In this document: in pieces, positions 1-64,000 of the stretch
How positions within the stretch are numbered: position 1 is the stretch's first letter
Layout of the letters: every line of letters starts with the position of its first letter
Origin: Oopsacas minuta
Taxonomy: Eukaryota > Animalia > Porifera
Assembly: GCA_024704765.1 (NCBI GenBank)
Contig: JAKMXF010000310.1
Coordinates: forward strand, 248,001 to 312,000
DNA length: 64,000 nt
Reading direction: 5' to 3'
Made by a program: the position numbers and the translations under genes
Notes under the pieces: model-generated
The model's input: only the letters and a program-made list of their open reading frames with translations
The model's database searches: none
Told to the model about the DNA's origin: nothing

Positions 1-37
1 TGAGTATTTATTGAATACTCCGGTATAATCAGTAATA

Positions 38-2912
38 TTAAATATGTGAAGTAAGATAGACAGAATGTTTGAACATACTTCTCTTAGCTGGCTTCTTTAG
101 AATAGATTTCAGAGGTTTGTTTGGAGATTTCTTAGGAGTTTTCTGAACAACATCAGTGCTTACTTGGATATACTGATTCAACTGAACCTGTAAAGTACAT
201 TATTATTATTAGATAGCTAATTAATAAAATACGAATACTAATTCGAGGATGTCCGTTTGTGAAATTCGCCTATTTATTAGCCAAAGTTTAATACAGTTAC
301 AAACCTTAGTTTTCTTCTCTGCATCATCAGGTATAGGACTGGGAGGTTGAGCAGATATCTTCTTAAGTATAAACATTCTATACAGATCCCTCCATCGCGC
401 AGCATATCTCTTCCTTGTACTCCTGAATAATAAGAAATAAATCATATCATGATTGAGTAAAGTACAGTATAGCTAATTGCTTCTGTTTGGGGAATTCGAA
501 AGGTGATTTTCTGGAGACGTAGTTTCACGAAAGTGATATTATATTACTTATTTGCAAACAGTGTAAACGAACTGAAGACTAGTGCCAAGAATATCCCACT
601 GCAACAACTCAAATTGTGCGTCAAATATGCTGTAATCACACCTTGTATTTGTTTGCAAATAAAGAATTTAAGCGATATAAGAGGGTTAGTAACCAGAGTT
701 TCCTTTAAGGGGGGGGCTCCCCCTTGCCAAAATGTCTGGATGGAAGACTAGTTAGCGATACAAATATCGATAATGTCCCTGTGTAAGTATCAACGAGAGC
801 TCATATATACAGTATTTAGATAAACAAACTTCAATTGATGCATAATCTGATCATCCCATTCAAGAGGAGGGTCATCAATAACAGAGGATAATCTAGTAGT
901 AGCACTGCAACACAGAGTAAGAGCAATAGCTATGTCATCTGTACAGGCAGACATGTTGAAATCTTCCTGAGCTTTCAAACACGTAGCACTATAGATAAAG
1001 TGTGTAATAGTTGTTCATAGCTACGAAGATGTGTAGGAACGTATAGATAAATCTCTACGTATAAACGACTTCAGTTATACAATAATTGTGCTAAAATTAA
1101 TTGAATCCAAATACCAACTACAGTAAATAGTTCTAAGCAACATTGGAACGAAGGATATTCCCCAACATATCAAATAAATAATTACGTTAACTTTTGGTAC
1201 TAGAACTATCATAATGTCAATTATGTAATTGACATCATAGAAATTAACTAACCTCGCTATTTCCCTTATTTCACGCGCCTCAATTGTCGAGTGATAGTTT
1301 TGATTTTGTATGTAGTTGTGCATTGAGGAACTTTTAGAATTTCTCATACCGTTTAGAGGTGGAGTAGTAGGAGCTAATTGAATATAAAAGTATTTCTATA
1401 GTAATATCGTGATAGCTGTGAATATTTATAATTGAGATTGATTCCGAATAATCATATGTTTGTTACTCGTACTTACATCTGTATTGTCAGATAGACAATA
1501 GGATATTGGTATTCAAAGGATACCGAGATTATTAGGAGGATGATAAAAGAAATGAGATAAGCTATACTACACTATACATAACAGGGTCTGTCTAGAATAT
1601 ACTCATTTGTTTACATGAATGATAAGTCTATGAGGTGCAGAATAACTAAATAGTAATTTGAGATTAATTACTAGTTCAGGAGCGACTGTAAATTATACTC
1701 TGTACATTATGTAATACAGTGAAACTGCCGTCATAGAACACCTCGCAATAGTGTACACTAATTTCCGGTACCAAATTTATCAGCACATCAAATAATATTA
1801 GGAAGAAACCTGTCTTTAATGAACACCTCTTATTAGTGATTACATGAATATAAGTAAAAACTGTATACCTGGTGTCTAGATTATGAAATCATAGTAAAAT
1901 GTGTTTTCAGTTACTTTAATACTTACAAGAGCGGACCTTCGAATTTTGTACTTCTTATTCAGAGTACGTATTAACCGGAGCAATGTCAATTGAATAACCA
2001 TTGTAGGGACTTGATTTTGTGTAAATATTTGTTCGTATTATACAGAAATTCATATTAACGAGGTTCTACTGTAACTCATTTGGCAGCAGCACTGATCGAA
2101 GGAAGACGAAAGGATGGCACCAGTGTGTCGAATCGAATATCTTATCTATATTATTAAAACTCAATTATTGTGGGGGATTGTGTTTGTTTCTTTGTTTGTT
2201 TGTCCACTTTGTATTATAATGGTAGGGGAAGATGATCTGCGTATATAATATAGGGAATAACACATCCTTCTGTTGACGATATAGGAAAGGTAAACTATTA
2301 CATTGGAGTAATCAAGTATGCTGATTTCGATTTTCACACTTTCGAATTAACCATATGTAAATTTATTTGTTGCTTTATGAATATAAAGAAAACATTTAGT
2401 TTAAGTTTCGAAATATACTTAGAGACCTGCTCTCAACAGACATATAGAGCTAATCAAGTACACTGAATTAAAATATTCGTAAAATATACCTAGAGACTTG
2501 CTCTTATCGGCTATAAATGAGTATCAAAGGATGCTGAATCCGAACTTCACACATTGAATTTCAATACATCAATATATAATATTAACTCACGTGGTGTCTG
2601 AGGTAACTGCATCCAGCCAGGAGGAAACTGACATTGAGGATTCATTGTGAACAGCTGAGAGCCATTAGTAGGGAATAGCTGCTTTGAGAAAGGAGACATA
2701 ATGTTCAGGAGAGGAAACCCGAAAGGAGACAGCTGAGCAGACAAGTATTGAGGATTGAATGATGAAAATATGTCCTGAGAATTTGGCAGGTGTGGTGGAG
2801 TAGTGGGATTAGACATAAATGGATAGTTAGAGTTATCAAGTGAGAGAGGCTGTGAGTGATTTTGAGGAATAAAGTGATTTGTTGGTACTGACTGGCACTT
2901 TTGTTGTGACAT
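38..2912 (-). CDS. 6-exon gene of unknown function (~322 aa): P/Q/S/N-rich N-terminus, helical middle region, Lys-rich tail
   Basis: Hand-spliced exons 2912-2591, 1373-1186, 1090-1059, 988-830, 422-305, 187-38. All introns are GT-AG, phases are compatible, and the total is 969 nt = 323 codons ending in TAA. No family recognised. Confidence 0.7.
1717..2071. mobile_element. pogo/Tc1-type MITE in intron 1 of the orphan gene
   Basis: TA|CAGTGAAAC... at the left, ...GAGGTTCTACTG|TA at the right; same end motif as other copies in the window. Confidence 0.55.
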
Positions 2913-4374
2913 TAATTATCTTTATTGTCTGAATTATTCTAATACTTTTTATAAGATACAAATCAAAACTATATATACACAAATATTTGAGAATGAGAAG
3001 TGAATCACTATTATATTTGCACACAACGTAAAGTAATGAATACAAATGCATAGTAGAGAAGCCATGGACGAATATAAATGAAAATTCCAAAAGGATTCCT
3101 ATAGATAAATTCAGTTATTGTTAGTACAAATTTATAGTAGCTCATTCGATGCATATTATAGCGCTTCAATCTCGGAAATTGGCCAAGTCATTGGGTTTAA
3201 GACACATATATTTGAGGTTAATTAGAGATTGGAAAGTGTATAATGATATCATCATATATTGAGTTGTAAACAATTGTTGTCTGAAAGTGACTAATGGTGA
3301 CGAGTTGAATTCCTTTGGATAATTATCTGCCAAATCATATTCAATTGTGAGTGACGACAGAGTTCTTCTCACACAGAGAAGTGATATTAATCACACATTG
3401 TGGTCAAGGTATTGCATTCTTTCTACGAAAGAGCGGAGTGGAAATATTGAAGAGAATTATAACATTTCCTGATACTTGATTCTAATAACAGATACTCTCG
3501 TATACTACGGTTAATAGGGTCACATTGGGACCAGGTCATTTTGACCCCATTAAGCCGAATTAACCATAGTATTTTAACTAACTAACCCGATTAACTCTGG
3601 CTCTACTTATAAGCGGAGTCTATTGTGTTTGCTCTGACAAAAGATCGAAATAACGAAGAATTTACACGAGAATATTCGTCGTTGTTCCAGGCCTTTGAGG
3701 TACTACTGGCTTGTTGTTAAGGGATTTACCCTGGGTTAGTGACCATATATGCTTCGATGTTGTTTAAGGTCATTTGAGGAGCTCCTGCGTTGGTTGGATG
3801 TTATTCTATAAACTGGAATGAGATGTGTAAATAAAAGTAAGCATGAAATTAGATCAGCTGTTGTATGGGCAGTATGGCTAATAAAATGGTTGGTTTGTAT
3901 GATTGTAGAGAATACAATCAGCAATCGCATGGGTGAATGGTACTGAATGCTGAAACGTTTGCGTTTTCCAAGTGAAATAATGCATGCCTGTGGTTGGGGG
4001 CTGTTTACACAATCGCTGGGGCTCTAGGAACACCAGTTGTGGGACTAAGGCCTAGCTACTCGAATAATCACCCTTCCAATTTCAATAACATTACTATAAT
4101 TGACTTTCTCCCTAATCTCTGGAATGCTTTGATTCCTTTTCGTCAAAAGTTAGTGTACTCACTCATATCCAGTCAACTCCAGTTATATTGAAGCTCAAGC
4201 GTTGGCGAAAATACTTCGATATGACTGCGGTGTGCGATATAACCGTGTTTTATCAAAAGAAAAGTAGACATTACCTATGTTTAACATTCGAAAGCCTAAA
4301 GTATGAATGCACTAATGTTTGCGGCTCTTTTTACCAATTTTGATAAATATTGAATAGGTTCTGCAATTCTGTGA

Positions 4375-4628
4375 CAGAGATGGACTGGTCAGGGTTTTGG
4401 GTGAAATCTTGAGCTGCCGGTTAAACTATGACTATTTTGCTAGACTTTGAACCTCGAAATAACTCAAATAATACTTATAACTTGTGTAAGTAGATCTATT
4501 TTTCATTATTGAAGGAATTCTACTACGTATATTATGATGAATAAGATTTAAGCGCATTCTTATCAACACACATGATCCAACGATCGTTCGGGTCGGGTCA
4601 TAAAAATTGCTGACCGGTACCACCTCTG
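4375..4628. mobile_element. hAT-type MITE (same family as 51613-51968)
   Basis: Ends CAGAGATGGACTGGTC / GACCGGTACCACCTCTG; flanks TTCTGTGA / TTTTGTGG (6/8, decayed TSD); GGTCGGGTC subterminal motif. Confidence 0.65.
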
Positions 4629-4822
4629 TTTTGTGGATCATAAGCTTTGGAATGTGTATGTGATACAAAAAGAACAAAAATCAACTAGAAAGATGGTATC
4701 TATGTTAAATCAGCTTTTGGGTAAAATGCGATCAAGTAAAATATTAAATAGAAAAACAGAAACTAGTACTATGTATAGAGATAGTTCTATTTATAAATAA
4801 TAATTAATAAGTGTTTTGTTAA

Positions 4823-7402
4823 TTAACTAATAAAATGTATTTCACCACCAGACAATAGCATTATGTGTTCATTTGTCTCATCAGAGAATGCTCTTATCAT
4901 AGTATTCGTAAGTATTTTACCATCAATATTTGTACATTTTGGAAGAGAATTTAGATACACTGAATCTTGATTCAAATTGATATGTTGATAATATTGCTTA
5001 AAATCCATTGGTCTTCTATATTCCTCATCAGCTTGCATCTGGTTAAGTTTGTAACTATGAACAGAGCCATTACATACATCCAGGACATAGATTCTGTCAT
5101 TAAATGTAGTTATACAGCAGGAAAGAGACAAGATTTGAGATATTCTATATGATCCTGTATATTGCAAGTTGTTAATGTTGCATACTTGTAAGTAATATTG
5201 AGTTTTGTTAGAAGTAGACGAATCTTGTTCAAAGGAATGACAATAAAAACCGCGGTTAAAATCACCTTTAGTTCTCGTTTCATTATATTTCGCACCTATT
5301 TTTGCAGTAGCTGTATGTAGAATTAATAACAGATTTGAATTTGTAGTAGATCTCACAATATCTACAAAACAAACGTTTCCAAGATTCCCGCTTGAAGTGA
5401 GGTTAATTATATTTTCTTTAACTCCAGTTTGAGTATTTACTTTATTGATATTAGGAGAGTCAATACACGCTATGTACACAGAATTATTCCCATAAAATGT
5501 GTATATTTTGGGATTCAGAATGGTGCCAATTTTGTTCAAATCTAGTTGCCTGAGAATTTCCCCTTTTTCAGAATACACATAGAGAATATTGCCAGACATA
5601 ATAACGACAGAATTATACAAGAGAGCAATAGAAGAGTTTGTTTGGAATGCAGCTGGGATAGTTACTTTAATAACTTGCTGTTTTGTCAAGACATTATGAA
5701 TTTGTTTGTAAGTTTTCCAGTGAGAATAAAACAATGCATAATATACCTTAGTAGTAGAATTGTATGTAACATCAGATGGTATGAGCATCTGGCTTGAAGT
5801 CACTTTGTAACTCTTATGCTTTTCAGGAATAAACGGATTATCAACTGTATGTACAGTCAAGAATTTATTCAAAGTTTTCTGTATATCCTGTTCAGTTTGT
5901 TGATTAACATTAACAGAAAATGAATCTGAAGGGGTACAGAAATCATGTACAAACAAAGAATTATCCTCTAGCTTATCACAAGGCCTATCACTGATATCAG
6001 TTACATAAGAGTACTTACTCAGCATGCCTACATAACCTGTATATGTAATCATTTGTTCCAATTGCTGAATACTATCTTCTAATGGAGTAATCAGTGTCTG
6101 ATAATTGTGAGACAATTCTCCTAAGAGATCTTCTTTTCTAGTCTCCAGCTGTTTGCACATCTGTTGAAAGAATGTGAGCACCTGTGTAGTCTGTTCATTC
6201 CATTTAATTTCTAGATTGGATTTCCTATCTTCCAGCTGACTGATACGAGACTTAGCTTCCAAGATGCACTCTTCTTGCAACTTATTTGTTGATGACGTAA
6301 TAGGAATATCTTTGTCCTCAGAATCAGGATGATCTTCTTTCGTTCCAATGCTAGAATCTGTGGAATATATATAATTTAATAAAAACACCCATTACACCCC
6401 GCACCTCATAAATAATGGAGTCTAAGGAATAAGTCATGGTCAGTGGCAACTAGGATCGACCGGGCCCGGGTCGATCTCTTGTTCATCAAGTACAAACTAA
6501 GAGCTGTTGGATTTGGCTCATTCAAATTACTTCAACCACCTCCTGACGTAGTTCTTCCTAATCAACATGTCGAGGAAATTGATGATGATAGTGAAGATTT
6601 GATATAAGCAAGATTTAGATAGATTATAAAGATACGTATATATTTTGATTTAGTATCTCGCATTTAAATTTCTTAGTTCCAAACCTATGATGTTTGCTTT
6701 TGAAATAACTCTACCATAAATTTCATTAAACACCCGACTGACCAAGGGTCGGATTCTCAACTTTTTGGCAGGGGCTCCCGTCGATCCCTAGTGGCAACTC
6801 AATTCATTTGCAGGCAAATATTCGGAAATTTTAGAAATAATATATGTATTTAAATAATGATTGTCCTATAATATCAAACTACCTCTTGTATAATTTTGTA
6901 TACTTGTTAGAATATCCTGTACAGAAGACTCCTGCAGTGTGTGTAGCTGTAGTATGAGATGTCCCATGTTATACTTCTCATGACTCTTCAAATCAATCTT
7001 ACAAATAGTAGCATTACATTCTACACAAAAAGCTACAGCTGCTTCACTTGTGTCTCCAGACACACAGTCAGTACATCTGAGATTATCTGTAGTCTTCAGT
7101 TGTTTGAGCTTATTGATTAGTTCTGGTAATGGATTGCTCTGTAGCTCTAAGCTATCATTATCATAACTGGGACAGAGTGTACACTGTATTGACTCAGTTT
7201 CTTCTTGTTCTACCTTCTCATCAATACAGGTCTTACAGAATGAGTGTAGACAGGATAGGAATGTCGCTCTTTTGACAGATTGCTGACAAAAATGACAAGT
7301 GAATGTCACATCATTGAAGTGTTGTTGCCTCTTACTAAAATCTACATTATCAGTATCATATTGAGGCTCAGTTGGCGGAAAGTCAACTATTCTTGTAGCC
7401 AT
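4823..7402 (-). CDS. TRIM/RBCC E3 ubiquitin ligase (RING, B-box, coiled coil, probable beta-propeller-like C-terminus), 2 exons, ~684 aa
   Basis: Exons 7402-6883 and 6357-4823; 525-nt phase-1 intron (AG|GTAGTT...CCACAG|AT); 2055 nt total. RING: CHFC...CLHSFCKTC...CTLC. B-box: CTDC...FCVECNATIC...H...H. Coiled coil: EAKSRISQLEDRK. Confidence 0.85.
6441..6800. mobile_element. decayed hAT-like MITE in the TRIM intron
   Basis: Left CAGTGGCAACTAGGATCGAC versus right GTCGATCCCTAGTGGCAACTC (imperfect inverted repeat); no TSD recovered. Confidence 0.4.
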
Positions 7403-7637
7403 CTTGTTAATACTAATTATGTGAAATTTCTCAAATTAATAATTACTTAACAACATTCTAAAAGAGCGAGAGAGTGATATTACTCGTCTCGCTCAGAAAA
7501 TTTCAACCGATCTATCGAGGGAAGCAAATATCGGTATGTTGGTAACTGTAAGGAACTCTGTATTATTGAACCTATCTACTCAAAGATTAGGACATGAATA
7601 CCTTATCAATGTACTAAGGACATTCCAATAACAACTA

Positions 7638-7819
7638 CAGTGAAACTTCGTTAATACGAACATATTTAATACGAATTTCTGGTTAAGACGAACACAATTT
7701 TACACAATTTTAGTCCATACAATGGATATTCAATTGTTTTTACTCCGTTAATACGTACTCCAGATAAGGAGTACAAATCTCGACGGTCCCTTGGTGTACG
7801 TATTAACGAGGTTCTACTG
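7638..7819. mobile_element. pogo/Tc1-type MITE
   Basis: TIRs CAGTGAAACTTCGTTAATACGAAC / rc CAGTAGAACCTCGTTAATACGTAC, flanked by TA on both sides. Confidence 0.8.
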
Positions 7820-8068
7820 TATCCTCATGGTAAGACTGCAATAAAGCACGAATGTACACCTCTACATGATTACTTAATCAAATTGATTAAAAAATACTAA
7901 ATCAAATTTCATAGTTTATTAATGCAATTCTTAGCTCTTGGATAAAGAAGCACTAAACAGGTAATATACATATTAAAGCATATTAAAGAGCAGCTTCGAA
8001 TATATTCGGTTAAATAACCAATATTAATTTTCTCATACCCAACACTTTCAAAAAAAATATTCGTTGGA

Positions 8069-11000
8069 TTATTTAATGTTTAAAGTGGTAGAAGGATGTT
8101 TGTTATCTGAACCTTGAAATAGTTCATTATATACATCTTCTGGATCAATAGCAGGGATAAATGTAAAGTCAATCAGATCATCCTCTTGTTTCATTTTCTT
8201 ATCTTCTTTTGGAATTATGGGAGATGTCGGCGCCTTTCTATTTCTCTCTACTTTGTTATCAATATCTAAGAGGAGATTAGGAGCAAATATAGCGTCAGCT
8301 CTATCAATGTGAGTAGCATCAAACTCAGAAAGACAGCTGGAAGAAACACGTACATAGTCTAGCAGTAGATCCTCATGGTTAGCATTATTTGTATTAGCAT
8401 TTGTAGGAGGTTGAGGTAATGTGAAGATAGCAGGAACTTCTTGTTTCTTCTCCATTTTAACTAGAACCACAGGGTTGTTCTTGTTTGGAGTTTGAGATGT
8501 TTTTCTTGATTCAGCTGCTTTTTGTTTGTTGTAATTAGGTGGGTAGAAAATAGTGCGATTATCTTTATCATATTGTTTAGGAGCTGGAGGAGAGGGGGGC
8601 GGAGGGGCGGAGGGAACAACAGGTGGTAACTGAGGAGATGATGTCACTTGCGTACTACTTGTTGGTACTGTCGCATGCATTTGTATAGATGTGTTATTGA
8701 TGATATGTTGAGGGATTAGAGGAACCTGTGAATACACACCACGGATATTTGAGGATGTAGGAAGGTTAGCTGGTGATATGGTAGTATTAGCATCATTGGG
8801 TATAGAAAGATTGGATATGTAATGAGCTATGTTAGGTTTTGGAGGTATCTGAGGGAGAGGTTTCCTCTTACCCTCCTCTTTCCAGATGTCTACGTCACGT
8901 GTGGAGTACACAAGAAGCTCGGGTTGATACCTGAGAATACAGGTGAAATGAATAATGGCGTATTATCAAAAGATAAGATTAGAATCAGGGTTAAACGGGC
9001 TCGAACTGAATATGAGTATCCATGAATAGCAGCGGTATCGAATATTGCATACTGACAATATTAGGTTCCATTAACCCTATGCCAACTCGGTTAGTATGTA
9101 TCGTGAATATATGTACTAATTTTCGTTTCCCGAGGGTTACATCTTATCAGAGTACTATTGTACTGACTGAATACTGATATTCGGTTTCAGGTTGGTAAGC
9201 GAATTTCAACTATTTGGTTGCAACCATGATTCTAATTGGATCTCTATTCTGCTGTCTAATTTTTTATTGTAGCTAGAGAAGTCATATTATGCATTACTAA
9301 TTAATGTGGATTAGAAATAATTATATACTTTGCCCTTTTGATCAGTTGAATGACATCATCCCAATTATTTCCCACTTCTCTGAAGCTAGCATCATCACAG
9401 AATATCCACTTAGATAAGTTAGTGTTGTATACAAAAGCTGAGAAGTGATGTCCGTAGTAATTAATAATTCCTAAGAGAAAATACTCCTTATTCCCAGCTG
9501 TTTCATCCAGACTCACACTGAACATCTAAAATATATAACTGAAACCGAATCATGAATATTAGCAAAGCATGGATCATAGAGAATTAACTAAAACGTAAAA
9601 CGGATATAACGAAATGCCGGATTATTCGAATCTGTTCACAATTAAATTACACTAGCTTATATCTAAGTAAATATCATAGCCCCTAGCCTTGAATCCATGA
9701 TAATTACTGATCTTTAATCGGAGCAATATAACAGGAGTTGACTGTACTTCACTCACCTGTTTAATGTTAATACAGTGTCCTACAGACTTGAGAACATCTA
9801 CCACTCTCTCTTTAGTAGAAATCTCAGATGACCATGACAGAGATAGGTTGATTGTGTAAGGAGATCTGAGAAGCATAGTCTCTACCTTAGCTGATTTCTT
9901 ACAATCTGACTATAGGAAATAATTATCAGACAATTATTTTAAGTATAATAGACATAGTATCATAGAACTATTCTTACACTATCAGGACATTTGTGTTGTT
10001 TATCAGTTGTAAGACACTCTTTGAGTACTTTACCAAACGCATTACCATCTCTCAGTATTTCTTTATGTGAAGTATGCGATTTCTTCATAACCTTACTATG
10101 TATTAAGTTATATAATAATACAAATGTAGAATATCTTCAAAATTATACTCACAGTAGATTATCAGCTGATATATAGAACAGAATATCTTCAGATGGGAAC
10201 GGTTCACTAGTAGCTCCACACTCACACACATCCTAACAATAGCAATACAGATAATAGATTGTACGTATGTGCGTGTGTGTGTATTGTTATAACTGACTAT
10301 CTGACAGGATGAATAAGAGAATATTTTGTGGGGAAGACACTTAGCATGAGTACAGGTTGTAGCCCAATCTGTTCCTGTTATTTGTGTATGAAGTTGTCTC
10401 AGTACTGCTTCCTAATACAAGATATAAGATGATAATTATTAATTAATCAAATTAATACAGTGAATAGCGGTGCAGCAGGACAGATGTTAAATGTTAATGG
10501 ATTAGCGTGAATGGGTACCCCTGTGGAATAGATGCCAGCGTTTTTACAACGCTACATTGGTATAGCTTGGCTTTTCACCAGGATATTCTAACAATCGTTA
10601 TTTTCTAATGAATTAATTACTACTAGCGCGCATCGCTTGCTAGGTCACTACACGACAGCTTAGTGTCTCAGGTTAGCTTAAGTATTTAACAGGTAATTTT
10701 CTTAGTACTTTTGGCCTCTACGCGGCAATATATACTCGACACTTCGTACCTCGAATGTATGAAATAACAGAAACGTTTTATCAAACTACAGTAGAATACG
10801 GTTAATATATAAGGGGGCGAGAGAGTATTACTTCGCCCCCTATCACCCCCTCACCCCAAATATTTTGTCTAGCCCTGGAGCGTCGCCACTGGGGGGGGCA
10901 TAGGGGGCAATGCTCCCATGGTAAAAATCCTTGCCGCGGAGCAATGCCCTCCGGTAAACGCCCAATTTTCCAAGCAGGATAATCACACAAGACATAGAAT

Positions 11001-12640
11001 GATAGTAAAATTGTGCCATCATGTTAATTAATACGCTGAAACATTTAGCCTAATTGCAAACTGTAAAATTTCTGCTTGCTTCGCTCGCATTAGTTACATT
11101 TCTACTTTCACTGACTGTCACGACTTCGAACAACTTTGGCCTGAGCGTGAGTAAGTCAGGTAATGTGAGTTCTACTGTACTAAATGATTACTTACGTAAC
11201 ATTCTACAGCATAATCCATCTTAGATAACTGGAATCTACCTGTATCCTAAGGGAGAGATTAGTTAAATATAACAGAGCAGAGGTAGATATACAACAAACC
11301 GACAGGTTAGCTAATATTGATAATCAGTAAACAGTCAAACTATACAGAAAATACTGATGTCTAAACCTAATTTTGCTTTCTAAGCTACCAATTTCAAAGT
11401 ATATGCACTGTGTTCTTAAGTATCGGAGAACCAATCTTAGTTAAAGAATATAACTAAACTTGAAACGTATTTGACGTATTAAACAACATGAAAATACTAA
11501 ATGAATCTAACATAGAGATGTAGGAGTTTGAATGAACAGACGGGTGTGGCCCTAGATCGAGCAGGACCACTACTTCTCTGAAAGAAAATACTTAACCAAC
11601 TTACCTTGTAACACTTAGCCATAGCCTTCCTGACAAAGTTTGGTGGTAAAGTTATCGATTCTGAATATTGAAAATTAACAAATAACTCCTAGACAATGAA
11701 ATTGTAACATGAATAGCAATTAGCGTACATAGAATTATACTAAATTCGATAACCTATGTATAGTAACTAGCTGTCACGCAAATATTGAGGAAGGCGATAA
11801 ATCTAACAGCTTAGAGGCATCTAAGGCGATTTAGGTGGGCAAATGCCCATCCATATTTCACTCCATCATTTTACAAAAGTATAGGCCGTGTGGGCATGAC
11901 GTATCTTTGCCCACCCTGACTCATGATCCTGCTTGCGACAATGCATCACAGTTATGAGAGATGGGGGATGACTAATATGAATTCACTATTCAGTCATTTA
12001 ACAAATTTTATCCCATAAAAAATACGTTTACTGCCAATAATGGAATATTCCGTTTACAATCACTAATAATAATAATATACCTTGAGTGTGCAGAATACAC
12101 ATTCTTGCTCATAACACACATGTTCCTGTAGCTGTCCGAAATGACTCCTGAATATGTTCAGATGCCAGAGAACCTATAGAGAGGAAGGGAGTCAGTCAAC
12201 TCGTGCATATTTTGATCACTAATCGTCTTTAATTTTGGTCAACTCGTACCAATTTTTCGGTCAACTCGCCCCTATAATTGTTTTTCAACTTGTACCTATT
12301 CTACTCCGCTCGATGTTGTCTTAGAGTATTTCTTATTGCTTGTGGACCCAGATTTTTTCTTGTACTAGTTATACACGAACCTCCAGCTGCTGATCAGAGA
12401 ATTTTAGTTCCCTCGATGTTGAGTTGACTAGGGACGAGTTGATTTAGATGCTAGTTGAAATAGCTACGAGTTGACTGGCAATCGAGAGGAAGAATAGAAA
12501 CTCATTAATACGATACAATACGACATGTAATTATTCAAAAACAGATATCTTACTTGAATGACAGAATTAATAAAGCAGTTATTCTCTCCACTAAAGTTTG
12601 AGAGTCCGTGAGTAGTAGCTTCGTTGTCAGCTACAGCCAT
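8069..12640 (-). CDS. USP53: USP53/USP54 (Echinus)-family ubiquitin-specific protease, 10 exons, ~612 aa
   Basis: Exons 12640-12554, 12173-12081, 11688-11605, 11246-11196, 10411-10298, 10232-10153, 10095-9978, 9909-9757, 9525-9329, 8930-8069; 1839 nt, phases consistent. Motifs GLSNFSGENNCFINSVIQVLW, FQLSKMDYAVECY, YYGHHFSAF, WIFCDDA and KYQPELLVY match the USP53/54 family. Pro-rich tail. USP53 versus USP54 orthology is not resolvable. Confidence 0.9.
10789..11177. mobile_element. pogo-type element with a nested GC-rich hAT-like MITE remnant, in a USP53/54 intron
   Basis: TA|CAGTAGAA... and ...TTCTACTG|TA ends; internal GGAGCGTCGCCACTGGGGGGGG block at about 10877. Confidence 0.5.
12188..12483. 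mobile_element. MULE-type MITE with 9-bp TSD
   Basis: GAGAGGAAG is duplicated at 12179-12187 and 12484-12492; inverted subterminal GTCAACTCGT repeats at both ends. Confidence 0.75.
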
Positions 12641-12789
12641 ACAGTGTATTGCTGAGAATTTTCTTCACAGATCTAATTATGTTAATAAGTAAAATTAATG
12701 ACTACATAAGTTATCTACAGATGTTCTAAGGAATATTTGATAGAAATGCACTCTAATTTTCTGCAATTACATTCATCTGATATTCAGAT

Positions 12790-12920
12790 CAGGGGCGCCG
12801 AAATCACTCACAACTTGAACGATCCAGGGGGCTTACACATGTATATTGTATTAGCTCAATGGGGCTATAACCAAACGAGGGGGCTCGAGCCCCCTAGCCC
12901 CCCCGGGTTCGGCGCCTCTG
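12790..12920. mobile_element. hAT MITE (131 bp)
   Basis: TIR CAGGGGCGCCGAA / TTCGGCGCCTCTG; perfect 8-bp TSD ATTCAGAT. Confidence 0.9.
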
Positions 12921-13434
12921 ATTCAGATACTATACGATTATTTTTCATCGCGTAAATGCGGGCAGCTCGAGAAGCGAAGCGGCTCGTATATATTACAGTT
13001 GGCGGAAAGATAGTTACAGGGAACATTGGTTGTCACTCATGAAGAGCTTTACGCGGGAAATGTCATTCGCGAGATAAATTTATGAGTTTTCTCGGATTAG
13101 TTTTGAGTGCCACATTCACCCTACAACAATCCTTTCCAATCCTTTCCAACTCTTTTCACGTCGTTACGACAATCATGTATCATAATTAGATCTAATAATT
13201 AATGCATTATTGCGGATTACCCATCCTAACAGATTTACAATTCTTTTCATGCACATTAGAGGATCATAATAATTAACTTTGTTGTAGTAATACAATACAT
13301 CTAAGGAATAATATAATAACTATTGGGTGCTATATCATCTAGATAACTGGAAATAGGTCTAATTATTAATGAATGATCTACTTCCAGTATTTAAGAGAGT
13401 TAAATTACAAATAAATAGACTTTATATATCTATC

Positions 13435-14130
13435 ATGGGTGGGAACATATTCCATATATTCGCACTATCTCTGTTGCTTACAATAATTTCTGTCACAGAA
13501 TGTAGAATCCTATCCGAAATTCCCGCAATCACACCAGTTAGAAATGATAATACTCGGATTAATGTGGGGGTGCAACCAGCTGAAGATTATGTTGCGTTAA
13601 TTGTAAATGAGAAAGTTAGACTTATTCAGAATGAACTCTACACCGCGAACGAACAACTCTCAAATGCTAAAGATGAACTCGTTAAGAAGGATAATGAACT
13701 GAAACTACTCAAAGCGGATCTCCAAGATAGAGTTACTATGGAAGCTAGACTCAAATATGCTATTGCTAATGCTACCATCAGTGGCGATGGGTGGACTTGC
13801 AACACGCCTAATCCCATGATATATCCAACAGGTGATAGGTATTGTTGGATTCCATCTGGTAACTGGGTGAACTTTGATCTAAAGGAGAAGTTTACTATAA
13901 ATCTCATTCGTTTTCGTCTGTATGATCAAGATGCTCGTGTCTATACCTATAACCTACACGTTTCTTCTGATTACAGGAATTGGATTAGCATAGCTGAAGG
14001 TGCAACTGGACAATCTGCTCAAGAGTACTTACTGAAAAAAGCCCTGCAAATCCGCTATATCAAGATGGAGGGTCGTAATACTTTAAACGCGCAGCTCCAC
14101 TTGAATACTTTAACGGTAGATTGGGTGTAG
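13435..14130 (+). CDS. secreted protein: signal peptide, coiled coil and BTBD9-like F5/8 type C (discoidin) domain, 231 aa, intronless
   Basis: ATG at 13435 is followed by hydrophobic IFHIFALSLLLTIISVTEC; heptad region follows; LYDQDARVYTYNLHVSSD...W...IRYIKMEG resembles the BTBD9 C-terminal discoidin (LWDCDDRSYSYYVEVS). Confidence 0.75.
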   Translation: MGGNIFHIFALSLLLTIISVTECRILSEIPAITPVRNDNTRINVGVQPAEDYVALIVNEKVRLIQNELYTANEQLSNAKDELVKKDNELKLLKADLQDRVTMEARLKYAIANATISGDGWTCNTPNPMIYPTGDRYCWIPSGNWVNFDLKEKFTINLIRFRLYDQDARVYTYNLHVSSDYRNWISIAEGATGQSAQEYLLKKALQIRYIKMEGRNTLNAQLHLNTLTVDWV

Positions 14131-14434
14131 AGATCCAAAATTTTTAGGTGTTGCCGAGATTAGATTGTAAACTTGTAATTTAACATATTCGTGGAGATTT
14201 AGTTTGTATTTTTGACATTCTTTTGTATTAGCCTATTTAAATTTGTACAATTTGAAATAATACTCAAATGTGATTTCTTTGGGCTAAAATATATGCAATC
14301 AAGAGTTGTGAAAAATAAGCTATAGAGTATAGCGGGTTATTATAATATGTAATGACAAATTAAGTGTAATGCGCAGACTGCAGAGCCGATCGACTCGATA
14401 GAGGTCAATAGAGACACAGGCATACACCGAAATA

Positions 14435-14590
14435 CAGTAGACTCTTGTTAATACGTACTCGTCATCCGGAGTACGTATTATCCGAACTAATTTACAATGA
14501 AAAGGCATCGAAGCGGACTGATAAAGTGTACAAATCAGTACCCCCTTATCGGAGTTAAGTCTTAACAGTGTTCGTATTAATAGTTCATCC
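14435..14590. mobile_element. pogo-type MITE with decayed right end
   Basis: TA|CAGTAGACTCTTGTTAATACGTAC left end matches the family. Confidence 0.5.
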
Positions 14591-14669
14591 ATCAAATCAT
14601 AAAATGCAGAAAATTTTACTCAATATTGAATTAGTATGAAATGAGAGAAATATACTCCATATATCTATC

Positions 14670-15340
14670 ATGGTTCTGAACATATTTCATATATTCGCAC
14701 TATCTCTGTTACTCACAATAATTTGTGTCACAGAAGGTAATGACAGAGTTGACAACTGTCCCAGCTGTGAGATGCCATTTCGTCTGTCTACTACTGACAT
14801 CAACAGATCATCTCTCACAAAAATTACACTCTAGCTCTGTAGATGGATATGGTGATTTCAGAATAACTGTTTCACAAAACTCAACTAATTATCACATTTA
14901 TTCGACTAGGATAAGTCTTACAAATTGGCCTTTTGATGCTCAATGTAGAATACTATTCGAAATTCCTACAATCACGCCAGTTATAAATGATGATACACAG
15001 CTTAGGGTATTGTTTCCATCTTTCAGATATTTCCTTGTAAATCTTCAACCAGCTGAAGAGCATATTACATCACTTTTTTATGAGAAAGTTGGACTTATCT
15101 AACACGAAACAACAACTATCAAATACTATAGATGAGCTCGCTACTACGAATAAACTCACAAACAGCAGATGAATTGAAATTACTCAAAGAGGAATTAGAA
15201 AATAGAATTACCATGCAAGCTAAACTTAAATATGCTATGGCTACTGCAACAATAATATGATATGATTGGAGATGTCACACGCCTAACCTGATGCAATTCC
15301 GACAGGTAATAGGAATTATTGGATTTCAGCTGGTAATTGG
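14670..15340 (+). pseudogene. pseudogene paralogue of the secreted discoidin gene
   Basis: Near-identical signal-peptide coding sequence (ATGGTTCTGAACATATTTCATATATTCGCACTATCTCTG); frameshifts; TAA at 15100-15102; truncated early in the discoidin region. Confidence 0.8.
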
Positions 15341-16286
15341 ATGTATAAACTCACTTATCAATAGAAACGTGTCAAAAATTGAATAATACATATATGATAA
15401 TATATCCATTTCTGATATTCACAATTCAGAATTGAATTATACGAAAATGATTACCCTGTTAGTATGGGGCTAACCGTTGGAACGAAATTTATAAAAATTC
15501 ATTTGGAATTATTAGCCAAAGGTTGTGAAAATTTTGGTTAATAATATGAAAACTAATTCACTAAACATCCCTCACACTTTAATTACGAATAGAATTGCAG
15601 GTGACATCTAATATAAATAGTTAAATACATTACAGTGTCAATGTAAATAAATGCAGTAGACCAAATTGAATTGAGTAGAATAATGTAAAAAGCCTCCAAT
15701 CTAATTGGTCAAACATTAATTACCAAAAACGTGTGAAAATATTCACATTAGAAGTATTCAATACATACCAGAGGTGCACATCTACACACAAAATTGTACC
15801 CATGTGCCAATTTCCATGTCAATCTGACGACTAGATTTGCTAGGACAGCGGAGACGGACGGAGGAAGTTGTACCTCTTATATACCAATAGGTCATCTCGC
15901 TATAGGATCGTGCCAATATATTATAGTGCAGCAATGCTGCAATGGTGCACTCGTAGACAGGCTAAAACAGACGACTATAATATATCGTCGAATTATAGTG
16001 TAAGATAGTGTTCAGTATTAAGTTACTCGAACCCATCCCTGAATAAATTGATGAAATAACTACAATCTCATATTACAGTATAAGAGTACTATTCATTAAA
16101 CTATAAACTTAACTGTAAGGATATTATGTGAATTATTTCTGGAAAGGAAATATATCTCTAACAAATCCAGAAAGGAAAATCTTCCCCAAAATACAATAAA
16201 ATGAAGTATAAAATGATTAACAAATTAACACTAGTCATTAGACGTATGTTATGAAACTTGTATAATCAATTTTAAGGTCGAGTAAT

Positions 16287-17496
16287 ATGTTTATTTGTGA
16301 AATTCGAAATATATATTTTACAATTTATGATGTGTTATTCTCTCTTCATATAATTATATTAATCGTGTGGGTTGTCGCATTATTCAACAGTTTCATCCAA
16401 TTGAGAAGGAAAGCTAAGTACTCCAGCTCCAGTATACCCTCATTTAGTCAGGATGCTATGTTGGAGGCTCTCAATACAAAAGTAGAATATCGTAAGTCTG
16501 TATTCCTGTTTGCTATTGTATTATCTGAATTAATTTCTTCTATATTTACTCTCCTCACGAATACAGAAACATTGATTAATTCATATTGCGTAAAAGCACT
16601 AGATCAGAATTACAGGAATTATAGTAGTGAATCAGTTAACAAGACCAGAGAAATAATATTAAATATTTCCTCCCCTATGCTCCGTACCAAGATTCAGTTG
16701 CTGAATCTACTAATAACAGTGATTGTAATAACTCTCTCCCGCTATATTTTACAAATAGTACAAGACGATTTCTCCTGGTTTCTTTCGGTATTCCCCTGAT
16801 CCTAACATTCTCGTTGGTTTACACACTGATGTCATACTATGTAATGGTAACTAAGAAATCTCTAAGTTATAATATCTCGTTGAAATCAGTGGATTTAGCT
16901 CGTGAACAGAAGATTCTATTATTGACGTCATCTGTTGCTAGTATCATCCTGATGTTACTGCTTGTGAGAATAGAAGTGTATGTATTATTCCATATTATTG
17001 AGAGTAGTGTTGCTATACTACAATCATATCTTACAGCCAAATACTCAATTAAACTTGTTCGTATTATTAAATGGAAAATATTGGACACTAAAATAGCATT
17101 TGAAGAAGATGATCACTTATTCAAATCTTATACTAAAAGTCTTAAAAAGTTCAGATTGTTCGCTTTCTTTTACAATATTGTTGTAGTTTGTTTTACCGTT
17201 CATGTTATCTTACGCTCTATTATGATTATCTCAATATCTCCTTATGGATTATCGCAATTATATAGTGTATCTCTTATCTCTACAAGTATGGCGAATATAT
17301 ATATATTTTAGAAAATATTCAGGAAATCACGTTGTTAATGGAGCAAAGACCTTTACTAGCTTCTCTACTCATTCTCTTCACCTTGAATATGTTCAGTATT
17401 CCATATTTGTTATCAAAAACCAATCTCAGCTGTAGTTTCAACTGCAAACGTTTCTATTTCAAATTTAAAAAGAACCTGAGCGAACCCTTATTATAA
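16287..17496 (+). pseudogene. 7TM receptor-like gene, copy 1, with two frame breaks
   Basis: Shares ALNTKVEYRKS and VYTLMSYYVMVTKKSL with 18156-19316. One break lies at about 16640-16790 and one in the (AT)6 run at about 17295-17306; the homologous C-terminus continues to TAA at 17496. Confidence 0.75.
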
Positions 17497-18155
17497 TTCT
17501 ATGAATATGAATTAGTTTTGCATAATATTAATTTACTGTAATGTAGTATTAAAGTTAATTTTTCCAAATAACTATGGAAGGTAGCACAGTTAAAATAATT
17601 GATTTGATAATTAGCTGTATTCAAGAAAGATCGTAATACATAATGCTAAATAATGACAAATAAATGTTGCCCAAACTCCCTCTCGTTGCGTAACCGGACT
17701 TCCATATCTCGTAACGGGGCTCCCGGTTAAATAACGAGGCGTCCGGTTACGCAACGGGCATGTAACCAGACAGGTTAGGCATCGGTGCGGAACATATATA
17801 CGTCTATTTGAAATTAATGAGCAGGGGAACACTCTTTCTACGACTCTGGACCAGAAAGAATAATCCTTATAGTGTTGAGTTCTTCATTGACCTCAAAACT
17901 GCTGCACCCGAGCTTTTCATGCATATCTATATCATGCATGACTTAAGGCAGAACATAATTACACATTACAAGTTATTGTATTACGGATAAATAAGCATTA
18001 AGAGAAATTGATATTATTTAATAAGGAGATTACATAAGAATTATGTATTTGTATTACAAAACGAAGGGATATTTCCGAAACTAAATACTTATGTAATATG
18101 TCTGAGAAAGTATAAATGAATAAGTGACTAATATTATAGCTATATTAACTACTAA

Positions 18156-19316
18156 ATGTATCAAATGTTATTCGCACACCTACAAATATTCAGCGAAATA
18201 TTTGTTAATACAATTTCTAGCTTTCTGCACTCTGTGACTACAATAATACTTCTATTATGGGTTTGGGTATTATTCAAAGCTGCAATCCGGTTGAGAAGGA
18301 AACTGAAGGATTTTACGGAATCTACAAATAATGAAGATGGTAACTTAGATGCTCTCAACACAAAAGTAGAATATCGTAAGTCACAGTTCATGCTTGCTAT
18401 TGTATTATCTGAGTTAATTTTTGCTATAATCACAGTCGTGACGAGTGCAGAATTATTGGTAAAGCTTGTTTTAACTTACCTGAATATTGAAAACCATCCA
18501 AATCAAACTGAATATGATAGTAGAAACATTAGTAGCTGCGAAGACAATGGTAATTATCATTACGTTACTGGTTGGCAATACACAACATGGGAGAGAATTT
18601 CATTGGTTTGTTTCGGTATTCCACTGATCCTAGCAAACTCGTTAGTTTACACACTGATGTCATACTATGTAATGGTAACTAAGAAATCTCTAAACTATAA
18701 TATCTCGTTGAAATCAGTGGATTTAGCTCGTGAACAGAAGATTCTATTGTCGAAGTCGTGTATTGCTTGTATTATCCTAATGTTGTTAATAGTAATTGAG
18801 CCACTATTTATACTTTATGAGCTGGCAGAATGTATTATCTGCTCAATACAAGTAGGATGTATCATACGCTATAGAAAGGAACTTGTTTGTGTTATTATGT
18901 GGAAAATATCAGACGTTAAAATAGCATTTGGAAAAGATCATCACTTGTTCAAATATTATACCAAAACTCTAAGAAAGTTCAAAACATTCGCAAACTTCTT
19001 TATTATTGTTATAGCTTTCTTCTCTGTCTTCTTACTAATTCACTGGGTGAGAAGTAGTCTATTTTTCATACAATCAAAAGAGTTATATCAATTTTATGGA
19101 ATATGTATACACCAATATCCGATTTTAACCAACGTAATAATACATATGGTACACATACTCGAGATGATACCATTAACTATCTCTTATATACTACTTTTCC
19201 TTCTGAACATCTCAACTATTCCTTACTTATTATCAAAATTTAACCGATGTCCTCTCAATTTAAGTTTTGCTACATTCTCTTCTAAAAAACAACTGGATAT
19301 GCCGTTGTTAAAGTAA
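18156..19316 (+). CDS. intronless multi-pass (~7 TM) receptor-like protein, 386 aa
   Basis: Open ORF with about 7 hydrophobic segments and an N-glycosylation-rich loop; tandem paralogue upstream. Family not identified. Confidence 0.75.
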   Translation: MYQMLFAHLQIFSEIFVNTISSFLHSVTTIILLLWVWVLFKAAIRLRRKLKDFTESTNNEDGNLDALNTKVEYRKSQFMLAIVLSELIFAIITVVTSAELLVKLVLTYLNIENHPNQTEYDSRNISSCEDNGNYHYVTGWQYTTWERISLVCFGIPLILANSLVYTLMSYYVMVTKKSLNYNISLKSVDLAREQKILLSKSCIACIILMLLIVIEPLFILYELAECIICSIQVGCIIRYRKELVCVIMWKISDVKIAFGKDHHLFKYYTKTLRKFKTFANFFIIVIAFFSVFLLIHWVRSSLFFIQSKELYQFYGICIHQYPILTNVIIHMVHILEMIPLTISYILLFLLNISTIPYLLSKFNRCPLNLSFATFSSKKQLDMPLLK

Positions 19317-19421
19317 TGTGTATAAATTATCTAGGTTGTATAAGGTACTTGTATTTATTATTTAACATATTTAGTACGTAACTATTTATTTTACCTGTGG
19401 TTATAAATAAAACTGCTATTA

Positions 19422-19450
19422 AATAATAATAATAATAATAATAATAATAA
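19422..19450. repeat. (AAT)n microsatellite
   Basis: Direct reading of the sequence. Confidence 0.9.
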
Positions 19451-20034
19451 CCATGTATCATACTATACGTATATACGTATAATCTAAGTTGTATAATACA
19501 GATTATTCGTTCAATCTACAATTTTTGACTGATTTTCACAATAGATATTAGCATGAAAAGAGTTCTCGCATTGTTATGAGGAATCTCCACATATTTGGCC
19601 AATATAAGTAATACACTTGATAATAATGTGATTTATACAAGTCTAACAATGTCAAAATCTCCTATTTAGATATTAACCTACACGTATTATACAACTTAGC
19701 GGTGTAATATGGCTATACTTCGCCCTCATCGAATAGAAGGCCTATGTACTAGTAGAATTCCAGTGTTACAATACTGAAATAAGACAAATTGAGAAAAAGT
19801 TATTACCATATTTTTAATAGTAAAATTTAGGATACTTTTCTCAATACCAGTAGTATAAGGTATTCAGCTCTCAATACCTTATACTCAAACAAACCGCAAA
19901 CATCTATTAGTATAATTAATTACATAATGACCGATATTCCTAAGAGTCTATTCAACTATCCGTTTACAAACTAATAATCCAATAGAATTGACCTACGTAT
20001 AAAGTCTACTAAACTACTCAACTAACTAGAAGAA

Positions 20035-21213
20035 TTACTCAGTGGCTTTGTCCTTCTTGAGCATTCCCATGAAGTCTCTCTTCTCCGTGTGTGTCTGGAA
20101 CCTACCGTGTCCAAACTTGCTAGCAGTGTCAATAAATTTGAGATTTATAACCTCGCGACTTTTACGACTGACCTGAGGTGCTAGAGCTTTCCTCAGAGTT
20201 AGAACTCGCTTCTTCTTTCCTACGGTACAACCCTTCAGCATTAAGAAGTCCTGTCTCACAACTCCATAGTGCGGGAAACCTCCCAGAGGTGTGATCTTCT
20301 TATCCGTGGTGTCATTTGGAGTACGTGCGTTAGCTTTGTCCCCTCCTTTTCCCATCAAATATATCTTCTTGTTCATTTCGGTACGATGATGGTACCCCTT
20401 CTGACCTGCTCTCGCCACAGAGAACCCCACACGTGCCGGATGCCACGCTCCGATACAAGCTACCTTCCTGAGACCCTTGTGTGTCTTGCGAGGCAACTTC
20501 TTAGTGTGCCAACGAGACGTTACTCCTTTGAAGCCGTGACCCTTAGTAGCGCCTATTACATCAATAGATTCATTAGAATTGAATACCTCAGTAATTGGCA
20601 GTTCTTGCTCAAGATGTTCTCTAGCCCAATCCACCTTGTCAGGGATTGACCCTCCATTCAGCTGTATCTCCATAAGATGAGCTTTCTTCTGTTTGATACT
20701 GAGTTTGTGTAGTTGTGTGTGAGCTAGTATTCTTATCACTGTACAGTACTTGTTCATCTTCTCGAATTTCCTCTGGATGTCTAGTTTCCCTTCTTCCTTC
20801 TCCCAACTAGCTTTCACACGCTGACATGCCTTCTTCTTACAACGGTACCAGTTCTTATAGAACCGTCTCAAACATTCGTTGTTAATTTTATGTGACAGTA
20901 CAGTTGTGAGGGTGCGGAGACCCCTGGGTGTCTCTATGTACCCCACTACACCCACACATACCATGGGAGGAGTCTCTACAATCGTGACTGCTTCCACAAC
21001 TTCAATCATCTTCACCTTAGTTTCAGGACGCTCCATGTCTCTAATCACATGAGTCATGCCAGCCTTGTAGCCCATGAATGCGGTTAGATGCACAGGCTTA
21101 CTTGAATCGTCACGCGGGAAGGACTTTACCTTCCCTCGGTGTCTCTTGGTACGTTTACGGGGTAGAAAACCTAGACTGCCGTGACGTGGTGCTGAGAACT
21201 TCCTATGAGACAT
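20035..21213 (-). CDS. RPL3: 60S ribosomal protein L3 (uL3), intronless, 392 aa, locally divergent
   Basis: [21 protein letters not shown] start (ATG 21213); [25 protein letters not shown]; [15 protein letters not shown]. The ORF-track extension to 21297 starts at TTG inside a transposon TIR. Confidence 0.97.
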
Positions 21214-21449
21214 TCCGCTTATCAGCTGACTAGATATAGTAATGATAAGTTTAGGGCTTCCCAAATTCACGGAACGGAACGGACAGGTTTTTTTCAATAA
21301 ATTTCAAATTTTTTATTTCTTATCTATAGTTATTTGTTGCACATTTGGCCTTGTAAATCACAGAATATTGTATCATGACGGTTGTCAAGCATTTCTATTG
21401 ACTTTCACGTCGATGATAATCAATTTTCTCCAGACTTGACACACTAATG

Positions 21450-21724
21450 CAGGGGTGGGCAAACTACGGCCCGCCTGGCTTAAGTTATTTCAGTACTCTA
21501 ATTATTTGATCACTGTCTTACTCTTCCTTACGCACTCGGAAATTTCGTCCCATGGAAAATTTGATTTTTAGTTAACTATTATGTATAATTATTGTTTATT
21601 TACAATTATCTAGTACAGTTACTCTAATAAATTAGACATGGAACGTAGACGTAGGTCAATACGGCCCGCATTAAAATTTGGAATTAGAATGCGGCCTGCG
21701 CAGAAAAAAGTTTGCCCACCCCTG
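21450..21724. mobile_element. hAT (Charlie-like) MITE nested in the Harbinger-like element
   Basis: TIR CAGGGGTGGGCAAACT; perfect 8-bp TSD CACTAATG. Confidence 0.92.
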
Positions 21725-22018
21725 CACTAATGTCTCAAGTCTGGAAGTCAATTATAATTATAGAGTTCCTTCATATTAAAAAAGTGTCCAATTGGAGAGT
21801 TAGGAAGGTGACCAGTATTTGGTTTCTTTTAGGTCGGGGTCTATGCATCATTGTAATGGCGAATATTATATGGACCACCTGTCGGCTGGATAACTACCTC
21901 CCGCTAGCTCATAAAAGGAGATCGAAAATTAGAAATTTGAACAAATGGGTACAAATTTCACTTATTGATTACCATCGACGTGAAGTGTCATAACAAAAAC
22001 TTGACAACCGTCATGATA

Positions 22019-22145
22019 CAATAAAACCTCCAAAAGGTGAACACCCTGCGGACCGGCAAAAATGTTCACTTTTAAGAGGTCATATCCTATGTAATTTATA
22101 CATTTGGGACCGAGAAAAAGTGTTCATATTTTGGAGGTTTTACTG
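22019..22145. mobile_element. pogo-type MITE inserted in the right TIR of the Harbinger-like element
   Basis: TIR CA(A/G)TAAAACCTCCAAAA; TA TSD; the empty site CATGA-TA-CAATATTC is visible in the opposite arm. Confidence 0.9.
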
Positions 22146-22258
22146 TACAATATTCTGTGATTTGCAAGGCCAAATAAGCAACAAACAACGAATTTGAAAT
22201 TTCTTCAAGAAAACTTGTCTGTTCCGTTCCGTGAATTAGGGAAGCTCATATGAGGGTA

Positions 22259-22397
22259 CAGTACAACCCTATTATCCGAACTCGTTGGGACAATCAACAA
22301 TTCGGAAATTTGGGTCGTTTATACATAGTAAAATGGGAACTGGGACCAGGGAGCATGTTCAAATAATCGAAGAGTTCGGAAAATCGACGTTGCACTG
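22259..22397. mobile_element. pogo-type MITE
   Basis: TA|CAGTACAAC...GTTGCACTG|TA. Confidence 0.7.
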
Positions 22398-23927
22398 TAA
22401 ATAGCACAATTATTGCAGTGGTCTGGATAAGTATCATTCTAACCATAATACTACGTTCATGCCTGCTATGGCGGCGGTGCCCTTGAATACAAGTATCATA
22501 TGTAAATGTATACTAATATAATATGGTACAACTATAGAATCCGACACCCCCCCAACTTTTTTAATGTAGTCAAAAATCGCTATATGCACCGTTGAAGAAC
22601 TCGTTGAGAAAAGCTGATAGAGCTTTCGAACTCAAAAATCGGATGGAAACTGACGAAGTTACGAAAAATCTCCTAAATAAGCCAAATCCTATGGAGAAAA
22701 TTGTATTAGCTACTATACTGAAATAATGCTGATGAATTCTATACAAACTACCATAGGAATGCACATATAATCAATCTTGCGGTTATCAACGCTTGCGTCA
22801 GTTGATTGATTCTTTTATGAATTTATTAGTTTGCGTAATTTGTAGTTATTACTATTAAGAACGGTCAATTTAAACCTGGTGTGGCCTGGTTCCCAAAGGG
22901 GCGAAAACCTGGTCACACTGTATATCTCGGAAACTATAATTCGCATCGCTTAGCTTTAAAAAGGAAAACGGTAGGTCTTGGCCTCATCTAGCCAAAAATA
23001 CCACTTGGACCACATCCAGCTATCCTAACAATAGGTGTTATGCACTATTAATGTTGCCAAATAATCATCAAGTACATTTCAAAGATATCTTAACTAGGAT
23101 TCATTTGTTGCTTAGAAATATCCCAAATTTATACATTTATCCTAAGTAGGACTGGCTCCCTTGCTTGTCATTTTATCACACTGGCTTCAGAAACCCTAGA
23201 AGCAACAAAAGGAGGCATGCCACAACCTTCATAATTAATACGTTTATTCACCCATTTTCTAGCTGCAAATGACCGGATCCAACTTAGAATTCATGTTGTT
23301 ATCCAGGTGCAAACGCGTTTGCTGTTTTAGGGACCTTTGAGTCTATATGCTAGCGATATAGGAACGGGATTAGATAGTGTCGTGGTTGCTCCTGGGTCTG
23401 GGCTGATGTTAAAAGCATAAGTTGAATTATTGCAGTGGGACTTTTTATGTATTATTGTTTCTGTCCGTTTGCATGTAAACTGTCTGCAAATAGTAATCTC
23501 TTCGTTGAACTAGTTCTTCAGCTCGTTTGTGTAAAAATTATTTGTAAATATGTATGATCTGAAATACTTCCTGCGCTTACACAGGGATCACGACATCAAT
23601 ACGACAGGAATAGAAACAGCCCGACAATAGCTGTTATTGGCCAACGGAAGTTGCAATTGTTACTGTTCACAGCTAATAATAGTATGTCGTTAACAATAAA
23701 CAAGAATTCTGTTAACAACACTACATAACTTCTAATGTTAGCCGGGGTGAGTATTTATTTCAAGCTACCCTATGCCCTAGGGGCAGTTATTCGAGGCAAT
23801 ATGGGCGCATTTACTAGTTTCAATATCCCTTAGAATAGCTTATGCTAACATTTAGCAAGTATGTGATGTAAGAGTGTATAATGTAACTATTCTTAACAAA
23901 GTAATACTATATATATTAGCAACTAAA

Positions 23928-24854
23928 TTACACAACAGGATATAATTCTCTAATGCACTTGACGATGCTGTTTAGGATGTTTCCTTTATTCTTTCTTCTC
24001 CAACAAGACTCGATAAGGTGGGATTCTAGCAATTCAGGATTTGTTGTTTGGCCTCTTCTTTGCCTTTTCTTGACCACACCCCAAGCGTTTTCTATCCCTT
24101 GTGTATGGGTACCGTTAATTGGATCCACAAAATTCTCAGAATGGTTCACAGTGTGATGATCGTAGCCTGCAGCTGGGACAACATTATAAGCAGCCCATTC
24201 GTCTGAGTGGATGGTAGTTCCAGGTAATGCATATCGCTGAATGATGGGAAGTAGGGTTGCACCTGAGCAATCGGGAACTGGAATCATCAGTACGTTATCA
24301 GTACCTTGCTCATATATACCGAAAACCCATTGACCAGTGAGTAATCTACCACGGTTATATTTTCGTCTCCCAAATTTCGATTCATCAATCTCCACCACTG
24401 TACCGGGCCCACCTATTGGCTCCTGATTTATTATTAGATCCTCAATGCAAACATCTCTCATAAAATTCTTCCAGTTCACAACAGTATTCGGAGACCATTG
24501 CAATTGTTTCTCAAGAAATGCGTGTGACTGTATATCTTCACTCCAAAAATACAAGAACTGCATTAGTGAGGAAAGAGATAGGTTTGAACCATTGAAGAAA
24601 GACTCATAACGAAGTGAACAGGTTGTCTTACACGCTCTACATCTCCATTTCTTATTGTCCTTAGAATCGGTAAATGTACCTACATACATTATTGAGCCGC
24701 ATCTGCACTGGACTCCTCGTGGTAACAAGCCATAATGCTTAAACCAATCTATAGTATTTTCCAGAGAAGAAGACAACTGAAAGAGATCAGACAGTAAAAA
24801 GCTTGCTGAAATGTCAGGAATAATCAAGGGTTCGAGTAATATTGTGTGGTCCAT
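23928..24854 (-). CDS. Merlin/ISXO2-type DDE transposase, 308 aa, intact
   Basis: Zinc ribbon CRCG...WRCRAC; catalytic motifs VEIDESKF, IHSDEWAAY and TQGIENAW; HHTVNHSENFVDP. Confidence 0.93.
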   Translation of the reverse strand: MDHTILLEPLIIPDISASFLLSDLFQLSSSLENTIDWFKHYGLLPRGVQCRCGSIMYVGTFTDSKDNKKWRCRACKTTCSLRYESFFNGSNLSLSSLMQFLYFWSEDIQSHAFLEKQLQWSPNTVVNWKNFMRDVCIEDLIINQEPIGGPGTVVEIDESKFGRRKYNRGRLLTGQWVFGIYEQGTDNVLMIPVPDCSGATLLPIIQRYALPGTTIHSDEWAAYNVVPAAGYDHHTVNHSENFVDPINGTHTQGIENAWGVVKKRQRRGQTTNPELLESHLIESCWRRKNKGNILNSIVKCIRELYPVV

Positions 24855-25203
24855 TGTGGTTTGAATGATAGTAGTATATTACAAAATAATGTACGAAAGG
24901 TCTTTATATACTAACATACATTACAACCCATTCACATTTTTGGAATGCTTTTTACTTAAGCGACACAATTAAAGCTTAGATTATGTGGTTGTTTGTGGTC
25001 AACATTGTATTGCACAGTGTTACTTGAGTATAATTTGTTCAAAGGAATGTAGATTTTTATTAGTGATAGAAAATCATAGTGATATCAAGTTACTATTAAC
25101 GATTAACTATACGACGAGTAGTACGTATATTCAATTCATATACTATGATTATTGAATTGTTGGGAATTTCAGTCAAATCATACACAGGTATAATATAACC
25201 TAA

Positions 25204-25278
25204 AGCCCACCATACACGATGCAATTTTGTTGCATAAAACAGTTGCAATCAATCAAGTTGCATGGTGTATTGTGGGCT
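25204..25278. mobile_element. 75-bp Harbinger-type MITE inside the Merlin element
   Basis: TIR AGCCCAC(C/A)ATACAC(G/C)ATGCAA; TAA TSD on both sides. Confidence 0.8.
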
Positions 25279-26414
25279 TAACAATGCACGTATTTCCTAT
25301 GGAAATTCCTTTAGCCAATCTGAAAAATATATTGTGAATCAGTGCTGGAACCCAATTTGCACAAACTACATTATAACCACACTGACTTTAGCAAAGAATG
25401 TGTAAATTATGAGCAAAATATGTTAACTTGGAACATGGGTGAGGGATGGCGCTGGTAAACAAGGGCATAGATCCATAAATTATGGGACGAATTGTAAAAT
25501 CTTGTGATTTGGTACGAAAATGATCGTAAAATCCGTACATCATCGCAAATTATTCAAAAGTAGGGGGACACTTCCTCCTCCGTCCCCCTGGGAATTACGC
25601 CCATGGTAGCATGTTACGCCACTTTGTATCCGGAAACTTACTGTATAGCTGTAATGGGGACTGTGAGGCTAGTAACAAACATCTAGAATCATTAAGTAAA
25701 GAAGCCGCATGTACAGATATACTAAACAACTAATATGTATCACCAACAGAGTAAATTTGGCGATACTGAAATGTCTTTATCATTCATCTTAGTTCAAGAT
25801 GTGTTTTTCTAAGCAACAAATGAATCCTAGTTAAGATATCTTTGAAATGTACTTGATGATTATTTGGCAACATTAATAGTGCATAACACCTATTGTTAGG
25901 ATAGCTGGATGTGGTCCAAGTGGTATTTTTTGGCTAGATGAGGCCAAGACCTACCGTTTTCCTTTTTAAAGCTAAGCGATGCGAATTATAGTTTTCGAGA
26001 TATACAGTGTGACCAGGTTTTCGCCCCTTTGGGAACCAGGCCACACCAGGTTTAAATTGACCGTTCTTAATAGTAATAACTACAAATTACGCAAACTAAT
26101 AAATTCATAAAAGAATCAATCAACTGACGCAAGCGTTGATAACCGCAAGATTGATTATATGTGCATTCCTATGGTAGTTTGTATAGAATTCATCAGCATT
26201 ATTTCAGTATAGTAGCTAATACAATTTTCTCCATAGGATTTGGCTTATTTAGGAGATTTTTCGTAACTTCGTCAGTTTCCATCCGATTTTTGAGTTCGAA
26301 AGCTCTATCAGCTTTTCTCAACGAGTTCTTCAACGGTGCATATAGCGATTTTTGACTACATTAAAAAAGTTGGGGGGGGTGTCGGATTCTATAGTTGTAC
26401 CTATAATATACCTA

Positions 26415-26569
26415 CAGTAAAACCCCCAAAATCGAACACCTCCAGTAAACATCTCCAAAAAGATGAACACCTGATATCGGTCCCAAATATTTTCCATTGC
26501 TGCACACAATGTCATAAAAAGTGAATATCTTGGCTGGTCCAAAGGTTTTCACTTCCAGAAGGTTTACTG
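26415..26569. mobile_element. pogo-type MITE (family of 22019-22145)
   Basis: TA|CAGTAAAACCCCCAAAATCGAACACC...GGTTTACTG|TA. Confidence 0.75.
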
Positions 26570-26990
26570 TATTACTACTAAAAGATTGAATTTTTTGAGA
26601 ACCTCAAAATCAAATCATTTTGTGGCCCTTTATAATAAAAGAAAATTCAATGAAAATTGGAATTATGTAACTAATAAATACGGGAAAGTGACTGAAACTA
26701 TAGGTCGTAATGGGTAAAATTGAAAGTTTCAAACCCGAAAAAACCCAATCTGGTTGGACTTCTGATAGGAACAGAATATTTCGTTTATTATTTTAGAAGG
26801 CATAATACAGTAGTGGCACACTTTGGCCAATCTTATATAAAAATAATAAAAGTACATATATGATTAGAAATAATTAGCCTATTCGATCAAAGATTATATT
26901 GACTATTAAGATATAAAAGGTTGCGAATAAGATGGGGTATTCGAGAAAAATATATAAGATATGAGAAGAGTGACGTCATATAGTGTAAGG

Positions 26991-29900
26991 CTATAAGTAT
27001 ACAGGATTGATAGAGGGAGGTACTCCTCGGATAGGTTGGTATTGATCTACCCTATCTACCATCTTGATACAGTCTACTATTGGACACACAGACACACACA
27101 GAGTACAACCAGTACAATCAGCTGTTACATGAGGAAGGTGAGTTTGTGGATCAAATGTTATAGATTGATAGCCTGAGTCGTTACAGACCATGTAACACTT
27201 GCCACAGTTTATACACATGTCCTCTTCTATCAGGGCTACAACTTGTTCCGTATTACTCAGGTCTCCGTATGTACCGATCAGAGGGAGAGCTCGTCCTATC
27301 TGCTCCTTAATAGAAGAAATAGGTTTGTTGGGTTGAAACAGTTTCCTCTTGGGGAGAATGTTATCCTCCAAAAGTGAAGACGTCTTCTTGATATCAGAAA
27401 GCTTCTCACTTCGTATTCTAGAATATTCTCCAAAGTTAGGCACATTATTCCCGATCTCTTTCTCCAGCCTAACAGACACAGGCTTTCCTTTCTGATGACG
27501 TAATGTAGGTACAGACTGACCAGTCCATTCAGCCAATTCTTGTACAGACTGTTTGTATAGTAGCGCCTTCAGTCCTGATAGATAGTCATCCACTACAGTG
27601 AAGTCTTGGTTCTGAATAGCAGAACACACCTGCAGAACTGAAGCACCTGTTTGTAGGAACTGCAGTCCTACTTCAGCGCTGTCTATGCCACCTGCAGCCA
27701 TTATAGGGAAACCAGGGATAGCACGTGCAATAGAAGACACTATCTTGAGTGCTATTGGCCTGGTAGCATTTCCAGACATGCCTCCATACGTGGTACGCTT
27801 GGCTCGTCCTACAGCTGGCCATGCTACAGCCTCACTAGTGAGTCCCATCAGTCCAGACACAGTGTTAATAGCTGTCACACCATCTGCCCCACCCTCTTTA
27901 GCTGCCATAGCTATCTCTATAGCCTCTGTTATATTAGGAGTTATCTTGGCGAAGAAAGGAATTTTGACTGTCTCTCTCACCCATCTGCATATGTTCCTGA
28001 CGAGTTCTGGATCCTGTCCACAAGCAAGACCCATCCCTCGTTCACCCATTCCATGGGGACAGGAAAGGTTCAGCTCCAGAGCATCAGCCCCAGCCTCTAC
28101 ACTCTTCTTAGCTAGTTGCGTCCAATCTTCTCGTGAATATCCACACATTATACTTGCTACGACGATTTGTTTGGGAAAATCCTTCTTTAGTTGGTTGATA
28201 CACATGAGCCAGTAAGCAGCTGTCTTTTCTGTGATAAGCTCAATATTCAAGAATGAGCCTTGGCCTGGTCCGAATGAGTGTCCTGAAGTTGTTCCTCTCA
28301 CAATACGAGGAGACACATTTGTAATCAAGTCCTTATCCAAACTGAAAGTCTTTGTTACAGCAAATGACCATCCAGCCTGGAAGGCCCTCCTGATCATAGC
28401 AGCAGAAGTGGCAGGAGTTGCAGAAGCTAGACCGAATGGATTCAAGAAGTGGAGTCCTGCCATATCAACTGACAAATCTATTGTATCGACAGGAGTGTAG
28501 AACTTAGGCAGAGCAGGTTCAGGAGGGATGAAAATGCCATGAAGAGACTGTAGATATTTGTGCATGAACCAAGCTGCTTGCTTTCCATCATTCACACACT
28601 CCACTGTAGTCTGAGACACGCCCCCCAGATCTCCCCCTAGATACACACCTGGTACAGGTGTCTCCATTGTCTCTTTGTTCACCTCTGGAAAGCCCTGAGT
28701 ATCGAACTGTACTGGAGACATCGCAGCCTTTAGCTCCTCACTCTGTAGACTGGAGCCGAATGCGGAAATAATGTAACTAGCCTTTATACGTACAATCTCA
28801 TCGCTCAGTTCTAGCCAGCTCCCGTCGTCTTGCTGCTCAGTGCGACAGAACTCCATGCCCAGGATCTTGTCTCCTACCCTGAGGACACTCTTGGGGGAGA
28901 GGAAGGGGATGAACTCACACATCTCATCTCTGGCTACCTCCATCTCTTCTGGTACCGCTCTGATCGTAGTGAATCCCTTTCTAAATATGATATACACCCT
29001 CTTAGCACCACATCTGAGTGCTGAAGTAGCACAGTCAAACGCAGTGTCTCCTGCTCCCAGCACAATAACCTTACCATTCATCTGCGGTAGACTCTGCTTA
29101 CAGCTGCACATTCCGCGCTTGCTAGCACTAGCCACCAAAGGGAGGAATTCTTTTGAGGTGTAGAAACCGTTCTCTGCAGTTAGACCATCAAAGATAGGGA
29201 TCTTCTTAGGGGAGGGAAGTCCAATTCCGATAAACACACCCTCGTGACCTGATTCCATCAGAGACTGGAGAGAGAAACCGTTCTCGCCAAGACTCTTCCC
29301 TCGCTCTACTCTCACCCCGAGGTCTTTCATCAGCTCCACCTCATACGTCACTACTTCTAGAGGCAGACGGAACTCAGGAATCTCAGAACTGCTCAGACCT
29401 CCAACAAACTCCTCCTTCTCATACACAGTCAGGTTCTGGTATCCCAGACGAGCTAGAAAGGTTGCACAAGAGATGGAGGCGGGTCCACAGCCGATGAGTG
29501 CCACTTTAGCCTGATAACTGTCAGGTAACTCTGTGAGAGGTGGGAGAGAGGGATCACGAATCTGTGGCAATCCCATCTCCTTGAATACCTCTGTAGCGAA
29601 TTGCTGGAGACCGCCGATATTGATTGGACCCTCTTCAGTGGCATCGAGATTGCACCCACCCACACACAGGTCACTCGTGGGACACACCATCCCACAGGTG
29701 AGTCCCAGGGGGTTGTCAGAGAAGATAGCCTGGGCTGCTCCGTAGTAATTCTTGGTAGCAATGCTGGAAATAAAGGCTTTAATGTCGATCTGAGTGGGAC
29801 AGCTTTTCTGACAGGGAGCATCTGCACATTTGAGACATCTATTAGCTTCACGCAGAGCACCACGCTCACTCAAGGTAGTGTGCTTTACATCATCAAAGTT

Positions 29901-30092
29901 ATTCGTGAGACTTGTACAAGAGTTGCATTCCTTGTCTGTGTTACGTTTCCAATGTCTTCTTGAGTTCTTTGTTTGTGACGTGGACACGAGAGAAGCGTGT
30001 TGTTTGATTCGAGGATTGAGAGTAAGTAGATTCTCTATGTCAGGAGGGTCTCTAGTGAGGTTTTGATAAGTACTCATGCTAGAATCATGCAT
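26991..30092 (-). CDS. DPYD: dihydropyrimidine dehydrogenase [NADP+], intronless, 1033 aa
   Basis: [14 protein letters not shown] and [11 protein letters not shown] (Fe-S); [10 protein letters not shown] (FAD); [10 protein letters not shown] (NADPH); ELNLSCPHG (catalytic Cys); [11 protein letters not shown] and [12 protein letters not shown] (ferredoxin). Confidence 0.98.
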
Positions 30093-30203
30093 ACAAATAA
30101 ACTGAGTAGAGGTCGCAATGGACTGAATTTTTGGTCCGAGCCCGGCAAACCCGACCCGACACTCATCCCCATCTCTAAAACGCTAGTGATAAAGGGACAC
30201 TAG

Positions 30204-32138
30204 CAGGAACGTCGCCAGGATTTTTCACATAGGAGGAGGGGGGCAAATAAATTACCGGGGGGGGTACGAAGTTCCAAGTGACAGGACGATGGGCAAGGGG
30301 TTTCACGGATTTAGCAGGAGCATGCCCAGTGGCGGATCAATAAATTTTTAGTTCGGTAGAACCATCCAGCGGAACAGTTGCGTTGCGTGACTTTGATATA
30401 TAGGGGGGCACAAATTCAATCTGGTTGTCAACAAGTTCTAGATGTTTCCTACCAGATTGAATTTGTGTACCCCAGATTTCAAAGCCTATGGGCGCTTTAA
30501 ACAATCAGTAAGGTCCAAGAGCCAAACAACTGAAAGAAATAACGTATGGTCTGCAATTTCCCCAGAAAGTTGTTTTTTCTGGTCGAGTAAAGTGTAGCTC
30601 GGAGAATATTTGGGGGGGGCAATCACATATGCACGACGCTACTGCAGCTGGGGGTCTGGGGTGCTGTAGGTCTTCCAGTCGTGATGGGGCGTAGCCCTTG
30701 GACAACAAGCTATAATAGCTACTACATTAATTACCTTTGTACTGCCACGTAGGTTTGAATCTTGAAACGATTTCTCAGCTATATTTTAGGAATAAATAGT
30801 GAAATCTTTAAACAAACAACGAGAAGTTATCAATTATTATATCAATGGAGGCATCGACCGGAAAAATAGTACGATAATCATTGAACAGTAAATCGACATC
30901 AGAAACTGGAACATAGGAAGAGGAATGTGGAAGAGAAGTGATCGGTGTCATAACTGGATTGAGTTCGAATATATTTTTCTTCCGGGACTTTTCTTAAATT
31001 TCTTGGGAACAACGCGAGGAGTCTTCTGAGGGCTAATATGGGGAGATCTGTCTCGGACGCCATTAACAGGTTCCTCTGGGTTGTCATTCCTCCTATAACC
31101 TCGAATAATCCGGCATAGAGTCTTTTGTTGGAATGTTTAATATTCTTATATTCCACATCTCTCGGCCAGAATGAAGGTACAAGAGATGCGTCCTTCCAGA
31201 AGGACACATTCTTTCCTAAAATGTAATGCTTAATCACAGCGTTAAACTAAGGCGAGTATGAAGAACGGTATCTTCGCACCGAATTCAAACGAATGTCTAA
31301 AATGTATCATCGTTGAGTCAGCAATTCAGGATAAATTTGGCGTAACATAATCAAGAATATGTACATATAATCGCATAGTCAAGTATTCGTATCTGTCAAT
31401 AAAATAAACTCACCAAGTGAGCGTTTAGTGATCCAAGACACTAGTCTTCGAAGCGTTGGGACACTGTAGCTCTCTAAATTTCCATCTAACTGATCGAGGA
31501 TTTCTTTGTCTTGATTGGACTTCTCACTGTCTGTCTCACGATGTAAACCAACTATTGACCCACAAAATTCATTCTTCTGAGAATGAATCAAATTTTGGAA
31601 ATTCTCAGTCCCCATTGTAGCTAACTTCCCTCTCCGCGTAAATACGACCCCAATACTCTCTCCCGTAATGGAACGTAACTGCTTTAGAGTCGAAGAAAGC
31701 TTCTCCCGAGCATTCGAATTAGTCATTCTAGGCATGGCTATTTCTGAAAAAAGTAGAACAATTCAGATAAAACTTGAGTACTCAAAGAAGTGAAATTATA
31801 TAAGTGACGCACAAATATTTGAATATAATGCAAAATCGTGCCCCAGCACTCAAATAAATATATGACCCAGAAGCCTAATTATATATCTACACGTCAGTAA
31901 TTAAGTTTAGTTTCATCTGCCTATAGTATGCTAGTAGCGCATGGCTAGGTACTATTTAATGAGTTCGGCAGATCAATACAAGCTATATCCCTTATTTATG
32001 GGTGAGATTAAATATTATTGAGGGTGACCGAAGCGAGCCGAAATTCTCCAGTTTGCAATTTAAGCCAGGGGGTCCGGTGGCATGCTCAGGGCACGAGTTT
32101 ACCAGGGGGGCGCATAGCCCTCCATGGCGACGTCCCTG
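30204..32138. mobile_element. non-autonomous hAT-ended element (1935 bp) carrying an NRF1-like gene
   Basis: TIR CAGG(A/G)ACGTCGCCA; perfect 8-bp TSD GACACTAG at 30196-30203 and 32139-32146; no transposase seen inside. Confidence 0.88.
30899..31735 (-). pseudogene. NRF1/Ewg-like DNA-binding-domain gene, copy 1 (2 exons, one -1 frameshift)
   Basis: Exon 31735-31414, 198-nt phase-1 intron (G|GTGAGT...TTTTAG|GA), exon from 31215. Spliced LESYSVPTLRRLVSWITKRSLGKNVSFWKDASLVPSFWPRDVEYKNI aligns by eye with NRF1 VDKMTQAQLRAFIPEMLKYSTGRGKPGWGKESCKPIWWPEDIPWANV. Adding one A in the run at about 31123-31126 gives KKTLCRIIRGYR. Confidence 0.65.
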
Positions 32139-32426
32139 GACACTAGTGTTATGGGATTATTTGCTTGCAGGTATTATAATTATTCGGGTTAAAATATACC
32201 AGCCAACAACCACGGGGTGGCCAATAAGTTGGACAACAGTTCTGGAAAAATATAGAAAGTTAGTAACTAATCCTAGGGAAAGAGGTATTAGAATCCCCTG
32301 AGAGCACGCTCCTATGGTTTCTTGTAGGTGTAATATATTGTAAATATATACATATTAGGAATTGTAAATATTTTGTTTATTTACAATTTCAGGTTCAGCA
32401 GGATCTGGATCAGTAGACATATGCAC

Positions 32427-32982
32427 TAGGGCCGTTGACGAATCCTCGTTATCTAAGATCCAGGTATCGAATCCTTGGGCACAGAATACCCGGGTATAAC
32501 CGGGTACCCGAGTATTTGAATTACAGTGGGGTTACATGCTTATTTTCTTACCAGAAAAGCACGATAAGTCGAATATTTCAGGATCAAATTTGTCATGTTC
32601 TCTACCCATTATACTACAATATATGTTAGCCAATCAAACTAAATAGCAATATGATTTAATACAATGGCTAATTAAAAACCTATCGCATTATCTTGTCATC
32701 AACTAGTAGTAATTATTCTGCCAGTCCACTATTTTGTAGTATTCTTGAAATGACCTTTGAGAAATACTAATCATCCAAGGAGGCGTCACTTAAACTAGAT
32801 CTTAACATCGTGTTGAAAGGCCTGCTGCGGAAAATGCACTTTCAGCTTCTACACTGGTAGGAGGGATAGTATATAGGGACTATGCTATTTCTTGTATAAT
32901 ATTATATTACCCGAGTACCCGAGGCTTCAATTACCCGGGTATCGAATATTAATGGAAATTTTGGAACCGGGTTCCACCACTA
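32427..32982. mobile_element. hAT-like non-autonomous element
   Basis: TAG...CTA ends; flanks ATATGCAC / ATATGTAC (7/8); repeated TACCCGGG/TACCCGAG subterminal motifs. Confidence 0.6.
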
Positions 32983-33188
32983 ATATGTACAGAAGACATC
33001 AAAGAGAAAACCTCTCAACAACATAATTTCTGTGAATAGTGCTCGCAGAACCCCAGAATGAAGCGAAATACAACGCGCCCTTGAATATAGTGCGCAGATT
33101 GAGAGCGGCTAAATTAAAGGAACGCGGGCGTACTATTCAAGGAAATACGCTATTTTAAAGGGGTATTTATTACACTACTCGAATGCGC

Positions 33189-35278
33189 GGGGGCGCTGCA
33201 TTAGGTCGAATTCCGTGTGTTGGCATTAGGTCGAATTTTATATGTATGCATTAGGTCGAATTTCATTGTTTACATTAAATCGAATTCCAATTGTCTTATT
33301 CATTAATTGATTAATTTCTAAATAGATGTGAGAATTGAAATTTAATGTGAAATATGAAATGTGTAAAATACTACTTAACCAGGTATTCATTGTAAAATGT
33401 ATAAGAGATGTTAATTAAGAAAAATTTGAAATTTGCCTTCAATTATGCCTCTGCACGTTGGACAAGTCTGTTGAAGTTGATCAATTGTGTCACTACACTG
33501 TGTGCAACAATTTGCATGCCTGCAAGGCATGAATACCCATGTGCTGCTCCTTGTTTGTAGGCAAACTACGCATTTATTTGTTTCAATACTACCAAAAGAT
33601 TCAGGCTCCTCTAACATATCAGAATCATCTGAATTAATTGTGTCTTCTAATGAAGTAGCATTGCCTATATAGCAACTAATTCTTTCGAGAAATTGTATGG
33701 GAGAGTAACTCCCACTTAACAGTTTTTCTTTGCAGCGCTTTCGATGTTCATTATTCATTACGTTCTTCTTTTTGCTTGGTCTCGTTATCTCTCTTCCTTC
33801 CTGTATCCAGGCCATTTCATTATCATAGTCAGCAATTATATTGTTAATGACAGTCAAGAAATTCCAAATTCTTGGATGGCTTGATTTTATGATGGACTTT
33901 AATTTTCCATGATAACTTTCTGCTGCATTGTTTGTTACATATTTAAGGTTAAAGATTGACAGTTCTTCAGGACCAATTTTAGTTAGCCACTGCTTCTCAA
34001 AATAATTCAAAAATACTTCAAGTTTCTTCATTTGACTCTGTTGCAACGTTGGAATTTGAAGAAGGTTGTATATTGGAAGAATCAATTCAGCTGGAAGAAA
34101 CGGAATTGCCATAATCTTCTTAACGAATGATGCACATTCCAAATTTCCTCGGCAAGTCGAAGCCAAACCATACTTTTGAGTTTTTCTCCAAATAGCTTGC
34201 GTATAATGGAACCAGCACCCGTTCACCCTAATTCCTGGATAAACTCGCTTGACAGCATTCCGAGCTGCTTGTTCCCAATCTGACATTGCGCAATCCGGTT
34301 CTAGCTGAGGAACAAGTTCTCGTATCTTCTGTATAACTGCCACGTATAGCTCATCATCTTTATTAGTCAGCAAGCAGTGAACGGCTGGAATTGCATGTCT
34401 CCCAACTGTAAGAAAAAGAGTCCACAATTGGTAAAATTGTTTAGGTACGGTGTAGAATGTCCCGTCAAATTGGATATTGGGTAATATCTGCGAGTAGATC
34501 GTATAATTTGTCAGAAAAGAAAATGACAGCTATCCGACCATCTACAATGACAGTAGCCTTATGATTTACTGCAAAGGTTGTTGTGGGTAGAACTTCACTA
34601 AATTCACTAGCAGACTGTGGGATCATAGGTTGTAATATTTTCCTTGTCCGAAACATTGACGATTCACATTCTTTAAATGTGACTTGAGAAGCAGAGGGAT
34701 TTGATCTCGTAACATCGTTGAATATGTGTCTCAGATTGTGTTGCGAGGTTTGAGATGTTGTTTTGCACTGTTTTAATTGCATATACTTCAGCACGATAGT
34801 CTTGTAACCCATGATTATGTTCTGACTTAGGATAAATCAAATTCGTAGCATTTCCAATTTCGCACTTCCTTTACAGCCTTTCCTGAATAGTACACATCTT
34901 AAGTAGAGAATATTTTCTATAGATTTATGACAGAAGTATTTGTAGCCATCAGAGGAGGTGTAACTTTTCCAGTATTACGTTTGTATTGGTCGAATGAATA
35001 TTCCATGATGCACGTACACAATAATGTACATATTATAATCATCATCCAATTTATAATAAATGAACAATAGGAACTGTTAGTATGGATTAAACACCAAAAT
35101 TGTTATTATTAGTAACAAAGTAAAACATTTGAACGAAACCTACTACATGCAACTAGAATTCGACCTAATGCCAACACACGAAATTCGACCTAATGCATAC
35201 ATAGTAAATTCGACCTAATGCCAACACACGGAATTCGACCTAATGCCAACACCGTAATTCGACCTAATGCAGGCACCC
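33189..35278 (-). mobile_element. MULE (Mutator-like) element with RING-fused transposase
   Basis: 9-bp TSD CGAATGCGC (33180-33188 and 35279-35287); inverted subterminal arrays of GCATTAGGTCGAATT (3 plus 1 degenerate at left, 5 at right). Confidence 0.9.
33411..35006 (-). pseudogene. Zn-finger (FLYWCH/WRKY-like)-MULE-RING transposase, frameshifted in the 5' third
   Basis: ATG 35006; LRCVLFRKGCKG...HNH; after a +1 frameshift at about 34480, FDGTFYTVP; MSDWE, CWFHY and TNNAAESYH; C-terminal CVVC...PCRHANCCTQC...CPTCR. Confidence 0.88.
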
Positions 35279-35439
35279 CGAATGCGCCTATGGTTCTAGG
35301 TGTCTAGTACCTTTAAGTTATGTGAAAATTTGTAAGCGGTGGTGTCTACTATTAATTAATAATATTCCCCCAGCATCAGTCACAAAGGAATATAGTTCCC
35401 CGTACAACAATTAGTGGGCATAGATTGATAGGGTTCAAT

Positions 35440-36092
35440 CTAGTTTACATATGAATTTATTGGCTCTTTCGTTATTCTATCGATTATTGGCGATCTATCA
35501 CGAGTGCAGTTGGTCACAACATCTACAGAGTCAGTAGAATAGAAGGCCCTATAAGATCTGATAATTTCTAGCAGATGGCCTTTTGATTTGAATTTTAAGT
35601 CGCGGAGTGGAATATATGTCGGCCACCACAAAGGTTGGTACTCTGTTCGTCCCCAATAATCGCGGAGCTTACCTAAACGATATGAATCAATATTTATGGC
35701 GTATCAGAGAATGTTTATTATCGTTTATAGTCATTAATATATAAGACAAAGTAAAATGCTGAAAATATATATTTGACAAACTAGTAGATTATTGTGTAAT
35801 CAGCGTTGAGATTTTTCTGAGTGCCAATATTGCAACACTCGAAATCTTCATTAGAGATGAGGTCTAATAAATGTTCCTCATGTAAAGGTTTAGAAATAGT
35901 ACATATATTAGGACAGGCAACAGATCTCCAAATTGGAACATTATAGTTGGTGACAAAATCTTTGAACTCTTGGCTGTCAATGATGGATAGTTCGCCTCTC
36001 CAAGTAAAAATGAGGCCAAATGATTCCCCTGTAACGGAATTGAACCGCTTGAGAGTATTACTTAGAATAGCTTGTGCGTTCCCAATGGTCAT
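35440..36092 (-). pseudogene. NRF1/Ewg-like DNA-binding-domain gene, copy 2 (2 exons, frameshift and stop)
   Basis: Exon 36092-35782, 109-nt phase-1 intron, exon 35672-35440. LSNTLKRFNSVTGESFGLIFTWRG matches copy 1 LSSTLKQLRSITGESIGVVFTRRG. Exon 2 reads YWGRTEYQPLWWPTYIPLRDL. Frameshift at about 35825 and an in-frame TAA just before the donor. Confidence 0.62.
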
Positions 36093-36666
36093 TTTCGGTA
36101 TCTTTGATAAAGGTAATTTCTAGTAATGTATCCGTTCGGTAAGGTAATGAATTTTATCACTTATTATCAAAAAGAGAACATAGTACATATGTATATAAAT
36201 ACAGATGATTTCGTTCATGATAAATTTATTAATAAACAAAATATTTACAATTCCGAATATATATATTTACAATTTATTAGGCCTGTTATGAGGATCCAAC
36301 TACGATGAGGATTCAGCTATTTCTATTATAGCAACCATGGATACTTTACAACCATGAGGCGAGGGTTTAACTACCTTCGTAATTGTATATTTCCTATTGC
36401 ACATCAATAATTATACAAACTATTCTTTTATTATCAACAAACACAAACTGTTTCCTATTTTAAATATGATCTTTCCCTGAATAAATGCTACGGGATCTGA
36501 ACAAAAACCATAAGCACAAAGAGTGTTTAAGGCAATACAACCAGCCACAAATATTGTTGTTTGTCACTGAATTTGATCTCTCTGGAGGAACCAAACAAGT
36601 TCCCCGTCTGAATCGTATTTAATAACATTTTTTGTCTCTGGTATATATTTACAACTAATTATTTTG

Positions 36667-37670
36667 ATGGAATATACATTGGAGGAATACAAACGTACTG
36701 TCGGAAGGTTTTCACTACGTCAGATGGAAACAAATAAGGTGTGCTTTATTCAGAGGTGGTTGCAAAGGAACATGTAAACTCAATCGTGAAAGAGATCTGA
36801 TTACTCCCTTAAATTCGCATAATCATGACCGTGAGGCGTAAAAAACTGAATTATTCGCTCTCAAAACAAATGTAAGACAGTTGCAAGGAACTCGCAAATG
36901 AATCTCTGGAAGGTTTTCAATGATGTGACAAGAGATGATCCACGGGCATGTGAAATATCTTTTTCAGAATGCGAATCCACGATGTTTCGGGCGAGAAAAA
37001 CTCTAGAACCTAAGATCCCACAGACAACTTTGGAATTTAGTGACATGATAACAACTAAAAACTTCGGGAAGTATTACAAATTTAGCGTCTCTGTTTGCAA
37101 TGAATTTGGTGTGGTATTCTTTCAGAGCCGATGAAAGATTTGTTATCACAAATTACCAACATACAATCCATTCAAAACTCAAGTCAAATATACATACAAG
37201 TCATCCCAGGTCATGGAGTTTTATTGAAGTTCTAAACAACATAATTCAGGATGTGGACAATGATGTTGGTCGTTTGTGCCAAGGCAGAGAAATTAGTAGG
37301 CCCCCCAAAAACAATAATTTAATGAACTTTGAACGTAGGTGTACTTTGAAGCAAAAGTTAAGTAATGGAGATTACAATCCTTGGCAGTTCCTGGAAGCTA
37401 TCAGCCACACTATTGGAAATTCATATTCTCACTGCACTCTGACCTCGAGCGATAGCGAATTTTTGGACAACGAATCCGCAGATGAAGGGCCTACAGAAGA
37501 AAACAAATGCATTGTTTGTTTGGGTCAACGTACAGCCACTTGGATATTCATGCCTTGCTGGCACGCTTGTTGTTGTACCAGATGCAAGCCAGAGGATTAA
37601 AGATCTAGGCCAGCCGTGCCCTATATGTCGCTCAGATATTGAGAACACATTTCAAATATTTATTAATTAA
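36667..37670 (+). pseudogene. internally deleted MULE-RING transposase paralogue
   Basis: MEYTLEEYKR...RCALFRGGCKG...HNH; VFNDVTRDDP and FSECESTMFRARK; DDE core missing at about 37135; C-terminal CIVC...PCWHACCC..C...CPICR. Confidence 0.8.
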
Positions 37671-37811
37671 TTCAAGTTATTGTTGTGTTTTCAGTCAATT
37701 AAACTCATTCATATTCATTTAGTAAGGGACCCCATTCTAACAAAGCATGCACCCCACATGACACCACTATAACATTTATTTCTTTATTAATCTACTACAA
37801 CCAAAAGGAGG

Positions 37812-38238
37812 TATTAAAAGTACAATGGACATCTCCATTAGATAAACTGCATGTACGTGTTCATGACTAGTGTCATTGTACATAGGAGATCCCCTCCCTC
37901 CCGAGGTATTAAAATGTCTAGTGTGCATACTCACAGAGTCACGTTACGATCGTAACGAATCGAAGAGATAATGCCAATTTCTCTTCACTTATTGTGAGAT
38001 AAATCCACTTACAAACAAAATTGTCTCTATTTTAAGAAATTTCCAATTCAACACCATGAAGCACTCCTTCTATCGCTACTCTAGATACTAAGCATGCACT
38101 CTAGACTTAGAGTTATGAGCATACGCACTCGATTTTTTAATACCTCAGGAGGGAGGGGATCTCCTATGTCCAATGACACTAGTCTTGAACACGTACATGC
38201 AGTTTACCTAATGGACATGTCCACTGTACTTTTTAATA
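37812..38238. mobile_element. foldback element with ~125-bp TIRs (pogo-like TA|CA(A/G)TGGAC core)
   Basis: 37812-~37933 is the inverted copy of ~38116-38238. Confidence 0.75.
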
Positions 38239-38299
38239 TATGACCAAAAGATATTCTCAGAATTATTGTGATTACAATTACGAAAAATTATGAATTGGC

Positions 38300-38370
38300 T
38301 ATTGACACCGAGCTGGCCGAATCCCATCAATTTTAAGGGGTCACGTGGGTGAAAAAGTTGGGAACCACTG
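38300..38370. mobile_element. solo hAT right end
   Basis: GGGGTCACG...AAAAAGTTGGGAACCACTG; no matching left end found. Confidence 0.5.
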
Positions 38371-38962
38371 TACTAGATAAATCATCATCTAATAGTGCAT
38401 AAGTAGGGTTAAATTCATTCTCATTCAGCTGAGGAGAGGGAGGTAACATAGCTATCGGTTCTTGGGATGGAAATACCTCTCATTCTCAATCATATCAAGA
38501 GGAGGAGAATAACTTGTAATGTTATCAATCTCCATCATCATTGGTGTTGAATCGCCCAGCTGATTTATATTTTTAGAGGATTGAAAAGATTGCAGGAGTC
38601 TCTGTACACCAGATGTTTGAACTTAATTTATAAATATCACAGAAAGAAACATCTTCTAACCACCAAGATGGTCGTAGTTCTTTGTTTCCCCCAATAATTT
38701 TTGATTTACCTGGAAATAGAGAGTTAGTAGATATTAAAAAGTTAATCGTAAAATATTACCCTAGTATTAGGAAACTAATTAATTAATTAGTTCATCTAAG
38801 GTACTTCAGCTAACAATTCCTAATAATAATGGATTGTTTCCATATAACACTTACCAAATAGACAAGACTAAAAATAGGCAGTTTGGCAATATATATATAT
38901 ATATACGTATACGTATACGTATATTCTATTTGCATATCTCTAAATTTGTTGGTATTATTTTG

Positions 38963-39920
38963 ATGGCTGAGCAAAATACATAACCAAGTCAGTTCAGGTT
39001 GATCAGATCGTCAACTATCCGAAAGGAGTGTTATAAACTTGTCGAAGGCGGTTTTATCTATAATAAACAGAGTGTAATTGGGGATGTTACACTGGCAATG
39101 CGAGAAAATAAGGATATGTAAAGCAAGGCTCCATACTAAAATGAATGAAATTGTTAAGCTTACTGGAGAGCATCTTCATAGTCTAGACATATTGGCTGTC
39201 AATTGCTTAGAAGTGAAGGATAGAATGAAACGTAAAGCTCGTCAAACACATGACACAACTCATCATATTCTTAGAGACGAATTGAAAATAATTACTGGTA
39301 CAACGGCTGCAAAACTACCAAAACTTGATAGCATGAAGCGTACCATTCGTAGAGAAAGGCAGGTACGAGATATAGCCCCGTTCAACCAGAAAGTCTTCAT
39401 GATCTTGCCATTCCTCATGAGTTTACGATAACCGCTAAAGAGGAAAACTTTCTGTTATATGATTCCGGTCCTGAACTAACCAGAATTCTAATATTTGGGA
39501 CCCAGAAGAACTGTGATATGCTAACATCATCCAATATTTGGCTAGCAGATGGAACTTTCAAAACGGCACCTCAACTTTTCGCTCAAGTATATACAATACA
39601 CACGTTACGTGGAGGTCCAAACCGATCCCAAATGGAATTCCTCCAAGGGATTGTACTCAGATTCACTTTTGGAACAAATTATGACGAGTTATAGGGTATA
39701 CTACTATGATATTCTATCATTACTTATGCATCATTACTCGTCTTTTGTTATTTTGACTTATTATTAAATTTAGCAGAATATATATACACATCACTTTAAA
39801 TCAGTAGAAAACATGTATTTATATCACAAAGTACCGAAATTGTAATATTTATCATGTAGTCATTTGCCCGTAGTCATTTGTCCGTAGTCATTTGTCCATG
39901 TAGTCATTTGTCCGTATCCC
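38963..39920 (+). pseudogene. truncated FLYWCH-MULE transposase with one terminal repeat array
   Basis: LVEGGFIYNK.../LHWQCEKIRICKARLHT...EHLH; WLADGTFKTAPQLFAQVYTIH; four GTAGTCATTTG(T/C)CC units at 39856-39913 ending in GTATCCC. Confidence 0.8.
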
Positions 39921-40264
39921 ATTGTAACAGATTTGTCCAACAAGGTAAACCATTTGACGGAGAAATTAGAAGAAGAGTCAGAAGCAAGAGCAGAGATAGA
40001 ACGGAACGCTGCGAACGACAGACTAGAAAAATATATAATGGAGGAGAAATAGAAGAAATGCAGGACAGCATCTTTACATTGACGAACAAAATGACCGAAA
40101 TATTCCCATGAGAGGTAATTTACTATATATCTATACCACAGCCTCCGAATGTATAGCCTGATCACCGGGATAGAATTTCCTGGACCATTGATTACTTCAA
40201 GTCTATTAAAACACTAGAATTTGCAATTCCAACTGAATGTTGGAAATTGTCCTAAAACTGAGTA

Positions 40265-40953
40265 CAGTGGAAGCCGCTTAATCGGGACAGCTTGGGAGTC
40301 AATGTTTTGTCCCGATTAACCGATTATGATTATTGAAGTATTCAAAACTAGTTTTTCATTGTCACATGACCAGATATATCTTATTTCTCTATTACTAATC
40401 CTGATTTATCTAGGTCTAGTAGAGATTTGGTTGTAGTATGGGTATAGTTCCGCTTCAAGAGGTCATAGAATGCCTTACGGTATATACTTAGAAAGTAAGA
40501 AAATATAGTTTAAATAATAAAGCATGTGCTTATTACTGCAACCCATGCAAAACGTTTGGATACCCAACAGTCTGGTCAATATTGAGGGAATTATACATGG
40601 TGGAATAGCCAGTGGAACCTGAGGCGAGTGAGCAATATTAATAATCTTAGTTTATTAAATGGTAATCGCATCGGTGTTGTATTGTTATAGTTGTAGAGAA
40701 TATTCAAATTCCGAGTTCTAGAACAAACCATTTTACAATGATTCTGAATAAATATACAATAGTAAAATTGAGATAGAAATCCCAATTAAGCGAATATAAT
40801 TAATATCCGGTTAATCGGGATAAGAAATCCCGATTAACCGATTCGATGTCCCAATTATCCGACGATTTTCATGTAAAAAATCTGTTCCCAAACCATTGTC
40901 CCGTTTAAGCGGATACCCCGATTATCCGAGTCCCGATTAAGCGGCTTCTACTG
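40265..40953. mobile_element. pogo/Tigger-type non-autonomous element (689 bp)
   Basis: TIR CAGT(G/A)GAAGCCGCTTAATCGGGAC (23/24); TA TSD; internal CCCGATTAA repeats. Confidence 0.88.
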
Positions 40954-41294
40954 TAACTGTATTTAGTCCTAAAAAAACATTGAAATTTGTCGTAAATATG
41001 AGTCACTGGACTTTATAATACAAATTTTCTTGAGGGACGTGGATTAGTAGATATAACAGCTAAAACTGTTAACACAAGTCAAGGACGGCGCAACCGGTCA
41101 GGCGCTTTTTGGCTTGGCCTGTAGACATAACAGACTCTATTATACTCAGATTGCTACAGATATAACAGACTGCTGTGCTCTAAGTCTCTGGTTGCTACAG
41201 ATTTAATAGACATTTAGAACGAATCGAATTTCGACTAATTTGTTTACTTTATATTCATTAAACTACAATAAATTTGAAAAATGAGAAATTCTGG

Positions 41295-41590
41295 TTCAGC
41301 GTATTGTGTTAACCCCGTGTAGCCATTTAGAGCAAGCCTGTACGTATATTTTGAGATTTGGATAATTTTGTTTAATTTATATTCATAAAAATAACAATAA
41401 ATTTACATATGATTAATCTCAAAGGTGTGAAAATGGGATTCAGCATGTCGATATATTTAGTGAAGTTTTATTGAATTCTATTTACTTCCTTGATAAACAC
41501 GATAAATACATAGTCATGTGACAATTTCAAAACTGCATACCGTAAATCCTTTCCTTGACAAACAGAAAACAACAATTGAGATTTAATAAT
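41295..41590 (+). repeat. dispersed ~300-bp repeat family; other copies at ~50755-51058 (+), ~59912-60180 (-), ~42992-43130 (+, partial), ~2316-2400 (-, partial)
   Basis: Shared blocks GTGTGAAAATCGGATTCAGCATG and ACAATTTCAAAA(C/T)TGCATACCG. Confidence 0.8.
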
Positions 41591-43636
41591 ATAGATACAT
41601 TGAGAAAGTGAGTAAAATTCAAGATTGACTTGATCAAACTGAATATCAGTATTCATGAATAGCAACCTAACCAAATACTGATAATATTCGGTTTGGACCA
41701 ACCGAATATTGAACTATTCGGTTGCAACTTTGTTAAAATTCCTATCTTTATTATTTAAAAGTTACAAGATACCCTTTGTTAAGTATGTATCAAGCAAAAT
41801 AAGTTTTCTTAATCTTTAATGGATGCCTAAGCTGTGTGATATGTATTGTATTGTTATTCTTAATGTGGCCTAACCACACTTTGTGGCAATTCCTCACTTA
41901 CAGAGGCACGTTTACACCGAATATGACACGATTTGCCTCACGAGATAATGTCTCAAACTACTTGAATACTTACTGAGGTAATGCTATTGTAACATAATCG
42001 TAATAACAATGAAGAGGACATTAATTCATTTTACGTGTCTATAAAGTTAATTAAGAGAAATGGTTAAGTTAATTATAACAATTATCTGAAATAACAAATA
42101 CAGTATTACTGAGATCACTGTATAAAGTGCATATGTCGTCATGACGACAAACTGCTTAATGACAAATGCATCATTCATTGTGTTAATTGCAACATCAGCC
42201 CATATTTGACAATTAGTTTCTAATATCTAGCTAGTCGGTATTTTTTGCTGCAGATTTGCAAAAGTCCAAATAAGGTAGTAAGTTTGTTATGCAAGATAGT
42301 ATAATTAATAATTAATAATGGCTTTATATTCGTAGCAACAAATAGCAATATTCCACGGAAAGTAGGAATATTACTTTTTCTACAAAGATATTTTCCCTAG
42401 CATTAATGTCAGACATACTATTATGGAATGGTTTGGATGCTTGTTCCCCCTTGGCTGTTGGTTGGTGTATTTGAAGCGATATTGGCATGTGTAGAAGGAA
42501 TCTTATCGACTAGCAAATTAAGATGCGTTTACTGTGGTATTTGGAATGAGGTGAAGATTTCCCTTGAATTAGCATCAAACATGCCATAAGGGATTAATTC
42601 GATAATTATAACTGCCGGAATAAGTTGGAAATACACCTCATTAAAATTTCATAATGCACTAAGTTAGCTTGCTCGCGCTGTGTGGCTTACGAACTCTTTG
42701 TGTTCGGATGGGGGCTCGGCACTTTGTGCCTCGAATTGAGCAAAGTATAAAGTAGCAACATATTCACAATAGGTTGGTGATAAATTCATATTTGTAATCA
42801 GCGTACCCGATTACCCCACTATAACGGTTGAACGCAAGTTTCTAGGATTAATTAGAAAATTGTTTCTTGATACACCTAAAATATAACAAATATTCATACT
42901 ACGTAGTTGAAAATATCATATTTGGATTCAGTGTACTTGGTTACTCCTATATATCTGTTGAGAGCAAGTCTCTAAGTATATTTCGACAATTCAACTATTT
43001 GTTTACTTTATATTCATAAAAACAATAATATATTTACATATGAGTAATCTAAAAGTGTGAAAATCGGATTCAGCATGTTTGATATATTTAATGAAGTATA
43101 GTTATGCGACAATTTCAAAATTGCATACCGACAGCAAAATTATTAAAGATCTTTTCAGAGCATAAAATTCATGAAATTTTAAACAATAAATGTGACAAGA
43201 ATATCTATTGAGAAGTAAAATGTATTAATCTATAACTAGAACGGCAAAATTCACAAGACATATATAGATATAATTGACAAATCAAACATGTACTACGTGT
43301 AACGACAAATCTCTCCTGTCTTTCTCTCCGCAATCAGAATATGTTTCTATATAATAAAGTAAACTTCCTTTCTCTGAAGGTTGATTTTCGTGGTCAAGTA
43401 TCGGGTTGTGAATAAATATTACAGAAATTACAGATCCAATAGATAGATTCGATAAATGAATAGGTGAAGGTTACAAGAATCTAGCGAATATCAGCATTAC
43501 AGTGGCCGAAATAGACTAATCAATCATGAGACTATTTAACATAACATAGGGTAAGTACACCTCGATTCTGGTGTCGAAAAATATAAAAAGAAGGAAAATT
43601 CAGTCATTCAAGAAACAGAAAAACAACTCTTCAAGG

Positions 43637-43981
43637 ATGGCAACTAAAAGAACGATCGATCAGATGCTAAGCGAGGCAGACATAACGGGACTCGACATAA
43701 AAGAGTTGAACAAAAAGCTAAAAGAAGATCGGGTCCCAAAATGCGAACAGCAGCACATTAAAAAGCAAAGGCGAAGAATTAAGATGAAGACTTATCGCAA
43801 GGATAGCCGCCAGCGCAAAGCAAAGGAGTATGAATCGCTCGAGCACGAACGCGCAAGGCTTGCAGCGATTCTTGCGACATTGCAGCATGAAGTAGTACAG
43901 CTTAGGGACCGTAGATCTGCGATAATGCATCAGATTATGGATGTCGAAGGGAGTGACGAAGAGTTCCTGATCGTAGATTAA
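43637..43981 (+). CDS. small Maf/CNC-like bZIP protein, 114 aa, intronless, atypical basic region
   Basis: ATG 43637; SEADITGLDIKELNKKL resembles the Maf extended homology region; IKKQRRRIKMKTYRKDSR basic region; Leu heptads follow. Confidence 0.75.
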   Translation: MATKRTIDQMLSEADITGLDIKELNKKLKEDRVPKCEQQHIKKQRRRIKMKTYRKDSRQRKAKEYESLEHERARLAAILATLQHEVVQLRDRRSAIMHQIMDVEGSDEEFLIVD

Positions 43982-44544
43982 GCAGCATCTTCAAAGCGCC
44001 AAAATTTTATGTATTTAAATACTAAATTCTAATAATTCGATTTTAATGAATATTAAGAGCAATAAAATATAAATTTAGTCAACTTTTCAAACTCAATATT
44101 CTTATTCGAATGGATATTCTGGTTTTGTACTATAATCCTCTGAAATTTGAGCCAGATTTTCAAGGATAAATTAAGTGAAGACAAGAAATTGAATATGATC
44201 ATCGTGTAAGATATAAATTAAAAATCTGCTTAAGGACATGGGAGGAGCACAGTTGTAGCATACACTGTGTAGTCAATTGATAGATGAGGGTAACATAATA
44301 ATAATAACGTCTCCAGCTAGCATCATTTTGCTTCTACCTATACAAGTATAGCTATATACTCATTAAGTATTTTAAATATATTCTGAATCTCAAATGTTTA
44401 AAGTATAATCATGGAGTTTGAAGGGAATTAGATAGAATACTCAATTAAGGAGGACTGATCACTACCATTGTTAAGGTATATTGTTTAATGTTAATTTTGT
44501 TTGCAATTAAAGTAGACTCCGCATTATTGAAATTAGTTTAGGGC

Positions 44545-45543
44545 AATGTTACAGTATTGATATCTTAAACCTAAACATAGAAGTCCTGTGTTAGCAAAGT
44601 GAGGTAAGATGATTTATAGTAAAGGTAACGAATTTATATTAGGAATGCAAACGTAGTAATTAATTCCATTGATGGAGAAGATGCGAAATTCATTTGTATG
44701 TTTGCCAGTAAACATGGAAAGTCACCTGTGTAGTTCTATTTAAATGTTGCAACTGTATTATTTCAGCTTGCATTGTCAGCTAAAATATTTTTTGCTACAT
44801 TGTTATATTCTCTTTACTAACGATTCTTCATTTTAACAATGGATCCTGATTAGCCCTCTTTCCGGCTGGTCAGAACAAACAAGGGAGGACAGAAGCTGTT
44901 AGAAGGAGGATACCAATATTTGACGCATAGGAGAGTTGGAGAGAAATGACACATTAGCAGCGTGAGCAGAGAGGAGAGTGTAAAGCAAGGGTTCGCACGA
45001 AGGGAATGGAGATAGTGAAGCGTACGAATGAGCATCTGCATGCACTTGATATGCAAGCCGTAGCCTGCACATCAGGTGCATGCAGATGCTCATTCGTACG
45101 CTTCACTATCTCCATTCCCTTCGTATGAACCCTTGCTTTCTCTTTCCCTCTCTCTCCATGCCAATCTGTCAAATCTTCTCTCTCCTACCTCTCTCCGGAT
45201 TTCATCCTAATTCCTGACGGTGCAGCTACCAATTGAAGTGGACAGTGGTCGAAATGTGGTAGCTGCACCCAAGTAGAACTTAGTTTAGTTTTTAGTTTCT
45301 ATTTGTTTTGTTTTGTTTAGTTTTCTATTTGTTATTAGATAAATGTTTAATTAATTAATTATATTTCTTGTAAGTTACTTATTAATAATACAAGTAGTCA
45401 TATTTAAACTGGGAAACTAGAATTTATAAAGAGCTTTGGCTCAGTAATCTGACAAAAGCAATGAAATATAAACTTAAAACATTTCTAATTGGCCATCTGT
45501 ACATTGGCTTAGTCAGGGCTGGTTTCCCCTAATAGCGTAATCG
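44545..45543 (+). mobile_element. ~1-kb MULE-derived segment (copy of 57526-58528) with FLYWCH hairpin
   Basis: Collinear, highly similar to 57526-58528; lacks the TIRs seen around that copy. Confidence 0.85.
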
Positions 45544-45579
45544 ACTGAGAATTGAAATTCCATTCCCTTGGCGATCATA

Positions 45580-45695
45580 AGGGTTGCCATGGAAATGGGA
45601 ATTCTCATGTGGGAAATCCTATGGAATTCCCATAAAGATGCTCTGGGAATGGGATGGACATGGGTATTGAAATTCCGTTCCCAAGGCAACCGTGG
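45580..45695. mobile_element. hAT-like MITE (AGGGTTGCC...GGCAACC); related copy at 49869-49983
   Basis: Shared ends and internal GGGAAT/ATTCC motifs; no TSD recovered. Confidence 0.55.
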
Positions 45696-48414
45696 GTTCT
45701 ACTCTACCTGGGATGGAGAAATTAGGAAATTTTTGAATATCCAAATATAGCTTAGCAAAACATGATTTCATGGTGATTGAAGTTATTTAGTTGTTTGTTA
45801 AAAATAAAAATATACTTCGAATTGGTAGACATAATATTGACAGATTGCTCATAAAGTAAACACAAGCAATATATTAATTAAATTTTTTCACAATAATCAA
45901 TTGAAAATTTACACCAAATATTAATTAATTAGTTTTCAAAGTTCATCAAATTAATAACTATATCTTGTTTCCAATCATATACACCATAAAGTGTAGGAAG
46001 TTTAAAGTGAATAAATTAATCAATAGTTACCACGTAAGAACCATAATTCAGTTAAAAATAAATTAATAGAAGTGTAATCTATCCACAGCCATGAACTATT
46101 CGTTAAATAATTATAAGTTCAGGTTGAGTATAATACAAACACATCTTTGAGATTTATTGATTGCTCTCAAGTCTATTTAAATAATAATGCGCACCTAATC
46201 CGAAACGTGTTAAAATGTGAAGATATAATTACATACCAAATATTGATTTATTCTGACATTCAATTAAACTGAATTTTGGGTTCATAATTTTATGTCATAA
46301 ACTGATTATTGAAAAATGCAAAACATATTATGCCTTAGTGTTGGTGCTTTCCAAGAAACTAAATTAATAATTATCTACAAATACGATTTATAAAATGTAT
46401 TAAAATTCAATATATACACAGTACGAATAAGAAGTTATTTCTTTTCAAACAATTCTATGATATCAGAATAGACTTGTTTAGCTGCATGGATGTCCCATAT
46501 GAAATTTCAAATTTTAAAACTTCAGGCAGTTTACTTGATTGCTGATAGTACTTAGGTTATATAGAGCAATAGGTATTTGTATATTATATGGATCATATTC
46601 TGGAGGATAGGGCAGATTATATTGTCTCATATTTTCCTTCCACCGTAGTCAAAATGTTAACGGTATTCCATGATGGTGCTTGACCCCAATTTAGCATATT
46701 CTGAACAGAAGTACCTGCAGGCGTGTGTGATACGTAAACTATAAGGCAAGATTTGCTGAATCCAGTTATATAACATCTTCACAAATAAAAGCATCATTTT
46801 CCATGAACAAATCAGCAGCAGAATGAGTAAGCTTACCGCTACGTAAGAATGGAGACCAAGTAACTTCGATAGAAAAGTCAATACACAATTCTATAACCAA
46901 TCCTTTAACGTGGCCTGGAGCCATAGCTGCAAATATTTAATCTTAGAAGTAAGTTCTTTGTTAGAAGAGAATCCTAAAAACCCCAAAACAGTACCTTGAG
47001 TTTGAGTTATGTATTTAGCTGCAACTTTCCTGTGTTGTTCAATACCTAGTCAATTATCTGGAAGATCTACAACTCCTTTAGTAGCGATAGAGTTCCTACC
47101 ATGAGGAATAGGGTGATAGTTAGATTATATCCATCCTTTACGATGACGTGATGTTCCTCTCCTGGATATTTCCAGTCATGTTTGTTTCAGGGTCCCTTTT
47201 TATGGGAACTGGATGTACTCGGATTTGTAGAGGGGTAGAGATTGCATTTAGTATACAAATGAAAGAGAATGACAGCAGTACTACTGATTGGAGATGCATG
47301 GATGTGGTTGTCATGATATGTCTTAATGTTTAGTTGAGCAATTTAGACATTACCCACTTTGTTATTCTTTCTATTGCAAGGTTTAAAGTAAGAATAAATA
47401 ATAATGTTGTAAATTAAACATGATTAAGATCATAAACTTGTTTCTCTAATGGAGAAGATTGTATATTGATCCAAGTATGTCTAATAGGATATTTAATGAA
47501 TTTAGTTGGGTTTAAAGGCAGTAGTGTCTACACAAATTAGATTTAGTTGATGATACAATATTAAACAATACTCTGATAGACAATTTATGTGTCAATTAAT
47601 TATTAAATAATTATGCCACCATTTACAATATCCCAACCCACTCACTAGGATAGTTACACTTGACAAATATTGCGAGATGTAGACGACCATAATTAATATA
47701 TTGTAATGAATTCGATAAAGAAGACAAAATTAATTTACTACGCTAGAAATATATTACAAAAAGAAATGACTTAAATGTTCCTTTCAGTCATTTATTTGTG
47801 TAATATATTTCTGGTTGTTGGTAAGTGTATTAGGAGGAAGCGATTAGCTAGCTATATGCATACATACATAATAAGTAATTGCAACAGGTTTTTTAATAGA
47901 TTAGTTAGTGTTCTTGTTTCTAATCAGTGATTATGTGCATTTAGCTCAAAGATTGAACGATAGTGAAGAAATTTACATTATATTTATGTTAGGATTACCC
48001 CTGGATGCTGTAAAGATGTCTGACTACCTTTTGGTCGTTGGGTTGGAATAGATATATACTTGCTACATGGGACTCTGATCGGAGTTATTAAGGATATTGC
48101 CTATAATTGATGTCGGCCATAATTGGGCCACCCCCATGTCATTTATAGCCAGCCAGGATCAATTAAAGTCGGCTGTAGTAGGCGTTATATCCCAAAGTTG
48201 AAACTGCCCGAAATGAATATATAATCTATTCGCCAAATATTAATCGGGTGCAACCTTGGTTTATACAGCCCCATGAATAATTTGTAGGTTTAAATAAACC
48301 GAGAAACTTGGAAGGAAACAAGTTATTTATTTTATATTGCCCTTCTATTTTCAAACAATTTTTTGAGAGACACACATACAAATAGTGTTCTAATCCCTTT
48401 ATATATATAGCGTA

Positions 48415-48543
48415 CCTAGGCGCCGAATGGGGGATGGGGAGCTCGAGCCCCTCTCATTTGGTTACAGCCCCATAAGGCTAATACAAAAAATATGTGTGAG
48501 CCCCCCTGGATCGTTCAAATTGTTACAAAGTTCAGGACCCCTG
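48415..48543. mobile_element. older inverted copy of the 12790-12920 hAT MITE
   Basis: Matches the reverse complement of that element; flanks ATAGCGTA / GTAGTGTA (6/8). Confidence 0.75.
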
Positions 48544-48991
48544 GTAGTGTATTACATAATTTTCACGACCTAATATAATTATTGTAGGGATGTATTGGAA
48601 AGCAAAAACTAAGTCGATAACTGATGATATAATAAATGCTACTCAGAAATTTTTAAGAGAGAATATCCCATTCAGGGGCTTCAGGATACGTTATTGAACT
48701 ATATGTATACTAACAAACTGAGTCGTTATGGTATCACATATATCTTGGTCTGAGGTTCCAACATGCAGTAAAATATCTGATGTGCAAAGGGTCCATTAAA
48801 ACAACATTAACCTAAATAACTAAATTATCTAATTAATGAGATAATTAACTTTCAACGATACATTCCAAGTCTACATGGAACTAAATAATATCGATCCATT
48901 TTAGATCAAGATGATAAGTATATATTTTCCCGCTATATCAATACTTTGAACGTCACTGATATAAATACTTATACTTTGTAACTATTTACAA

Positions 48992-49245
48992 ATGAATACT
49001 AATAATCAACAAGTTTCTAACAGAGGGGGAGGGAGTGGTCGCAGACCTGGGCGTGGTGGCCATTTTCAATGGAATTGCTAAAAACGTACGAAAACATTAT
49101 AATGGTAAGCACACATTGTAATTACAATCTATATAAATCAGCCGTTCACCCTATATTTCAATTTAGTGCGAAAATGGGAGCCGTCAAAGGAGGCGGCAAC
49201 AACGACAGCGCCGCCAACAAGCCCAACAAACACAACAAACATAAC
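48992..49245 (+). pseudogene. small RG/Arg-Gln-rich protein gene, 2 putative exons, frameshifted
   Basis: MNTNNQQVSNRGGGSGRRPGRGGH / (fs) MELLKTYENIIM|GTAAGC ... TTTAG|CENGSRQRRRQQRQRRQQAQQTQQT*. A paralogous exon lies at 60538. Confidence 0.4.
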
Positions 49246-50139
49246 AAACAGAACGACCAGAACACCACCACCACAACAAATGTGATGTGTCTGTGTCTGG
49301 ATTTCGCATTTTGTTTAGTCTGTGTTGCAAATATTGTATAGAAAATAAATATATCTTAGAATTAAGTAAATAGCTTAATTGTAAAATAATTGGTTATTAA
49401 GGAATAAATTTAAACTTAACAGTTGAGGTTGTAGCATAAAGTTATAGAGGTTCTTAGGAGCACGCTCCCAATACATCTCCAGTCAAATGTTCATAATGTC
49501 AAAATCAGTAATTTAATGTTACGGGATAGGGAAAAAACTCAATTTCATCCTCCTGAATGGAGAATAATGGATACCTCGAGGCGCAATGTGACGAGTTCAC
49601 CGCAAAGCGACGAGCCAAAGGCTCGTATGGATATAAGATTTGAAAAGTGATAATTTGGATCCAGAAGGTATCTCAATACCCAGAGATCAGAAACGAAAGT
49701 TATTTCGATCACGGAAATCGACAGTTAAAAGAGCAAGCGAAATACCCACTTTCATAGTCGCTGCAAATAAGTTGAAATTCAACGAGGAAAGCTTCCTTCC
49801 TAATTCTCTCTGAAAGGAAATTTTAGTGGACAATCGTATATAGAGGCAGCTTCTCCCGTGTACTGCTGCAGGGTTGCGGTGGGAATGGGAATCCTATAGG
49901 ATTCCATATGGAATTTCAGAATTCTCACAGAAATCCTGTGGGAATGGAATAGGAATTGAAATTCCTTTCCCATGGCAACCCTAGGTCACTATGCAATTGC
50001 AATGTCAATCTTCCAGAAATGGTTACAACTAAGATTGAATAGCTTGTAGTATGGAGTGTAAGCGTTAATTGGAATTGTTTTAGTTGAATAGTCAGTCAAC
50101 ATGTTCGTCTAAGTAGATGTTTTGATGTATTCAATGCCA

Positions 50140-50710
50140 TTTTTCGTAATTCTTCTGGAGTGTCAGAAAATGCACGGATAAGAAATCCACTCTGTTGATA
50201 CTTCTAAATCGATAAGTAAATATAGCGAGCTTATCTATTCTTGTAAACTATGCGGTCGTTTTTCCCTTGTTTTGGCAAAGATAAAGATATTACATCCAGT
50301 TGTGGATATTCTACCGTCACCATCCCCAAATAATTACTACTCCATTCAAAAGGAGCTACTTTCTTAGCTTTGGCGGTTTGTAAAGAAAGTATAGATAAGG
50401 CGAGAGAAGAGCTAGTGATTGAGTATGGTATCAATTCCAACACCAATTGTGTTCATTTTCAAGTCACTTATGACGGTGCGTATTCTAAAGCTACTAAATT
50501 TATTGGAAGTAATATTGTTTCGCTGCCTGTAATATCTGTGGACACGATTCAAGTAGTTGCGTATATTGTGGGGCAATAAGAAATGTAGTTAGTGTGTTCA
50601 TTTGAGTTCAAGTTGGAAAATGAGGAGATTTCATATAACGATGAAAAATGGGTTAGCCACAGACATATCTGTAATGTAACACACCCTGACACCACTTCAA
50701 GCCGTTATGA
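50140..50710 (+). pseudogene. decayed Mutator-like transposase of a different subfamily
   Basis: YSIQKELL.../CKESIDKAREEL...QVTYDG...VISVDTIQVVAY...W..HRHIC resembles the V(S/T)YDG...I.V.TG.V.DY family pattern; several stops. Confidence 0.5.
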
Positions 50711-51612
50711 GGCTTGATGTGGTGTCAGGGTGTGTTACATTACAGATATTCAGATTCAGCGTACTGTGTTACCCCTGTGTAGCCGTTTAGAGCAAGCCTG
50801 TACGCATATTTTGAGATTTGGCTAATTTGTTTACTTTATATTCATAAAAACAACAATAAATTTACATATGATTAATCCAAAAGTGTGAAAATCGGATTCA
50901 GCATGTTTGAAATATTAGTCAAGTTTACTGAATTATTTACTTCCTTGAAAAACACGATAAATACATAGTTGTGAGACAATTTCAAAATTGCATACCGTAA
51001 ATGCTTTCCTTGACAACGGACAAACAAACAAACAGAGAACAATTGAAATTTAATAATCGTTATTTTTGAAAAATATCAAAAACAATAATCAGCATGGCGG
51101 AATCTGATAAGCAACAAATAGAAGTTAATACCACTAACGATGATTTACTTGACTCGGGCCCAGATAATAAAAGTATCCCCGACCCTACCTGCAAGCTATC
51201 TGACGGTGAGAGTGAAACTAAAGATATCACGATGCAGTCCGGGAAGAAAACATGGAAAAAAAAAGAAAGGGAGGCGACCCTAATATAGCTCTTAGTTTTA
51301 TAAAGGTAAGTTAATTAGAGACATAACCAGTGGAAACACCTATTTACAAGAAGGGGTTACCCTTCAAATTAACATAAATATTAGCTTATATTATTATAAT
51401 TAACAATGTATATACCGTGTATTGAATCCATTATTCAAAATAGTAAATATCCTTAAAATAATTTATTCGATTCTCTTAAATGTAAATAACAACAAATTAT
51501 TGTTGGAATTGGAAGTTAAGTAAGTTTACTGAAATTATGGAGTTTATGAAAAAAAATTTGGAACTCATAGATAATAGAAGATCTAAACTAAATATGTACT
51601 ATGTGTGTGGAA

Positions 51613-51968
51613 CAGGGATGGAACCAGTCTAAGATCTCGACCGGCCGGTCATAATTTCTGAATATGGTAAATCTGAATTTGATACTGTAATCATATTGAC
51701 CAAAAATTTCAACTTAGCAGTTCGATTAAACTAGACCATAACTAAAAATTTCATACATTTTTGAATAAATATTTATTCATCAACCATGAGCAAAAGAGAT
51801 TTTCTACTTTCTGCTATATCCACAAAATATTCAACATATTCTCACCGTGTGCTACTTGTGTCACAAGTGGCAGGGTGTTCCAATACTTTTGGCCAGGCAG
51901 TGTATAGTCAAAGTTACCAGGCGACCGGTCGGGTCGGGTCATGAAAAAGCTGACCGGTTCCATCTCTG
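51613..51968. mobile_element. hAT MITE (356 bp)
   Basis: TIR CAG(G/A)GATGGAACC(A/G)GTC (15/17); perfect 8-bp TSD GTGTGGAA. Confidence 0.92.
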
Positions 51969-52799
51969 GTGTGGAATGTGATACAGTATATCTATAACAA
52001 ACTATATTAAAGCGATATATCAAAAACTCTCTGAAATATCAAAATGTCTTAACCTATCAGATATGAGAGTTTACGAATAAGGAAAATAACATATTATTAG
52101 ATTTTAGGCTTTAACAAAGGTAATTATATTGCAAAAAATTAACGTTCCTATTTTGCAAAATTACTCAAATAAAAAATCAGGGGTGGAAATGATTTGCTTA
52201 GTAATAATAACAAATTTTAAGAGACGAAGAACAAATCAGCCAACATAGCCCCAGCCAATGTACTACTGATGAACCACTAAGCGAATTAGATATTATTGAT
52301 TCAGGAATAGATTTACCTTCCGATACTACTACTGCAAACATCAATAGTATTCCTGTACCGATCAAAAGATTAATTCGAGTTAGCTGCAGAGGAATGGAAA
52401 ACTATTGAACCAATAATGGGAAGAAAATGGCTCTCTCCAAGTTGGTGTAATATTTTGCATCAAAAATTGCCAAGACTTCTGGTAGGATAGCTAATTTGAA
52501 TAATAAAAAGTTCATTTGATTCCTGGTATGCATCGTTCTCCGAACTATGACCTACTATATTACACGGCTTGCTAAGCAAAGAATTGCCAAAATAGGCCAT
52601 TTATTATATTCTGTTTAATTATGAAGAATTACACACGGCGAAAATATCTAGAATACATGCTTTTCAGGTTATTTTAACGTGATATATGCTGATTCCACGA
52701 GAAACCTACCGATACAATGCTGATAGGCTGATACAACGTGATACAAGACTGATACATTCAATTTAAGCTTAAATATAAGGATGAATAAGATTGTCTAAT

Positions 52800-55260
52800 A
52801 TCGAATGAATGTGAGTGTTTAATATCCAGCTCAATGATTGTGCTTAACCACATTCACTACTGCTATAGGAATATTAGGGCTGGATCACAGTAAATGAGTG
52901 GGGCAATTGCATGTTTCAAATTACGAGCCATTTGACCTTTAAATATCCACTTTAATGTTGTAAGAGAGGGTAGTGACTAGTGAGTAAGTAAATTTGTCGT
53001 TCAATAGCTCTAGAAACATGTTAAGGTGTGCAGGGATTCACTCCATTTGTTCAGGGATAACTAAGATAACACATTTAGTCTTACAATAAATAGAAATTAC
53101 CGCAATGCTTTCCTCATATTTATATTTAGCAGTTAAACTATTAATATTGTTCCTACTAGAGTGAAATGAGGGGAAATAAGCAAATATAGCCTTGTCAAGG
53201 ATATAAAGGTTGGCAGATATTTAAATGTAGAGGTAATATCACCTGTGTTAAGGAATTTAGCTTATAAATTTGGGAGTTAGCCTTTAGGGATAATCACATT
53301 GTAAAAATAGCTCCGGAGACAAAATATGTAGAAGCAGGGTTCTATTTTATCCAAGCCAAAGTTTCTCTCAATGGCACTGATGAATCAAAAACAATCTAGG
53401 GGTAATTATATCTAAAACGTCTGTTTTAACAATGTTGTTTCAAAGTAATATTCTGTCCGTGTCTGGTATATTTGTGTTTTCTCAGGGATAGTATGCTTGT
53501 ATTTGTCTCAGTCATACAGATTAGTAAGGGTTAGTTTGTAGATATATTGTAACTGAATATCCAGTCAAGGGTCTTGGAATTCATAGAATCTCCGTATTAG
53601 ATAGCTGATCCTAGCTTTATAGCAAATAATGATTAATTAATTATCAGTCTTACACTAATAGTTGAGATATATTCACGTACATAGGTATTCTTGGGCCTTT
53701 TATAGATTTGTATGTGCGGATTTTCTCTTCATGTGTTAGTAAAAAGCGTTGTCAGCGTCAGATGTTGTTCCATTGTATTTGATGGGGATGATACTGGTTT
53801 GGTACGATTGCAAATAATTCTTCAACAAACATGATAAATTCCAGGAAACATCCAGTTTATACAATAATAATAATAATAATAATAGTAATAATAATAATAA
53901 TAATAATAATAGTAATAATGTTCTACAAGGAGATTGTCAAGGTAACATTTTGTCTCAGTCCTTATACATTTAGATTTATTCTTGTACAAATTGTGTTCTT
54001 TGGAAAAAAGTAAGAGTCAGTGTTTGCAATGTGTGATGTGAAATTGTTAACTGATGAGGTTTGAAGGATTGTCAGAGAAGGAATCGGAAGCTAGTACAGT
54101 AATACTATGATGTTTCAAATATTTTTAATATTTCTTTGGGCAAGATCTGAACAAAACCAATAATCGATTTAGTTAGACAGTGATTAGGAAATAAAATGAT
54201 ATGTAGATACTAGAGATCTTGTTATCTCATTCTCAACAAGTCCCGAGAATGTTGAAGTAAAATCAAGTCTGTGTCCTTTAAGCATATTCAGTTCAGAGAT
54301 TCTACACTGTATAAACACTCAAATCATATTTATCCTGATGCCAGTTTGAATATAATTTCAATATAAAAGTCTTAGTTCAAATATTTCGTCAGATATCGCT
54401 GTAGGTTTCTAATGTATATAGTTTTCCAGATTTGGGATTATCTTACACAATATCAATTGTCTACAGTTATCTCATTTCATCTTCTCTTCGTATAGAATAG
54501 CTATTCGTATCATAAATTCATTTCATTCTTGGCTATAAGGATTAGCTCTTCACTGAATTTGTCATTTGTGATCCTCTTGATAGAAATAAATATCAAATGT
54601 TGAGATAATAGTGTCTCGTTTTCCATAATAAATTCAATTTACAAATACTTTTACAGGGTCTGTGACAAAGTAATTTGTCTGTACATTGTGTTCTATATTG
54701 TTATAATTGTTTTGTGTTACAGATAATACATTGGAATTAATTAATGAGTCATGTATTTGCTAGGTGTTGTTGATGAGGGGAAAGGTATTGTGTGCTAATT
54801 GCATTAAGATAGCAATAAAAATTTCATATAATACATTTGCAGATTTCCTGAGTAGCGATGTAGTGTGATTTAGTAGCCGGGTTTTGTATACTTGAGTCAT
54901 TGTAAAAATAATTGGATGGTTATATGCAGTGTAGGCTCAAAGTGTTCATGTTTTAAAGTGATCAATTCTTCATGATAGAGCTTGAAGTAGTTGGTGTGTG
55001 AGTGAAGCTGTGTTTCCACTTTGGAATTGAGAATAAATTATCAAAAATAGAGTTCGTGTCAAATATTGAGTATAAGAGTTGAAGTTACTGGAATAGTCAG
55101 TTGGATGTCGGTTCTATAATATTATTTTCTAGTTAACATCCTGTCTCTGTCGGTTTCACCCTAACTGAACATATTTACAAGATCAGTGTTTGTATTGTGT
55201 TAATTTGAAAATTTGGAGAGTTTTGGAACATTCGAGTGTTGAGGATTATTTAACCTCAAA
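52800..55260 (-). mobile_element. highly decayed non-LTR retrotransposon (AP endonuclease region)
   Basis: Minus-strand fragments LICMTETN (about 53510) and YNHPII (about 54920) resemble the APE motifs xxTET and SDHxPI; many stops; boundaries approximate. Confidence 0.35.
53863..53919. repeat. (AAT)n microsatellite with two AGT interruptions
   Basis: Direct reading of the sequence. Confidence 0.9.
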
Positions 55261-55390
55261 GGAATGAGCGGGGACTATAAAGAAATATGTAATACCTACT
55301 AACCATTGTGACATCAATCCCTGGAAAGAGGCAAATTACACTAAACATTGGAAAATCCATTGATATACGAAGGTGCATTAATTAATAATA

Positions 55391-55540
55391 CAATAGAACT
55401 CGGTTAAGACGTCCTTGTCTTAAGCGTACTCTTTTCCCCAAACCGTATCTCATTAATTGGAGAAGAATACGGATAAGACGATATACTTTGGTTAAGAAAT
55501 ACTAATTTTCGTTTTCCTACGTCTTATCCGAGGTCTACTG
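55391..55540. mobile_element. pogo-type MITE
   Basis: TA|CAATAGAACTCGGTTAAGACG...CGTCTTATCCGAGGTCTACTG|TA. Confidence 0.8.
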
Positions 55541-56208
55541 TATTCGTACTAATAAATTGAAAACAAATGTGGATAAACGCATTAAGGGTTTTGAACTTTT
55601 AATGCACTAGATATGCAAAACGGCATTCCTGGACAGATGGAGTGAATCCATAAACAAATTAGTGGAATGGTCAAATTCTAGGGAAGTTTGGCAGGACAGA
55701 ACGAATGAAATTTTATCATACTTTAAGCTCAGATTAAGCCCAGAAGGGCTGGCTAAAATTTTCTTCTCTAGACACTATATCACTTTGAGCAGGAGGACAA
55801 CCTTGGAACACTGATAGAGAAGCCCAAGAATTGTATATCGTAAGGTATTTGAGGATCCAGAAAGGCTAAATGCCAGATAACATCATAGTTATGGATGAAA
55901 CGACAGTATGGCTGATCATAGCTTGCTATATACTCGGCTTGTTAAGCAAAGAATAACACAAAGAATTTCCAGGCTATTGATAATAAAGATTCATGATCAA
56001 ATCGATTATTAATCCTTCGAAGAATTTCACAAATTGTCATGAATTCAAGTATTATCACATACGACGGAAACATCTAGAACACTTTTGTCCATGATTAGTC
56101 AGTAATTCTAACCAAATTAGCACGGTTGCAGTGGCAAAGGAATTCAATTCCCATTTCCATAAGGTGTGGCATTAATGGTATAGCTGCAAATGATACAGGT
56201 GCTGCAAC

Positions 56209-56342
56209 AAGAGGCGTAGCCAGGGTGCGGCATATACGGCACATGCCTCACCTAATTTGCGTTTGCCCAACAAAAGTTTACATAGAAATGTATTACATAT
56301 GCGACAATGCCGCACCTTTTGATGACCCTAGCTACGCCTCTG
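56209..56342. mobile_element. hAT MITE (134 bp)
   Basis: TIR (A/C)AGAGGCGTAGC; flanks GCTGCAAC / GCTGTAAC (7/8). Confidence 0.8.
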
Positions 56343-57384
56343 GCTGTAACTACCTCTCCAATATTCGGACTACTTCATTGCGTTAATATGTGTACATTAA
56401 ATATTTTTGTATTATGTAATTTTAAAGTTACTCTATTATTTCGCATAATAAAGTAACTTCAAACAGAGAGTAAAAGAGTATATATCAGACAAAAGGCACA
56501 TGGGTGTTCGTAATAACCTCATAAGTGACGCCACTTCCCTATTCACAGGGAAATATGGCTTCATTCTCTGAGCAGTTATTGATTTTAAAATACTACTTGT
56601 GTGTCAAAATCCTACGCAACAAGCCTTTGTCATCCCCTGAAGTGGATATGGAGTTTATAAATCCAATGTTAAATTTACCCATTCAAGTTTCGAACAGTAC
56701 AATGTCTTCGATTCAATATTATTTGAATTATTATTAGAGATTTCCTTTGTTGCTCTTCAATTACACAAACCAGTCAATTCAATATGCTCCCAAATCGTAA
56801 TACTATATTTAATATGAAACTAACGGCAAAGACGTACAAGTTTGCAGTTTTCATCATATGTATAAATATACTCATAAAGAGGTGAAGAAAATTTGATATT
56901 AATGGAGGACCCGCACAGTACATAGCCAATGGACAATATCAATTTTCCAAATACTTCGTATATTCACAATGTATAAGAATTGGAATTTTGTGTACACCCA
57001 TAAGTTCGGAAATTCTCATAAATAATTATTACAAATTTCCCTAATTTATTCATTCCTACTTCTTACTGATTTCTTCCCTAATTTCTATGTAACAATACAA
57101 ACCAGACAAACAAGCAAACAAATTCATAAATAATAGACTATAAAGGGTGCAGAATAATATTATTGCAAAATATGCTATTCTTCAAATTCCAGGGCAATCC
57201 AGCAAAAATTAATAAATTTCAGAAGTCACTTCATGTTGGCAATTATATTGGTCGAAAAACGCGTTTCATGAGAAAAGGAGTATAGGGCGATAGAAATCGT
57301 CAAAGTTATCGGATAAAACGATTTTGAACCCTCTAGCTCCAAAACTGACTGAGTTAAAACGGTTTAAAGATATGTCCCCGAGAA

Positions 57385-58921
57385 CGGATACCAACAAAAT
57401 GTTCCAGACATTTCGTTCCACTTTTGATTGGCCAATGTTTGTTAATAATTTAACAGGTTTTAAATGGCTAAATAATATTGCAAATATAATCAATTAATTT
57501 GGGATGAATGATTTCAGATTAATCTAATGTTACAGTATTGATAGCGTAAACCTAAACATAGAAGTTCTGTGTTAGCAAAGTGAGGTAAGATGATTTATAG
57601 TAAAGGTAACGAATTTATATTAGGAATGCAAACGTAGTAATTAATTCCATTGATGGAAAAGATGCGAAATTATTGTATGTTTGCCAGTAAACATGGAAAG
57701 TCACCTGTGTAGTTCTATTTAATTGTTGCAACTGTATTATTTTCAGCTTGCATTATCAGCTAAAAGATTTTTTGCCATATTTATATATTCTATTTACTAA
57801 CAACTCTTCATTTATCAATGGATCCTGATCAGCCCTCTTTCCGGCTGATCACAACAAGTAAGGGAGGACAGAAGATGATAGAAGGAGGATACTTATATTT
57901 GATGCATAGGAGAGTTGGAGAGAAATGACACATTGGCAGCGTGAGCAGAGAGGAGAGTGTAAAGCAAGGGTTCGCACGAAGGGAATGGAGATAGTGAAGC
58001 GTACGAATGAGCATCTGCATGCACCTGATATGCAAGCCGTAGCCTGCACATCAGGTGCATGCAGATGCTCATTCGTACACTTCACTATCTCCATTCCCTT
58101 CGTATGAACCCTTGCTTTCTCTTTCCCTCTCTCTCCATGCCAATCTGTCAAATCTTCTCTCTCCTACCTCTCTCCGGATTTCACTAATTCCTGACGGTGC
58201 AGCTACCAATTGAAGTGGACAGTGGTCGAGATGTGGTAGCTGCACCCAAGTAGATCTTAGTTTAGTTTTTAGTTTCTATTTGTTTTGTTTTGTTTTGTGT
58301 TGTTTCCTATTTGTTATTAGATAAATGTATAATTAATTAATTATATTTCTTGGAAGTTACTTATTAATAACACAAGTAGTCATATTTAAACTGGGAAACT
58401 AGAATTTATAAAGAGCTTTGGTTCAATAATCTCGACAAAAGCAATGAAATATATAAACTTAAGACATTTCTAATTGGCCATCTGTACATTGGCTTAGTCA
58501 GGCCTGGTTTCCCCTAATAGCGTGATCGTAAACCGCAAGCGCAACTCGCTCGTTTATATAAAATATTGCGAACACAAATAAAGCAAACATTACAAGACGC
58601 AGCTTTGTTGCATCGTATGTGGTTCCGGTGGGCGGTATACATATATAATCAATAACCAATGTTTTTAGTCAACAGGGGCAAAACCAACACAGGGCGTGCT
58701 GCACAGCACTTCGATAACCGTGCACATCTAGATCTCATTGCGAGTATACATGCCAAATCTGGTCTTAACCCCTCCAAAGTCCAAAGGTGTGAACAAGGAA
58801 GTAATTTCAAGCTAAGTTGACTAATTCATTATTCACTAGGTTAAAAATGAATAATTCATTTTGAATTATTCATTATTCTTGAGGATATTTCTATGAATTA
58901 GTCAACTTAGATTTCAAGTGA

Positions 58922-58956
<35 letters not shown>

Positions 58957-59580
58957 CAGTGGAACATCTGAATTACGGTCACCCTTGGATTCAGGTAAAT
59001 GGCCGTAATTTCGGGGTTATCAATATAATTTGGTACTAATAAATGGCTAGAAGTAGGAATTATGGGGTGTCTGTAATTCTGAAATAAATTAATGTTAATG
59101 TCTATTGGAAATTTGGAATTCAACCGGGACAAAGAAGCTCAAAGAAGCGGGCTCCGAAAAACAGGTTTTAGCACCCACTGAATCCGCCAGGACGCTAAAA
59201 TTGATTGAAACAAATGCAATAAGATCTAGTCAACTGCTCTTGAAGCTTTACCAGTTTGTAATAACTCTACGGAATTATATCTGTCATCCTCTAATAATAA
59301 ACTGTCTATTTTCGACCACAATCTAAATGAATCTATACAAGCTACTTAGTTAATCTATTTAGCAAATTATGCAAAGCCATTGGTAAACCAATTTTATTTA
59401 AGTTAGAATTAACCAAACGAATTCAGACAAGAAATTAGTTCAATTATTTAGCCATGTAAAACCTGTTAAATTATTAACAAAAATTGATCAATCAAAAGTG
59501 GAGCGAAATGTCGTGGAACGTTTTGTCGCTGGAACGAAATGTCTGGAACATTTTGTCGTGGAACGTTTTGTCGGACTTCC
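57385..59580. mobile_element. non-autonomous MULE (~2.2 kb) containing the FLYWCH hairpin
   Basis: 9-bp TSD CCCCGAGAA (57376-57384 and 59581-59589); about 90-bp inverted ends (57390-57480 versus 59445-59575) with TGGAACG...TGTC tandem units. Confidence 0.82.
58921..58956. repeat. (CA)n(TA)n microsatellite abutting a pogo-type left end (CAGTGGAAC at 58957)
   Basis: Direct reading of the sequence. Confidence 0.8.
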
Positions 59581-60662
59581 CCCCGAGAAGTCCAGAAAGG
59601 AAGAAAGCCAGTTTGATGATTCACATTTTGGAATTACTAAGCCTCTTATTTATTCAAAATTGACTTTCTTGCGGTTTCAAGGTATGAGGAATCCATTGCG
59701 ACCACTAAATAAACTCAAACGGCCATCCTTCAATTCGTTCAGGCGCAAAATCACAACATAAAGTTTAAAATAATCGCTGATCAAAACAATAATTTAATGA
59801 ATTTTTGTAATTCTCAAGTTTCATTGTAAAATATATATTCATCGATTCTGGATAAAGATTCAGCACATTTGCTTTAAAATCAATTCAAAATCAAAATTTG
59901 TTCTATCTAAATTATTAAATCTCAATTGTTTGTTTGTTTGTTTGTTTGTTGTTTGTCCGTTGTCAAGGAAAGGATTTACGGTATGCAATTTTGAAATTGT
60001 AGCATAACTATGTAATTATCGTGTTTATCAAGGAAGTAAATAGAATTCAATAAAACTTCACTAAATATATCGTACATGTTGAATCCGATTTTCACACTTT
60101 TGAATTAATCATATGGAAATTTCTTGTTGTTTTTATGAATATAAAGTAAACAAATTAGCCAAATCTCAAAATATACGTATCTATATATTTGGAGTGTATT
60201 ATAAATAATGAAAAATTGTAAAATATATCTTTCTCTCAACTTGGCTACCTAAAGGGAGCAGGGATGCACAAATCTGATATAAATCAGCCAATTTTGAACC
60301 ATTTTAGTATGAGGATTTATGTTAATTAAGACGCAAATGGTCCATTAAAACAACATTAACCTAAATTACTGAATTATTTAATTAATGAATTAATGAACTT
60401 CTATGATACATTACAAGTCTACATGGAAGTGAAAATTCTGATTAACTTAATAGGTAATTTATTAATTACATTTTTCCCGCTATATCAATACTTTGATCGT
60501 CACTGATATAATTACTTAACTTTGTAACTATTTACAAATGAATACTAATCAACAAACTTCAAACAGAGGGGGAAGAGGAAGTCGCAGACCTTGGCGTGGT
60601 GGCTATGGCCATCCTTTTTTAATGGAATTACTACAAACTTATGATAACATTGTAATTACAAT

Positions 60663-61616
60663 CTATAAAGACTTTTGTTTCTTATCAATAAACCTGTTGA
60701 CTGCTTTACTAACATTTACTATGGGTTTATCTCTTGAAATTGTTTCTAAGAGTTTCAACTGTTTCTCTCGTTCTGATTTTAAATCTCCTAACACAGGATC
60801 AAACATTCTCTTCTGCCCTCGAATTGATTTAGGTTCTCCTTTAACTTTCTCACTAAACCTATAAATATATCAGAAGATAAATATTATCACAAATACATGT
60901 ATATAGCTAATACTTACTTTCCAAGAGAGGGAGTAGAAACCTTTGCAAGGTTAGTCATCATATTGAGTTCCTTCTTTCCTCCTTTCTGTCCCTTATTTGT
61001 GAGGAGGTGGGGAGCTTTAATCTTACCCTCATGGTCTCTCATAAGGTTCCTCACTCTCTGGTACTCATTCTTTGCTACCCTCTCTCTCTTCTCTTCTTTA
61101 GCCTTCTCAAAGTAATCTTCATATGGATCCTTCTGGTCTGGAATCTAATAGCAAAATAATTAATCTAATATATAAGTAATAACTTAGTACTTACCTCAAC
61201 CAACCACTGATCCTCTGGTCTCTTACTAGCCTTCTTGTATCCCCATCTTGGTTTCCATTCCTGTCCTCTTTCATCCCACACCATCCTACTCCTCTTTTTA
61301 TTACTCACTCCCTTCGCTTTGGAATATCTCTCCCATCTAGTCAGAGGCTTAGGTTGAGGAAGAGGTTGAAATCTAGGAAGCTGGGTTTTAGGTTCAGGTA
61401 GTTTGACAACTGACAGATGTCCGTTCTCTCGTGAAGAAGTTTAGACAGCTGACTGAACATTGTTTGAGCACATTGTTGTGTTATAATCAATAGCTCTTGT
61501 TCATTGGGAATACCTCCCTCATTAGTTAAATGGAAATCTATGTCAGTAGCCATTAAGTTACCAAGATCCATCTCTAGACCTCGGTTAGTTACATGTGGAC
61601 ATGTAGTGCTAGCCAT
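60663..61616 (-). CDS. RRS1: ribosome biogenesis regulatory protein RRS1, 3 exons, with a 1-nt frameshift in exon 1
   Basis: Exons 61616-61195, 61144-60918, 60858-60663 (introns 50 and 59 nt). Motifs LEMDLGNLMA, LPEPKTQLPRFQPLPQPKPLTRWERY, VWDERGQEWKPRWGYKK, ERVAKNEYQRVRN and AKVSTPSLGKF. Exon 1 is 422 nt where 423 is needed. Confidence 0.9.
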
Positions 61617-63037
61617 AGCTAATGATTAAGGAAATGAACGAGTAGATGAACTGTTTGGTTGTGCAAATAAACCTGGATAGTATGATTATTATAAAGTAAA
61701 CAAATACTACATATCCTATACATACAAGTTATATAAGGTTCACTAATTATTATACAAACAAAGTAAAGAAATAAACAATTCAATATAAAATAATAATAGA
61801 CTGGGTCATTAAATTTATTATAGTGGGTTTTAAAAATAATTTCGCATAACATGAGTCTCTTTATTATGAATAACATTGTTCCGTGGTGGTTACGATATGC
61901 GACTCTGACTGCATAGTGTATAAACGGTATATACCTAAGCCTGAAACTGTTGGCTATCTCTCTAACATATAATATACAGTGGAACCTGCTTAACGGTCAC
62001 TGATATATAACGGTTACCTGCTCAAATCGGCCAGCTAAATATAGTCCAGTGGACAATTTATAATAGTAATCGACCTCTATATAGCAGCCACCTGTACATA
62101 ACGGCCACTTTGGACCGCTGCAACACTGGTACGTACCGTATATGTAATCCATCACGTCATGAATAAACCACCATAAAGTCAAAAGTTGTGACTTCAGTGG
62201 TGTCTGCTTATTAGCAGCCCATTCAGGTCCCAAGTGGAGATTTTGTATTATCAATTCCGTTCCATTCCCTGTAAGCATGCTAGCAACTTCAAAAATTAGC
62301 ATCGAAAATTCGTGAAAAATATGAGTTGCTAATTAATGAATTCGACGAGAATTCATTAATTCCTGAGATTTGAATTTACTCATAATCATTGTAACGATAT
62401 ACGAAATAATATAATCAACATACGAGATGTGACAGCACGCTACGGTTACAAATGTTACGTATGTTTAGGGTATTTATGTTAACATGGTACATCGTACAAA
62501 TAAAACCAACGATTAGAAAGCCAATATATTGCAAGGTGATAATAGTGACGTCATAGCAAAGTCATTACCATGAAACCAAATAAAGGATAGTTCTATACTT
62601 GTAATTGGAAAAACATTTCATGAATCAAATTGGACGAATTAGGCTTTGTATATGCTTGATTTTGATTTCCTTGAATTCACTTTGACTTATATTATTGCGT
62701 AGTTTACGATTATTGGTAACATCAAAGGCAAGTATAGTCCATTGAGGGGGACAGGTAAGACTGGTTATAGAAGATTCAATGAAAAGTAATATGTGAACGG
62801 TAGAACTCTGATATATTAACTGGACGCTCAGCGAGAGCACATCGATCTAGTTTCCTTCCAAATAGCACGTATAATTTGTAAAGCAGTTTTGGTATAATTG
62901 TGGCCAAGTGAAGTATTTAATGTTTATCGAAGGATGAAAATAATAGAATTAAAGAACAGACCTGTAAATGTGTTGTAGAGATTCAGTCCAGAACAAAGTC
63001 AATCAAGAACAACAGGGTCAGAATAGTGAGAGACGAG

Positions 63038-63065
63038 TGATGAGTGATGAGTGATGAGTGATGAG
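63038..63065. repeat. (GAGTGAT)4 tandem repeat
   Basis: Direct reading of the sequence. Confidence 0.85.
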
Positions 63066-63101
63066 AGATGTACGAATTGAATATTGGTAATTTATACAAT
63101 A

Positions 63102-63237
63102 CAGTAGAACTCGGATAAGACGTATCCCCTCGGGAAACAGAAATTAGTACGTCTTATCCAAATATGTTTGCATTACAAATAATGATGACTGATATTTTGG
63201 GATATAAGAAATAGTACGTCTTAACCGAGTTCTCCTG
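63102..63237. mobile_element. pogo-type MITE (family of 55391-55540)
   Basis: TIR CAG(T/G)AGAACTCGG(A/T)TAAGACGTA; TA TSD. Confidence 0.85.
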
Positions 63238-63418
63238 TACCTATATTCAAATTATTACACTACTTATATAGTAGTACTCAACTTCTGGCGCTTAAATTAC
63301 GGAAGTCATAACTACGTAAATTGTGAATGAAATTCAGGTGTTTTTAATTAATTAATTAATTAAAATGATTGGCTTCAGCTAGGGAGCAATACGCCAGCTT
63401 TGATCTCAAGATAGTAAA

Positions 63419-63915
63419 TCCCATCATACACAATGCAAATTTGTTGCATCAATGTTGCAGGAATTAGGACACAGGTTCTTATTTCCAAAAACAAGATTCT
63501 TGGATCAACATTGTTTGGAAAATTCAACACATACACGATGCAACATCCCAACATTGTTGCAACTGCTGCATTCAACAAAGTTGCATAAAGTTGAGGTATT
63601 AAAAGGTGCATAGTGCATGCACGTTAGGTACATCTTGATGGAATTATATTAGAGCTGTTTTTGGATTTTCTACATTTACAAACAATGCCGCGAATGACCA
63701 ATGAGAATTTCCGTGGAAAGTTGTCTAAAACAATTGAAAGATTTCAAATAGGAATACCCTATCAGTAGATGCATAACGCGCATGTATTGTGTACCTAACC
63801 CATATGCACTATGTACTTAACTCACATGCGGTATGAAGTTTTTATTTTATGGAAATTTCCATGCAACATTGGTTTTGGGAGCATTTTTGGCATAATTGCA
63901 TCGTGTAGGAATAAT
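63419..63915. mobile_element. decayed Harbinger-type element related to 25204-25278
   Basis: CATACACAATGCAA at the left, TTGCATCGTGTAG at the right, internal TGTTGCA repeats; boundaries approximate. Confidence 0.4.
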
Positions 63916-64000
63916 GTTGTCAGCAACTTGTTGCAATAGGGAGTATGTATTTTCCTGCAATGTCGCATGCAACTAAGTTATCTAAGGGATTATCTAAGAG

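Follow-up and report, generated by a model that had tools for sequence, protein, structure and literature searches.

Pack-TIRs, including Pack-hAT elements, are non-autonomous transposons with terminal inverted repeats (TIRs) that hold a gene piece between their arms, and their definition requires a filler derived from a parental locus that is unique and not a TE (PMC8277862). For the single-copy Pack-TIRs of animals, gap filling independent of transposition has been proposed as the route (Tan et al. 2021, PMC8277862). The second point of comparison is the KDZ (Kyakuja-Dileera-Zisupton) transposons, whose fungal families carry TET/JBP accessory genes (PMC12730594).

The window, that is, the whole 64,000-nt stretch of Oopsacas minuta DNA that was analysed, contains a composite element (Table 1) that resembles Pack-hAT and other Pack-TIRs. 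Like them, it is a non-autonomous TIR element with a gene piece between its arms, it has kept the intron, and it was formed at the DNA level. It differs from them in its filler, which is the end of a multi-copy KDZ transposon together with its accessory gene rather than a duplicated host gene. As the filler is TE-derived and multi-copy, the composite is not a Pack-TIR proper by the published definition (PMC8277862). The parent of the cargo agrees with KDZ transposons in having putative KDZ-type transposase pieces, an 8-bp target-site duplication (TSD; in the O. minuta locus L001) and a second gene other than the transposase. Unlike in the fungal families, the accessory gene of this parent encodes an NRF1-type domain, Ulp1 and PHD, and not a TET/JBP protein.

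We consider it likely that the locus consists of a hAT-type shell near the gene for dihydropyrimidine dehydrogenase (DPYD) and of a KDZ left end that was captured as filler and carries the broken front of the NRF1-like gene. The locus is an ordinary decayed TE-in-TE chimera, and the interesting entity is the KDZ parent family rather than the locus in the window.

Table 1. Features of the composite element and its surroundings (positions in the window).
Feature	Position	Strand	Details and evidence
Dihydropyrimidine dehydrogenase (DPYD), intronless	26991-30092	-	ORF; Pfam DHO_dh, Fer4_20, Fer4_21, Pyr_redox_2
Left TSD copy	30196-30203		GACACTAG; identical to 32139-32146, read from sequence
Composite element	30204-32138		1,935 bp; TIR pair and flanking TSD
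Left arm of hAT-type element	30204-30892	+	Depth, arm-to-arm joints
Left TIR	30204-30217		CAGGAACGTCGCCA; 14 nt
Internal palindrome of left arm	30403-30473
Cargo, 5' 1,068 bp of KDZ-class transposon	30893-31960	-	Identity to L004 and L001
Truncated exon 2	30893-31215	-	Starts at 31215 in phase 1; two frame breaks
Intron	31413-31216	-	198 nt; GTGAGT...TTTTAG; conserved in L004
Exon 1	31735-31414	-	Residues 1-107 and first base of codon 108; donor G/GTGAGT
Degenerate KDZ terminal repeat	31931-31960	-	Aligns with L004 TIR arms 9454-9485 and 14888-14919
Right arm of hAT-type element	31961-32138	+	TIR, contig depth
Right TIR	32125-32138		TGGCGACGTCCCTG; read inward from the end, CAGGGACGTCGCCA; 14 nt
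Right TSD copy	32139-32146		GACACTAG; directly outside right TIR

Source of the cargo and its route into the element

The cargo comprises a KDZ terminal repeat, the promoter region, exon 1, the intron and the truncated exon 2 of the accessory gene. It is 94.4% identical to the O. minuta locus L004 (JAKMXF010000031.1) over 9881-10845 of that locus and 89% identical over 9455-9574; between these two stretches, L004 holds 306 nt extra. The homology stops at 30893 and 31960 of the window. The identity of the cargo to L001 is 93%.

The parent element in L004 (9454-14919), which is Zisupton-like, is 5.5 kb long and has a 32-nt TIR at 91% identity, which holds GCGCATGCGC. One strand holds the NRF1-like gene, whose later part encodes a Ulp1-like protease and a PHD finger (27.3 bits for PHD; C48 is weak). 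The opposite strand carries putative KDZ transposase pieces (PF18758, 22.6 bits, E 1e-4, below the cut-off of 26.6), the transposase ORF being split by introns or frame shifts. The same gene arrangement is found in L003, where ORF pieces match PF18758 at 17.2 and 14 bits (cut-off 26.6), and Ulp1 and KDZ neighbours also occur in L002. L001 contains a 1.35-kb non-autonomous KDZ derivative with three tandem GCGCATGCGC units per end, flanked on both sides by the 8-bp TSD GTATAATT. The ends of the L001 derivative have six perfect copies of GCGCATGCGC between them, and the right end of L004 has one.

A search with the exon-1 peptide matches O. minuta proteins. The spliced relative, KAI6660641.1 (LOD99_10372; here P0004, with the isoform P0078), has a UniRef name taken from the Nrf1 domain; in exact look-ups, P0004 was not on record and the longer isoform P0078 was found. 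In a profile search of 1.84 billion proteins, the accessory-protein family amounted to at least 76 clusters (50% identity). Nearly all of these are short ORF calls, and most are the size of exon 1 and come from ENA assemblies with long contigs. A word-index search with the exon-2 peptide returned the peptide itself as the sole match.

At its outer end, the cargo starts ~5 nt inside the KDZ tip (ATTAAATAGTACC...), the final ~5 nt (CATAT) being absent, and the degenerate terminal repeat has one TGCGC half-site intact (GCGCATG at 31937). The first-pass annotation had argued for capture at the DNA level, and this is borne out by the retention of both the intron and ~225 bp of upstream sequence.

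A plausible course of events includes the insertion of a non-autonomous hAT-type element upstream of DPYD, producing the 8-bp duplication. Most likely, a break inside this small element was repaired with KDZ filler, for which either a copy of the KDZ element or one of its ends, set free by excision, may have served as the template or as the inserted piece. The filler would have been copied as DNA, from ~5 nt inside the left tip through the promoter, exon 1 and the intron into the middle of exon 2. In the parent, the putative NRF1-type dimerisation and DNA-binding module is fused to the Ulp1 protease and the PHD finger. We favour filler capture because the two cargo boundaries map to approximately the same point of the shell and because no TSD flanks the cargo.

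The same structure could have arisen by transposition of a KDZ element, or of a short derivative of the kind seen in L001, into the hAT-type element, followed by a deletion reaching from the middle of exon 2 to the opposite end of the insert. The natural KDZ tip is no more than ~5 nt away from the right cargo boundary (31960), and L001 demonstrates that short non-autonomous KDZ derivatives keeping the 5' part of the gene do exist. However, the cargo has no flanking 8-bp duplication (30885-30892 reads ACAGTAAA, and 31961-31968 reads GAGTTCGG), and the last nucleotides of the tip are gone. Moreover, cargo-less relatives of the shell pass from ~30884 to ~31962, so the end of the deletion would have to coincide almost exactly with the point of insertion. 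We consider this course of events rather unlikely, and filler capture remains the preferred route.

The gene fragment and its decay

The two-exon gene reported by the first-pass annotation was recovered, and its spliced product (..LRRLVSWITKRSLGKNVSFWKDASLVPSFWPRDVEYKNIKHSNK) reads as quoted there; an identical splice junction (..KRSVG/KNVSFW..) is used in the NCBI model of the parent gene. A frame shift had been suspected near 31123, and it is real: compared with L004 and most read contigs, the window has a 1-nt deletion at 31122 in an A-run ('put in behind 31122: T'). A minority of the contig depth at this position, about equal to the flank depth, agrees with the window; hence, the deletion seems to be real at this locus.

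Two further defects had been missed. There is a second 1-nt deletion at 30983, again relative to L004 and most contigs, and the gene is cut off at 30893 after ..PVSDVD, at residue 215 of 385/405. Read contigs from other copies continue past 30893 into ..SSxSEGFLPG, like the parent protein. Compared piecewise with P0004, the window copy is 92% identical over residues 1-138 (127/138), 98% over residues 140-185 and 86% over residues 187-215. In its present state, the spliced ORF runs for 209 codons without a stop, comprising 138 native residues followed by 71 out-of-frame ones. The parts encoding the Ulp1 protease and the PHD finger are absent from the window copy. The gene copy appears to be a dead passenger; at most, a hAT transposase acting in trans could carry the composite along passively.

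Short repressor products are known in other transposons. By analogy, the truncated gene might still be alive and yield a short protein, composed of the dimerisation domain and a part of the DNA-binding domain (DBD), that would interfere with binding to KDZ ends. The open ORF, whose native part includes R96, W114, N132 and K134, and the presence of the gene's own promoter region are consistent with that. Still, the frame shift removes the last helices of the DBD (TLCRIIRGY..), there are two independent frame breaks, the copy has diverged by 2-6% from its parents, and the composite is known from a single copy. A functional gene is therefore very improbable. One may go further and imagine the composite as a mobile decoy or poison subunit directed against KDZ transposition and spreadable in trans, with other copies able to seed a host NRF1-like regulator. 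The hAT-type element would then have taken up, from the gene for the putative end-binding protein of another transposon, the promoter, one putative half-site for binding, and the regions for dimerisation and, in part, for DNA binding; we regard this scenario as far-fetched.

Likeness of the accessory protein to NRF1

In NRF1/EWG/P3A2 (PF10491; structures 8K4L and 8K3D; PMC10810270), a MADS/SRF-like dimerisation domain is followed by the DBD, and the parent protein may be likened to this arrangement. The base-contacting residues of NRF1 are R206, N242 and R244 (PMC10810270). The likeness to NRF1 noted in the first-pass annotation is genuine in the intact parent, whose proteins P0004 and P0078 score 25.4 and 25.2 bits against the Pfam family Nrf1_DNA-bind (PF10491; cut-off 23.5, E 1.4e-5, residues 47-138). 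The exon-2 ORF of the window, taken alone, stays below this cut-off (14.9 bits, E 0.022).

NRF1 chains are also the best PDB sequence matches of the parent (8k4l/8k3d, E 0.011 and 0.016; phmmer, gap-free over 56 residues). In this alignment, R96 corresponds to R206, W114 to W224, N132 to N242 and, by a conservative change, K134 to R244, and the P..WP.D core is common to both. In NRF1 numbering, the parent keeps R206, W224, P231, W234-P235, D237 and N242, and GCGCATGCGC is present in the transposon ends. R96 is nearly invariant in the accessory-protein family, and the window copy retains R96, N132 and K134. In contrast to NRF1, the parent shows K at the position of R244 and a shorter stretch from N242 to the last helix, and its N-terminal half is too diverged for a HMMER link; moreover, it is a fusion with Ulp1 and PHD, multi-copy and transposon-borne.

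The NRF1 sequence signal comes from exon 2 and from the junction between the exons. An exon-1 profile gave no NRF1 link, either against PDB or against the 1.84 billion proteins. Model and VIA-align matches place a predicted MADS-like dimerisation domain in exon 1, together with the first helix of the DBD, which includes R96. Foldseek against PDB returned nothing significant, NRF1 being at rank 11 (E 0.65).

The GCGCATGCGC repeats in the KDZ ends are the probable binding sites of the parent accessory protein. PIF/Harbinger transposons encode, in their second ORF, a DNA-binding protein with Myb/SANT. That protein offers a functional analogy, as a separate end-recognising DNA-binder may be presumed for the KDZ parent; its fold and superfamily are different from those of the KDZ parent.

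Two origins had been proposed for the NRF1-like gene on first reading. One was that a Pack-type element had captured and mobilised the host NRF1/Ewg gene. The retained intron, indicating a DNA-level origin, the intact TIR and TSD, and the reality of the NRF1-type domain would all fit. However, the nearest sources of the cargo, at 93-98% DNA identity, are KDZ copies, and they speak against host NRF1 as the source; the similarity extends over the terminal repeat and the promoter. In addition, the family forms no fewer than 76 clusters at 50% identity, nearly all short ORF calls, and the parent protein, unlike NRF1, is fused to Ulp1 and PHD. The cargo is a KDZ fragment including its terminal repeat, and the capture of a host transcription-factor gene is scarcely credible. 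The other proposal, an NRF1-like accessory gene resident in a TE family, holds for KDZ but not for the hAT-type family, whose other members lack the cargo.

The locus is a further case of a small DNA transposon acquiring foreign DNA; the passenger is dead, and its value is indirect. It independently points to a sponge KDZ family with an accessory protein truly related to animal NRF1. The fusion partners of this accessory protein are a SUMO-type protease and a PHD finger. The exact recognition palindrome of NRF1 is present in the ends of the family. The KDZ family therefore bears both on the origin of the NRF1/EWG domain and on the recognition by transposons of their own ends. The locus also shows that transposon families exchange pieces of the accessory gene as DNA, and by this route the DNA-binding module could in principle reach new contexts. 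In the literature searched, we found no paper on a transposon-borne NRF1 domain or on a KDZ accessory gene with an NRF1-type domain, Ulp1 and PHD.

The outer element and its surroundings

The 14-bp TIRs and the exact TSD described earlier are present: the TIR pair is complementary at 13 of 14 positions (93%), and GACACTAG is found on both sides. The end motif is rare, with three matches at up to two mismatches in the window against 0.16 expected. As had also been claimed, the list of ORFs inside the element (30204-32138) includes no transposase-like ORF. Read contigs of the main sample are identical to the window over 29900-30330 and 32081-32480/32522. Since they match both junctions without difference, neither the insertion nor the junctions are assembly artefacts.

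To characterise the family, Logan contigs of four runs, three from one sample and one from a close relative (organism B), were placed on 29900-32700. Contigs were counted at a likeness of at least 85%, and the sides of the joints are only 26-34 nt long, so the copy numbers and the cargo-less structures are approximate. Summed over the contigs, the left arm (30276-30840) reaches 20-70 times the depth of the flanks and the right arm (31968-32155) 15-36 times, but the cargo only 2-9 times. In other contigs, the left arm passes directly into the right arm (30833>31965, 30865>32031, 30884>31962 and 30517>32029), and a mini form of ~100 bp is seen as the joint 30227>32090. The depth of the arms and these joints indicate that the arms belong to one multi-copy family, the other members of which are without cargo. 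Among the Logan contigs of the four runs, a full-length cargo-less copy was not seen, and neither was an empty site.

The shell, as classed from its ends and target site, is a non-autonomous hAT-type element of ~870 bp that is multi-copy in O. minuta. The TIRs of hAT elements begin with 5'-YARNG. The right end of the shell begins with CAGGG, and the left end, with CAGGA, is one base off. As no hAT transposase with the same ends was found, the label 'hAT' is based on the length of the TSD and on CAGGG at the terminus, and 8-bp TSDs are not exclusive to hAT, since Zisupton-type elements make them too (PMC12730594). The outer TIR is absent from the O. minuta loci examined (L001-L004). A metagenome scan with the 17-nt right TIR yielded 120 loci, all of them chance matches of 17-24 nt, and a word-index search with the ORF encoded by the MITE gave no match. 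We also considered the outer element as a deletion derivative of a KDZ transposon and rejected this, as its ends (CAGGGACGTCGCC..) bear no relation to those of the KDZ element (CATATATTAAA..GTAC..GCGCATGCGC).

Although the TIR has only 14 nt and the composite is known from a single copy, it is highly improbable that two unrelated MITE ends happened to pair around an ordinary gene copy, given the exact 8/8 match of the flanks at the TSD position (chance 1.5e-5), the direct joining of the left arm to the right arm in other contigs, and the end of homology at the tips, as in an organism B contig that is alike down to 30209 and then diverges.

The element lies 104-111 nt upstream of the DPYD ATG, and its insertion could affect the DPYD promoter. 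In an exact look-up, intended as a route to the orthologous or empty site, the DPYD protein was not on record. A diverged relative of the right arm is located elsewhere in the window, at 10875-11090.

NRF1-like genes and their possible reach

The ESM-Atlas was searched by features with residues 1-170 of P0004, the intact spliced relative of the cargo gene (KAI6660641.1), as the query. The closest cluster in this feature-based comparison (score 0.91) is an unnamed eukaryotic family of ~210 aa, in which Mollusca are most frequent; the next matches, at ~0.8, are Nrf1_DNA-bind and a fungal YDR124W-like family. The transposon-type NRF1-like protein may be found outside sponges as well.

The window itself contains another NRF1-like gene, which is far more diverged: identity is 45% across the first 47 residues, and the gene is apparently frame-shifted near the end of exon 1. 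Next to it, a MULE transposase carries a fused RING finger. In another locus, L003, a FLYWCH-MULE ORF lies immediately upstream of an NRF1-like gene; the pairing of an NRF1-like gene with a MULE occurs twice.

Coordinates of additional features in the window and in L001
Feature	Locus	Position	Strand
Second, divergent NRF1-like gene	window	35440-36092	(-)
Adjoining MULE transposase	window	33411-34427	(-)
DPYD, one unbroken ORF of 1,033 codons	window	26991-30092	(-)
Non-autonomous KDZ derivative, 1.35 kb	L001	3731-5075	

KDZ copies related to the cargo

Of the NRF1-like gene, the KDZ derivative in L001 retains the promoter, exon 1, the intron and a portion of exon 2. Each of its ends carries three 22-nt units in tandem, every unit containing a perfect GCGCATGCGC, and the derivative is flanked by the 8-bp TSD GTATAATT.

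In L004, the KDZ parent of the cargo, the promoter region has an additional segment of ~306 nt (L004 9575-9880) that is missing in both the window cargo and L001; short direct repeats (TTTAAGTGCTGG / TTTAACTGCTGG) lie at its borders. In the Ulp1-like part of the gene, L004 11299-11544 reads ..QQQRWCGLQIIRG. Since L002 and L003 have ..QQQ(W/R)GGADCGLFAAA at this position, the catalytic-cysteine region seems, judging by the sequence, to be frame-shifted in the parent copy too.

The hAT-type element and its surroundings

An extra copy of the element's TSD 8-mer, GACACTAG, lies within exon 1 of the cargo (window 31437-31444). As L004 also has GACACTAG, this copy is native to the parent gene; the probability of a single such 8-mer match over 2 kb, both strands counted, is ~0.06, so its occurrence there is probably a coincidence.

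A diverged relative of the right arm was observed at window 10875-11090. One of its ends, CTGGAGCGTCGCCA, resembles a TIR, and a stretch of 35 nt matches window positions 32026-32060; the second end of this relative was not found. The DPYD gene, being a single uninterrupted ORF, has no introns here.
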